Of a DNA stretch of 64,000 nt, positions 1 through 64,000 are shown piece by piece (the first letter of the stretch is position 1; every line of letters begins with the position of its first letter). This DNA is from Centroscyllium fabricii (Eukaryota). Where the stretch lies: positions 372,001 through 436,000 of the forward strand of contig JBNRSN020000194.1 of assembly GCA_051313645.2 (NCBI GenBank), read 5' to 3'. The position numbers and the translations under genes are program-made. Below the pieces are notes generated by a model, which saw only the letters and a list, made by a program, of their open reading frames with translations, had not been told where the DNA came from and did not search any database.

Positions 1-3000
1 TACTTGGAGTACCCGCCCCTGACAGAGAATACTCGGAGCTCCCGCCCCTGACTGAGAATACTTGGAACACACACCCCTGACTCAGAATACTCGCAGCACA
101 CACCCCTGACTGAGAATACTCGGGTCACCCGCTCCTGACTGAGAATACTCGGAGCACCTGCCCCTGACTGAGAATACTCGGAGCACCCGTCCCTGACTGA
201 GAATACTCGGAGCACCCACCCCTGACTGATAATACTTGGAGCATCCACCCCTGACTGAGAATACTTGGAGTAACCGCCCCTGATTGAGAATATTCGGAGC
301 ACCCGCCCCTGACTGAGAATACAGAGAGAACCCGCCCCTGACTGAGGATACTGAGAGCACCCGCCGCTGACTGAGAATACTCAGAGTACCCGCCGCTGAC
401 TGAGGATATTCAGAGCAGTCGCCCCTGACTGAGGATACTTGGAGCACGCGCCCCTGACTGAGAATAGTCGGAGTACCCGCCCCTGACTGATGATACTGAG
501 AGCACTCGCCCCTGCCTGAGGATACTTGGAGCACCAGCCTCTGACTGAGAATACTTGGAGCACATGCCAATGACTGAGAATACTCGGAGTACACGCACCT
601 GACTGAGGATACTGAGAGCACCCACCACTGACTGAGGATACTCAGGGCACTCGCCCCTGACAGAGGAAACTCAGAGTACCCGCCCCTGACTGAGGAGACT
701 CAGAGCACTTGCCCTTGACTGAGAATACTGAGGGCACCCGCCGCTGACTGAGATTACTCAGAGTACCCGTCCCTGACTGAGGATACTCAGAGTACCCTCC
801 CCTGACTGAGGATACTCAGAGCACCCGCCCCTGACTGAGAATACTCGGAGCACCAGCCTCTGACTGAGAATAATCGGGGCACCCGCCCCTGAATGAGAAT
901 ACTCAGACCACTCACCCCTGACTGAGAATACTCAGAGCACCCGCCCCTGACTGAGTATACTGAGAGCACCCGCCCCTGACTGAGAATACTCAGAACACCC
1001 GCCCCTGAGAATACTCGGAACACCCGCCCCTGACTTAGAATAATCGGAGCACCCGCCCCTGACTGAGAATACTCGGAGCACCCGCCACTGACTGATACTA
1101 CTCGGAGCACCCGCCCCTGACTCAGATTGCCTTTGGCAACCGGCGTGACTGAGAATACTCGGAGCTCCCACCCCTGACTGAGTATATTCAGAGCACCCGC
1201 CCCTGACTGAGAATACTCGGAGCTCCCGCCCCTGACTGAGTATACTCAGACCACTCACCCCTGACTGAGAATACTCAGAGCACCCGCCCCTGACTGAGTA
1301 TACTGAGAGCACCCGCCCCTGACTGAGAATACTCAGAGCACCCGCCCCTGAGAATACTCGGAACACCCGCCCCTGACTTAGAATAATCGGAGCACCCGCC
1401 CATGACTGAGAATACTCGGAGCACCCGCCACTGACTGATACTACTCGGAGCACCCGCCCCTGACTCAGAATGCGTTTGGCAACCGGCGTGACTGAGAATA
1501 CTCGGAGCTCCCACCCCTGACTGAGTATACTCAGAGCACCCGCCCCTGACTGAGAATACTCGGAGCTCCCGCCCCTGACTGAGTATACTCGGAGCACCCG
1601 CCCCTGACTGAGAATACTCGGAGCACACACCCCTGACTGAGAATACTTGGAGCACCCGCCTCTGACTGAGAATATTCGGAGCACTCGCCCCTGACTGAGA
1701 ATACTGAGAGCACCCGCCCCTGACTGAGGATAGTCAGAGCACCCACCCCTGACTGAGAATACTGAGAGCACCCGCACCTGACTGAGCATACTGAGAGCAC
1801 GCGCCCCTGACTGAGAATACTTAGAGCAACTGCCCCTGACTGAGAATATTGAGATCACCTGCTCCTGACTGAGAATACTGTGAGCACCCGCCCCTGACTG
1901 AGAATACTCGGAGCACACGCCCCTGACTGAGAATACTCGGAGCTCCCACCCCTGACTCAGAATACTGAGAGCACCCGCACCTGACTGAGAATACTCGGAG
2001 CACCCGCCCCTGACTGAGAATACTGAGAGCACCAGTCCCTGACTGAGAATACTGAGAGCACCTGCCCCTGACTGAGAATACCTGGAGCACCCGCCCCTGA
2101 CTGAGAATAGAGAGAGCACCCGCCCCTGACTGAGAATACTAGGAGTACCCGCCCCTGACAGAGAATACTCGGACCTCTCGCCCCTGATTGAAAATACTCG
2201 GAGCACCCGCCCCTGACTTCGAATAATCGGAGCACCCGCCCCTGACTGAGAATACTCGGAGCACCCGCCACTGACTGATACTACTCGGAGCACCCGCCCC
2301 TGACTCAGAATGCCTTTGGCAACCGGCGTGACTGAGAATACTCGGAGCTCCCACCCCTGACTGAGTATACTCAGAGCACCCGCCCCTGACTGAGAATACT
2401 CGGAGCTCCCGCCCCTGACTGAGTATACTCAGACCACTCACCCCTGACTGAGAATACTCAGAGCACCCGCCCCTGACTGAGTATACTGAGAGCACCCGCC
2501 CCTGACTGAGAATACTCAGAGCACCCGCCCCTGAGAATACTCGGAACACCCGCCCCTGACTTAGAATAATCGGAGCACCCGCCCCTGACTGAGAATACTC
2601 GGAGCACCCGCCACTGACTGATACTACTCGGAGCACCCGCCCCTGACTCAGAATGCGTTTGGCAACCGGCGTGACTGAGAATACTCGGAGCTCCCACCCC
2701 TGACTGAGTATACTCAGAGCACCCGCCCCTGACTGAGAATACTCGGAGCTCCCGCCCCTGACTGAGTATACTCGGAGCACCCGCCCCTGACTGAGAATAC
2801 TCGGAGCACACACCCCTGACTGAGAATACTTGGAGCACCCGCCTCTGACTGAGAATATTCGGAGCACTCGCCCCTGACTGAGAATACTGAGAGCACCCGC
2901 CCCTGACTGAGGATAGTCAGAGCACCCACCCATGACTGAGAATACTGAGAGCACCCGCACCTGACTGAGCATACTGAGAGCACGCGCCCCTGACTGAGAA

Positions 3001-6000
3001 TACTTAGAGCAACTGCCCCTGACTGAGAATATTGAGATCACCTGCTCCTGACTGAGAATACTGTGAGCACCCGCCCCTGACTGAGAATACTCGGAGCACA
3101 CGCCCCTGACTGAGAATACTCGGAGCTCCCACCCCTGACTCAGAATACTGAGAGCACCCGCACCTGACTGAGAATACTCGGAGCACCCGCCCCTGACTGA
3201 GAATACTGAGAGCACCAGTCCCTGACTGAGAATACTGAGAGCACCTGCCCCTGACTGAGAATACCTGGAGCACCCGCCCCTGACTGAGAATAGAGAGAGC
3301 ACCCGCCCCTGACTGAGAATACTAGGAGTACCCGCCCCTGACAGAGAATACTCGGACCTCTCGCCCCTGATTGAAAATACTCGGAGCACCCGCCCCTGAC
3401 TTCGAATAATCGGAGCACCCGCCCCTGACTGAGAATACTCGGGGCACCTGCCCCTGACTGATACTACTCGGAGCACACACCCCGACTCAGAATGCCTTTG
3501 GCACCCGGCGTGACTGAGAATACTCGGAGCTCCCACCCATGACTGAATATACTTGGAGCACCCGCCCCTGACTGAGAATACTCGGAGCACACAACACTAA
3601 CTGAGAATATTTGGATCCCCCGCCCCTGACTGAGAATATTCGGAGCACTCGCCCCTGACTGAGAATACTGAGAGCACCCGCCCCTGACTGAGGATACTCA
3701 GAGCACCCGCCCCTGACTGAGAATACTCGGAGCTCCTGCACCTGACTGAGTATACTCGGAGCACCCGCCCTTGACTGAGAATACTCGGAGCACACAACCC
3801 TGACTGAGAATACTTGGAGCACCCGCCCCTGACTGAGAATATTCGGAGCACTCGCCCCTGACTGAGAATACTGAGAGCACCCGCCCCTGACTGAGGAAAC
3901 TCAGATCACCCACCCCTGACTGAGAATACTGAGAGCACCCGCAACTGACTGAGCATACTTAGTGAACGCGCCCCTGACTGAGAACACTTAGAGCACCTGC
4001 CCCTGACTGAGAATATTGAGAGCACCCGCTCCTGACTTAGAATACTGTGAGCACCCGCCCCTGACTGAGAATACTCGGAGCACACGCCCCTGACTGAGAC
4101 TACTCGGAGCTCCCGCCCCTGACTCAGAATACTGAGAGCACCCGCCCCTGACTGAGAATACTCAGAGCACCCGCCCCAGATTGAGAATACTGAGAGAACC
4201 AGCCCCTGACTGAGAATACTGAGCACACCCATCCCTGACTGAGAATGGTTGGAGCACCCACCCCTGACTGAGAATACTCGGAGCTCCCGCCCCTGACTGA
4301 GTATACTCGGAGCACCCGCCCCTGACTGAGAATAATCGGAGCACACAACCCTGACTGAGAATACTTGGAGCACCCGCCCCTGACTGAGAATATTCGGATC
4401 ACTCGCCCCTGACTGAGGATACTCAGAGCACCCAACCCTGACTAAGAATACTGAGAGCACCCGCACCTGACTGAGCATACTGAGAGCACGCGCCCCTGAC
4501 TGAGAATACTTAGAGCACCTGCCTCTGACTGAGAATATTGAGAGCACCCGCTCCTGACTGAGAATACTGTGAGCACCCACCCCTGACTGAGAATACTCGG
4601 AGCTCACGCCCCTGACTGAGAATACTCGGAGCTCCCGCCCCTGACTCAGAATACTGAGAGCACCTGCCCCTGACTGAGAATACTCGGACCACCCACCCCT
4701 GACTGAGAATACTGAGAGCACCAGCCCCTGACTGAGAATACTGAGAGCACCCGCCCCTGTCCGATACTACTCGGAGCACCCGCCCCTGACTCAGAATGCC
4801 TTTGGCACCCGGCGTGACTGAGAATACTCGGAGCTCCCACGCCTGACTGAGTATACTCAGAGCACCCGCCCCTGACTGAGAATACTCGGAGCACCCGCCC
4901 CTGACCGATACTACTTGGAGCACACGCCCCTGACTCAGAATGCCTTTGGCACCCGGCGTGACTGAGAATACTCGGAGCTCCCACGCCTGACTGAGTATAC
5001 TCAGAGCACCCACCCCTGACTGAGAATACTCGGAGCTCCCGCCCATGACTGAGTTAACTCGGAGCACCCGCCCCTGACTGAGTATACTCGGAGTACCCGT
5101 CCCTGACTGATGATACTGAGAGCACTCACCCCTGACTGAGGATACTTGGAGCACCTGCATCTGACTGAGAACACTTGGAGCAACCGCCCCTGACTGAGAA
5201 TACTCGGAGTACCCGCACCTGACTGAGGATACTGAGAGCACCCGCCCCTGACTGAGAATACTCAGATTACCCGCCCCTGACAGAGAAAACTCAGAGTACC
5301 CGCCCCTGACTGAGGATACTCAGAGTACCCGCCCCTGACTGAGAATACTCGGAGTACCCGTCCCTGACTGAGGATACTCAGAGTCCCCACCCCTGACTGA
5401 GGATACTCAGAGCACCCGCCCCTGACTAAGAATACTCAGAGTACCCGCCCCTGACTGAGGATACTCAGAGCACCCGCCCATGATTGAGAATACTCGGAGC
5501 ACCAGCCTCTGACTGAGAATAATCGGGGCACCCGCCCCTGAATGAGAATACTCAGAACACTCACCCCGACTGAGAATACTCAGAGCACCCGCCCCTGACT
5601 TAGTATACTGACAGCACCCGCCCCTGACTGAGAATACTCGGAGCACCCGCCCCTGACTGAGAATACTCGGAGCACCCGCCACTGACTTAGAATAATCGGA
5701 GCACCCGCCTCTGACTGAGAATACTAGGAGCACCCGCCTCTGACTGAGAATACTGAGAACACCCGCCACTGACTGAGAATACTCGGAGGTCCCGCCACTG
5801 ACACAGAATACTTGGAGTACCCGCCCCTGACAGAGAATACTCGGAGCTCCCGCCCCTGTCTGAGAATACTTGGAGCACACACCCCTGACTGAGAATACTC
5901 GCAGCACACAACCCTGACTGAGAATACTCGGGTCACCCGCCCCTGACTGAGAATATTCGGAGCACCTGCCCCTGAATGAGAATACTCGGAGCACCCGTCC

Positions 6001-9000
6001 CGGACTGAGAATACTCAGAGCACCCACCCCTGACTGATAATACTTGGAGCACGCGCCCATGACTGAGAATACTTGGAGTACCCGCCCCTGATTGAGAATA
6101 TTCGGAGCACACGCACCTGACTGAGAATACTGAGAGTACCCGCCCCTGACTGAGGATACTGAGCGCACCCGCCCCTGACTGAGAATACTCAGAGTTCCCG
6201 CCCCTAACTGAGGATACTCAGAGCCGTCACGCCTGACTGATGATACTGAGAGCACTCGCCCCTGACTGAGGATATTGGAGCACCCGCCCCTGACAGAGAA
6301 TACTCGGAGTACCCGCACCTGACTGAGGATACTGAAAGCACCCGCCGCTGACTGAGGAGACTCAGGGCACTCGCCCCTGACAGAGAAAACTGAGAGCACC
6401 TGCCCCTGACTGAGAATACTCAGAGCACTTGCCCTTGACTGAGAATACTGAGAGCTCCAGCCCCTGACTGAGAATACTCGGAGTACCCGTCCCTGACTGA
6501 GGATACTCAGAGTACCCGCCCCTGACTGAGGATACTCAGAGCACCCGCCCCTGACTGAGAATACTCGGAGTACCCGTCCCAGACTGAGGATATTCAGAGT
6601 ACCCGCCCCTGACTGAGGATACTCAGAGCACCCGCCCCTGAGAGAGAATACTCGGTGCACCAGCCTCTGACTGAGAATAATCGGGGCACCCGCCCCTGAA
6701 TGAGAATACTCAGACCACTCACCCTTGACTGAGAATACTCAGAGCACACGCTCCTGACAGAGAATACTGAGAGTACCCGCCCCTGACTGAGGATACTGAG
6801 CGCACCCGCCCCTGACTGAGAATACTCAGAGTACCCGCCCCTAACTGAGGATACTCAGAGCAGTCACCCCTGACTGATGATACTGAGAGCACACGCCCCT
6901 GACTGATGATATTGGAGCACCTGCCCCTGACTGAGAATACTCGGAGTACCCGCACATGACTGAGGATACTGAAAGCACCCGCCCCTGACTGAGGAGACTC
7001 AGGGCACTCGCCCCTGACAGAGAAAACTGGGAGCACCTGCCCCTGACTGAGAATACTCAGAGCACTTGCCCTTGACTGAGAGTGCTGAGAGCTCCCGCCC
7101 CTGACTGAGAATACTCGGAGCACCCGTCCCTGACTGAGGATACTCAGAGTACCCGCCCCTGACTGAGGATACTCAGAGCACCCGCCCCTGACTGAGAATA
7201 CTCGGAGTACCCGTCCCAGACTGAGGATATTCAGAGTACCCGCCCCTGACTGAGGATACTCAGAGCACCCGCCCCTGACTGAGAATACTCGGTGCACCAG
7301 CCTCTGACTGAGAATAATCGGGGCACCCGCCCCTGAATGAGAATACTCAGACCACTCACCCCTGACTGAGAATACTCAGAGCACCCGCCCCTGACTGAGT
7401 ATACTGAGAGCGCCCGCCCCTGACTGAGAATACTCGGAGCACCCGCCCCTGACTGAGAATATTCGGAGAACCCGCCCCTGACATAGAACAATCGGAGCAC
7501 CCGCCCCTGACTGAGAATACTCGGAGCACCCGCCCCTGACTCAGAATGCCTTGGCACCCGGCGTGACTGAGAATACTCAGAGCACACGCCCCTGACTGAG
7601 ACTACTCGGAGCTCCCGCCCCTGACTCAGAATACTGAGAGCACACGCCCCTGACTGAGAATACTCGGAGCACCCGCCCCAGATTGAGAATACTGAGAGAA
7701 CCAGCCCCTGACTGAGAATACTGAGAGCACCCATCCCTGACTGAGAATAACCGGAGCACCCGCCCCTGACTGAGAATACTCGGACCACCCGCCCCTGACT
7801 GAGAATAGTTGGAGCACCCGCCCCTGACTGAGAATACTCGGAGCTCCCGCCCCTGACTGAGTATACTCGGAGCACCCGCCCCTGACTGAGAATAATCGGA
7901 GCACACAACCGTGACTGAGAATACTTGGAGCACCCGCCCCTGACTGAGAATATTCGGATCACTCGCCCCTGACTGAGGATACTCAGAGCACCCACCCCTG
8001 ACTAAGAATACTGAGAGCACCCGCACCTGACTGAGCATACCGAGAGCATGCGCCCCTGACTGAGTATACTTAGAGCACCTGCCTCTGACTGAGAATATTG
8101 AGAGCACCCGCTCCTGACTGAGAATACTGTGAGCACCCGCCCCTGACTGAGAATACTCGGAGCACACGCCCCTGACTGAGAATACTCGGAGCTCCCGCCC
8201 CTGACTCAGAATACTGAGAGCACCTGCCCCTGACTGAGAATACTCGGACCACCCACCCCTGACTGAGAATACTGAGAGCACCAGCCCCTGACTGAGAATA
8301 CTGAGAGCACCCGCCCCTGACTTAGAATAATCGGAGCACCCGCCCCTGACTGAGAATACTCGGAGCACCCGCCCCTGACCGATACTACTCGGAGCACCCG
8401 CCCCTGACTCAGAATGCCTTTGGCACCCGGCGTGACTGAGAATACTCGAAGCTCCCACGCCTGATTTAGTATACTCAGAGCACCCGCCCCTGACTGAGAA
8501 TATTCGGAGCTCCCGCCCATGACTGAGTTTACTCGGAGCACCCGCCCCTGACTGAGAATACTCGGAGTACCCGTCCCTGACTGATGATACTGAGAGCACT
8601 CGCCCCTGACTGAGGATACTTGGAGCACCTGCCTCTGACTGAGAACACTTGGAGCAACCGCCCCTGACTGAGAATACTCGGAGTACCCGCACCTGACTGA
8701 GGATACTGAGAGCACCCGCCCCTGACTGAGGATACTCAGATTACCCGCCCCTGACAGAGAAAACTCAGAGTACCCGCACCTGACTGAGGATACTCAGAGT
8801 ACCCGCCCCTGACTGAGAATACTCGGAGTACCCGTCCCTGACTGAGGATACTCAGAGTCCCCACCCCTGACTGAGGATACTCAGAGCACCCGCCCCTGAC
8901 TGAGAATACTCAGAGTACCCGCCCCTGACTGAGGATACTCAGAGCACCCGCCCATGATTGAGAATACTCGGAGCACCAGCCTCTGACTGAGAATAATCGG

Positions 9001-12000
9001 GGCACCCGCCCCTGAATGAGAATACACAGACCACTCAACCCGACTGAGAATACTCAGAGCACCCGCCCCTGACTTAGTACACTGACAGCACCCGCCCCTG
9101 ACTGAGAATACTCGGAGCACCCGCCCCTGACAGAGAATACTCGGAGTACCCGCACCTGACTGAGGATACTGAAAGCACCCGCCCCTGACTGAGGAGACTC
9201 AGGGCACTCGCCCCTGACAGAGAAAACTGAGAGCACCTGCCCCTGACTGAGAATACTCAGAGCACTTGCCCTTGACTGAGAATACTGAGAGCTCCAGCCC
9301 CTGACTGAGAATACTCGGAGTACCCGTCCCTGACTGAGGATACTCAGAGTACCCGCCCCTGACTGAGGATACTCAGAGCACCCGCCCCTGACTGAGAATA
9401 CTCGGTGCACCAGCCTCTGACTGAGAATAATCGGGGCACCCGCCCCTGAATGAGAATACTCAGACCACTCACCCTTGACTGAGAATACTCAGAGCACACG
9501 CACCTGACAGAGAATACTGAGAGTACCCGCCCCTGACTGAGGATACTGAGCGCACCCGCCCCTGACTGAGAATACTCAGAGTACCCGCCCCTAACTGAGG
9601 ATACTCAGAGCAGTCACCCCTGACTGATGATACTGAGAGCACACGCCCCTGACTGATGATATTGGAGCACCCGCCCCTGACTGAGAATACTCGGAGTACC
9701 CGCACATGACTGAGGATACTGAAAGCACCCGCCCCTGACTGAGGAGACTCAGGGCACTCGCCCCTGACAGAGAAAACTGGGAGCACCTGCCCCTGACTGA
9801 GAATACTCAGAGCACTTGCCCTTGACTGAGAATACTGAGAGCTCCAGCCCCTGACTGAGAATACTCGGAGTACCCGTCCCTGACTGAGGATACTCAGAGT
9901 ACCCGCCCCTGACTGAGGATACTCAGAGCACCCGCCCCTGACTGAGAATACTTGGAGTACCCGTCCCAGACTGAGGATATTCAGAGTACCCGCCCCTGAC
10001 TGAGGATACTCAGAGCACCCGCCCCTGACTGAGAATACTCGGTGCACCAGCCTCTGACTGAGAATAATCGGGGCACCCGCCCCTGAATGAGAATACTCAG
10101 ACCACTCACCCTTGACTGAGAATACTCAGAGCACACGCATCTGACTGAGAATACTCAGAGTACCCGCCCCTGACTGAGGATACTGAGCGCACCCGCCCCT
10201 GACTGAGAATACTCAGAGTACCCGCCCCTAACTGAGGATACTCAGAGCAGTCACCCCTGACTGATGATACTGAGAGCACACGCCCCTGACTGAGGATATT
10301 GGAGCACCCGCCCCTGACAGAGAATACTCGGAGTACCCGCACATGACTGAGGATACTGAAAGCACCCGCCCCTGACTGAGGAGACTCAGGGCACTCGCCC
10401 CTGACAGAGAAAACTGAGAGCACCTGCCCCTGACTGAGAATACTCAGAGCACTTGCCCTTGACTGAGAGTGCTGAGAGCTCCCGCCCCTGACTGAGAATA
10501 CTCGGAGCACCCGTCCCTGACTGAGGATACTCAGAGTACCCGCCCCTGACTGAGGATACTCAGAGCACACGCCCCTGACTGAGAATACTCGGAGTACCCG
10601 TCCCAGACTGAGGATATTCAGAGTACCCGCCCCTGACTGAGGATACTCAGAGCACCCGCCCCTGACTGAGAATACTCGGTGCACCAGCCTCTGACTGAGA
10701 ATAATCGGGGCACCCGCCCCTGAATGAGAATACTCAGACCACTCACCCCTGACTGAGAATACTCAGAGGACCCGCCCCTGACTGAGTATACTGAGAGCGC
10801 CCGCCCCTGACTGAGAATACTCGGAGCACCCGCCCCTGACTGAGAATATTCGGAGAACCCGCCCCTGACTTAGAACAATCGGAGCACCCGCCCCTGACTG
10901 AGAATACTCGGAGCACCCGCCCATGACTCAGAATGCCTTTGGCACCCGGCGTGACTGAGAATACTCGGAGCTCCCACCCCTGACTGAGTATACTCAGAGC
11001 ACCCGCCCCTGACTGAGAATACTTGGAGCTCCCGCCCCAGACTGAATATACTCGGAGCACCCGCCCCTGACTGAGAATAGTCGGAACACACACCCCTGAC
11101 TGAGAAAACTTGGAGCACCCGCCCCTGACTGAGAATATTCGGAGCAGTAGCCCCTGACTGAGAATACTGAGAGCAACCGCCCCTGACTGAGGATACTCAG
11201 AGCACCCACCCCTGACTGAGAATACTGAGAGCACCCGCACCTGACTGAGCATACTGAGAGCACGCGCCCCTGACTGAGAATACTTAGAGCACCTGCCCCT
11301 GACTGAGAATATTGAGAGCACCCGCCTTTGACTGATAATACTGTGAGCACCCGCCCTGTCTGAGAATACCCGGAGCACCCGCCCCTGACTGAAAATACTC
11401 GGGTCACCCGCCCCTGACTGAGAATACTCGGAGCACCCGCCACTGACTGAGAATACTGAGAGCACCCGCCCCTGGCTGAGAATACCCGGAGCACCCACCC
11501 CTGACTGAGAATAGTCAAAGCACCCGCCAATGACTGAGAATACTCGGAGCACCCGCCACCGACTGAGAATATTGAGAGCACCCGCCCCTGACTGAGATTA
11601 CTCGGAGCACCCGTCCCTGTCTGAGAATACTGAGAGCACACACCCCTGACTGAGAATACTCAGAGCACCCGCCCCTGACTGAGAATACACAGAGCACCAC
11701 CCCCCTGACTGAGATTACTGAGAACACCCGCCTCTGACTGAGAATATTTGGAGTACCCGCCCCTGACTGAGAATACTCGGAGCACCCGCCCCTGACTGAG
11801 AATATTCAGAGCACCCACCACTGACTGAGAATACTCGGAGCACCCAACCCTGACTGAGAATACTCAGAGCACCCGCCCCTGACTGAGAATACTCAGAGCA
11901 CTCGCCCCTGACTGTGAATACTTGGTGTACCCACCCCTGACTCAGAATACTTGGAGTACCCACCCCTGACTGAGAATACTCAGGGCACCCGTCCCTGACT

Positions 12001-15000
12001 GAGAATACTAGGACTACCCACCCCTCACTGAGAATACTCAGAGCACCTGCCCCTGACTAAGAATACTAGGAGCACCCTTCCCTGACTGAGAATACTCGGA
12101 GCACCCGCCTCTGACTGAGAATACTAGGAGCACCCGCCTCTGACTGAGAATACTGATAGCACCCGCCACTGACTGAGAATACTCGGAGCTCCCGCCCCTG
12201 ACTGAGAATACTCGGAGCACCCGCCCCTGTCTGAGAATATTCAGAGCACCCACCCCTGACTGAGAATACTCTGAGCTCCCGACCCTGACTGAGAATACTC
12301 AGAGCACCCGCCCCTGACTGAGAATACTCAGAGCACTCGCCCCTGACTGCGAATACTTGGTGTACCCGCCCCTGACTCAGAATACTTGGAGTACCCGTCA
12401 CTGACTGAGAATACTAGGAGCACCCGCCTCTGAATGTGAATACTGAGAGTACCCGCCACTGACTGAGAATACTCGGAGCTCCCGCCCCTGACTCAGAATA
12501 CTTGGATTACCCGCCCCTGACAGAGAATACTCGGAGCTCCCGCCCCTGACTGAGAATACTTGGAGCACACACCCCTGACTCAGAATACTCGCAGCACATA
12601 CCCCTGACTGAGAATACTTGGGTCACCCGCCCCTGAATGAGAATACTCGGAGCACCTGCCCCTGACTGAGAATACTCGGAGCACCCAACCCTGACTGATA
12701 ATACTTGGAGCACCCACCCCTGACTGAGAATACTTGGAGTAACCGCCCCTGATTGAGAATATTCGGAGCACCCGCCCCTGACTGAGAATACTGAGAGTAC
12801 CCGCCCCTGACTGAGGATACTGAGAGCACACGCCGCTGACTGAGAATACTCAGAGTACCCGCCGCTGACTGAGGATATACAGAGTATTCGCCCCTGACTG
12901 AGGATACTAGGAGCTCCTGCCCCTGACTGAGAATACTTGGAGTGCCCGCCCCTGACTGATGATACTGAGAGCACTCGCCCCTGACTGAGGATACTTGGAG
13001 CACCTGCCTCTGACTGAGAATACTTGGAGCACCCGCCCATGACTGAGAATACTCGGAGTACCTGCACCTGACTGAGGATACTGAGAGCACCTACCCCTGA
13101 CTGAGGATACTCAGGGCACTCGCCCCTGACAGAGAAAACTCAGAGTACCCGCCCCTGACTGAGGAGACTCAGAGTACCCGCCCCTGACTGAGGATAATCA
13201 GAGCACCCGCCCCTGACTGAGAATACTCGGAGCACCAGTCTCTGACTGAGAATAATCGGGGCACCCGCCCCTGAATGAGAATACTCAGACCACTCACCCC
13301 TGACTGAGAATACTCGGAGCACCCGCCCCTGACTTAGAATAATCGGAGCACCCGCCCCTGACTGAGAATACTTGGAGCACCAGCCCCTGACTGATACTAC
13401 TCGGATCACAGGCCTTTGACTGAGAATGCCTTTGGCACCCGGCGTGACTGAGAATACTCGGAGCTCCCACCCCTGACTGAGTATTCTCAGAGCACCCGCC
13501 CCTGACTGAGAATACTCAGAGCTCCCGCCCCTGACTGAGTATACTCGGAGCACCCGCCCCTGACTGAGAATACTCGGAGCACACACCCCTGACTGAGAAT
13601 ACTTGGAGCAGCCGCATCTGACTGTGAATATTCGGAGCACTCGCCCCTGACTGAGAATACTGAGAGCACCCGCCCCTGACTGAGGATTGTCAGAGCACCC
13701 ACCCCTGACAGAGAATACTGAGAGCACCCGCACCTGACTGAGCATACTGAGAGCACGTGCCCCTGACTGAGAATACTTAGAACAACTGCCCCTGACTGAG
13801 AATTTTGAGATCACCCGCTCCTGACTGAGAATACTGTGAGCACCCGCCCCTGACTGAGAATACTCGGAGCACACGTCCCTGACTGAGAATACTCGGAGCT
13901 CCCGCCCCTGACTCAGAATACTGAGAGCACCCGCCCTTGACTGAGAATACTCAGAGCACCCGCTCCTGACTGAGAATACTGAGAGCACCAGTCCATGACT
14001 GAGAATACTGAGAGCACCTGCCCCTGACTGAGAATACCCGGAGCACCCGCCCCTGACTGAGAATAGAGAGAGCACCCGCCCCTGACAGAGAATACTCGGA
14101 GTACCCGCCCCTGACTGAGAATACTCGGACCACTGGCCCCTGACTGAGAATACTCGGAGCACCCGCCCCTGACTTAAAATAATCGGAGCACCTGCCCCTG
14201 ACTGAGAATACTCGGTGCACCAGCCTCTGACTGAGAATAATAAGGGCACCCGCCCCTGAATGAGAATACTCAGACCACTCACCCTTGACTGAGAATACTC
14301 AGAGCACACGCACCTGACTGAGAATACTGAGAGTACCCGCCCCTGACTGAGGATACTGAGCGCACCCGCCCCTGACTGAGAATACTCAGAGTACCCGCCC
14401 CTAACTGAGGATACTCAGAGCAGTCACCCCTGACTGATGATACTGAGAGCACACGCCCCTGACTGAGGATATTGGAGCACCCGCCCCTGACACAGAATAC
14501 TCAGAGTACCCGCACATGACTGAGGATACTCAGAGCACCCGCCCCTGACTGAGAATACTCGGAGTACCCGTCCCAGACTGAGGATATTCAGAGTACCCGC
14601 ACCTGACTGAGGATACTCAGAGCACCCGCCCCTGACTGAGAATACTCGGTGCACCAGCCTCTGACTGAGAATAATCGGGGCACCCGCCCCTGAATGAGAA
14701 TACTCAGACCACTCACCCCTGACTGAGAATACTCAGAGCACCCGCCCCTGACTGAGTATACTGAGAGCGCCCGCCCCTGACTGAGAATACTCGGAGCTCC
14801 CACCCCTGACTGAGTATACTCAGAGCACCCGCCCCTGACTGAGAATACTTGGAGCTCCCGCCCCAGACTGAATATACTCGGAGCACCCGCCCCTGACTGA
14901 GAATAGTCGGAGCACACTCCCCTGACTGAGAAAACTTGGAGCACCCGCCCCTGACTGAGAATATTCGGAGCAGTAGCCCCTGACTGAGAATACTGAGAGC

Positions 15001-18000
15001 ACCCGCCCCTGACTGAGGATACTCAGAGCACCCACCCCTGACTGAGAATACTGAGAGCACCCGCACCTGACTGAGCATACTGAGAGCACGCGCCCCTGAC
15101 TGAGAATACTTAGAGCACCTGCCCCTGACTGAGAATATTGAGAGCACCCGCCTTTGACTGATAATACTGTGAGCACCCGCCCTGTCTGAGAATACCCGGA
15201 GCACCCGCGCCTGACTGAAAATACTCGGGTCACCCGCCCCTGACTGAGAATACTCGGAGCACCCGCCACTGACTGAGAATACTAAGAGCACCCGCCCCTG
15301 GCTGAGAATACCCGGAGCACCCACCCCTGACTGAGAATAGTCAGAGCACCCGCCAATGACTGAGAATACTCGGAGCACCCGCCACCGACTGAGAATATTG
15401 AGAGCACCCGCCCCTGACTGAGATTACTCGGAGCACCCGTCCCTGTCTGAGAATACTGAGAGCACACACCCCTGACTGAGAATACTCAGAGCACCCGCCC
15501 CTGACTGAGAATACTCAGAGCACCATCCCCCTGACTGAGATTACTGAGAACACCCGCCTCTGACTGAGAATATTTGGAGTACCCGCCCCTGACTGAGAAT
15601 ACTCGGAGCACCCGCCCCTGACTGAGAATATTCAGAGCACCCACCACTGACTGAGAATACTCGGAGCACCCGACCCTGACTGAGAATACTCAGAGCACCC
15701 GCCCCTGACTGAGAATACTCAGAGCACTCGCCCCTGACTGTGAATACTTGGTGTACCCACCCCTGACTCAGAATACTTGGAGCACCCGCTCCTGACTGAG
15801 AATACTCAGGGCACCCGTCCCTGACTGAGAATACTAGGACTACGCGCCCCTGACTGAGAATACTCAGAGCACTTGCCCCTGACTAAGAATACTAGGAGCA
15901 CCCTTCCCTGACTGACAATACTCGGAGCACCCGCCTCTGACTGAGAATACTAGGAGCACCCGCCTCTGACTGAGAATACTGATAGCACCCGCCACTGACT
16001 GAGAATACTCGGAGCTCCCGCCCCTGTCTGAGAATACTCGGAGCACCCGCCCCTGACTGAGAATATTCAGAGCACCCACTCCTGACTGAGAATACTCTGA
16101 GCTCCCGACCCTGACTGAGAATACTCAGAGCACCCGCCCTTGACTGAGAATACTCAGAGCACTCGCCCCTGACTGCGAATACTTGGTGTACCCGCCCCTG
16201 ACTCAGAATACTTGGAGTACCCATCCCTGACTGAGAATACTCAGGGCACCCGTCCCTGACTGAGAATACTAGGACTACCCGCCCCTGACTGAGAATACTC
16301 AGAGCACCTGCCCCTGACTAAGAATACTAAGAGCACCCGTCCCTGACTGAGAATACTCAGAGTACCCGACCCTAACTGAGGATACTCAGAGCAGTCACCC
16401 CTGACTGATGATACTGAGAGCACACGCCCCTGACTGAGGATATTGGAGCACCCGCCCCTGACACAGAATACTCGGAGTACCCGCACATGACTGAGGATAC
16501 TGAAAGCACCCGCCCCTGACTGAGGAGACTCAGGGCACTCGCCCCTGACAGAGAAAACTGAGAGCACCTGCCCCTGACTGAGAATACTCAGAGCACTTGC
16601 CCTTGACTGAGAGTGCTGAGAGCTCCCGCCCCTGACTGAGAATACTCGGAGCACCCGTCCCTGACTGAGGATACTCAGAGTACCCGCCCCTGACTGAGGA
16701 TACTCAGAGCACCCGCCCCTGACTGAGAATACTCGGAGTACCCGTCCCAGACTGAGGATATTCAGAGTACCCGCCCCTGACTGAGGATACTCAGAGCACC
16801 CGCCCCTGACTGAGAATACTCGGTGCACCAGCCTCTGACTGAGAATAATCGGGGCACCCGCCCCTGAATGAGAATACTCAGACCACTCACCCCTGACTGA
16901 GAATACTCAGAACACCCGCCCCTGACTGAGTATACTGAGAGCGCCCACCCCTGACTGAGAATACTCGGAGCACCCGCCCCTGACTGAAAATATTCGGAGA
17001 ACCCGCCCCTGACTTAGAACAATCGGAGCACCCGCCCCTGACAGAGAATACTCGGAGCACCCGCCCATGACTCAGAATGCCTTTGGCACCCGGCGTGACT
17101 GAGAATACTCGGAGCTCCCACCCCTGACTGAGTATACTCAGAGCACCCGCCCCTGACTGAGAATACTTGGAGCTCCCGCCCCAGACTGAATATACTCGGA
17201 GCACCCGCTTCTGACTGAGAATAGTCGGAGCACACACCCCTGACTGAGAAAACTTGGAGCACCCGCCCCTGACTGAGAATATTCGGAGCAGTAGCCCCTG
17301 ACTGAGAATACTGAGAGCACACGCCCCTGACTGAGGATACTCAGAGCACCCACCCCTGACTGAGAATACTGAGAGCACCCGCACCTGACTGAGCATACTG
17401 AGAGCATGCGCCCCTGACTGAGAATACTTAGAGCACCTGCCCCTGACTGAGAATATTGAGAGCACCCGCCTTTGACTGATAATACTGTGAGCACCCGCCC
17501 TGTCTGAGAATACCCGGAGCACCCACCCCTGACTGAAAATACTCGGGTCACCCGCCCCTGACTGAGAATACTCGGAGCACCCGCCACTGACTGAGAATAC
17601 TGAGAGCACCCGCCCCTGGCTGAGAATACCCGGAGCACCCACCCCTGACTGAGAATAGTCAGAGCACCCGCCAATGACTGAGAATACTCGGAGCACCCGC
17701 CACCGACTGAGAATATTGAGAGCACCCGCCCCTGACTGAGATTACTCGGAGCACCCGTCCCTGTCTGAGAATACTGAGAGCACACACCCCTGACTGAGAA
17801 TACTCAGAGCACCCGCCCCTGACTGAGAATACTCAGAGCACCACCCCCCTGACTGAGATTACTGAGAACACCCGCCTCTGACTGAGAATATTTGGAGTAC
17901 CCGCCCCTGACTGAGAATACTCGGAGCACCCGCCCCTGACTGAGAATATTCAGAGCACCCACCACTGACTGAGAATACTCGGAGCACCCGACCCTGACTG

Positions 18001-21000
18001 AGAATACTCAGAGCACCCGCCCCTGACTGAGAATAATCAGAGCACTCGCCCCTGACTGTTAATACTTGGTGTACCCACCCCTGACTCAGAATACTTGGAG
18101 TACCCGCCCCTGACTGAGAATACTCAGGGCACCCGTCCCTGACTGAGAATACTAGGACTACCCGCCCCTGACTGAGAATACTCAGAGCACCTGCCCCTGA
18201 CTAAGAATGCTAGGAGCACCCTTCCCTGACTGAGAATACTCGGAGCACCCGCCTCTGACTGAGAATACTAGGAGCACCCGCCTCTGACTGAGAATACTGA
18301 TAGCACCCGCCACTGACTGAGAATACTTGGAGCTCCCGCCCCTGTCTGAGAATACTCGGAGCACACGCCCCTGACTGAGAATATTCAGTGCACCCACCCC
18401 TGACTGAGAATACTCTGAGCTCCCGACCCTGACTGAGAATACTCAGAGCACCCGCCCCTGACTGAGTATACTCAGAGCACTCGCCCCTGACTGCGAATAC
18501 TTGGTGTACCCGCCCCTGATTCAGAATACTTGGAGTACCCGTCCCTGACTGAGAATACTCAGGGCACCCGTCCCTGACTGAGAATACTAGGACTACCCGC
18601 CCCTGACTGAGAATACTCAGAGCACCTGCCCCTAACTAAGAATACTAAGAGTACCCGTACCTGACTGAGAATACTAGGAGCACCCGCCTCTGACTGAGAA
18701 TACTAGGAGCACCCGCCTCTGAATGTGAATACTGAGAGTACCCGCCACTGACTGAGAATACTCGGAGCTCCCGCCCCTGACTCAGAATACTTGGATTACC
18801 CGCCCCTGACAGAGAATACTCGGAGCTCCCGCCCCTGACTGAGAATACTTGGAGCACACACCCCTGACTCAGAATACTCGCAGCACATACCCCTGACTGA
18901 GAATACTCGGGTCACCCGCCCATGACTGAGAATACTCGGAGCACCTGCCCCTGACTGAGAATACTCGGAGCACCCGTCCCTGACTGAGAATGCTCGGAGC
19001 ACCCAACCCTGACTGATAATACTTGGAGCACCCACCCCTGACTGAGAATACTTGGAGTAACCGCCCCTGATTGAGAATATTCGGAGCACCCGCCCCTGAC
19101 TGAGAATACTGAGAGTACCCGCTCCTGACTGAGGATACTGAGAGCACACGCCGCTGACTGAGAATACTCAGAGTACCCGCCCCTGACTGAGTATATTCAG
19201 AGCATTCGCCCCTGACTGAGGATACTCGGAGCACCCGCCCCTGACAGAGAATACTTGGAGTACCCGCCCCTGACTGATGATACTGAGAGCACTCGCCCCT
19301 GACTGAGGATACTTGGAGCACCTGCCTCTGACTGAGAATACTTGGAGCACCCGCCCATGACTGAGAATACTCGGAGTACCCGCACCTGACTGAGGATACT
19401 GAGAGCACCCACCCCTGACTGAGGATACTCAGGGCACTCGCCCCTGACAGAGAAAACTCAGAGTACCCGCCCCTGACTGAGGAGACTCAGAGTACCCGCC
19501 CCTGACTGAGGATACTCAGAGCACCCGCCCCTGACTGAGAATACTCGGAGCACCAGCCTCTGACTGAGAATAATCGGGGCACCCGCCCCTGAATGAGAAT
19601 ACTCAGACCACTCACCCCTGACTGAGAATACTCAGAGCACCCGCCCCTCACTGAGAATACTGAGAGCACCCGCCCCTCACTGAGAATACTCGGAGCACCC
19701 GCCCCTGATGAGAATACTCGGAGCACCCGCCCCTGACTTAGAATAATCGGAGCACCCGCCCCTGACTGAGAATACTTGGAGCACCCGCCCCTGACTGATA
19801 CTACTCGGATCACAGGCCTTTGACTGAGAATCCTTTGGCACCCGGCGTGACTGAGAATACTCGGAGCTCCCACCCCTGACTGAGTATACTCAGAGCACCC
19901 GCCCCTGACTGAGAATACTCTGAGCTCCCGCCCCTGACTGAGTGTACTCGGAGCACCCGCCCCTGACTGAGAATACTCGGAGCACACACCCCTGACTGAG
20001 AATACTTGGAGCACCCGCCTCTGACTGTGAATATTCGGAGCACTCGCCCCTGACTGAGAATACTGAGAGCACCCGCCCCTGACTGAGGATTGTCAGAGCA
20101 CCCACCCCTGACAGAGAATACTGAGAGCACCCGCACCTGACTGAGCATACTGAGAGCACGTGCCCCTGACTGAGAATACTTAGAACAACTGCCCCTGACT
20201 GAGAATATTGAGATCACCAGCTCCTGACTGAGAATACTGTGAGCACCCGCCCCTGACTGAGAATACTAGGAGCACCCGACCCTGACTGAGAATACTCGGA
20301 GCACCCGTCCCTGACTGAGAATACTCAGAGCACGCAACACTGACTGATAATACTTGGAGCACACGCCCCTGACTGAGAATACTTGTAGTACCCGCCCGTG
20401 ATTGAGAATTTTCGGAGCACCCGCCCCTGACTGAGAATACTCAGAGTACCCGCCCCTGACTGAGGATACTGAGAGCACCCGCCCCTGACTGAGAATACTC
20501 AGAGTATCCGCCACTGACTGAGGATACTCAGAGCAGTCGCCCCTGACTGAGAATACTCGGAGCACCCAACCCTGACTGATAATACTTGGAGCACCCACCC
20601 CTGACTGAGAATACTTGGAGTAACCGCCCCTGATTGAGAATATTCGGAGCACCCGCCCCTGACTGAGAATACTGAGAGTACCCGCCCCTGACTGAGGATA
20701 CTGAGAGCACACGCCGCTGACTGAGAATACTCAGAGTACCCGCCCCTGACTGAGTATATTCAGAGCATTCGCCCCTGACTGAGGATACTCGGAGCACCCG
20801 CCCCTGACTGAGAATACTTGGAGTACCCGCCCCTGACTGATGATACTGAGAGCACTCGCCCCTGACTGAGGATACTTGGAGCACCTGCCTCTGACTGAGA
20901 ATACTTGGAGCAGCCGCCCATGACTGAGAATACTCGGAGTACCCGCACCTGACTGAGGATACTGAGAGCACCCACCCCTGACTGAGGATACTCAGGGCAC

Positions 21001-24000
21001 TCGCCCCTGACAGAGAAAACTCAGAGTACCCGCCCCTGACTGAGGAGACTCAGAGTACCCGCCCCTGACTGAGGATACTCAGAGCACCCGCCCCTGACTG
21101 CGAATACTCGGAGCACCAGCCTCTGACTGAGAATAATCGGGGCACCCGCCCCTGAATGAGAATACTCAGACCACTCACCCCTGACTGAGAATACTCAGAG
21201 CACCCGCCCCTCACTGAGAATACTGAGAGCACCCGCCCCTCACTGAGAATACTCGGAGCACCCGCCCCTGACTGAGAATACTCGGAGCACCTGCCCCTGA
21301 CTTAGAATAATCGGAGCACCCGCCCCTGACTGAGAATACTTGGAGCACCCGTCCCTGACTGATACTACTCGGATCACAGGCCTTTGACAGAGAATGCCTT
21401 TGGCACCCGGCGTGACTGAGAATACTCGGAGCTCCCACCCCTGACTGAGTATACTCAGAGCACCCGCCCCTGACTGAGAATACTCAGAGCTCCCGCCCCT
21501 GACTGAGTGTACTCGGAGCACCCGCCCCTGACTGAGAATACTCGGAGCACACACCCCTGACTGAGAATACTTGGAGCACCCGCCTCTGACTGTGAATATT
21601 CGGAGCACTCGCCCCTGACTGAGAATACTGAGAGCACCCGCCCCTGACTGAGGATTGTCAGAGCACCCACCCCTGACAGAGAATACTGAGAGCACCCGCA
21701 CCTGAATGAGCATACTGAGAGCACGTGCCCCTGACTGAGAATACTTAGAACAACTGCCCCTGACTGAGAATATTGAGATCACCCGCTCCTGACTGAGAAT
21801 ACTGTGAGCACCCGCCCCTGACTGAGAATACTAGGAGCACCCGACCCTGACTGAGAATACTCGGAGCACCCGTCCCTGACTGAGAATACTCAGAGCACGC
21901 AACACTGACTGATAATACTTGGAGCACACGCCCCTGACTGAGAATACTTGGAGTACCCGCCCCTGATTGAGAATTTTCGGAGCACCCGCCCCTGACTGAG
22001 AATACTCAGAGTACCCGCCCCTGACTGAGGATACTGAGAGCACCCGCCCCTGACTGAGAATACTCAGAGTACCCGCCACTGACTGAGGATACTCAGAGCA
22101 GTCGCCCCTGACTGAGGATACTCGGAGCACCCGCCCCTGACTGAGAATACTCGGAGAACCCGCCCCTGACTGATGATACTGAGAGCACTCGCCCCTGACT
22201 GAGGATGCTTGGAGCACCTGCCTCTGACTGAGAATACTTGGAGCACCCGCACCTGACTGAGAATACTCGGAGTACCCGCAACTGACTGAGGATACTGAGA
22301 GCTCCCGCCCCTGACTGAGGATACTCAGGGCACTCGCACCTGACAGAGAAAACTCAGAGTACCCGCCCCTGACTGAGGAGACTCGGAGCCCTTGCCCATG
22401 ACTGAGAATATTGAGAGCACCCGCCCCTGACTGAGAATACTCGGAGTACCCGTCCCTGACTGAGGATACGTAGAGTACCCGCCCCTGACTGAGGATACTC
22501 AGAGCACCCGCCCCTGACTGAGAATACTCGGATCACCAGCATCTGACTGAGAATAATCGGGGCACCCGCCCCTGAATGAGAATACTCGGAGTACCCGACC
22601 CTGACTGATACTACTCGGAGCACCCGCCCCTGAATCAGAATGCTTTTGGCACCCGGCGTGACTGAGAATACTCGGAGCTCCCACCCCTGACTGAGTAAAC
22701 TTGGAGCACCCACCCCTGACTGAGAATACTCGGAGCACACACCCCTGACTGAGTATACTCGGAGCACCCGCCCCTGACTGAGAATACTCGGAGCACACAC
22801 CCCTGACTGAGGATACTTGGAGCACCCGCCCCTGACTGAGAATATTCGGAACACTCGCCCCTGACTGAGAATACTGAGAGCACCCGCCCCTGACTGAGGA
22901 TACTCAGAGCACCCACCCCTGACTAAGAACACTGTGAGCACCCGCGCCTGACTGAGCATACTGAGAGCACGCGCCCCTGACTGAGAATACTTAGAGCACC
23001 TGCCTCTGACTGAGAATATTGAGAGCACCCACTCCTGACTGAGAATACTGTGAGCACCCGCACCTGACTGAGAATACTAGGAGCACACGCACATGACTGA
23101 GAATACTCGGAGCTCCCGCCCCTGACTCAGAATACTGAGAGCACCCGCCCCTGACTGAGAATACTCGGAGCACCCGCCCCTGACTGAGAATACTGAGAGC
23201 ACCAGCACCTGATGGAGAATACTGAGAGCACACGCCCCTGACTGAGAATAACCGGAGCACCCGCCCCTGACTGAGAATAATGAGAGCACCCGCCCCTGAC
23301 TGAGAATACTCGGAGTACCCGCCTCTGACTGAGAATATTCGGAGCACCCGCACTTGACTGAGAATACTCGGAGCACCCGCCCCTGACTTAGAATAATCGG
23401 AGCACACGCCCCTGACTGAGAATACTCGGAGCACCCGCCCCTGACTGATAATACTCGGAGCACCCGTCCCTGACTCAGAATGCCTTTGGCACCCGGCGTG
23501 ACTGAGAATACTCTGAGCTCCCACCCCTGACTTAGTATACTCAGAGCAACCGCCCCTGACATGAGAATACTCGGAGCTCCCGCCCATGACTGAGTATACT
23601 CGGAGCACCCGCCCCTGACTGAGAATACTCGGAGCACACACCCCTGACTGATAATATTTAGAACACCCGCCCCGACTGAGAATATTCGGAGCACTCGCCC
23701 CTGACTGAGAATACTGAGAGCACCCGCCCCTGACTGAGGATACTCAGAGCATTCACCCATGACTGAGAATACTGAGAGTACCCGCACATGACTGAGCATA
23801 CTGAGAGCACGCGTCCCTGACTGAGAATACTTAGAGCACCTGCACCTGACTGAGAATATAGAGAGCACCCGCTCCTGACTGAGAATACTGTGAGCACCCG
23901 CCCCTGACTGAGAATACTCGGAGCACACGCCCCTGACTGTGAATACTCGGAGCTCCCGCCCCTGACTCAGAATAATAAGAGCACCCGCCCCTAACTGACA

Positions 24001-27000
24001 ATACTCGGTGCGCCCGCCCCTGACTGAGAATACTGAGAGCACCAGCCCCTGACTGAGAATACTGAGAGCACCCGACCCTGACTGAGAATACCCGGAGCAC
24101 CCGCCCCTGACTGAGAATAGTGAGAGCACACGCCCCTGACTGAGAATATTCGGAGCACCCGCCCCTGACTGAGAATACTCGGAGCACCCGCCCCTGACTT
24201 AGAATAATCGGAGCACCCGCCCCTGACTGAGAATACTCGGAGCACCCGCCCCTGACTGATACTACTCGGAGCAACCGCGCCTGACTCAGAATGCCTTTGG
24301 CACCCGGCGTGACTGAGAATACTCGGAGCTCCCACCCCTGACTGAGTATACTCAGAGCACCCGCCACTGACTGAGAATACTCGGAGCTCCCACCCATGAC
24401 TGAGTATACTCGGAGCACGCGCCCCTGACTGAGCATACTCGGAGCACACACCCCTGACTGAGAATACTTGGAGCACCCGCCCCTGACTGAGAATACTCGG
24501 AGCACACACCCCTGACTGAGAATACTTGGAGCACCCGCACCTGACTGAGAATATTTGGAGCACTCGCCCCTGACTGAGAATACTGAGATCACCCACCCCT
24601 GACTGAGGATACTCAGAGCACCCACCCCTGACTGAGAATACTGAGAGCACCCGCACCTGACTGAGCATACTGAGAGCACGCGCCCCTGACTGAGAATACT
24701 TAGAGCACCTGCCCCTTACTGAGAATATTGAGAGCACCCGCTCCTGACTGAGAATACTGTGAGCATCCGCCCCTGACTGAGAATACTCGGAGCACACGCC
24801 CCTGACTGTGAATACTCGGAGCTCCCGCCCCTGACTCAGAATAATGAGAGCACCCGCCCCTAACTGAGAATACTCGGAGCACCATCCCCTGACTGAGAAT
24901 ACTGAGAGCACCAGCCCCTGACTGAGAATACTGAGAGCACCAGCCCCTGACTGAGAATACCCGGAGCACCCGCCCCTGACTGAGAATAGTGAGAGCACCC
25001 GCCCCTGACTGAGAATATTCGGAGTACCCGCCCCTGACTGAGAATACTCGGACCACCCACCCCTGACTGAGAATGTTTGGAGCACCCGCCCCTGACTGAG
25101 AATACTCGAAGTACCCGCCCCTGACTGAGAATACTCGGAGTACCCACCACTGATTTAGAATACTCACAGCACTCGACCCTGACAGAAAATACTCGGAGTA
25201 CCCGCCCCTGACTGAGAATAATCGGAGTACCTGCCCCTGACTGAGAATACTCGGAGCACCCGACCTGACTGAGAATACTCAATGCCCCGCCCCTGACTGA
25301 GGATACTGAGAGCACCCGCCCCTGACTGAGAATACTCGGAGCACCTGCCCCTGAATGAGAATACTCAGAGCACCCACCCCTTACTGAGAATACTCAAAGC
25401 ACCAACCACTGACTGAGAATACTGTGAGTACCCGCCTCCGAATGAGAATAGTCGGGGCACCCGCCCCTGACTGAGAATACTCGGAGCACCCGCCCCTGAC
25501 TGAGAATACTCAAAGCACCCGCCAATGACTTAGGATACTGAGAGCACCCGCCCCTGACTGAGAATACTCGGTGCACACACCCCTGACTGAGGATACTTGG
25601 AGCACCCGCCCCTGACTGAGAATATTCGGAACACTCGTCCCTGACTGAGAATACTGAGAGCACACGCCCCTGACTGAGGATACTCAGAGCACCCACCCCT
25701 GACTAAGAAAACTGAGAGCACCCGCACCTGACTGAGCATACTGAGAGCACGCGCCCCTGACTGAGAATAATTAGAGCACCTGCCTCTGACTGAGAATATT
25801 GAGAGCACCCGCTCCTGACTGAGAATACTGTGAGCACACGCCGCTGAATGAGAGTACTCGGAGCACACGCCCCTGACTGAGAATACTCGGAGCTCCTGCC
25901 CCTGACTCAGAATACTGAGAGCACCCACCCCTGACTGAGAATACTCGGAGCACCCGCCCCTGACTAAGAATACTGAGAGCACCAGCCCCTGACTGAGAAT
26001 ACTGAGAGCGCCCGCCCCTGACTGAGAATACCCGGAGCACCCGCCCCTGACTGAGAATAGTGAGAGCACCCGCCCCTGACTGAGAATACTCGGAGTACCC
26101 GCACCTGACTGAGAATATTCGGAGCACACGCCCCTGACTGAGAATACTCGGAGCACCTGCCCCTGACATAGAATAATCGGAGCACCCGCCCCTGACTGAG
26201 AATACTCAGAGCACCCGCACCTGACTGATACTACTCGGAGCACCCGCCCCTGACTCAGAATGCCTTTGGCACCCGGCGTGACTGAGAATACTCGGACCTC
26301 CCACCCCTGACTGAGTATACTCAGAGCACCCGCCCCTGACTGAGAATACTCGGAGCTCCCGCCCATGACTGAGTATACTCGGAGCACCCGCCCCTGACTG
26401 AGAATACTCGGAGCACACACCCCTGACTGAGAATACTTGGAGCACCCGACCCTGACCGAGAATACTCGGAGCACACACCCCTGACTGAGAATACTTGGAG
26501 CACCCGCCCCTGACTGAGAATATTCGGAGCACTCGCCCCTGACTGAGAATACTGAGAGCACCCACCTCTGACTGAGGATACTCAGAGCACCCACCCCTGA
26601 CTGAGAATACTGAGAGCACCCGCACCTGACTGAGCATACTGAGAGCACGCGCCCCTGACTGAGAATACTTAGAGCACCTGCCCCTGACTGAGAATATTGA
26701 GAGCACCCGCTCCTGACTGAGAATACTGTGAGCATCCGCCCCTGACTGAGAATACTCGGAGCACACGCCCCTGACTGTGAATACTCGGAGCTCCCGCCCC
26801 TGACTCAGAATAATGAGAGCACCCGCCCCTAAGTGAGAATACTCGGAGCACCCGCCCCTGACTGAGAATACTGAGAGCACCAGCCCCTGACTGAGAATAC
26901 TGAGAGCACCCGCCCCTGACTGAGAATACCCGGAGCACCCGCCCCTGACTGAGAATAGTGAGAGCACCCGCCCCTGACTGAGAATACTCGGAGTACCCGC

Positions 27001-30000
27001 CCCTGACTGAGAATACTCGGAGCACCCGCACCTGACTGATACTACTCGGAGCACCCGCCCCTAAATAAGAATGCCTTTGGCACCCGGCGTGACTGAGAAT
27101 ACTCGGACCTCCCACCCCTGACTGAGTATACTCAGAGCACCCGCCCCTGACTGAGAATACTCGGAGCTCCCGCCCATGACTGAGTATACTCGGAGCACCC
27201 GCCCCTGACTGAGAATACTCGGAGCACACAACCCTGACTGAGAATACTTGGTGCACCCGCCCCTGACTGAGAAAATTCGGAGCACTCGCCCCTGACTGAG
27301 AATACTGAGAGCACCCGCCCCTGACTGAGAATATCCGGAGCACCCGCCCCTGACTGAGAATAGTGAGAGCACCCGCCCCTGACTGAGAATACTCGGAGTA
27401 CCCGCCCCTGACTGAGAATATTCGGAGCACCCGCACCTGACTGAGAATACTCGGAGCACCCGCCCCTGATTTAGAATAATCGGAGCACCCGCCACTGACT
27501 GAGAATACTCGGAGCACCCGCCCCAACTCAGAATGCCTTTGGCACCCGGCGTGATTGAGAATACTCGGAGCTCCCACCCCTGACTGAGTATACTCAGAGC
27601 ACCCGCCCCTGACTGAGATTACTCGGAGCACACACCCCTGACTGATAATACTTGGAGCACCCGCCCCTAACTGAGAATATTCGGAGCACTCGCCCCTGAC
27701 TGAGAATACTGAGAGCACCCGCCCCTGACTGAGGATACTCAGAGCACCCACCCCTGAATGAGAATACTGAGAGCACCCGCACCTGACTGAGCATACTGAG
27801 AGCACGCGCCCCTGACTGAGAATACTTAGAGCACCTGCCCCTGACTGAGAATATTGAGAGCACCCGCTCCTGACTGAGAATACTGTGAACACCCGCCCCT
27901 GACTGAGAATACTCGGAGCACACGCCCCTGACTGTGAATACTCGGAGCTCCCGCCCCTGACTCAGAATAATGAGAGCACCCGCCCCTAACTGAGAATACT
28001 CGGAGCACCCGCCCCTGACTGAGAATACTCGGAGCACACGCCCCTGACTGAGAATACTCGGAGCTCCCGCCCCTGACTCAGAATACTGAGAGCACCCACC
28101 CCTGACTGAGAATACTCAGAGCACCCGCCCCTGACTGAGAATACTGAGAGCACCCGCCCCTGACTGAGAATACCCGGAGCACCCGCCCCTGAATGAGAAT
28201 AGTGAGAGCACCCGCCCCTGACTGAGAATACTCGGAGTACCCGCCCATGATTGAGAATATTCCGAGCACACGCCCATGACTGAGAATACTCGGAGCACCC
28301 GCCCCTGACTTAGAATAATCGGAGCACCCGCCCCTGACTGAGAATACTCGGAGCACCCGCCCCTGACTGATACTACTCGGAGCACCCGCCCCTGACTCAG
28401 AATGCCTTTGGCACCCGGCGTGACTGAGAATACTCGGACCTCCCACCCCTGACTGAGTATACTCAGAGCACCCGCCCCTGATTGAGAATACTCGGAGCTC
28501 CCGCCCATGACTGAGTATACTCGGAGCACCCGCCCCTGACTGAGAATACTCGGAGCACACACCCCTGACTGAGAATACTTGGAGCACCCGCCCCTGACTG
28601 AGAAAATTCGGAGCACTCGCCCCTGACTGAGAATACTGAGAGCACCCGCCCCTGACTGAGAATAACCGGAGCACCCGCCCCTGACTGAGAATAGTGAGAG
28701 CACCCGCCCCTGACTGAGAATACTCGGAGTACCCACCCCTGACTGAGAATATTCGGAGCACCCGCCCTGACTGAGAATATTCAATGCACCCGCCCCTGAC
28801 TGAGGATAATGAGAGCACCCGCCCCTGACTGAGAATACTCGGAGCACCTGCCCCTGAATGAGAATACTCAGAGCACCCACCCCTTACTGAAAATACTCAA
28901 AGCACCCACCTCTGACTGAGAATACTGTGAGTACCCGCCTCTGAATGAGAATACTCGGGGCACCCGCCCCTGACTGAGAATACTCGGAGTACCCGCACCT
29001 GACTGAGTATACTCGGACCACCCGCCCCTGACTGAGAATGGTTGGAGCTCCCGCCCCTGACTGAGAATACTCAGAGTACCCGCCCCTGACTGAGAATACT
29101 CGGAGTACCCACCACTGACTGAGAATACTCAGAGCACTCACCCCTGACTGAAAATACTCGGAGTACCCGCCCCTGACTGAGAATACACGGAGTACCTGCC
29201 CCGACTGAGAATACTTGGAGCACCTGCCCTGACTGCGAATACTCAATGCACCCGCACCTGACTGAGAATACTCGGGCCACCCGCCCCTGACTGAGAATAC
29301 TCGTGTCACCCGCCCCTGACTGAGAATACTCGGAGCACCCGCCCCTGACTGAGAATACTCGGAGCACCCGTCCCTGACTGAGAATACTCGGAGCACGCAA
29401 CACTGACTGATAATACTTGGAGCACCCGCCCCTGACTGAGAATACTTGGAGTACCCGCCCCTGATTGAGAATATTCGGAGCCACCGCCCCTGACTGAGAA
29501 TAATGAGAGTACCCGCCCCTGACTGAGGATACTGAGAGCACCCGCCCCTGACTGAGAATACTCAGAGTTCCCGCCACTGACTGAGGATACTCAGAGCAGT
29601 CGCACCTGACTGAGGATACTCGGAGCACCTGCCCCTGACTGAGAATACTCGGAGTACCCGCCCCTGACTGATGATACTGAGAGCACTCGCCCCTGACTGA
29701 GGATAATTGGAGCACCCGCGCCCGACTGAGAATACTCGGAGTACCCGCACATGACTGAGGATACTGAGAGAACCCGCCCCTGACTGAGTATACTCAGGGC
29801 ACTCGCCCCTGACAGAGAAAACTCAGAGTACCCACCCCTGACTGAGGAGATTCAGAGCACTTGCCCTTGACTGAGAATACTGAGAGCACCAACCCCTGAC
29901 TGAGAATACTCGGAGTACCCGTACCTGACTGAGGATACTCAGAGTACCCGCCCCTGACTGAGGATACTGAGAGCACCCGCCCCTGACTGAGAATACTCGG

Positions 30001-33000
30001 AGCACCAGCCTCTGACTGAGAATAATCGGTGCACCCGCCCCTGAATGAGAATACTCAGACCACTCACCCCGACTGAGAATACTCTGAGCACCCGCCCCTT
30101 ACTGAGTAAACTGAGAGCACCCGCTCCTGACTGAGAATACTCGGAGCACCCGCCCCTGACTGAGAATACTCGGAGCACCCGCACCTGATTTAGAATAATC
30201 GGAGCACCCACCCCTGACTGAGAATACTCGGAGCACCCGACCCTGACTGATACTACTCGGAGCACCCGCCCCGACTCAGAATGCTTTTGGCACCCGGCGT
30301 GACTGAGAATACTCGGAGCTCGTACCCCTGACTGATTATACTCAGAGCACCCGCCCCTGACTGAGAATACTCGGAGCTCCCGCCCCTGACTGAGAATACT
30401 CGGAGCTCCCGCCCCTGACTCAGAATACTGAGAGCACCCGCCCCTGACTGAGAATACTCGGAGCACCCGCTCGTGACTGAGAATACTGAGAGCACCAGCC
30501 CCTGACGGAGAATACTGAGAGCACCCGCCCCTGACTGAGAATACTCGGAGCACACGCCCCTGACTGAGAATAATCGGAGCTCCCGCCCCTGACTCAGATT
30601 ACTGAGAGCACCAGCCCCTGACTGAGAATACTGAGAGCACCCGCACGTGACAGAGAATACCCGGAGCACCCGCCCCTGACTGAGAATAATGAGAGTACCC
30701 GCCCCTGACTGAGGATACTGAGAGCACCCGCCCCTGACTGACAATACTCAGAGTTCCCGCCACTGACTGAGGATACTCAGAGCAGTCGCACCTGACTGAG
30801 GATACTCGGAGCACCTGCCCCTGACTGAGAATACTCGGAGTACCCGCCCCTGACTGATGATACTGAGAGCACTCGCCTCTGACTGAGGATACTTGGAGCA
30901 CCCGCGCCTGACTGAGAATACTCGGAGTACCCGCACCTGACTGAGGATACTGAGAGCACCCGCCCCTGACTGAGTATACTCAGGGCGCTCACCCCTGACT
31001 GAGAAAACTCAGAGTACCCACCCCTGACTGATGAGACTCAGAGCACTTGCCCTTGACTGAGAATACTGAGAGCACCAACCCCTGACTGAGAATACGCGGA
31101 GTACCCGTCCCTGACTGAGGATACTCAGAGTACCTGCCCCTGACTGAGGATACTGAGAGCACCCGCCCCTGACTGAGAATCCTCGGAGCACCAGCCTCTG
31201 ACTGAGAATAATCGGTGCACCCGCCCCTGAATGAGAATAATCAGACCACTCACCCCGACTGAGAATACTCTGAGCACCCGCCCCTTACTGAGTATACTGA
31301 GAGCACCCGCCCCTGAGTGAGAATACTCAGAGCACCCGCCCCTGACTGAGAATACTCGGAGCACCCGCCCCTGATTTAGAATAATCGGAGCACCCACCCT
31401 TGACTGAGAATACTCGGAGCACCCGCCCCTGACTGATACTACTCGGAGCACCCGCCCAGACTCAGAATGCCTTTGGCACCCGGCGTGACTGAGAATAATC
31501 GGAGCTCCCACCCCTGACTGAGTATACTCAGAGCACCCGCCCCTGACTGAAAATACTCGGAGCACACACCCCTGACTGAGGATACTTGGAGCACCCGCCC
31601 CTGACTGAGAATATTCGGAGCACTCGCCCCTGACTGATAATACTGAGAGCACCCGCACCTGACTGAGGATACTCAGAGCACCCACACCTGACTAAGAATA
31701 CTGAGAGCACCAGCACCTGACTGAGCATACTGAGAGCACGCGCCCCTGACTGAGAATACTTAGAGCACCTGCCTCTGACTGAGAATATTGAGAGCACCCG
31801 CTCCTGACTGAGAATACTGTGAGCACCCGCCCCTGACTGAGAATACTCGGAGCACACGCCCCTGACTGAGAATACTCGGAGCTCCCGCCCCTGACTCAGA
31901 ATACTGAGAGCACCCGCCCCTGACTGAGAATACTCGGAGCACCCGCCCCTGACTGAGAATACTGAGAGCACCAGCCCCTGACTGAGAATACTGAGAGCAC
32001 CCGCCCCTGACTGAGAATAACCGGAGCACCCGCCCCTGACTGAGAATAGTGAGAGCACCCGCCCCTGACTGAGAATACTCGGAGTACCCGCCCCTGACTG
32101 AGAATATTCGGAGCACCCGCCCCTGACTGAGAATACTCGGAGCACCCGTCCCTGACTTAGAATAATCGGAGCACCCGCCCCTGACTGAGAATACTCGGAG
32201 CACCCGCCCCTGACTGATACTACTCGGAGCACCCGGCCCTGACTCAGAATGCCTTTGGCACCCGGCGTGACTGAGAATACTCGGAGCTCCCACCCCTGAC
32301 TGAGTATACTCAGAGCAACCGCCCCTGACTGAGAATACTCGGAGCTCCCGCCCATCACTGAGTATACTCGGAGCACCCGCCCCTGACTGAGAATACTCGG
32401 AGCACACACACCTGACTGATAATACTTGGAGCACCCGCCCCTGACTGAGAATATTCGGAGCACTCGCCCCTGACTGAGAATACTGAGAGCACCCGCCCCT
32501 GACTGAGGATACTCAGAGCACCCACCCCTGACTGAGAATACTGAGAGCACCCGCACCTGACTGAGCATACTGAGAGCACGCGCCCCTGACTGAGAATACT
32601 TAGAGCACCTGCCCCTGACTGAGAATATTGAGAGCACCCGCTCCTGACTGAGAATACTGTGAGCACCTGCCCCTGACTGAGAATACTCGGAGCACACGCC
32701 CCTGACTGTGAATACTCGGAGCTCCCGCCCCTGACTCAGAATAATGAGAGCACCCGCCCCTAACTGAGAATTCTCGGAGCACCCGCCCCTGACGGAGAAT
32801 ACTGAGAGCACCAGCCCCTGACTGAGAATACTGAGAGCACCCGCCCCTGACTGAGAATAACCGGAGCACCCGCCCCTGACTGATAATAGTGAGAGCACCC
32901 GCCCCTGACTGAGAATACTCGGAGTACCCGCCCCTGACTGAGAATATTCGGAGCACCCGCCCCTGACTGAGAATACTCGGAGCACCCGTCCCTGACTTAG

Positions 33001-36000
33001 AATAATCGGAGCACCCGCCCCTGACTGAGAATACTCGGAGCACCCGCCCCTGACTGATACTACTCGGAGCACCCGGCCCTGACTCAGAATGCCTTTGGCA
33101 CCCGGCGTGACTGAGAATACTCGGAGCTCCCACCCCTGACTGAGTATACTCAGAGCAACCGCCCCTGACTGAGAATACTCGGAGCTCCCGCCCATCACTG
33201 AGTATACTCGGAGCACCCGCCCCTGACTGAGAATACTCGGAGCACACACACCTGACTGATAATACTTGGAGCACCCGCCCCTGACTGAGAATATTCGGAG
33301 CACTCGCCCCTGACTGAGAATACTGAGAGCACCCGCCCCTGACTGAGGATACTCAGAGCACCCACCCCTGACTGAGAATACTGAGAGCACCCGCACCTGA
33401 CTGAGCATACTGAGAGCACGCGCCCCTGACTGAGAATACTTAGAGCACCTGCCCCTGACTGAGAATATTGAGAGCACCCGCTCCTGACTGAGAATACTGT
33501 GAGCACCTGCCCCTGACTGAGAATACTCGGAGCACACGCCCCTGACTGTGAATACTCGGAGCTCCCGCCCCTGACTCAGAATAATGAGAGCACCCGCCCC
33601 TAACTGAGAATTCTCGGAGCACCCGCCCCTGACGGAGAATACTGAGAGCACCAGCCCCTGACTGAGAATACTGAGAGCACCCGCCCCTGACTGAGAATAC
33701 CCGGAGCACCCGCCCCTGACTGAGAATAGTGAGAGCACCCGCCCCTGACTGAGAATACTCGGAGCACCCGCCCCTGACTGGGAATTTTCGGAGCACCCGA
33801 CCCTGACTTAGAATAATCGGAGCACCCGCCCCTGACTGATAATTCTCGGAGCACCCGCCCCTGACTGATACTACTCGGAGCACCCGCCCCTGACTCAGAA
33901 TGCCTTTGGCACCCGGCGTGACTGAGAATACTCGGAGCTCCCACCCCTGACTTAGTATACTCAGAGCACCCGCCACTGACTGAGAATACTCGGAGCTCCC
34001 ACCCATGACTGAGTATACTCGGAGCACCCGCCCCTGACTGAGAATACTCGGAGCACACACCCCTGACTGAGAATACTTGGAGCACCCGCCCCTGACTGAG
34101 AATATTCGGAGCACTCGCCCCTGACTGAGAATACTGAGAGCACCCGCCCCTGACTGAGGATACTCAGAGCACCCACCCCTGACTGAGAATACTGAGAGCA
34201 CCCGCACCTGACTGAGCATACTGAGAGCCCGCGCCCCTGACTGAGAATACTTAGAGCACCTGCCCCTGACTGAGAATACTGTGATCATCCGCCCCTGACT
34301 GAGAATACTCGGATCACACGCCCCTGACTGTGAATACTCGGAGCTCCCGCCCCTGACTCAGAATAATGAGTGCACCCGCCCCTAACTGAGAATACTCGGA
34401 GCACCCGCCCCTGACTGAGAATACTGAGAGCACCAGCCCCTGACTGAGAATACTGAGAGCCCTCTCCCCTGACTGAGAATACCCGGAGCACCCGCCCCTG
34501 ACTGAGAATAGTGAGAGCACCCGCCCCTGACTGAGAATACTCGGAGTACCCGCCCCTGACTGAGAATACTCGGACCACCCACCCCTGACTGAGAATGGTT
34601 GGAGCACCCGCCCCTGACTGAGAATACTCGAAATACCCGCCCCTGACTGAGAATACTCGGAGTACCCACCACTGATTTAGAATATTCAGAGCACTCGCCC
34701 CTGACTGAAAATACTCGGAGTACCCGCCCCTGACTGGGAATACTCGGAGTACCCACCACTGATTTAGAATATTCAGAGCACTCGCCCCTGACTGAAAATA
34801 CTCGGAGTACCTGCCCCTGACTGAGAATACTCGGAGCACCCGCCCTGTCTGAGAATACTCAATGCACCCGCCCCTGACTGAGGATACTGAGAGCACCTGC
34901 CCCTGACTGAGAATACTCGGAGCACCTGCCCCTGAATGAGAATACTCAGAGCACCCACCTCTGACTGAGAATACTGTGAGTACCCGCCTCTGAATTAGAA
35001 TACTCGGGGCACCCGCCCCTGACTGAGAATACTCGGAGCACCCGCCCCTGACTGAGAATACTCAAAGCACCCGCCACTGACTTAGGATACTGAGAGCACC
35101 CGCCCCTGACTGAAAATACTCAGAGCACCCGCCCCTGACTGATAATACTTGGAGCACCCGCCCCTGACTGAGAATACTTGGAGTACCCGCCCCTGACTGA
35201 GAATACTCGGAGCACCCGCCCCTGACTGAGAATACTCAAAGCACCCGCCACTGACTTAGGATACTGAGAGCACCCGCCCCTGACTGAAAATACTCAGAGC
35301 ACCCGCCCCTGACTGATAATACTTGGAGCACCCGCCCCTGACTGAGAATACTTGGAGTACCCGCATCTGATTGAGAATACTCGGAGCACCCGCCCCTGAC
35401 TGAGAATACTGAGAGTACCCGCCCCTGACTGAGAATACTGAGAGCACCCGCCCCTGACTGAGAATACTCAGAGTACCCGCCCCTGACTGAGGTTACTCAG
35501 AGCCCTCGCCCCTGACTGAGGATACTTGGAGCACCTGCCTCTGACTGAGAATACTTGGAGCACACGCCCCTGTCTGAGAATACTCGGAGTGCCCGCCCCT
35601 GACTGAGTTTTCTCAGAGTAGCCGCCCCTGACTGAGGAGACTCAGAGCACTTGCCCCTGACTGAGAATACTGAGACACCCGCCCCTGACTGAGAATACTC
35701 AGAGCACTTGCCCCTGACTGAGAATACTGAGAGCACACGCCCCTGAATGAGAATACTGAGAGCACACGCCCCTGAATGAGAATACTGAGAGCACCCGCCC
35801 CTGACTGCGAATACTGAGAGCACCCGCCCCTGACTGAGAATACTCAGAGTACCCGCCCCTGACTGAGGATACTCAGAGTACCCGCCCCTGACTGAGGATA
35901 CTCAGAGTACCCACCCCTGACTGAGGATACTCAGAGCACCCTCCCCTGACTGAGAATACTCGGAGCACCCGCCCCTGACTGAGAATACTTGGAGTACCCG

Positions 36001-36060
36001 CCCCTGACTGAGGATACTCAGAGTACCCGCCTCTGACTGAGAATGGTTGGAGCACCTCCT
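1..36060. repeat. 29-bp tandem satellite array with higher-order repeat structure; open at the left window edge
   Basis: Uninterrupted head-to-tail monomers, consensus CTGACTGAGAATACTCGGAGCACCCGCCC, with recurrent 28-bp and 25-bp variants. ORF-track peptides repeat every 29 aa (87 nt = 3 monomers). Confidence 0.98.
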
Positions 36061-36167
36061 CCACTTATTGAAATTACACCACTAACTGAGAATAGTTGTA
36101 GTTAACCACCTTCCAACCCCACCCCCAACACCCACCTGAGAAATTTGTAGTACCTGCCCTTGTCTGA

Positions 36168-36279
36168 GTATAGTGCTAAGGCAGGTAAATGGAGTTGAGG
36201 TACAGATCAACCATGATCTAAATGAATGATGAAACAGGCTTGCGGGGCTGAATGGCCTATTCCTGTTCCTATGTTCCTA
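36168..36279 (+). mobile_element. 3' tail fragment of a HER1-type (CR1) LINE
   Basis: GATCAACCATGATC...GGGGCTGAATGGCCTATTCCTGTTCCTATGTTCC; the same tail ends the SINEs at 49341 and 59611. Confidence 0.8.
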
Positions 36280-36361
36280 AATTCATTGCAGCACCTCCTC
36301 CCCGATTGCAAATGATTGTAGAACCCCTATCAGAATGTAATTGCAGTGCCCCTATCCCCAT

Positions 36362-36470
36362 TGAGATCAGCCAACACAGCAAGACTAGAGATTGAATCTG
36401 GGACCTTGTTAGTCTTTAATGGCTGAGTGCCACACCATCCAGTGTACTTACTCACAGTCATTGTGAGAGC
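36362..36470 (-). mobile_element. Degenerate tRNA-derived SINE head
   Basis: Minus strand has a decayed A-box-like TGACTGTGAGTAA and B-box-like GGTCCCAGATTCAATCT, followed by GCTGATCTC. Recognised from memory of shark SINEs, not confirmed by search. Confidence 0.5.
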
Positions 36471-36491
36471 ATAAATTAATCAGTTCTAGTA

Positions 36492-37043
36492 GCTTTTCCA
36501 CCATCTACAAGGCACAAGTCAGGAGTGTGATGGAATACTCTTCACTTGCCTGGATGTGTGCAGCTCCAACAACACTCAAGAAGCTCGACACCATCCAGGA
36601 CAAAGAAGCCCGCTTGATTGGCACCACATCCACCACCTTAAGCATTCACTCCCTCCACCACTGGTGTACCATGCCTGCAGTGAGTACCATCTACAAGATG
36701 CACTGCAGCAAATTGACAAGGCTTCTTCAACAGCACCTCTCAAACCTACAACCTCTTCCACCTAGAAGGACAAGGGCAGCAGGTGCATGGGAACACCACC
36801 ACCTCCATGTTCCTCTCCAAGTCACACACCATCCCGACTTAGAAATATATCGCTGATCCTTCATCGTCGCTGGGTCAAAATCCTGGAACTCCCTCCCTAA
36901 CAGCACTGTGGGAGTACCTTCACCACACGGACTGCAGTGGTTCAAGAAGGTGGCTCACCACCACCTTCTAAAGGGCAATTAGGGATGGGCAATAAATGCT
37001 GGTCTTACCAGTGACGCCCACATCCCATGAGCAAATAAAAAAA
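36492..37043 (+). mobile_element. 5'-truncated CR1-group LINE (RT C-terminus and 3' UTR)
   Basis: Translates YKAQVRSVMEYSSLAWMCAAPTTLKKLDTIQDKEARLI and ends in an A-rich tail; homologous to the copy at 48459-49110. Confidence 0.85.
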
Positions 37044-37110
37044 TATCAAGTACCTTCTGAATTTCTGACCATGTATCCTTATTTAGTGCCCAATCCTTAG
37101 CCAACATATC

Positions 37111-38004
37111 GGGCTGGATTTTGTCAGCCCTGAGGAGGCAGATATGGAGGTGGGACTGCCAGTAAAGTTGCAGAATTTGGGGGTGGCTGACAAATCCGTC
37201 TCCAACCCGCCTCCGTGCCCTCTTGCCAGGAGGCAGGAATCAGTCCGGCCCCAGGTCCCATCTTCTCGAGGCGGGAAATTGATTAAAGCCCATTAACTGC
37301 CTGTTAACAGAACCTGGGATGCATTACAACTGGATAGCTAATGGTACAAGTAAAGAAACAGGTTAACAGGTAGTTAACAGGCAGAAAATAGGATTATCCC
37401 CATTTTTAGCTCTGAAGTGCAGGCTTCCCAACCTCAGGAAACCCCGCCAGGGTGTAGGAGATGAGAAAGAGGTCTGTGGGGGTCAGAGGGTCTGAAAGTG
37501 AGATGTTGAGGTGAGTGATGGGTGTAAGTGTGGAGTGGTAAGTATGTAAGGTGAGTGTTAAGTGTTATAAAATGTTCTTTGTTTCTGCCTACAGCCTTCT
37601 GCCGCTGTGGAGCTGGAGCCACAACATCTCCATTGTAGAGATCACAGATTGGCTGTTGGATCCTCCGAACCAACAGCCAGGTGATTTCTGCAAAGGTGAA
37701 AAGTTTGATGAGTCCTGAACACAAGCACTCATCAAACTATACATAATGTCAGTGTTTGACAGCTGCACAGAGCTGTCAAATGCTGACATTTCTTCTTTCA
37801 AAAGTTTTTGACAGATGGCACGTCATACGTTGACGTGCTCTGTCATTGACTTCCCCAATTGGGCTGCTGAGCCCGCTGGGCGGGCTTAACAAGGTTAATC
37901 AGGGAAAAATACCGTTGGTTGGGCAGAAGCTGATGGAGGCGGGATTGAAAGCTGGCAAGCAGCAGTCCCACCTCCAAAAGCTTCCCATTGAGAAAACCCA
38001 GCCC
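37111..38004. mobile_element. Putative non-autonomous DNA transposon (PIF/Harbinger-like MITE)
   Basis: Terminal inverted repeats GGGCTGGATTTT ... AAAACCCAGCCC (11/12 match). Flanks ATC and GTT are each one change from ATT. No transposase ORF. Confidence 0.55.
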
Positions 38005-39349
38005 GTTGGTTCAGTTGTATTATCTTAGATATTTTCCTTTGGAATCCTGCTCAAGATTGAAATAGTCAGCAATACCTGTGGTGGCAAAATCCATAATGGA
38101 GCATGTCCTGTGCCCCTTGCACAAGTGTCTGTTACAACACATTACTTATTGTGCTAAGATTTACTATAATTTATTAAAATAATTAATCTTTATGATATAT
38201 TAAGTCACACTGTCTAAATTATTCACAGCTAAATATGCATAGGTTATCACAGCAACATATTTTAATAATCAGAGTCATTGCTGCTTTTTAAATAATTCAT
38301 TCGTACTACATTTGCCGGCTATAATAATGCTTACTTTACATGAATGTACCATGAGAAATTAAATTAGCTCCAACCCAAATAAGGGCCACCGCAGTGTTTA
38401 TATTCTATTAAAACTGATTTACTTATGCCCTCCTAATGGCTAAGTGATTATCTAAAATTATCGTATTCTAGATACTGTAGATTTAAATCAATTTAGTGCA
38501 ATAATCATACAACACAGTAGTACAACTCTTAAACTATCAATAATAAGCAAACAATCTTTGTAACTATCTTCACTAATTGTAATTCCCCAATTCAATGAGA
38601 AACAAAAAGCAAACATCTGGTGAAATAATAATAAACGGTTGACCTAGCCAGTTTAAACTGTGAGATCATTTACTTTAGCAGTTCTATATGTGCTTATCTA
38701 ACTAAAGGTGCATTCCCACGCCATCTTTAGCGCCACTTCCCTCTTTGCAATGATGCTAAAGATGTTGTGCAAGCAAGGTCAATGGCAGATTGAATCGATT
38801 CCCAGACCCAACGCTCTAATCAATTCAAGTTTTATTGTCATTGCAGAGTACGAGTACAATATAACGAAACGAAGACTCACTGCTCCCGAGAGTAGTGCAA
38901 ATAAGTTACATACAATTTCATACAATAAAGTACATTTTCAGGTGTGCAGATACTGGAGATTTTTGTTAGAATTCAGGAGACTGACAGCCCTGGGGAAGAA
39001 GCTGTTCTTGAATCTGGTCGTGCGGGTGCGGATTGATCTGTAGCATCTCCCGGAGGGCAGGGGGGTGAACAGACTGTGGCTGGGGTGTGTGGGGTCTTTA
39101 ATAATGTTCAGAGTCCTCCGTAGGCAATGATTGAGGTAGGTGCATTCGATTGACGGTAGCTGGCTGCCGGTGATTCGTTGGGCAGTTTTGACTACCCACT
39201 GCAGGGCCGAGATGGTGCAGTTCCCATACCAGACTGTGATGCAATTTGTCAGTATGCTTTCGATTGTGCAGTGGTAGAAGTTGGAGAGGATGCCGGATGA
39301 AAGCTTGGCTTTTTTCAGCTTCCTTAGGAAGTACAGGCGCTGTTGGGCC

Positions 39350-40099
39350 GTTGGTCGGCGTCGGGCTCTGTTTCTTCGCTCCCGAGGTGCGGGAGCAGGA
39401 AGATCTCGGCAGGCTAAATTGGGCCGTTGGTTGCCGTCGGGCGCTGCTCCTTTGTTCCCGTGGTGCGGGAGCAGGAAGAGGTAGTCGGGCCTTTATCGGG
39501 CCGTTGGTCGGCGTCGAGCGCTGTTCCTTCTCTCCAGAGGTGTGGAAGGTAGAGGAGGTTGTCGGGCCTTCATCGGGCCGTTGTCATTGTCGGGCGTTGT
39601 CCCTTTGCTCCAGAGATGCGGGAGCATGAAGAACTCGTCGGGCGTGAATCGGGCCGTTGGTTGCAGGTGAACTCTTTCACTTTTCTTCCAGAAGACTCTA
39701 TGGGCATTCATGGAACAGTGGTCGGAGTTGGGGACTAGTTTTCTTCAATCCAGGAGCTGAGAAATTGGTTGGCCTGAGTGGTCTGCGGTCGGATGGATGG
39801 ATGGTTGGCGATCGGGTCGCCTTCTGCACTCCCTTAAACATTGATTAACTTGAACATTTATATATATTGAATTGGTTGAATAGCGTCGAATCTAGGAACC
39901 GGAGCACATGCGGACCCTCAACGATGGCGCCGGAAAAATGGCTTAACGTCTTGTGGGTTCTCACGTGCTGTGTGTCTTTGTTCTTTGTTGTTTAGTTGTA
40001 GTTGTTTGGTTGATACATAGTGCATGAAAACTGCAGTAAGCATTTCACCTTCTGAATTTGTTGTTTATTTTCAGTTGTGTGACAAATAAAATTTACTTA
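39350..40099 (+). mobile_element. Unclassified ~750-bp retroposon-like insert with 76-77-bp tandem repeats and an AATAAA-(TTAC)n tail
   Basis: Interrupts the Rex1 RT between ...SSLIK and AQQRL. GGGCCGTTG units start at 39345, 39421, 39498, 39575 and 39651; it ends GACAAATAAAATTTACTTAC. Confidence 0.65.
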
Positions 40100-40459
40100 C
40101 TTAATCAGAGAAGAGGTGTTTAGTGACCAGGAGAGATCTTCCGAGATGTGGACCCTGAGCAACTTGAAGCTGGACACCCTTTCCACCTCAGCCCCTTGGA
40201 TGAAATGGGGATGTGTCTTCTGCTTTTAGTCTTCCGGAGGTCCACTATGATCTCCTTGGTTTTCTTGGTGTTCAGTGCCAGGTTGTTATCGGCACACCAT
40301 CCCACAAGGCACTGAATCTCATCCCTGTAGGCTGACTCATCGTTGTTGGTGATCTGGTGTCGTCCGCGAACTTGATGATCGTGTTGAAGCCGTTGGCAGC
40401 CGCACAGTCGTGGGCAAAGAGGGAGTAGAGGAGGTGGCTCAGCACACAGTCTTGTGAGG

Positions 40460-40746
40460 TGTGGAGCCTCAAATCAGAGCCGACAGCTTGTTCTTAACAA
40501 AAGGCTTTTATTTACAAAGAACTGAACCTTGTCTCGGATGAGTCCGCCCGGAATGAGAGTCAGGTGGGCGGAGCATTCTCCTTTATACTCGAACCCAGAG
40601 ACGGGGTCAGCCAGTCCAGGTCCTTACAGAAAGGTACAGATATATTAACCCAAACTATATACATTAATCCAGAAAGGCACAGATATATTAACCCAAACTA
40701 TATACAATAATCACACAGTGTGAACCACACCAAAAGGTTCATCATA
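40460..40746 (-). repeat. 3' LTR of the Gypsy element (287 bp)
   Basis: TGTGGAGCC...TTCATCATA; about 10 differences by eye from the 5' LTR; contains TATAAA, AATAAA (minus strand) and a 43-bp-period internal duplication. Confidence 0.95.
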
Positions 40747-40760
40747 TTCACCCCTTCCTT
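40747..40760 (-). promoter_or_regulatory. Polypurine tract of the Gypsy element
   Basis: Minus strand AAGGAAGGGGTGAA directly abuts the 3' LTR. Confidence 0.85.
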
Positions 40761-40785
40761 AAAAACAAGTATCGCAGGGCGAATA

Positions 40786-43700
40786 TCAGCACTGTGTTAT
40801 CAGTCTTTGAGGAGGTCGAACAGTCCGAGCAGACCTGCGAGGCAGTGGCGGTTCTCGTGAATAGGCGGGAGTATTCGCAATTGGAAAAGACGCTGACGGA
40901 GCTCCCGACGTGAACAGGGACTCCACCGGTGGAAGAGGTACCTCAGGCGCAGGAAGATCTGGAGAAGGTGTAGCAGCCGCCGGAAGAGTAGGCTGAGCAA
41001 TGTGATGAGCTCCGTCGTGCATTGTGGGTGACGAGGGCCCCGATGTAGTGTGCGCAGGTGAACGAAAAGACGGCCCCTGTTGTGAAAATGTGACCTGGGA
41101 GGGCAAGGGCTCCGCCAACGATGCTAAGTGAATGTCTCCAGCGGGCGCCAGGTCTCTAATCGAGACAGTATCCTCACGCCCGTCTGGGTACTTCACGTAG
41201 GCATACTGAGGGTTGGCATGCAGCAGGTGCACACGTTCAACAAGAGGTCTTGTGTCCATGGACATACCTCCTAAGCAGAACCGGCCCCGGGTTGGTAAGC
41301 CACGTTGGCAGAGACATTCCCGAAGTCGATTTCCCAGGAAAAGAGAAGAGTTTCTCGTGAGGCGTGCAACCGGTGGCTGTACACAAGAGGGAACGGGTAG
41401 CGTGGAGCGCATCCTGGAGGACCTCCTGCCAGTGGGAAGTTGGAAGGCCTTTGGATCGAAGGGCCAGGGTGATGGCCTTCCAGATGGTCTCATTATAATG
41501 TTCTAACTGACCGTTCCCCCGGGGGTTGTAACTGGTCGTTCTGCTCGAGGCAACCCCCCTCACAAGCAGAAAATGACGCAGTTCGTCACTCATAAATGAG
41601 AACCCCCCGGTCGCTGTGTATGAAGCCGGGAAGTCCGAAAATGGTGAATAGCATGATAAAATGCTTTATCACTGTTGCACTCTTCATATCTGGGCATGGG
41701 AATGAAAAAGGGAAACGGGAGAACTCGTCGACCACAGTGAGAATGTACGAGTTACGATTGGTAGAGGGGAGGGGACCTTTGAAGTCCACACTCAGGTGCT
41801 CAAATGGGCGTGTGGCCTTGATGAGGTGCGCCCTGTCAGGCCTGTAAAACTGGGGCTTGCACTCAGCACAGACAGGGCTCTCCTGCCTCATCACCTTGAT
41901 CTCCGCAATGGAATAAGGGAGATTGCATGATTTGACGAAGTAAGCGAGCCTGGTGACCCCTGGGTGGCAGAGATTAGCGTGGAGGGTGTTCAGACTACCC
42001 GACTGGGCGCTGGCACATGATCCTCGGGACAGGGCGTCCGGGGGATCGTTAAGCTTCCCTGGCCGGTACAGAATGTCGTACTCAAAAGCGGAGAGTTCGA
42101 TCCACCACCTGAGGATCTTGTCATTCTTGATTTTACCCCTCTGTTTATGGTGGAACATAAACGCTACTGACCGCTGGTCAGTAAGAAGGGTAAAACGTTT
42201 ACTGGCCAAATAGTGGCACCAGTGGCGCACTGCTTCCACGATTGCTTGGGCCTCCTTTTCCACTGAAGAGTGGCGGACTTCAGGGCCCTGTAGGGTATGG
42301 GAGAAGAAAGCAACGGGCCTGCCAGCCTGGTTAAGGGTGGCAGCCAGGGAGAAATCTGAGGCATCCATCTCGATCTGGAAGGGGAGAGACTCATCAATGG
42401 CGTGCATGGTAGCCTTGATGATGTCTTGCTTGATATGCGAAAATGCAATTTGGGCCTCTAACGGGAGCGGGAAGAAGGTAGCTCCGAGGAGAGGCTGGGC
42501 CTTATCAGCATAATGGGGAACCCATTGTGCATAGTAAGAGAAAAGCCACAGGCATCTCCTCAAAGATTTGGGGGAGTGCGGTAGGGGCAGCTCCTGAAGG
42601 GGGTGCATACGTTCGGGTTCGGGGCTGAGGACCCCGTTCTCAATTACGTAGCCGAGGATAGCCAACTGGTTAGTGTTGAAAACACACTTATCCTCATTGT
42701 AAGTGAGGTTCAGACGCTGGGCCGTACGGAGAAACCTGTCCAAATTGGCATCATGATCTTGCTGGTCATGGCCACAGATCGTGACATTGTCCAAATACGG
42801 GAATGTGGCCTGCAAATGGTACTGGTCAACCATTCGGTCCATCTCCCATTGGAAGACCGAAACTCCGTTGGTAACCCCAAAGGGGACCCAGAGAAAGTGA
42901 AAAAGGCGCCCATTTGACTCGAAGGCAGTTTATTTACGGTCCTCAGCTCTGATGGGGAGCTGGTGATAGGCCGACTTAAGGTCGATGGTGGAGAAGACCT
43001 TATACTGGGCAATCTGATTGACCATGTCATTGATCCTAGGAAGTGGATAAGCGTCGAGCCCAGTGTAGTGGTTAATGGTCTGACTATAGTCAATGACTAT
43101 GTGCTGTTTGTCGCCAGACTTAACCACTACCACCTGGGCCCGCCACGGGCTGTTACTGGCCTCGATGATGCCCTCCCGCAACATCCGAGCAACCTCTGCC
43201 TTGATAAAGGTGCGGTCCCCCGCGCTGTATCGCCGACTCTTGGTTGCAATGGGCTTGCAGTCAGGGTCAAGGTTGGTGAACAGCGAGGGGGGGTCTATCT
43301 TCAAGGTAGACAGACCGCAAGAGGAGTGTGGTTGTGAAGCAGGGCAGTCGCGGCTGCTGACCGTGAGAGGAGGCAGGGGACCGCTGTATGCCATCGTCAA
43401 GCTCTGCAGATGGCACTGGAAGTCCAGGCCAAGCAACACAGGGGCGCAGAGCTGTGGGAGGACGTACTGTGGAAAGTTGCGGTATGTCGTCCCCTTCACA
43501 GTAATAGTGACTGTACAGCAGCCGATGACGTCCACAGTCTGGGACTCGGAGACGAGGGAGATTTTACAATGTGTGGGCCTAACCCTGAGGGAATAACGGC
43601 GCACCATATCAGGATGTATGAAGCTCTCCATACTCCCAGTGTCGAACAGACATCGGGTGAGGTGCCCCTCAACCCGGAGGGGCATCATCGATAACACGAG

Positions 43701-43808
43701 AGACTGGTTGGGGGCTGTAGAGCCAAGTGTGGGGTGCGCGCTGGGGCCCTTCTGCAATGCAGTGTCCGCGGGTGATGGCGGCGCCCGTGATTCGCATGCG
43801 GCGGGCAC
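40786..43808 (-). pseudogene. pol: Frameshifted Gypsy pol (protease, RT, RNase H, integrase)
   Basis: ORF pieces carry LFDTGS (PR), SPWRAQVVVV/IDLKSAYHQL and FPYLDNVTICG (RT), MDASD/EKEAQA/TDQ (RH), HPG..CAEC, VDFKGP, HSDRG and GNGQLE (IN); broken at about 42900, 41590 and 41300. Confidence 0.92.
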
Positions 43809-43870
43809 AAGCGCCAGAATGCTGAATTGGCCTGGAGTTGCCTGTTGCTGCTGCCAGGATCGTAGTCGTT

Positions 43871-45335
43871 TACAAGATACAAGATCCTTTATTTGCCATA
43901 TGTAACAAGTACAATGGAATGCTTACTCCCCGTTCACTCCCACACTTATAAAGAAAAAAGCACGAGTAAAAGTAGAACAAGTGTAAGTATAAAAAAAACA
44001 ATTAATAACAGATAATAACAGTTGCCGATAGCCGTTCAGTAGGCGCACTGCCTGCGGATAAAAACTGTTTTTAAATCTGCTGGTCCTGGTTTGAATGCTA
44101 TGGTACCGACGGCCAGATCGCAGGAGGGAAAACAGATCGTGCCCAGGGTGGTTGGGGTCTTTAATAATAGCACCGGCCTTGTTCCGACATCTAGTCTGGA
44201 AAATCTCTTCAATGGCTGGGAGTGTGCACCCAATGATTTTTTCTGCCATCCTCACAACCCTCTGGATGGCTTTCCTGTCCTGAGCAGTGGTATTGCCATA
44301 CCACACAGTGACGCCACCTGACAAGACGCCCTCTATGGTTCCGCGGTAAAAGTTTACAAGCCATTTTATGCTTATGCCACATTTCCTCAGGCACCGCAGG
44401 GGGTAAAGGCGCTGGTGTGCCTTCTTCAGCATTTCCTTGGTGTTAAAATTCCAAGTTAGATCATCAGAGATCTGCAGACCTAGGAACCGAAAACAACTGA
44501 CTCTTTCTACCGGTACCCCGCCTATTGTGATTGGTAGGTGGTTCTTTTGATGGCGTCTAAAGTCCACGATGAGTTCCTTCGTTTTGCTGACGTTCAGGGC
44601 AAGATTATTTTCCTTGCACCATTCCATCAGCTTAACTATCTCATCCCTGTACTCTGTCTCGTCCTCATTACTGATCAGGGCAATTACCGTGGTGTCATCG
44701 GCAAACTTTATTATTCGGTTGTTACTGTATTGGGCTGTACAATCATGTGTAAACAGAGAGTACAGCCGAGGACTGAGGCAGCAGCCCTGTGGCACTCCGG
44801 TATTGAGGATCAGTGTGGAGGAGATGTTGTTCCCAATTCTCACCCTTTGAGGCCTACCAGTCAGGAAGTCCAGAATCCAGTTGCAAATGGGGGTGCCCAG
44901 ACCTAAGTCCTTCAGTTTCAGGATTAGCTTAGAGGGGACGATAGTATTAAACGCAGAGCTGTAGTCGATAAACAACAGTCTAGCGTAAGTCTCCCTTTTA
45001 TCCAGATGTTCTAGGACAGTGTGCAGTGCTAGGGAGATTGCGTCATCCACAGACCTGTTCGCCCTGTATGCAAACTGGAACGGATCCAAGGACTCAGGGA
45101 TAATGCTGTTTATATGCGTCGCCACCAGCCTTTCCAGGCATTTCATGGCTATGGATGTCAGGGCTACCGGTCGATAGTCATTAAGACCCGTTATCTTGGT
45201 CTTCTTTGGCAGCGGCACAATGGTTGCCTCCTTAAAACACACTGGCACGACAGACTGCTGCAGCGAGATATTGAAAATGTCTGTGAACACGGGTGCCAGC
45301 TGGTCCGCACATGTCTTAAAGACGCGGGATGTTAC
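43871..45335 (-). mobile_element. Young 5'-truncated Rex1/Babar LINE inserted in the Gypsy gag-pol linker
   Basis: Uninterrupted RT ORF followed by AATAAA and a (TCTTGTA)2 tail; no clear TSD beyond a shared GTAA. Confidence 0.92.
43923..45290 (-). CDS. Rex1/Babar reverse transcriptase, N-terminally truncated (455 aa open)
   Basis: [37 protein letters not shown] and [15 protein letters not shown] motifs. The frame is open, but the element lacks its 5' end, so expression is unlikely. Confidence 0.8.
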
Positions 45336-45369
45336 TGCAGCGCCTGTATTGTTAAATTTGTCCTACACA

Positions 45370-45640
45370 AAGATGGCGGCGTCATGTGATGGGGCGGGCC
45401 CACTGCTGCTGGGATGCGGGCTGTCCTATACCAAGATGGTGGCATCACGTGGTGGGGCGTGGCCGCTGCTGCCGTGATGTAGGAAGATGACGGCGTCACA
45501 TGATGGGGCAGGGACTCTGCTGCCGGGATGCAGGCTGTCCTAGACCAAGATGGCGGTGTCACGTGATGGGGCATGGCCGCTGCTACCATGATGCAGGAAG
45601 ATGGCGGTGTCACATGATGGGGCGGGGCCTCTGCCACCAG
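45370..45640. repeat. Five-unit tandem repeat with alternating 63/51-bp spacing
   Basis: AAGATG(G/A)(C/T)GG..TCA(C/T)(G/A)TG.TGGGGC units at 45370, 45433, 45484, 45547 and 45598. Confidence 0.9.
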
Positions 45641-45760
45641 GAGGCCCGACGGCGCCCGTGTTTCACGCCATTCCGGGGAGGAAGAAGGCCGCACCCCCAA
45701 TGATGGTGGAGTGCGGGAAACGACGTTGGCAGGCCACATCCGAGGCAAGGTAGGTAGCAA

Positions 45761-46610
45761 TCATTCTGGGGGCCACTGTTGGGGGGCGCTAGGTACCTGA
45801 GGCCACTCTGTGGTGTGGACATCGCAGGCTGCTGCCGTTTTCCTTGTTGATTCCGGGGCCGATCGGCAGACCATCGCAAAATGGCCCTTCTTGCCACATT
45901 TGGAGCAGGACAACGCCTTTGCTGGGCAGGGGCTTCGTGGATGGCGTTTCTGGCCACAAAAAAAGCATTTCAGAGGCGCTGGCTGTCCAAATGGCGCCGT
46001 GGAGGCCACGGTCGCCATCGAGGGTGTCAAGCGCAAGTCCCAAGGCCCAGGGAAAACCGCGTTGGAGCCGTGCCCCGTTTATGAATCCAGGCGCCGGAGG
46101 GCCCCATCCACCGCGTTGGAAAGCTTCACCGCCTGATTCAGGGACAAATTATCCTGCTTGAGCAGGTGGGTGCGAGCTGGGGCCGATCTGATGCCTGCCA
46201 CATAGGCATCGTGGACGAGGAGGTCCATGTGCTCCTGGGCGTTAACAAGGGCACATTTGCAGCGCAGAACGAGAGCTTGAAGAGCCTCCAGGTACTCCTC
46301 ATTCGACTCACCATGCTGTTGCCTCCGCGTGGCGAGTAGATGGCGAGCGTAGATGGCGTTGACTGGCTGGAGGGATCGAGCCTTCAGTAGCTCCAATGCT
46401 GCATCATAGTCAGTGGCGTTCTTAATGGTGGAATATACCCTGCCACTCACGCAGGAGACCAGGACTCATCTCTTGTGCGCGTCGCTGACTCCGGCCACTA
46501 CAAGGAACAATTCAAAACAGCTCAGCCAGTGCTCAAAATCGTTCGACGCATTCGGTGCCGGGGGTTGAGGTCGAGAGTTTTTGGTTTAAGGATAGTTTTC
46601 CAATTCTCAG
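45761..46610 (-). pseudogene. gag: Frameshifted Gypsy gag with two zinc-knuckle motifs
   Basis: YARHLLATRRQQHGES capsid-like segment; CFFCGQKRHPRSPC and CSKCGKKGHFAMVC; several frame breaks. Confidence 0.85.
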
Positions 46611-46668
46611 ATGCTGCTGGCTGGTGGCTCTGTTGTTGGTCATCATTCCGCTGGCTCATTGTAAAATT

Positions 46669-46684
46669 TTCTTTGTAAATAAAA
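46669..46684 (-). promoter_or_regulatory. Non-tRNA primer-binding position, complementary to the element's own LTR
   Basis: TTCTTTGTAAATAAAA (46669-46684) is the perfect reverse complement of 46732-46747; no TGG follows the LTR. Confidence 0.75.
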
Positions 46685-46685
46685 T

Positions 46686-47805
46686 TGTGGAGCCTCAAAT
46701 CAGAGCCGACAGCTTGTTCTTAACAAAAGGCTTTTATTTACAAAGAACTGAACCTTGTCTGCGATGAGTCCGCCCAGAATGAGAGTCAGGTGGGCGGAGC
46801 ATTCTCCTTTATACTCGTACCCAGAGGCGGGGTCAGCCGGTCCAGGTCCTTACAGAAAGGTACCGATATATTAACCCAAACTATATACAATGGGCCCTGT
46901 TTTCCTGTGTGCCGGTTAGTGCGTGCGCTAGGACCCTGTGGACTCCTAGTCGCACGCACCAACATTGCACAGAAGTTTCAACATCAATTTCCTCCTCGTT
47001 CCTGCGCTGCGTGGCAGTCTAGCCATGCTAGGTGCGCAGTGTATGCCCCGCCCACAGATCCCAAATTTAATTTAAAAACACCCCCCAGATCCCTAATTTA
47101 AATAAACAGATCCCAAGTCGGACCTTTGTGAGAGCAGGGAAGTGCGGACCTGCACTCACAGAATTGGCGGGGGAGCAGCGCGGGCACAGCAGCTTCTCAG
47201 AGGAAGAAACGGAAGGTAAGTCTCCCATTTTGTCCTCTTAGATTTTTTAATAGCTAGAGAGTTAAAAATTTCAGAAATGTAACTTTAAAAATTAACGATT
47301 TGAAACAGGTAAATTAACTTAAAATCGGATTTGTAATTTTTAAAAAAAAACTTTAACTTAAAAATTTAACGCTACCGATCTGGCTACACTACTCCCAAAA
47401 ACTGTAAAAAAATAAAATTAAAGTTAAAAAATTAACTTACCTGCTTCAGTAACTAAATCTTCTCCCTCACGCATGAGTTTACTACTCGTTTTTAAATGTG
47501 CAGCTTGTGAGCCAGTTGCACACGGAATCACTCTCCAAAAATCACCGTTCTGACAGGAAATCGTCAGTTCAAGGTCTTCCTGCGTTGGAAGCTGATGGGC
47601 CTTGCCCATCAGCACAGGAAATTCCCGTTCGTGGGCATCCCCCGTGCTGCACACCCACGGGGCATTTCTGACCCCCCTTCGTGAGTGTGCAGCTCCTCTG
47701 GAGCACAGGAAAACAGGGCCCATTAATCCAGAAAGGCACAGCTATATTAACCCAAACTATATACAATAATCACACAGTGTGAACCACACCAAAAGGTTCA
47801 TCACA
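46686..47805 (-). repeat. 5' LTR of the Gypsy element, split by a MITE
   Basis: 46686-46891 plus 47725-47805 match 40460-40746; TG...CA termini. Confidence 0.95.
46892..47721. mobile_element. 830-bp MITE, PIF/Harbinger-like
   Basis: Perfect 18-bp TIR GGGCCCTGTTTTCCTGTG; 3-bp TSD AAT/ATT, and the empty site in the other LTR reads ATT. Confidence 0.9.
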
Positions 47806-48458
47806 TGGGGCCCACGTGTTCAGGGTAAGGGGGGGGGAGGTGAGGTTGCCTAACTTCACAGACTGCAATTTCAGGGTCCAGTTGCAGAGTGAGGTGTTCA
47901 GGCCGAGGTAGAGGAGTTTGTTAGACAATTTGCTGGGGACGATGGTGTTGAATGCTGAGCTGTAGTCAATAAACAGCATTCTGATATATGTATCTTTGCT
48001 ATCGGACCCAAACTGCAGATTACAGACTGCAATGTAAATGTGTTTTTTACAGGTCAGGTCTCAAAATAATTTTGATGGTAAAAACATTCAAATGAACTGT
48101 TTATGTGCAAGTGTTACATCAGTGAGATATCACAACATCACCAGTAAGCAAATCCCCACAAGTCCAGAACAGGTTTTGGAGATGCCTCTGTGAATTGGGA
48201 CTCCAAACTGAAAGGAATTTGAGAACAATGTATTCTGACTTCTATCAATTGAGTATAAATGCACCCTTAATAATGCAGTATTTCACAAGTAACTGCTACT
48301 TCATCAACAAACAGTTCAAAGAAAGTAAGCAAATTATTTACCCAAAGGCAATTAATTATCCTTTGAGTGCACTGTTGTGTTTTTAGTGGTTGGCATTTTT
48401 AGCCTGATTCCTTGCAGAAGCCAATCATTCACCTTGCTGAGTTTGTTTCACTTTTTAA

Positions 48459-49110
48459 AGAAACTTAACTGGACCAGCCACATAAATACTGCGGCTGCAA
48501 GAGCAGGTCAGAGGCTGGGTATTCTAGAGCGAGTGTCTCATCTCCCGACTACCCAAAGCCTTTCCACCATCTTCAAGGCACAAGTCAGAAGTGTGATGGA
48601 ATACTCTCCACTTGCCTGGATGAGTGCAGCTCCAACAACACTCAAGAAGCTCAACACCATCCAGGACAAAGCAGCCTGTTTTGATCAGCACTCCATCCAC
48701 CACCTTAAACATCCACTCCCTCCATCACCAGCGTACTGTGGCTGCATTGTGCACCATCTACAAGAGGTACTGCAGTAGCTCCCCAAGGCTTCTTCGACAT
48801 TACCTCCCAAACCCGCGACCTCTACCACCTAGAAGGACAAGGGTAGCAGACGCTGGGAAAACCAATACCTCTAAGTTTTCCTCCAAATCACACACCATCT
48901 GACTTGGACCTAAATCGCCGATCCTTCATTGTCACTGGGTCAAAATCCTGGAACTGCCTCTCTAACAGCTCTGTGGGAGTACATTCACCACACAGACTGC
49001 AGTGGTTCAAGGAGGTGGCTCACCACCACCTTCTCAAGGGCAATTAGGGATGTGCAATAAATGCTGGTCTTACCAGTGACGCCCACATCCCAGAAATGAA
49101 TAAAAAATAA
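48459..49110 (+). mobile_element. 5'-truncated CR1-group LINE, same family as 36492-37043
   Basis: KLNWTSHINT...FKAQVRSVMEYSPLAWMSAAPTTLKKLNTIQDKAA; the 3' UTR aligns with the other copy. Confidence 0.85.
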
Positions 49111-49340
49111 TTAGAGAATTTCACAAGGGAAAGAAGCTACTCCACTCAGCTAGCTCATTCAGTTATTTCAGTCTATGGACGGAACTCATTCTTATCACCT
49201 CTTCTCTGTTCTGACACCAAGACTGTATCCTTGTACTCCCTAAATGAATCATTCATTTATTTTTTGAATATGTCACCCAAGCTTGGTGGCAAAGTAAGCT
49301 GTTAGCTAGCAGCTCAAAGTGTGAAATGATCTGAAGTGTA

Positions 49341-49705
49341 GGAAAACACAGTGGTGCAGTGGTTAGCACTGCTGCCTCACAATAAGGAGCTCCTGGGTTT
49401 GAATCCTGCTTGGCCCGGAACCTCTCTGCGTGGAGTTTGCACGTTCTCCCCGTGTTCATGTGGGTTTCCTCCGGGTACTCCCACCACCCAAAGACATGCA
49501 GGTTAGGTGAATTGGAGATACTAAAAATTGCCCATGAGTATGTGTGTGAGATAGTTCTTAGAGTTGGGGGTGTCGGGGGATATGGGGAGAGGGTAGGAAG
49601 GGGATGCTGGGTTTGGATGATCAGCCATGATCTCATCAAAAAATGGCAGAGCAGGCTTGAAGGGCTGAATGGCCGACTCCTGCTCCTAGCTTCTGTGTTT
49701 CTGTG
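49341..49705 (+). mobile_element. HE1-type tRNA-derived V-SINE
   Basis: A box TGGTGCAGTGG, B box GGTTTGAATCC, V-domain GTGGAGTTTGCACGTTCTCCCCGTG...GGGTTTCCTCCGGG, HER1-type tail. Confidence 0.9.
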
Positions 49706-49979
49706 ATCACTCCTTAAGATCTATATAGTTCAAGGCTTCCTTTGTGTATAATCATATCCCCCTAAGGCTCCTCATTTGGTTCAGCTTCTTCACAGCCTCT
49801 CCATCTAAATCCCCTCATGAATTCTGCTCTCTTGTAATATATTTTTTGCCAATTGTTCCCATAAGCTCTTTTGATATCTCTTGTAATAAACCTGCAACAA
49901 TCATTGTATCTCCACCTTGAACTTTTTCTATTGTTACTGTAAGCGAGGAACATCTGGAAGGTAAAATAGAACTAACAGA

Positions 49980-51770
49980 TGTAAGGAGCGTGCGCCGTAT
50001 ATTTTACTGTACGACTTGGGGTCCGTTACTGCCTTGCGCTAGCAGTCCGCTAGGCCTCGCGCAATAACCTCCTCCCCCGCGAGCGGTTCGAATCGCTCAC
50101 TCTTTACGGTTCTAGACGCTGGACTTAGGTGCAGGAAGAGAGAGAGAGAGAGATGGATACCGATTGGACTCAGATATTTTATACTCGAATAAAAGTTTGT
50201 AAAGTTGGAAGGTTTTTATTACACCAAGAGATATATTTACAGCAGTAAGGATAAAGGTTTATTACACCAAGAGATATATTTACAGCAGTTAGGTTGTATT
50301 TCATCAGAGTGACACAGTATGACACATCAACAACTGTTTCCCAAACCGATACATATAGGTACATACACAGATAACTTATGGGATGGGGAACGCACGGCAC
50401 AACGTAAATCGGGGCAATGACTCTATGAATACACCCCAAATAAACCACCCTTCCCTCTATTGCCTAGCTATGTCCAGGTGTGTAGGATCGAGGCACATGC
50501 TCACCACTCGGTAATACTCGGGATCTGCTATGAAGTTCCTCGCTTCTTCGGCTGCAGCGTCGGTCGTCACGTGGCTGTGGAAGATTCGGGAGTCCACTTG
50601 TTGTTCTCTCCCTTTGGGCGGCGGTCGCTCCTGCTCGGGCTGGTCCCGGACGGATTCCTCGAGGCTGCTCTATCTCCTCGCACCAACCACACCGTCTCCC
50701 TGGCTGAACCGGACCCTGGGGTATGCCGATCCTGCCCTCTCAAGCCGAACTGTAACGGGCTGCTAGCCTAATCGTTCTCCCACTCTTCGAACGCTAGTTT
50801 ATTCTTAGTCAACTGCAACCAGCCTTTTCTAACTCACTCACTTTGAATGCTTTGCTTCGCTAATGGGCCTCAGCAACTAACTACCTCACCGGCAATGGTT
50901 TTCCGATGCGATACTGCCCTGACCCAACTCTGCTGTCCTGCCAGAGCCTTCACCCTGTTTGCCCTGCACCCAGAAAACTGAACTGGAGTCTTCGAAACAG
51001 AGAACCCACCCAAAGTCACTGCTAGACCTCACCGCTTCAAGAGGTCGCCTCCACGAGTCAAGAGAGAGAAATCCAAGAGCCTTCTCCAAGAGCTCACCGA
51101 TGAGAAGAGCTAAGAGCTCAGCGCTAAGAGTTCCAAGAGAGAGGAGTCTACCAGCGAGCCCTCTCCAGAGAGCCCACAGATGAGAAGAGATTTTCAAGAG
51201 ATCGAACTGTACAATGTCCTGCTAGTTATACCCCAAAGTCGAAATGCCTAATGTCTTTCCCATTAGGGCCTGTATTGTGTGTGGAAAGCAGTTACTGCAC
51301 TCCTTTTGTCCAGCCAAGCCTGCCGGTAATAGTTTTGATGGTGGCTCTAACTTCTCCGGTTAGAGTCCCATTGTTTTCAAGGGTGCTAATCGCTTTATGC
51401 TCGAAGGGTATACAATTTCTGTAGCTGGTTAAACGGGCCAGCTGCTTCGTATTTGCAGTTGTTTTGGGTGTTTATTTAAACTGGGTGCATTTCTTTGTCG
51501 GGCTAATCGGTTTCTAAAGGGCAGGCCATTTATTTACAGGTTTAACAGCGCCTTTATGTCTGGTTTCTTCGCGGGCTTTTCGAGTTGAGTTTTAGTTTCG
51601 GTTTTGCACTATGCCATGTGGTCCGGCGGCCATCTTGGAGGCCCCTTTTCTCTGATCAGGCCGCAGCCTGTCTTGTCTGTCATTGTCCAAATAAAAGAAA
51701 ATGTGTATACTCCATCCTTCGTTTCTGGTCTTTGTGAATCCGATTTAACAGGGAATATTGCGACCTTACA
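49980..51770 (-). repeat. 3' LTR (1791 bp)
   Basis: Matches 60698-62488 at offset 10718, with about 7 substitutions seen by eye. Confidence 0.98.
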
Positions 51771-51779
51771 GTCCCTCCT
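51771..51779 (-). promoter_or_regulatory. Short polypurine tract
   Basis: Minus strand AGGAGGGAC immediately precedes the TG of the 3' LTR. Confidence 0.65.
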
Positions 51780-52610
51780 GTTGATTAGCATAACCCTGCT
51801 TAGCGAATCAATTAAGAAAGGTTGAGCAAGATTCCCGATTCTCCACACCTCAACTCTCCTGGTTACCTAAATTAACTCTTGCCCCATGGCACATGTGGTT
51901 CCCATTCCCTTTGATCAACCTCGCATTGCCTTTACCCTGGGCAATCGTATATTTACACCACCATGTCTTACACCTCCTGGTTCCTTCCACGTCTGCCAGG
52001 CCGATGCCTTCGTCTCCACCTGTTTATATCATTCATTAACTCAAAAGGGACCTCACACAACCATCAGGAAAATATAAACACACACATTTCTCCCCTCATG
52101 AATCCCCCCATTTGTCCCCAAAGTTTGTACAGTGTTCTGGCGGTCTTCTGCAGCCACCACCATCGGCTCGCTGGGATCTTCCTATCCCTCAACGGAAGTA
52201 AGTCCTTTTACCGATGATAGCGCCGGTCCTGGGTGCGATGGTCTTGATCCGGGGCACATAAAACCAAGTCTCTCCACAAGCAGATTCCGACGTGCTGGGA
52301 TGCTCCATTGGGTCCGTTCCCAGCCGTCCGTACTCCCCGGTGTGGCCCCGGCAGGCCAGTCCATCTTTGATGCCCGCACACGTCATCAGAATCCCCGCCT
52401 CTCTGGGTTCTGTAATCAAACAAAGGGGTTGCCGGCCTCCCAAGAGCGCCTGGCTGTGGTGAGATGTGCACGCCTCCTGGACAGATCCCATATTACCTAA
52501 ACACTCCCCTTTACCTTTAACAAAAATTGAAACTTAATTCGGGCTACTCCCTTGACACTAACAAACTTATTTTTCATTATGTACAGTGCCGCCTCTCCCG
52601 GGCGGCCTAC

Positions 52611-55600
52611 CTATCCCCTGTCAGGGTCGTAGTGGGCCGCTCCCCGTGGCGGTGCCTTGCTGACCCTTCCCTTTGGTTCCCCGCAGCCTGTCGCTGCTTT
52701 TAATTCTCCGCAGCCTGGTGCTGCTTGTCGGGGGTGGATAATTATCCGTTTGCGGGGGCTTTTCCTGTTCCTGAGGGCATATGACGGTTCTGGCCAAGCT
52801 TTCCTGGGCGGGGGTACCCTTTCCGAACGACGGAGGGTGCCTTTAGGTACTGCTCCCTGGGCCGACGAACTGAGGACCGAGCCAGGTTGTGCTGCAGCCT
52901 GTGACTCCCTCACAGCTGCCAGCCCCAACCCCTCTCCCTCCAGCTTCGCTTCCCTGGAACCGAGAGCCCCCTGGTTCGACGACCTGAGGACCGGGCCAGG
53001 TCGTGCTACAGCCTGTGACCCCGTCACATCTGTCAGCATCGACGTTCCCTCCTCACGCCTCGTCGACGAACTGAAGGCCGGGCCGTATCGTGCTGCAGCC
53101 TGTGACTCCTTCACAGCTGCCAGCACCGACCCTCCCTCCTTCAGCTTCGCTTCCCCGGGACTGGGATCTCTTGCGGCTTCTGACCTCACCTCACCTATCT
53201 CCTCAGGTGGTGAGTCTCCGCCCGCTATCCCTACCTCGTCGGCATTTGAGTCGAGAACGGAACCCCCGTCCTCCGACCCCTCCTCCTCCCCTGTGATTGA
53301 CTCTAGCACTGGGTCGCATAGGTCAATCAGGTCCAACCCTTGGTCGGGTTGGCCACTCGGATCCAACACTTGGTCGTGTTGGTCCATCGGATCCAACACT
53401 TGGTCGTGTTGGTCCGGCTCCTCCCCATCTGAATCCCACACAGCACGAGAGACCCTCCTCTCCTCCATCGGGGCCTCTCCTTTCACGCAGGCTACTTTAC
53501 CACCTGCACTTGGCTGGGCGTTCCCACTCACAGGGCTTGCCCCTCTGGTCGACCCCTGCGTGCCCGACTTATACATTTTACATTGGTTTATATGGAACCA
53601 CTTTGTGCGTCGGGGCACCTTCACCGCATAAACCATGGGGCTTGCCTTATCTACAATGCTGTAGGGCCCCATGTACAGTGGCTCTAAACTCCCGACCCGG
53701 GCATAGTTCCTCACCATGACCAGGTCTCCCACTTCCCATTCTTGCGTTCTTCGGGGCTCCAGCAACAGCTTGTTCCCCTGATGCTGTCTGCCCATGTTCC
53801 CTGCTGCCTGCTCGTGTACTCGCTTTAGGTGCTCGAACAGATTTTGGGCAAACCTGTCCTTCTTTACCTCCTCGAGCTGTCCTTCCGTGAGCACCGGAGC
53901 TAGTACATGAGTGGGGGTACGCATGGCCCTTCCAGTCATTAGATCGTGCGGGGAATATCCCGTACTTTTCGACTGGCTGGCCCTGATCCCCATGAGGATT
54001 AAAGGCAGGATCTCCGCCCATTTCTGGGGCGAGCCCATCGCCTCTTTCCTCAACCGTTCCTTAAGGGTACGGTTCATGCGTTCCACAATTCCTGACGACT
54101 GGGGGTTGTGCGCTACGTGCCATTTTCCTTCAATGCCTAAGAGCATGAGGGTGTTCTGCATGACCTGGCCGGTGAAGTGACTCCCCTGGTCGGACTCCAC
54201 AAAACGGGGAAGTCCCCACCGTGAGAACACCTCCCGGACCAAAATCCTGGCAGTACCTAAGGCCGTAGCCGTCCTACAGGGGAAAGCTTCTACCCATTTG
54301 GAGAACACGTCCACCAGGACGAGACAATATTTATAGCCTCCCTGGGCGGTGGGTAAGGGCCCTATATAGTCGACTTGGATCGACTGCCACGGTCCCTCCA
54401 CCCTCCTGACGTGCCCCATCTGCGCTTTCCTTCTTTGGGGGTCTGGGTTGTTCGCAGCGCACACCAGGCAGCTAGCGCAGAACTCTCGGGCATCTTCCCT
54501 GAGTCCCGGCCACCACCCTGCCTGTTCCACCCGTTGCCAAGTAACCTCTGGCCCGGGGTGCCCTGCTCCTGGACCCTCGTGGGCCAATTGGAGAAATTCC
54601 ATCCTGTGCTGCTGTGGCACAACCCACTGTTCCTCCCTGAACAACATTCCTTCCTTAACGGAGAGGGTCGCCCTATTATATGGGCCCTCTACCTGCTTGT
54701 CCTCACTAATAGCTTTGAGGACAGCTTTTAAAACGGGATCCTGGTTTTGGACCGTTTTGAGATCCAAAGGCAAGGGAACCCTGGGGCGGTTCCCCTCCTT
54801 GTCCCGGATCGCTGCCACAGGTCCGGACCCGTAGGGGTCCCAGAAAGTGCCTTCACGAGCACCCTCCTTGGCCAGCGCATCCGCCCGCTGATTGCCTCCC
54901 CCACGTGGTTCCGTGGAAGAGTGAGCCTTCACCTTGTGGATGAAGATCTCCCCTTCTTCCCCTACTGCCGCTAGGATCTTCTCCAACAAGGGCTTTACCG
55001 TTAATGGCCGCCCGTCCGCGGAAGTGTACCCGCGACGTGACCATATGGCCAGATACTCCGTGCACGAGTTGCACGTAAACATACTATCAGAGCAAATTGT
55101 GTACGGGGTTGGGAAGATCTCGGGGTGGGTTACCACGTACGCCACCGCCGACAGCTCGGCCTGCTGCGCGCTCATGGTGCGGGGAAGCTTAACCGCCAAG
55201 GCAATGTCTGCCGTAGGGTCAAAAATCCCGCAGCCCGTGAGTCGTTCGCCAGCCACCACCGTGCTGGAACCATCAACATAGATCTCGCGGCCCGTGGGAT
55301 GTATCCCGGCTCGCAGACCTATGTTCACCTCCCATACCCCCTCCACGGAACACCGATGGGTCGTTCCGGGGTACATCAAATTTGCTGCGAGCTTAGGCTC
55401 GCACAAACCCTCCACTTTTAAATCCATTTGGGACAACAGAAGAGTCCAGCGCGCAATTCTCGCGCTGCTCACGGTCCCATCCTTTATCCTCCCATCCAGA
55501 AGCATCCTGGTGGGCGTGTGGTGGGTGAGGAGAGTAATGGGAGAGGTTCCCGTGAAGATTAATGATCTCTTCACGGCCCAATGCGTGGCTAAGAGATGCC

Positions 55601-57233
55601 GTTCGCAGTTGGAGAACCCCCTCTCTACCTCCGTGAGTACCCTTGAGGAATACACCACCGGTCGCAGCTTGCCGTGCCGCTCTTGGAGCAGCACCGCGCT
55701 CAAGCTGTCCTCGCCGGCTGCTACCTCCAGGGAAAACTCCTTCCCCCCCTCTATGGCCCCCAGGGCTGGCGCGGTTTGCAAGTCCCTTTTCAACTTTTCA
55801 AACGCCGCCTGGCAGCCCTCATCCCATGACCACCCAACTCCCTTATGTAAGAGTCGGAGCAGCGGAGCTTCTGTGGCTGCATAGTCCTCAATGAAGTCTC
55901 TGCAATAGCCGGTCAATCCCAAAAAGGACCTCACACCCTTTACGGTGGTCGGGATCGGTAGCTCCTGTACCGACTCCCTTCTGGCTTTATCTATGGCCCT
56001 TTCCCCCGCGCGGATGGTCAGACCCAGAAACTTTACTTCTGTCTGGCCAATCCGTGCCTTCTTCGGGTTTATTTTAAAACCCTTCCTAGCCAGTAATTCC
56101 AGCAGCTCGCCTAGCAATGGCAAGTGCTCATCCCTCGTGTCCGTGAACAGGAGTAAGTCGTCCACATAATGCACTATTTGATTGGGCTGACTAAACTCCT
56201 TTAAACTCCCTGCCATACACTGGTGGAAAATACTGGGGCTGTTGTGGAAGCCTTGCGGCAAACAATTCCACGTGTACTGCTGCCCTTTAAACGTAAAGGC
56301 AAACTTGTACTGATCCTCCCTCCGCAGCGGGATGGACCAAAACCCGTTGGAAATATCCAACACCGTAAACACCGTGGCGGAAGCGGGAATACTCCCGATC
56401 AGGTCGGCAACTGCTGCCACCGTGGGCGCGCAGGCGGGGATGTTACTGTTGAGGACCCGATAATCCACCGTGGCTCTCCATGAGTTGTCTGGCTTCCGTA
56501 CGGGCCACAACGGAGAGTTCACATGGGTGGCTATCGGCCTCAACACGCCCTGCCGCACCAGTGAAGACATCGCTGTCTCCAGATCGGACTCCGCTTCCTT
56601 AGGGAAGTTATACTGTTTCTGGGGTCGGGACATGGGATCCCCCTGTACGCTAACCTCAAACCCTAAGACCCTCCCGCAATCGTGCTTGTGGGTCGCAAAG
56701 GCGTTTATATTCCACGTTACGGCCGCCTGCATGTCGGCCGGAACCCCTTTGGACAAACTATCGAGGTCGTAACCTCCGGACGGCTTCATGGTGCATAGGG
56801 TCCCCTTTTCTTCTTCCTCCCCTATGACCACAACTTCACCTCTTCCACTTTCGGCTGCCCATAAACAGTGGTTCCTTAGGTCGATCATGATCCCGTGTGC
56901 TCCCAGAAAATCTGCTCCTACTATACCTCTGCCACCTCCTTCTTCCCATTTCAGTAGGATGCACTCCCAAGTGGTGTGGAGCGCTCCTAACTGAATGGAG
57001 AGTGGCCTAGAGCGCGCGCCCCCCTGTTCCTTGCCCGTAAACCCTGCTAATGCAAAAGGGACTCCGGTGGACATTGGGGAATTAAACGGCTTCTCTGTAT
57101 GGATCACGGTGCATGAGGCCCCCGTATCCAACAGATAATTCCCCTCCTGTCTCTCCACCTCCATTTCCACCAGAGGTCTCCTCCATGCATCATAACGGAG
57201 CGGACACAGGTAAATGGGCAGCGCGGGTCTTAG
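52611..57233 (-). CDS. pol: Pol polyprotein: protease, RT, tether, RNase H, integrase with GPY/F and a long C-terminal tail; in frame with gag
   Basis: LLDTGAS; NSPLWPVRKPD, LDISNGFW, LPQGFHNSP, YVDD (56157-56168); degenerate RH-like tether LEVAA...CERHLLA; RNase H YVDGS, AQQAEL, CSDS, KVKAHS, GNQRADALAK; IN HHCC, VDYIGP, SDQGSHF, GIVERMN, GPY. No stops from 57233 to the end. Confidence 0.95.
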   Translation of the reverse strand, partial: LRPALPIYLCPLRYDAWRRPLVEMEVERQEGNYLLDTGASCTVIHTEKPFNSPMSTGVPFALAGFTGKEQGGARSRPLSIQLGALHTTWECILLKWEEGGGRGIVGADFLGAHGIMIDLRNHCLWAAESGRGEVVVIGEEEEKGTLCTMKPSGGYDLDSLSKGVPADMQAAVTWNINAFATHKHDCGRVLGFEVSVQGDPMSRPQKQYNFPKEAESDLETAMSSLVRQGVLRPIATHVNSPLWPVRKPDNSWRATVDYRVLNSNIPACAPTVAAVADLIGSIPASATVFTVLDISNGFWSIPLRREDQYKFAFTFKGQQYTWNCLPQGFHNSPSIFHQCMAGSLKEFSQPNQIVHYVDDLLLFTDTRDEHLPLLGELLELLARKGFKINPKKARIGQTEVKFLGLTIRAGERAIDKARRESVQELPIPTTVKGVRSFLGLTGYCRDFIEDYAATEAPLLRLLHKGVGWSWDEGCQAAFEKLKRDLQTAPALGAIEGGKEFSLEVAAGEDSLSAVLLQERHGKLRPVVYSSRVLTEVERGFSNCERHLLATHWAVKRSLIFTGTSPITLLTHHTPTRMLLDGRIKDGTVSSARIARWTLLLSQMDLKVEGLCEPKLAANLMYPGTTHRCSVEGVWEVNIGLRAGIHPTGREIYVDGSSTVVAGERLTGCGIFDPTADIALAVKLPRTMSAQQAELSAVAYVVTHPEIFPTPYTICSDSMFTCNSCTEYLAIWSRRGYTSADGRPLTVKPLLEKILAAVGEEGEIFIHKVKAHSSTEPRGGGNQRADALAKEGAREGTFWDPYGSGPVAAIRDKEGNRPRVPLPLDLKTVQNQDPVLKAVLKAISEDKQVEGPYNRATLSVKEGMLFREEQWVVPQQHRMEFLQLAHEGPGAGHPGPEVTWQRVEQAGWWPGLREDAREFCASCLVCAANNPDPQRRKAQMGHVRRVEGPWQSIQVDYIGPLPTAQGGYKYCLVLVDVFSKWVEAFPCRTATALGTARILVREVFSRWGLPRFVESDQGSHFTGQVMQNTLMLLGIEGKWHVAHNPQSSGIVERMNRTLKERLRKEAMGSPQKWAEILPLILMGIRASQSKSTGYSPHDLMTGRAMRTPTHVLAPVLTEGQLEEVKKDRFAQNLFEHLKRVHEQAAGNMGRQHQGNKLLLEPRRTQEWEVGDLVMVRNYARVGSLEPLYMGPYSIVDKASPMVYAVKVPRRTKWFHINQCKMYKSGTQGSTRGASPVSGNAQPSAGGKVACVKGEAPMEERRVSRAVWDSDGEEPDQHDQVLDPMDQHDQVLDPSGQPDQGLDLIDLCDPVLESITGEEEGSEDGGSVLDSNADEVGIAGGDSPPEEIGEVRSEAARDPSPGEAKLKEGGSVLAAVKESQAAARYGPAFSSSTRREEGTSMLTDVTGSQAVARPGPVLRSSNQGALGSREAKLEGEGLGLAAVRESQAAAQPGSVLSSSAQGAVPKGTLRRSERVPPPRKAWPEPSYALRNRKSPRKRIIIHPRQAAPGCGELKAATGCGEPKGRVSKAPPRGAAHYDPDRG

Positions 57234-58751
57234 TCATTGGGTTTCCACGTGAGGGGCTGCGGTGCCTGCGGAACCGGTGGCCACCGCTGCCTTCCCCTGG
57301 GAAGTCATATACAACTTCATGGCCCCCAGCGTGGACTCAATCGTCTCGGGACTTAAGGTTGCCCCGGCACCTCCTGTGGGAGCGGGTGCTCGGGTTGGGG
57401 CTACCTTCCCCTGGGAAGTCATATAAAACTTCATGGCTTCCAGCATGGACTCAATTGTTTCGGGACTTAGAGTGGCGCCGGCACCTCCTGTGGGAGTGGG
57501 TGCTCGGGCTGGGGCTGCGGGAGCTCTTTCCTTGACCTCCCTCCACGGGGCTCTACAGTCTCTGCGCCAGTGACCTGCCTTCCCGCATCTGTGACATGTA
57601 GACTGCCCCGGGTTGCCCCCCTCCTGATACCACTCTCTCTGCGCTGGGGCGTTTGCGTTAGTCGCATACACCTTCCCCTTATCGCAGTGCATCACCGAAC
57701 TCCTTGTATTTTTATACCCAACCGTGAGTCGGTTGAGGACCGTCTCCTCTGTGGTTAGAGCATCGGTGGTGTCAAACCACACCTTCGCCTGCTCTCTAAC
57801 GGCGGGTAGGCTGTTGGCAACGATACACCGGAGCCACTGGGCTCTCCCGGCATCACGCAAAACAGCCCGTGCAGGTACATCTGGGCAGCTGCGCTGATAC
57901 ACAGGCCACAGCCTCCCGGCGAAAACCCGTGGGGGTTCTCCCTCCATCTGCACGGTCCTACCCAGCCTTACAAACGGACCTTCATCGTCCATCCCTAATA
58001 TTTCTAGGACCTCGTCCCGCAGGTCGTTATAACAATTCTCCCCCCTTTTGCTCTCGTCAGAGAGACACTGAAGGATAGAGCTATCCAACGAGAAAAGCAA
58101 CATCCTGGCTTGCTCCCCTTCGTCACAGCCGTTAATTGCTGCGGCCTGTTCGACCTCTCTAAAATGCAGGGACGGATCGCCTGCTGCGGACAGCTTCTTA
58201 AAATGCCCTATCATGCTCCTTATCTGTTGCGAGCTATGGGGCACTATAACCTCATTCAGGACGGGCCCGGGATCCCCAGCCGCAGTGTCGGGACCCCGCC
58301 TCGTCTCTCGAACCGGACACATGGGTGCCGGGTCTGGATTCCCCACTTTGGGAACCTTTGCCGCCACCTCCTCTCTGTCCCCTTTCTCCCATGCTTGCGT
58401 ATAGTGGGGTGATCGCGCGGGGAGCGCGGGGGCTGGTGCCTCCGGCGCCCTCCTCCTTAACTTTGGCTTCGGGGGTTCCTGAGCTACCTTTACCTCACCC
58501 ACCGATGGGTCGATGAGGCACACCAGACCATTTGACCTGTTCAGGGCCTCCCTGAGGTCCTGAATCTCCTTTAAACAGGCGCTATGATCGGCGTCCTCAT
58601 ATTTGGCCTCGAGGGACATTTTGTATGCTGCCCTCATCCCCAGTAAATCCTCCTCCTGTGCCTTCAATTGGCCACTTAGGCGGACGCACCTTTCCCTGAG
58701 CTTCCCTTCACTTGACATGGCCTCTACGACTTGTCTTTCTAGGAGCTCAAC
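57234..58751 (-). CDS. gag: Gag, C-terminal 505 aa (coiled coil, capsid-like region, CCHC knuckle)
   Basis: CHRCGKAGHWRRDC knuckle; lies upstream of pol; joins 60291-60695 in frame once the hAT insert is removed. Confidence 0.9.
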   Translation of the reverse strand, partial: VELLERQVVEAMSSEGKLRERCVRLSGQLKAQEEDLLGMRAAYKMSLEAKYEDADHSACLKEIQDLREALNRSNGLVCLIDPSVGEVKVAQEPPKPKLRRRAPEAPAPALPARSPHYTQAWEKGDREEVAAKVPKVGNPDPAPMCPVRETRRGPDTAAGDPGPVLNEVIVPHSSQQIRSMIGHFKKLSAAGDPSLHFREVEQAAAINGCDEGEQARMLLFSLDSSILQCLSDESKRGENCYNDLRDEVLEILGMDDEGPFVRLGRTVQMEGEPPRVFAGRLWPVYQRSCPDVPARAVLRDAGRAQWLRCIVANSLPAVREQAKVWFDTTDALTTEETVLNRLTVGYKNTRSSVMHCDKGKVYATNANAPAQREWYQEGGNPGQSTCHRCGKAGHWRRDCRAPWREVKERAPAAPARAPTPTGGAGATLSPETIESMLEAMKFYMTSQGKVAPTRAPAPTGGAGATLSPETIESTLGAMKLYMTSQGKAAVATGSAGTAAPHVETQ

Positions 58752-59010
58752 CCTAGCTTCAGTGTTGTCCGTGAGCGCGCTAAATGAGCGCGCGTTCACG
58801 AACGCGTTCACATTTTCGTGAACGCTGAACGAGCGCGCTCTTTCCCAGCAGCCTGAGCGAAAACGTGAGCGCCGCTCTGTTTGGAGTGAGTGAGCGGCGC
58901 TCTTCACGAGTCTGAATCGCTGCTGCTTGGGTCGGCGTCTCCAAGCCATCGGGACGGTAAGTGTCTGTCTCTGCACTGACTGCTCTGCGGGACTTTGCTT
59001 TGCAAAAAAA

Positions 59011-59610
59011 TCTCTCTCTCTCTCTCGGGGAGAGGAGAGAGAGACCGGCGGGCGGGGAGAGAGACGGGCGGGGAGGGGGGAGGGAGAGAGAGACGGACGG
59101 GCGGGCGGGGGGGGGGAGGGAGAGAGAGACGGGCGGGGGGGGGGGAGGGGGAGAGAGACGGGCGGGGGGGGGGAGGGGGAGAGAGACGGGCGGGGGGGGG
59201 GAGGGGGAGAGAGACGGGCGGGGGGGGGAGGGGGAGAGAGACGGGCGGGGGGGGGAGAGAGACGGGCGGGGGGGGGGAGAGAGACGGGCGGGGGGGGGGA
59301 GAGAGAGACGGGCGGGGGGGGGGAGAGAGAGACGGGCGGGGGGGGGGGGAGAGAGAGAGGGGGGGGGGAGGGGAGAGAGAGAGAGGGGGGGGGGAGGGAG
59401 AGAGAGAGACGGGGGGGTGAGAGAGAGACGGGGGGGGGTGAGAGAGAGAGAGGGGGGGGAGGAGAGAGAGAGAGGGGGAGGAGAGAGAGAGAGAGGGGGA
59501 GGAGAGAGAGGGGGGGAGGAGAGAGAGAGAGGGAGGGGGGGAGAGAGGGAGGGGGGGGAGAGAAACACGGGGGGGGGGAAGAGACAAGGGGGGGGTGTCT
59601 CTCTCTCTCT
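59011..59610. repeat. G/A-rich minisatellite (GAGAGACGGGCG+n)
   Basis: About 600 bp of G runs and GA dinucleotides bracketed by (TC)n tracts. Confidence 0.95.
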
Positions 59611-60004
59611 CATATTTAGAAAGATAGGAGCAGGAGTCGGCCATTCAGCCCTTTGAGCCTGCTCCACCATTCAATGAGACCATGGCTGATCATCCAAACC
59701 CTGTAACCCACCCCTGCCCTCTCCCCATTATCCCTCGATCCCTATCGAGCCTGCACTGACACATATCCCACCCTATTCCCATATATTCAATCCCCCTAAC
59801 ACTAAGGGTCAGTTTATCATGGCCAATCAACCTAACCCTGCACATCTTTGGACTGTGGGAGGAAACCGGAGCACCCGGAGGAAACCCACGCAGACACGGG
59901 GAGAATGTGCAAACTCCACACAGATAGTACCCAAGACTGGATTTGAACCCGGGTCTCCAGTGCTGTGAGACAGCAGTGCTAAGCACTGTGCCACCGTGCC
60001 GCCC
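59611..60004 (-). mobile_element. HE1-type V-SINE inside the hAT element
   Basis: Minus strand GGGCGGCACGGTGGCACAGTG A box, GGTTCAAATCC B box, V-domain and HER1-type tail. Confidence 0.92.
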
Positions 60005-60290
60005 TATATACTCAGCCTGTGTATATACATACAGACAGTTCTCTATATCGGATATTTGTTCCTCCTGCTTCATAATTTGCATTGAGGATGTTCTATTGAA
60101 AAATAATAGCTCGGGGCAGCGCATTAGAAGAAAAGGAAAAAAAAACGAACTTTGAACTAGTTCATTTTTGAGCTGCGAACTTAAGTTCAAAATTCAAAAT
60201 TATGAACTATGAACTTGAACTAGTTCATTTTAAAATGATTGAACTGAACTTTGAGCTAGCTCTTGTTAAGTGTGAACTTTCCCAACACTG

Positions 60291-60695
60291 CCTAGCTTCA
60301 TGGCGGTTGGTCTTCACCTGGCGCTCATTATTTAGAGCCTCTAGCGCGGTGATTAACCGCTGCCCCCCTGAGACCTTTTCCTCCACTTCTAGGACTAACC
60401 CTTTTATCTGCGCGGTCTGCGCCGCAATCACCTGGTCCGAAAGCTGGACCTGCCTTTTATAACACATAAGCCATACGGCTTTCTCTACGGCCTTTTTATG
60501 CCCCTTGCTACCCGTCCAACGGATAGCTGCATCCAGTGGGCGTTTGTCTGCCAACAGGTCCCCAATCCACTGCTTTGTTAAATTAACTTTGCTGAATACA
60601 TAATCAGCAATCCTTTCCTCCATTACGCTTCTTTTATTCAAAGCTGAGTCCAATAGATCTCTCTCCTGCTGCCAGCGTCCTTCCGCGGTCGCCAT
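60291..60695 (-). CDS. gag: Gag, N-terminal 135 aa
   Basis: ATG lies 2 nt downstream of the 5' LTR; the frame ends ...NRHEAR at the TSD and resumes VELLERQ at 58751. Confidence 0.85.
60677..60694 (-). promoter_or_regulatory. Primer-binding site, probably tRNA-Arg
   Basis: TGGCGACCGCGGAAGGAC 3 nt after the LTR; resembles the complement of the vertebrate tRNA-Arg(TCG) 3' end as recalled (TGGCGACCACGAAGGGAC), allowing G:U pairs. Confidence 0.7.
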
Positions 60696-60697
60696 TC

Positions 60698-62488
60698 TGT
60701 AAGGAGCGTGCGCCGTATATTTTACTGTACGACTTGGGGTCCGTTACTGCCTTGCGCTAGCAGTCCGCTAGGCCTCGCGCAATAACCTCCTCCCCCGCGA
60801 GCGGTTCGAATCGCTCACTCTTTACGGTTCTAGACGCTGGACTTAGGTGCAGGAAGAGAGAGAGAGAGAGATGGATACCGATTGGACTCAGATATTTTAT
60901 ACTCGAATAAAAGTTTGTAAAGTTGGAAGGTTTTTATTACACCAAGAGATATATTTACAGCAGTAAGGGTAAAGGTTTATTACACCAAGAGATATATTTA
61001 CAGCAGTTAGGTTGTATTTCATCAGAGTGACACAGTATGACACATCAACAACTGTTTCCCAAACAGATACATATAGGTACATACACAGATAACTTATGGG
61101 ATGGGGAACGCACGGCACAACGTAAATCGGGGCAATGACTCTATGAATACACCCCAAATAAACCACCCTTCCCTCTATTGCCTAGTTTTGTCCAGGTGTG
61201 TAGGATCGAGGCACATGCTCACCACTCGGTAATACTCGGGATCTGCTACGAAGTTCCTCGCTTCTTCGGCTGCAGCGTCGGTCATCACGTGGCTGTGGAA
61301 GATTCGGGAGTCCACTTGTTGTTCTCTCCCTTTGGGCGGCGGTCGCTCCTGCTCGGGCTGGTCCCGGACGGATTCCTCGAGGCTGCTCTATCTCCTCGCA
61401 CCAACCACACCGTCTCCCTGGCTGAACCGGACCCTGGGGTATGCCGATCCTGCCCTCTCAAGCCGAACTGTAACGGGCTGCTAGCCTAATCGTTCTCCCA
61501 CTCTTCGAACGCTAGTTTATTCTTAGTCAACTGCAACCAGCCTTTTCTAACTCACTCACTTTGAATGCTTTGCTTCGCTAATGGGCCTCAGCAACTAACT
61601 ACCTCACCGGCAATGGTTTTCCGATGCGATACTGCCCTGACCCAACTCTGCTGTCCTGCCAGAGCCTTCACCCTGTTTGCCCTGCACCCAGAAAACTGAA
61701 CTGGAGTCTTCGAAACAGAGAACCCACCCAAAGTCACTGCTAGACCTCACCGCTTCAAGAGGTCGCCTCCACGAGTCAAGAGAGAGAAATCCAAGAGCCT
61801 TCTCCAAGAGCTCACCGATGAGAAGAGCTAAGAGCTCAGCGCTAAGAGTTCCAAGAGAGAGGAGTCTACCAGCGAGCCCTCTCCAGAGAGCCCACAGATG
61901 AGAAGAGATTTTCAAGAGATCGAACTGTACAATGTCCTGCTAGTTATACCCCAAAGTCGAAATGCCTAATGTCTTTCCCATTAGGGCCTGTATTGTGTGT
62001 GGAAAGCAGTTACTGCACTCCTTTTGTCCAGCCAAGCCTGCCGGTAATAGTTTTGATGGTGGCTCTAACTTCTCCGGTTAGAGTCCCATTGTTTTCAAGG
62101 GTGCTAATCGCTTTATGCTCGAAGGGTATACAATTTCTGTAGCTGGTTAAACGGGCCAGCTGCTTCGTATTTGCAGTTGTTTTGGGTGTTTATTTAAACT
62201 GGGTGCATTTCTTTGTCGGGCTAATCGGTTTCTAAAGGGCAGGCCATTTATTTACAGGTTTAACAGCGCCTTTATGTCTGGTTTCTTCGCGGGCTTTTCG
62301 AGTTGAGTTTTAGTTTCGGTTTTGCACTATGCCATGTGGTCCGGCGGCCATCTTGGAGGCCCCTTTTCTCTGATCAGGCCGCAGCCTGTCTTGTCTGTCA
62401 TTGTCCAAATAAAAGAAAATGTGTATACTCCATCCTTCGTTTCTAGTCTTTGTGAATCCGATTTAACAGGGAATATTGCGACCTTACA
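60698..62488 (-). repeat. 5' LTR (1791 bp)
   Basis: Near-identical to 49980-51770; minus-strand TATAA at 61944-61948 and AATAAA at 61516-61521. Confidence 0.98.
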
Positions 62489-62492
62489 CAGA

Positions 62493-63224
62493 CTCAGGCA
62501 TTTTCCCAGATCAATAGTGATGTAATAATGGAGTCTGATACATCAATAACTATCCATTACATTATCATTATGTACAAAGATGGGTTTTACCACACTTCCA
62601 GGTGCAGCTTTCTCCCCATACTGAGCAGTTCCAGTACTTATACTAACAGGAAACAGGAAGTGACGTGAGAGTTCACCCCTTAGTCTTCCCCCGGAATTCT
62701 GTTCAATATTACCACATTCTTCCCTCCTGCAAAATTAAAATGCGGGAATCTTCTTTTTATTCTTGAGTAGCCGAACAAGGAGGAGACGCACCCATTTGAG
62801 TTCTCGTTGCTGGGTTGATGGTCCATCCCTATGGACAATGTCTGGGTCTCTGGACCATTTACCTGCTGTTGGCCACGGGTCAGAACCTGCGTGGCCTGGA
62901 TTACCCTGTGAAGGGTCGGGGAGTTCATGGCTCCGCGTACGAGCTCCAATAGGTGCAGAGCTGGTTTGTCGCTGGTCAGGGGAAAGCACAGAGCTGGTCT
63001 GCGGCCAATTGGCACTTTGGCGTGATGCACCAGAAGGATTATGACTCCGTGTATGAGCCCCCACGGGCTCAGAGTCGGTTGGTGTCTGGTCAGTGTCCTG
63101 GAAAGAGGTACATGGCGGGTCGTAACTTTGAGTGTGTGATTTGACCGGCGCAAAGCTAGTTGGTGTCAGATCCGGGTCCAGGAGAGTGGTACCCTGTGGG
63201 TCCCTGGAGGCCCCTGGTAGGATA
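62493..63224 (-). mobile_element. Probable 3' end of an older LTR retrotransposon (LTR remnant to 62716, PPT 62717-62728)
   Basis: Minus strand AGGAGGGAAGAA then TGTGGTAAT; low-complexity coding-like sequence upstream; no catalytic motif visible. Confidence 0.4.
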
Positions 63225-64000
63225 TGTTGTTCCTTGTGGTCGCCAGAGGTGTGCGTGAGGCACAATAAATACTCGGACACAGAGTTGTAACAAACAGCAG
63301 TCTTTACTCGATCAGCGGCCATGTGGAAGCCGAGTACTACATGCAGTGCAGCGCTATTTATACCCAGTGGCCCAAAGAGGTATTACAGTACCCTTCCTCA
63401 TACACAAAATAGTCCACATATATTCCAGCTCTGCCATTGGCTCATAGGCTGTTTACAGGCTGTCAATCATGCCTTCTCACATACACTACATCCCTCCCCT
63501 TTTAGCTAACACGTCACCCCTCGTTTTACAGGACGGTATCATTATACAACAGTGAGGTATTATTAATTACATAACAACCGATTAACTTACTACATTTGTG
63601 TCAACTGTGATCTTATACCAGAATTTAACATAATAACCGATTAACTTACTACATTTGTGTCAACTGTGATCTTATACAAAATTGTTCTCTACCAACATGT
63701 GTGTTCAACATTTTACACACAGTACCAACACATTATTACAATTGTTTTTAACAGTGTCTTCCTGCTTTCATCTCCTTCCATGATGCTGTTCTGGACCTCC
63801 GCGGTCATCCCAAGTCCTGACACCCTATATAAGTGTCTTCTACTGTCTCTTGGAAAATGCTCTCGTCCAGTCTATGGAGTCCTTGGACGGGTTTGCCCGT
63901 GATCGGGTTAACCTTGGGGTTGTTGCTGGTTAATGCCCAGCTCTTATTGCTGTTGCTGGTTGACACCCGGCAGGCTTTGGCTATATGTCCCAATTTTCCA
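63225..64000 (-). mobile_element. 3' end of another LTR element (LTR about 63225-63490, PPT 63491-63503, gag knuckle at the window edge)
   Basis: TGTTGT...ACTACA termini, minus-strand CCAAT and TATAAA, PPT AAAAGGGGAGGGA, peptide GKLGHIAKAC at 63968-64000. Confidence 0.6.

Follow-up and report, generated by a model that had tools for sequence, protein, structure and literature searches.

Snakehead retrovirus (SnRV)-like endogenous retroviruses (ERVs) constitute clade Huo (Xu et al. 2018, PMC6001957), and a published shark member of this group is lineage I of the elephant-shark CmiERVs (Han 2015, PMC4422223). An env-less SnRV-like element has been published from a frog (PMC4131045), and a GPY module and a zinc knuckle have been noted for some SnRV/Ovex1-related ERVs (PMC4299795). 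Lokiretroviruses have not been reported from Chondrichthyes, with none found in the three Orectolobiformes screened (Wang and Han 2021, PMC7947760), and the Odin retrotransposons (Wang and Han 2022, PMC9040795) share dual RNase H domains with them. Four scenarios for the origin of the retroviral Env were left open (Wang and Han, PMC7947760), because an F-like Env seemed to be confined to lokiretroviruses; later work showed that the foamy virus Env is F-like, its fold being related to that of the paramyxovirus and pneumovirus F protein (PMC11468914).

Anatomy of the provirus

The locus described here lies in a window of 64,000 nucleotides of Centroscyllium fabricii DNA. The whole provirus (49980–62488) is on the minus strand and comprises the following features, listed from its 5′ to its 3′ end.

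62489..62492 (right copy) and 49976..49979 (left copy), no strand: target-site duplication CAGA, 4 bp, identical on both sides
60698..62488, minus: 5′ LTR, 1791 bp
60677..60694, minus: primer-binding site, complementary to tRNA-Arg(UCG), overlapping the gag ATG
60291..60695, minus: 5′ part of gag; ATG at 60695-60693, overlapping the primer site
58760..60290, no strand: secondary insertion, 1531 bp, with terminal inverted repeats (TIRs) CAGTGTTG and an 8-bp duplication AAGCTAGG
about 59620-60010: SINE-like stretch within the insertion
about 59020-59600: CT-rich repeat within the insertion
57237..58759, minus: 3′ part of gag; a 114-bp stretch is tandemly duplicated, and there is a single CCHC knuckle
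57234..57236, minus: gag stop TGA in the context CAA-TGA-CTA, in frame with pol, a likely readthrough site
52611..57233, minus: pol, 1540 codons, stop-free, encoding protease, reverse transcriptase (RT), tether, RNase H, integrase (IN) and GPY module
56901..57185, minus: aspartic protease (DTG); Pfam RVP E 1.7e-3, below the cut-off
55869..56621, minus: RT of canonical-retrovirus type; RVT_1 E 2.5e-35; LPQGFHNSP and YVDD
55428..55868, minus: tether, a degenerate first RNase H; PF17919/PF17917 (RT_RNaseH/_2) E 5e-19
54858..55286, minus: second RNase H, D-E-D-D residues present; PF00075 E 4.3e-19
53571..54620, minus: integrase; Pfam Integrase_H2C2, rve and a weak SH3/GPY match
54444-54620, minus: integrase HHCC finger
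53919-54392, minus: integrase D,D(35)E core
53571-53726, minus: integrase GPY/SH3 module
52130..52420, minus: frameshifted remnant of the 5′ part of env; blastn 68-73% to the env start of locus L035
51771..52029, minus: 3′ untranslated region; blastn 74% to L035 (E 1.7e-36)
51771..51781, minus: short polypurine tract adjoining the 3′ LTR, a motif common to the siblings and the sister family
49980..51770, minus: 3′ LTR, 1791 bp

The LTRs align without gaps, with 7 mismatches in 1791 bp (0.39%), and have the termini TGTAAGG..CCTTACA. The pattern complementary to the primer site has 96 genomic matches against 0 in the control, and ARAGORN, run on six matching loci, identified one as tRNA-Arg(TCG) and two as tRNAs with an unclear anticodon, and made no call for three. 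The CAA-TGA-CTA context is kept in 10 of 10 siblings, and pol ends in a low-complexity, repetitive C-terminal tail of about 300 residues. The 1531-bp TIR element, which we take to be hAT-like, is absent from all 30 close copies (10/10 and 20/20 siblings), and the gag of the window copy was probably interrupted after integration. When Gag was compared with the PDB, the knuckle was its sole match, with no match to capsid, and no similarity was found to two fetched loki Gags, which have no CCHC.

The structural description in the initial annotation agrees closely with these measurements: LTRs of about 1.8 kb diverged by about 0.4%, a 4-bp target-site duplication, a single CCHC knuckle, a retroviral-style RT, a tether followed by a second RNase H with full catalytic motifs, an integrase with a GPY module, an open pol, and 840 bp separating pol from the 3′ LTR were all recovered. 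The tRNA-Arg primer site overlapping the gag ATG, the in-frame gag/pol junction, and the transposon breaking gag had been overlooked.

Placement of the polymerase

A tether followed by a second RNase H is common to all retroviruses and is therefore not diagnostic of lokiretroviruses. The first acidic motif of the tether reads LEVAAG, at a position where a Gypsy RNase H has an aspartate. Membership of Ty3/Gypsy is rejected by the two RNase H domains and by the position of the RT among canonical retroviruses, and on this point the initial annotation, which called the element a retrovirus, was right; its lokiretrovirus/Odin-like assignment is contradicted by the RT. By eye, the loki and Odin rows of a published RT alignment share SRWPM and PFGYxNSPxxFNIFLHK, whereas the window RT has PT..LPQGFHNSPSIFHQ, as in the SnRV row, and the loki/Odin signature is absent. 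Three RT trees, sampled without foamy, Odin or class II rows, place the window inside the canonical retroviruses (support 98, 100/99 and 100/99), and in the tree with seven loki rows it is joined by frog and coelacanth Pols and by unnamed ones (98/99). The AU test rejects a grouping of the window with lokiretroviruses, with p=0.0009 for three loki rows and p=0.00046 for seven. The window RT is that of a canonical member of the Retroviridae, outside the lokiretroviruses. Odin membership was also rejected, on the missing RT signature and on an env that was present and then deleted, and an epsilon/gamma assignment fails as well: the class I rows, labelled by the analyst from motifs, form a 98/97 clade that excludes the window, and the Env frames of five related loci have no CX6CC. 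The PDB scores, 232 bits for MLV and 209 bits for foamy virus, do not settle whether the RT has an affinity to foamy viruses.

The window lineage is likely to lie on the snakehead-retrovirus side of the canonical retroviruses. The SnRV node received an SH-aLRT of 87 in a quick tree and is open in both careful trees; SnRV is 35% identical to the window over RT–RNase H, and 'NYNRIN-like' Pols from frog and coelacanth come closer, at 43–46% identity. Of the RT, RNase H, and integrase phylogeny that had been proposed for this element, the RT part yields a canonical position outside the lokiretroviruses, and the other two parts leave the window without firm placement. The weakly resolved RNase H tree does not group SnRV with the window, and in the IN trees SnRV sits beside ERV-L/S, apart from the window. 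A loki-type integrase was hinted at by phmmer, in which the tether and IN core score higher to lokiretroviruses than to SnRV, and by a core IN tree in which the window is unplaced and lokiretroviruses join the frog and coelacanth relatives at 97/93; a longer IN tree, which like the core tree has no CGIN1 row, does not bear it out, splitting off the lokiretroviruses at 95/97.

Loss of env in a young and abundant family

The initial annotation reported that env was lacking: a functional gene is indeed absent, but the 840-bp spacer holds the frameshifted remnant of its 5′ part (tblastn E 0.001–0.002 in a two-sequence search), and a deletion at about 52030–52130 has removed approximately 2.1 kb of env. 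The 3′ untranslated region is homologous to the sequence that follows env where copies still carry that gene. Among 20 divergent RT matches, seven have env (one seen at its start only), seven have a remnant, and six are uninformative. In a tree of 46 copies, the 37 copies with a deleted env group together as a single clade (100/99), which lies within the nine env-full copies, and the recognisable env drops from 388 to 0 residues along the ladder of the tree. The env-less state is secondary, produced by deletion, and not ancestral. With an env remnant and basal env-full relatives, the idea of an env-less lineage at the retrotransposon–retrovirus boundary does not stand; the initial annotation had itself named env-bearing siblings as the observation that would overturn it, and the copies collected show that related copies carry env and that the window lineage deleted it. 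Taken alone, the window copy, with its env deleted and its gag interrupted, is unremarkable.

The family is young, very abundant, and recently active, as had been proposed. It numbers 727 candidates, and all 40 scored copies are at 99–100%; LTR pairs are 95.4–100% identical in nine of ten siblings, and gag and pol frames are uninterrupted in 10 of 20 fetched copies. An env-bearing sister family is young and abundant as well (91/91 scored copies 98–100% identical). In runs X2 and X4, the summed contig depth on the element was about a thousand-fold that of the flank, a figure that is no measure of copy number; in run X6, filed under another organism code, 29 of 30 bins were covered, and the env-deleted spacer lay in one 1348-bp contig.

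It is highly probable that the window copy is a young, gag-interrupted ERV with a canonical RT, likely from the SnRV side, in which most of a loki-related and likely F-type env was deleted and whose lineage likely spread within germ cells. Full-length RNA would be driven by the 5′ LTR, Gag would start at the ATG overlapping the tRNA-Arg primer site, and Gag-Pol would arise by readthrough of the in-frame UGA. Reverse transcription would be carried out by the RT with its tether and second RNase H, and the integrase would insert the copy with the 4-bp duplication seen at the locus. After the loss of env, spread probably proceeded by self-copying inside germ cells.

The envelope of related copies and comparison with known systems

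The loki link of this lineage lies in the deleted env, out of sight of the initial annotation. The Env of related copies has an RxKR/RxRR site and one transmembrane (TM) helix but no CX6CC. Its named homologues come from a skate and from a sawshark, in agreement with the shark-like host proposed in the initial annotation. Sequence comparison shows homology between the deleted env and loki Env (z 4.9–11.5 in 8 of 8 pairs, one of which was not above its best shuffle). The fetched loki Envs match PF00523, the paramyxovirus F family (E 1.1e-5 and 2.1e-3), and the Env of this lineage is likely to be a paramyxovirus-F-type fusion protein. Between subfamilies, env has a dN/dS of 0.12–0.13 and pol one of 0.08. 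A 71-residue Env-like piece (E 8.7e-8) is present in one distant copy (37% Pol); the main family swamped the genome-wide search for divergent Env families, and no Env relatives were found in metagenome and viral contigs.

A third lineage, with a canonical RT and a loki-related Env, makes the origin of Env testable by comparing Env with RT trees, and the sister-copy Env, if F-type, bears on which envelope the first retroviruses carried. Some ERV screens require a recognisable retroviral Env (PMC4422223, PMC10435555) and could miss such an Env, because it has no Pfam match here. In this genome the loss of env can also be followed in fine steps, and the many near-identical copies would allow it to be dated. 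It is quite conceivable, though short of an even chance, that a deep canonical branch in sharks and rays, with kin in frog and coelacanth, keeps the F-type Env common to lokiretroviruses and foamy viruses, so that the F-type would be ancestral and the orthoretroviral gamma-type Env a later replacement, and that this branch is now expanding massively as two families, one with gag and pol that eroded env stepwise and one with gag and env that has mostly dropped pol.

An old recombination, in which a canonical retrovirus took its env from a lokiretrovirus and which would make the F-like env uninformative on the ancestral state, is a possible but somewhat doubtful origin; it concerns the source of env and is compatible with the anatomy set out above. 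RT and Env point to different relatives, and domain swapping has been described for these viruses (PMC7947760), but identity to lokiretroviruses is about 20% for Env against about 33% for Pol, which therefore argues against a recent swap, and the Env carries an N-terminal extension of about 270 residues. No clear lokiretrovirus was found in the genome (best 42–46% over RT and 30–35% over longer Pol, in a lower-bound search), nor any in viral contigs. Mutual complementation is unlikely: the env-deleted family would be packaged with sister-family Env and pol-less sister copies would borrow Pol, so that spread would not be by intracellular copying only. Seven of ten fetched env-bearing sister copies have no RT or IN and yet have young LTR pairs, and they must therefore be mobilised in trans; both families share the tRNA-Arg primer site and identical polypurine tract and LTR termini, and all but one of 91 sister copies have an open env frame. 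However, the three of ten sister copies with their own pol suffice for the pol-less ones, the two families are separated by a dS of about 1.1 with largely unalignable LTRs, and selection is not needed to keep env open in copies so young.

There is a small chance that the similarity to loki Env reflects convergent class I fusion features (furin site, heptads, and cysteines) in an Env of another type. By phmmer and hmmsearch, the Env has no meaningful match in Pfam or the PDB, and none to PF00523; hhalign against loki Env gives E 0.047 (probability 1.1%), and Foldseek returned nothing at E<=0.001 for AlphaFold models of two natural Env frames, a result made uninformative by their pLDDT of 30.2 and 29.2. 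Against convergence, Env and loki Env form one collinear alignment of 411 columns (about 390 residues, about 20% identity) with furin sites in register, and their BLOSUM45 scores of 147 and 129 far exceed those of 367 unrelated proteins (55.6±7.1, maximum 87). The non-helical beta/Cys-rich part scores alone, with 0 of 500 shuffles reaching the loki score; the pre-furin part alone is not significant (35/500). A primitively env-less loki/Odin-type element at the retrotransposon–retrovirus boundary is scarcely credible, for its dual RNase H, tether and IN-core scores, and 97/93 IN node are outweighed by the RT signature and AU results, the longer IN tree, a Gag unlike the fetched loki Gags, and the basal env-full relatives and env remnant, the last of which already refutes it.

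Compared with SnRV-like ERVs, the window shares RT motifs, dual RNase H, and an unresolved basal node among the canonical retroviruses sampled, but SnRV is no supported sister, and a loki-type Env is not described in the accessible part of the clade Huo literature. Lokiretroviruses are alike in their tether and RNase H and in the Env order of furin site, heptads, beta/Cys-rich region, and TM, and differ in RT clade, in the CCHC knuckle, and in their shorter Env N terminus. Odin retrotransposons also have dual RNase H, no functional env, and young copies, but their RT carries the loki-type signature, whereas the window lineage had an env and then deleted it. Foamy viruses are likewise retroviruses with an F-related Env fold, which the Env of this lineage is likely to have as well; they differ from the window in its in-frame gag-stop-pol junction, CCHC knuckle, and tRNA-Arg primer. 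Magiorkinis et al. in 2012 are said to have described env-less ERV 'superspreaders', in which env loss is followed by high copy number; the window family follows the same course, but its env-bearing sister family is also very abundant. The literature searched yielded SnRV-like shark ERVs and an env-less frog ERV and no case of a canonical RT combined with a loki-related Env.

Anatomy, age and damage of the provirus

The endogenous retrovirus copy under study occupies one interval of the window:

49980–62488, minus strand: provirus (window copy)

The initial annotation of a young provirus with about 0.4% LTR divergence and a 4-bp target-site duplication holds, as the LTRs, 1791 bp each, differ by 7 mismatches and 0 gaps, and CAGA is duplicated on both flanks. 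At rates of 2.2e-9 and 2.2e-10 per site per year (used in PMC7947760 and PMC4422223), which may not be those of the host, the divergence of 0.39% corresponds to ~0.9 to 9 million years. The pol gene is open, as annotated; its single frame of 1540 codons encodes protease, RT, a tether (a degenerate first RNase H), a second RNase H, integrase, and a GPY module. Its C-terminal ~300 low-complexity residues (52611–53570) consist of 30-bp and 87-bp repeats, the length of which differs between copies while the frame remains open. The gag stop codon, TGA, is in frame with pol, and its CAA-TGA-CTA context is kept in 10/10 siblings. Certain leaky UGA contexts permit readthrough, and comparison with these suggests that Gag-Pol is produced by readthrough of the gag UGA in this family. 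The gag ATG overlaps the primer site, which is a match for tRNA-Arg(UCG); long clusters of tRNA-Arg 3'-pattern matches, many ~1.9 kb apart, were also seen at G000:C811 and C922.

A 1531-bp terminal inverted repeat (TIR) element with an 8-bp duplication, overlooked in the annotation, sits within gag, and the window copy cannot make full Gag. This insertion is absent from the 10/10 closest RT matches and from 20/20 copies retrieved from 40 scored 3'-spacer matches. A SINE-like repeat at 49347–49692 is 73–90% similar to one within the gag insertion, in the opposite orientation. The window further contains a 29-bp satellite array (1–36056; ~1245 copies, 82% matches, strong strand skew) and GC-rich tandem repeats (39345–39661 and 45359–45648; 76/153-bp and 51/63/114-bp periods).

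Placement of the RT among canonical retroviruses

The loki/Odin-like identity first proposed does not stand. The lokiretroviruses (loki) and the env-less sea-anemone Odin elements have SRWPM and PFGYxNSPxxFNIFLHK in common in their RT rows of a published alignment (PMC9040795, supplementary file 2); the window RT bears neither and resembles the snakehead retrovirus (SnRV) row of that alignment. The protein P0008 agrees with this SnRV row over the stretches printed there. The loki references were proteins bearing the signature (P0248 and P0330 being close by eye to published rows) and two natural elements with Env, L137 and L138, while the epsilon, gamma, ERV-L, and ERV-S labels are motif-based assignments of this analysis. 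In all three RT trees (56 rows in a quick tree, 44 after 12 redundant or long rows were dropped, and 43), which contained no foamy, Odin, or class II rows, the window copy lies inside the canonical retroviruses, and its grouping with loki is rejected by the AU test (p = 0.0009 and p = 0.00046). The supported kin of the window RT (98/99) are frog, coelacanth, and unnamed Pols at 43–46% identity, and SnRV (35%) attaches to the same unresolved node. Contrary to the RT signal, the tether and integrase-core scores are higher for loki than for SnRV; one integrase tree joined loki, frog, and coelacanth rows (97/93), but a longer one did not, and the RNase H tree did not resolve the placement. More distant retrovirus-like Pol families, 31–38% identical to the window Pol, occur in the same genome (L118, L119, and L157–L167), and L119 bears a short Env-like piece.

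Secondary loss of env and recent amplification

No functional env follows the window pol, as annotated, but the spacer holds the remnant of a lost one, and relatives bear env. The spacer aligns both to the env start of the env-bearing relative L035 (68–73%) and to the DNA behind that env (74%), with ~2.1 kb of env missing between the two parts. Because this remnant is retained, the direction of change is from env to no env, whatever the root. Env in related copies, which the annotation had named as speaking against its own reading, was found: among 20 more divergent RT matches, an env-size frame lies behind pol in 7 (in one of them only its start was seen), a remnant is present in 7, and 6 are interrupted by other elements. 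Env was deleted secondarily in the window lineage.

A tree of 46 natural copies (the window copy and 45 loci) was built from 461 nt of RNase H–integrase DNA and rooted on an abundant env-bearing sister family; copies without this stretch, 15/20 near-identical spacer copies, L028, L041, and the distant families were left out. The 37 env-deleted copies group as a single clade (100/99) that arises from within the 9 env-full copies, and recognisable env declines from 388 to 0 residues along the ladder, a shrinkage that partly reflects similarity lost after frameshifts.

Of the proposed recently active lineage at the retrotransposon–retrovirus boundary, the recent amplification is retained and the boundary position is not. 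In the 7.2-Gb host genome, where copy counts are lower bounds, the spacer query returned at least 727 candidates, and 40/40 scored were 99–100% identical. Env is missing from all 30 close copies, gag and pol frames are uninterrupted in 10/20 close spacer-matched copies, LTR pairs are 95.4–100% identical in the 9/10 siblings resolved, and an exact 4-bp duplication is present at 7/8 sibling ends resolved. Six dispersed copies (L001, L003, L007, L015, L050, and L059; 4/10 closest RT matches and 2/20 spacer matches, one with identical LTRs) have an identical 933-bp integrase deletion, equivalent to 53593–54526 of the window, the joint of which recurs in contigs of runs X2 and X6; they may be an integrase-defective sublineage spreading in trans.

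The sister-family RT is sister to the window RT (100/100). From 9004 candidates, an Env query gave 91 scored copies at 98–100%, 90 without a stop, and a shorter query gave 150/150 scored at 97–100%. Of 10 copies retrieved (loci L097–L116), 3 have pol; the other 7 have gag and env but neither RT nor integrase. The two LTRs of a copy are 96.9–99.97% identical in the 8/10 resolved. One such copy lies within a member of the window copy's own family (L111/L112).

An infectious ancestor with an F-type Env would have entered the germ line, and one branch would have deleted env and persisted by copying itself within cells, using Gag and the Gag-Pol made by readthrough, with defective copies mobilised in trans; the window copy would then have integrated and later taken the insertion in gag. 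The two families may also cross-package each other.

The Env protein and comparison with known systems

The family Env combines a furin-type site with heptad-like stretches, a region rich in cysteines, and a single TM helix; CX6CC was not found in it, Pfam and PDB searches gave no match, and two structure predictions gave no usable fold. Ordered motifs are common, by eye, to the family Env and Envs in the supplement of PMC7947760, and two natural loki elements were retrieved for comparison after this likeness. Their Envs match the paramyxovirus F family (PF00523) at E 1.1e-5 and 2.1e-3, scores that fall short of the curated threshold. Comparing 4 family Envs with these 2 gave z of 4.9–11.5 in 8/8 pairs; one pair did not exceed its top-scoring shuffle. 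In the best alignment, 84 of 411 columns are identical and the furin sites are in register. The loki Envs score 147 and 129 against a background of 55.6±7.1 (maximum 87; 367 unrelated proteins). With Env split in three, shuffles reached the score of the beta/Cys-rich part in 0/500, the fusion-peptide/heptad part in 4/500, and the pre-furin part in 35/500, and hhalign, on shallow alignments, gave E 0.047. These pairwise statistics support homology of the family Env to loki Env, through which it is probably F-type. An env dN/dS of 0.12–0.13 between subfamilies indicates that env has been under purifying selection. Homologues of this Env are named from Rhinoraja longicauda (79%) and, as a partial match, from Pristiophorus japonicus (60%), which makes an elasmobranch host likely. 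A sawshark protein that carries the annotation 'Niban 1-like', P0379, opens with ~230 residues 60% identical to the family Env; either the gene model is chimeric or part of an env has been exonised.

The literature covered, which lacked most subscription journals as well as Repbase, gave no account of an SnRV-side RT paired with a loki-type Env. Tentatively, and at somewhat under even chances, a deep canonical shark/ray branch may keep the F-type Env common to loki and foamy viruses, F-type being ancestral and gamma-type later, in a genome showing the current expansion of an env-eroding gag-pol family and a mostly pol-less gag-env family. The foamy Env is described as F-like (PMC11468914), and loki were not found in the Orectolobiformes of one screen (PMC7947760). 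SnRV-like ERVs have been described in a chimaera (PMC4422223), an env-less SnRV-like element is reported from a frog transcriptome (PMC4131045), and clade Huo is reported to span all vertebrate groups (PMC6001957). The window copy, an env-deleted, gag-broken ERV, resembles SnRV-like ERVs in its RT motifs and in the env-less state already known among them, but differs in its identity of 35% to SnRV. Env loss and SnRV-like shark ERVs are already known; distinctive of this family are a canonical RT with a loki-related Env, the stepwise loss of env, and the family size.
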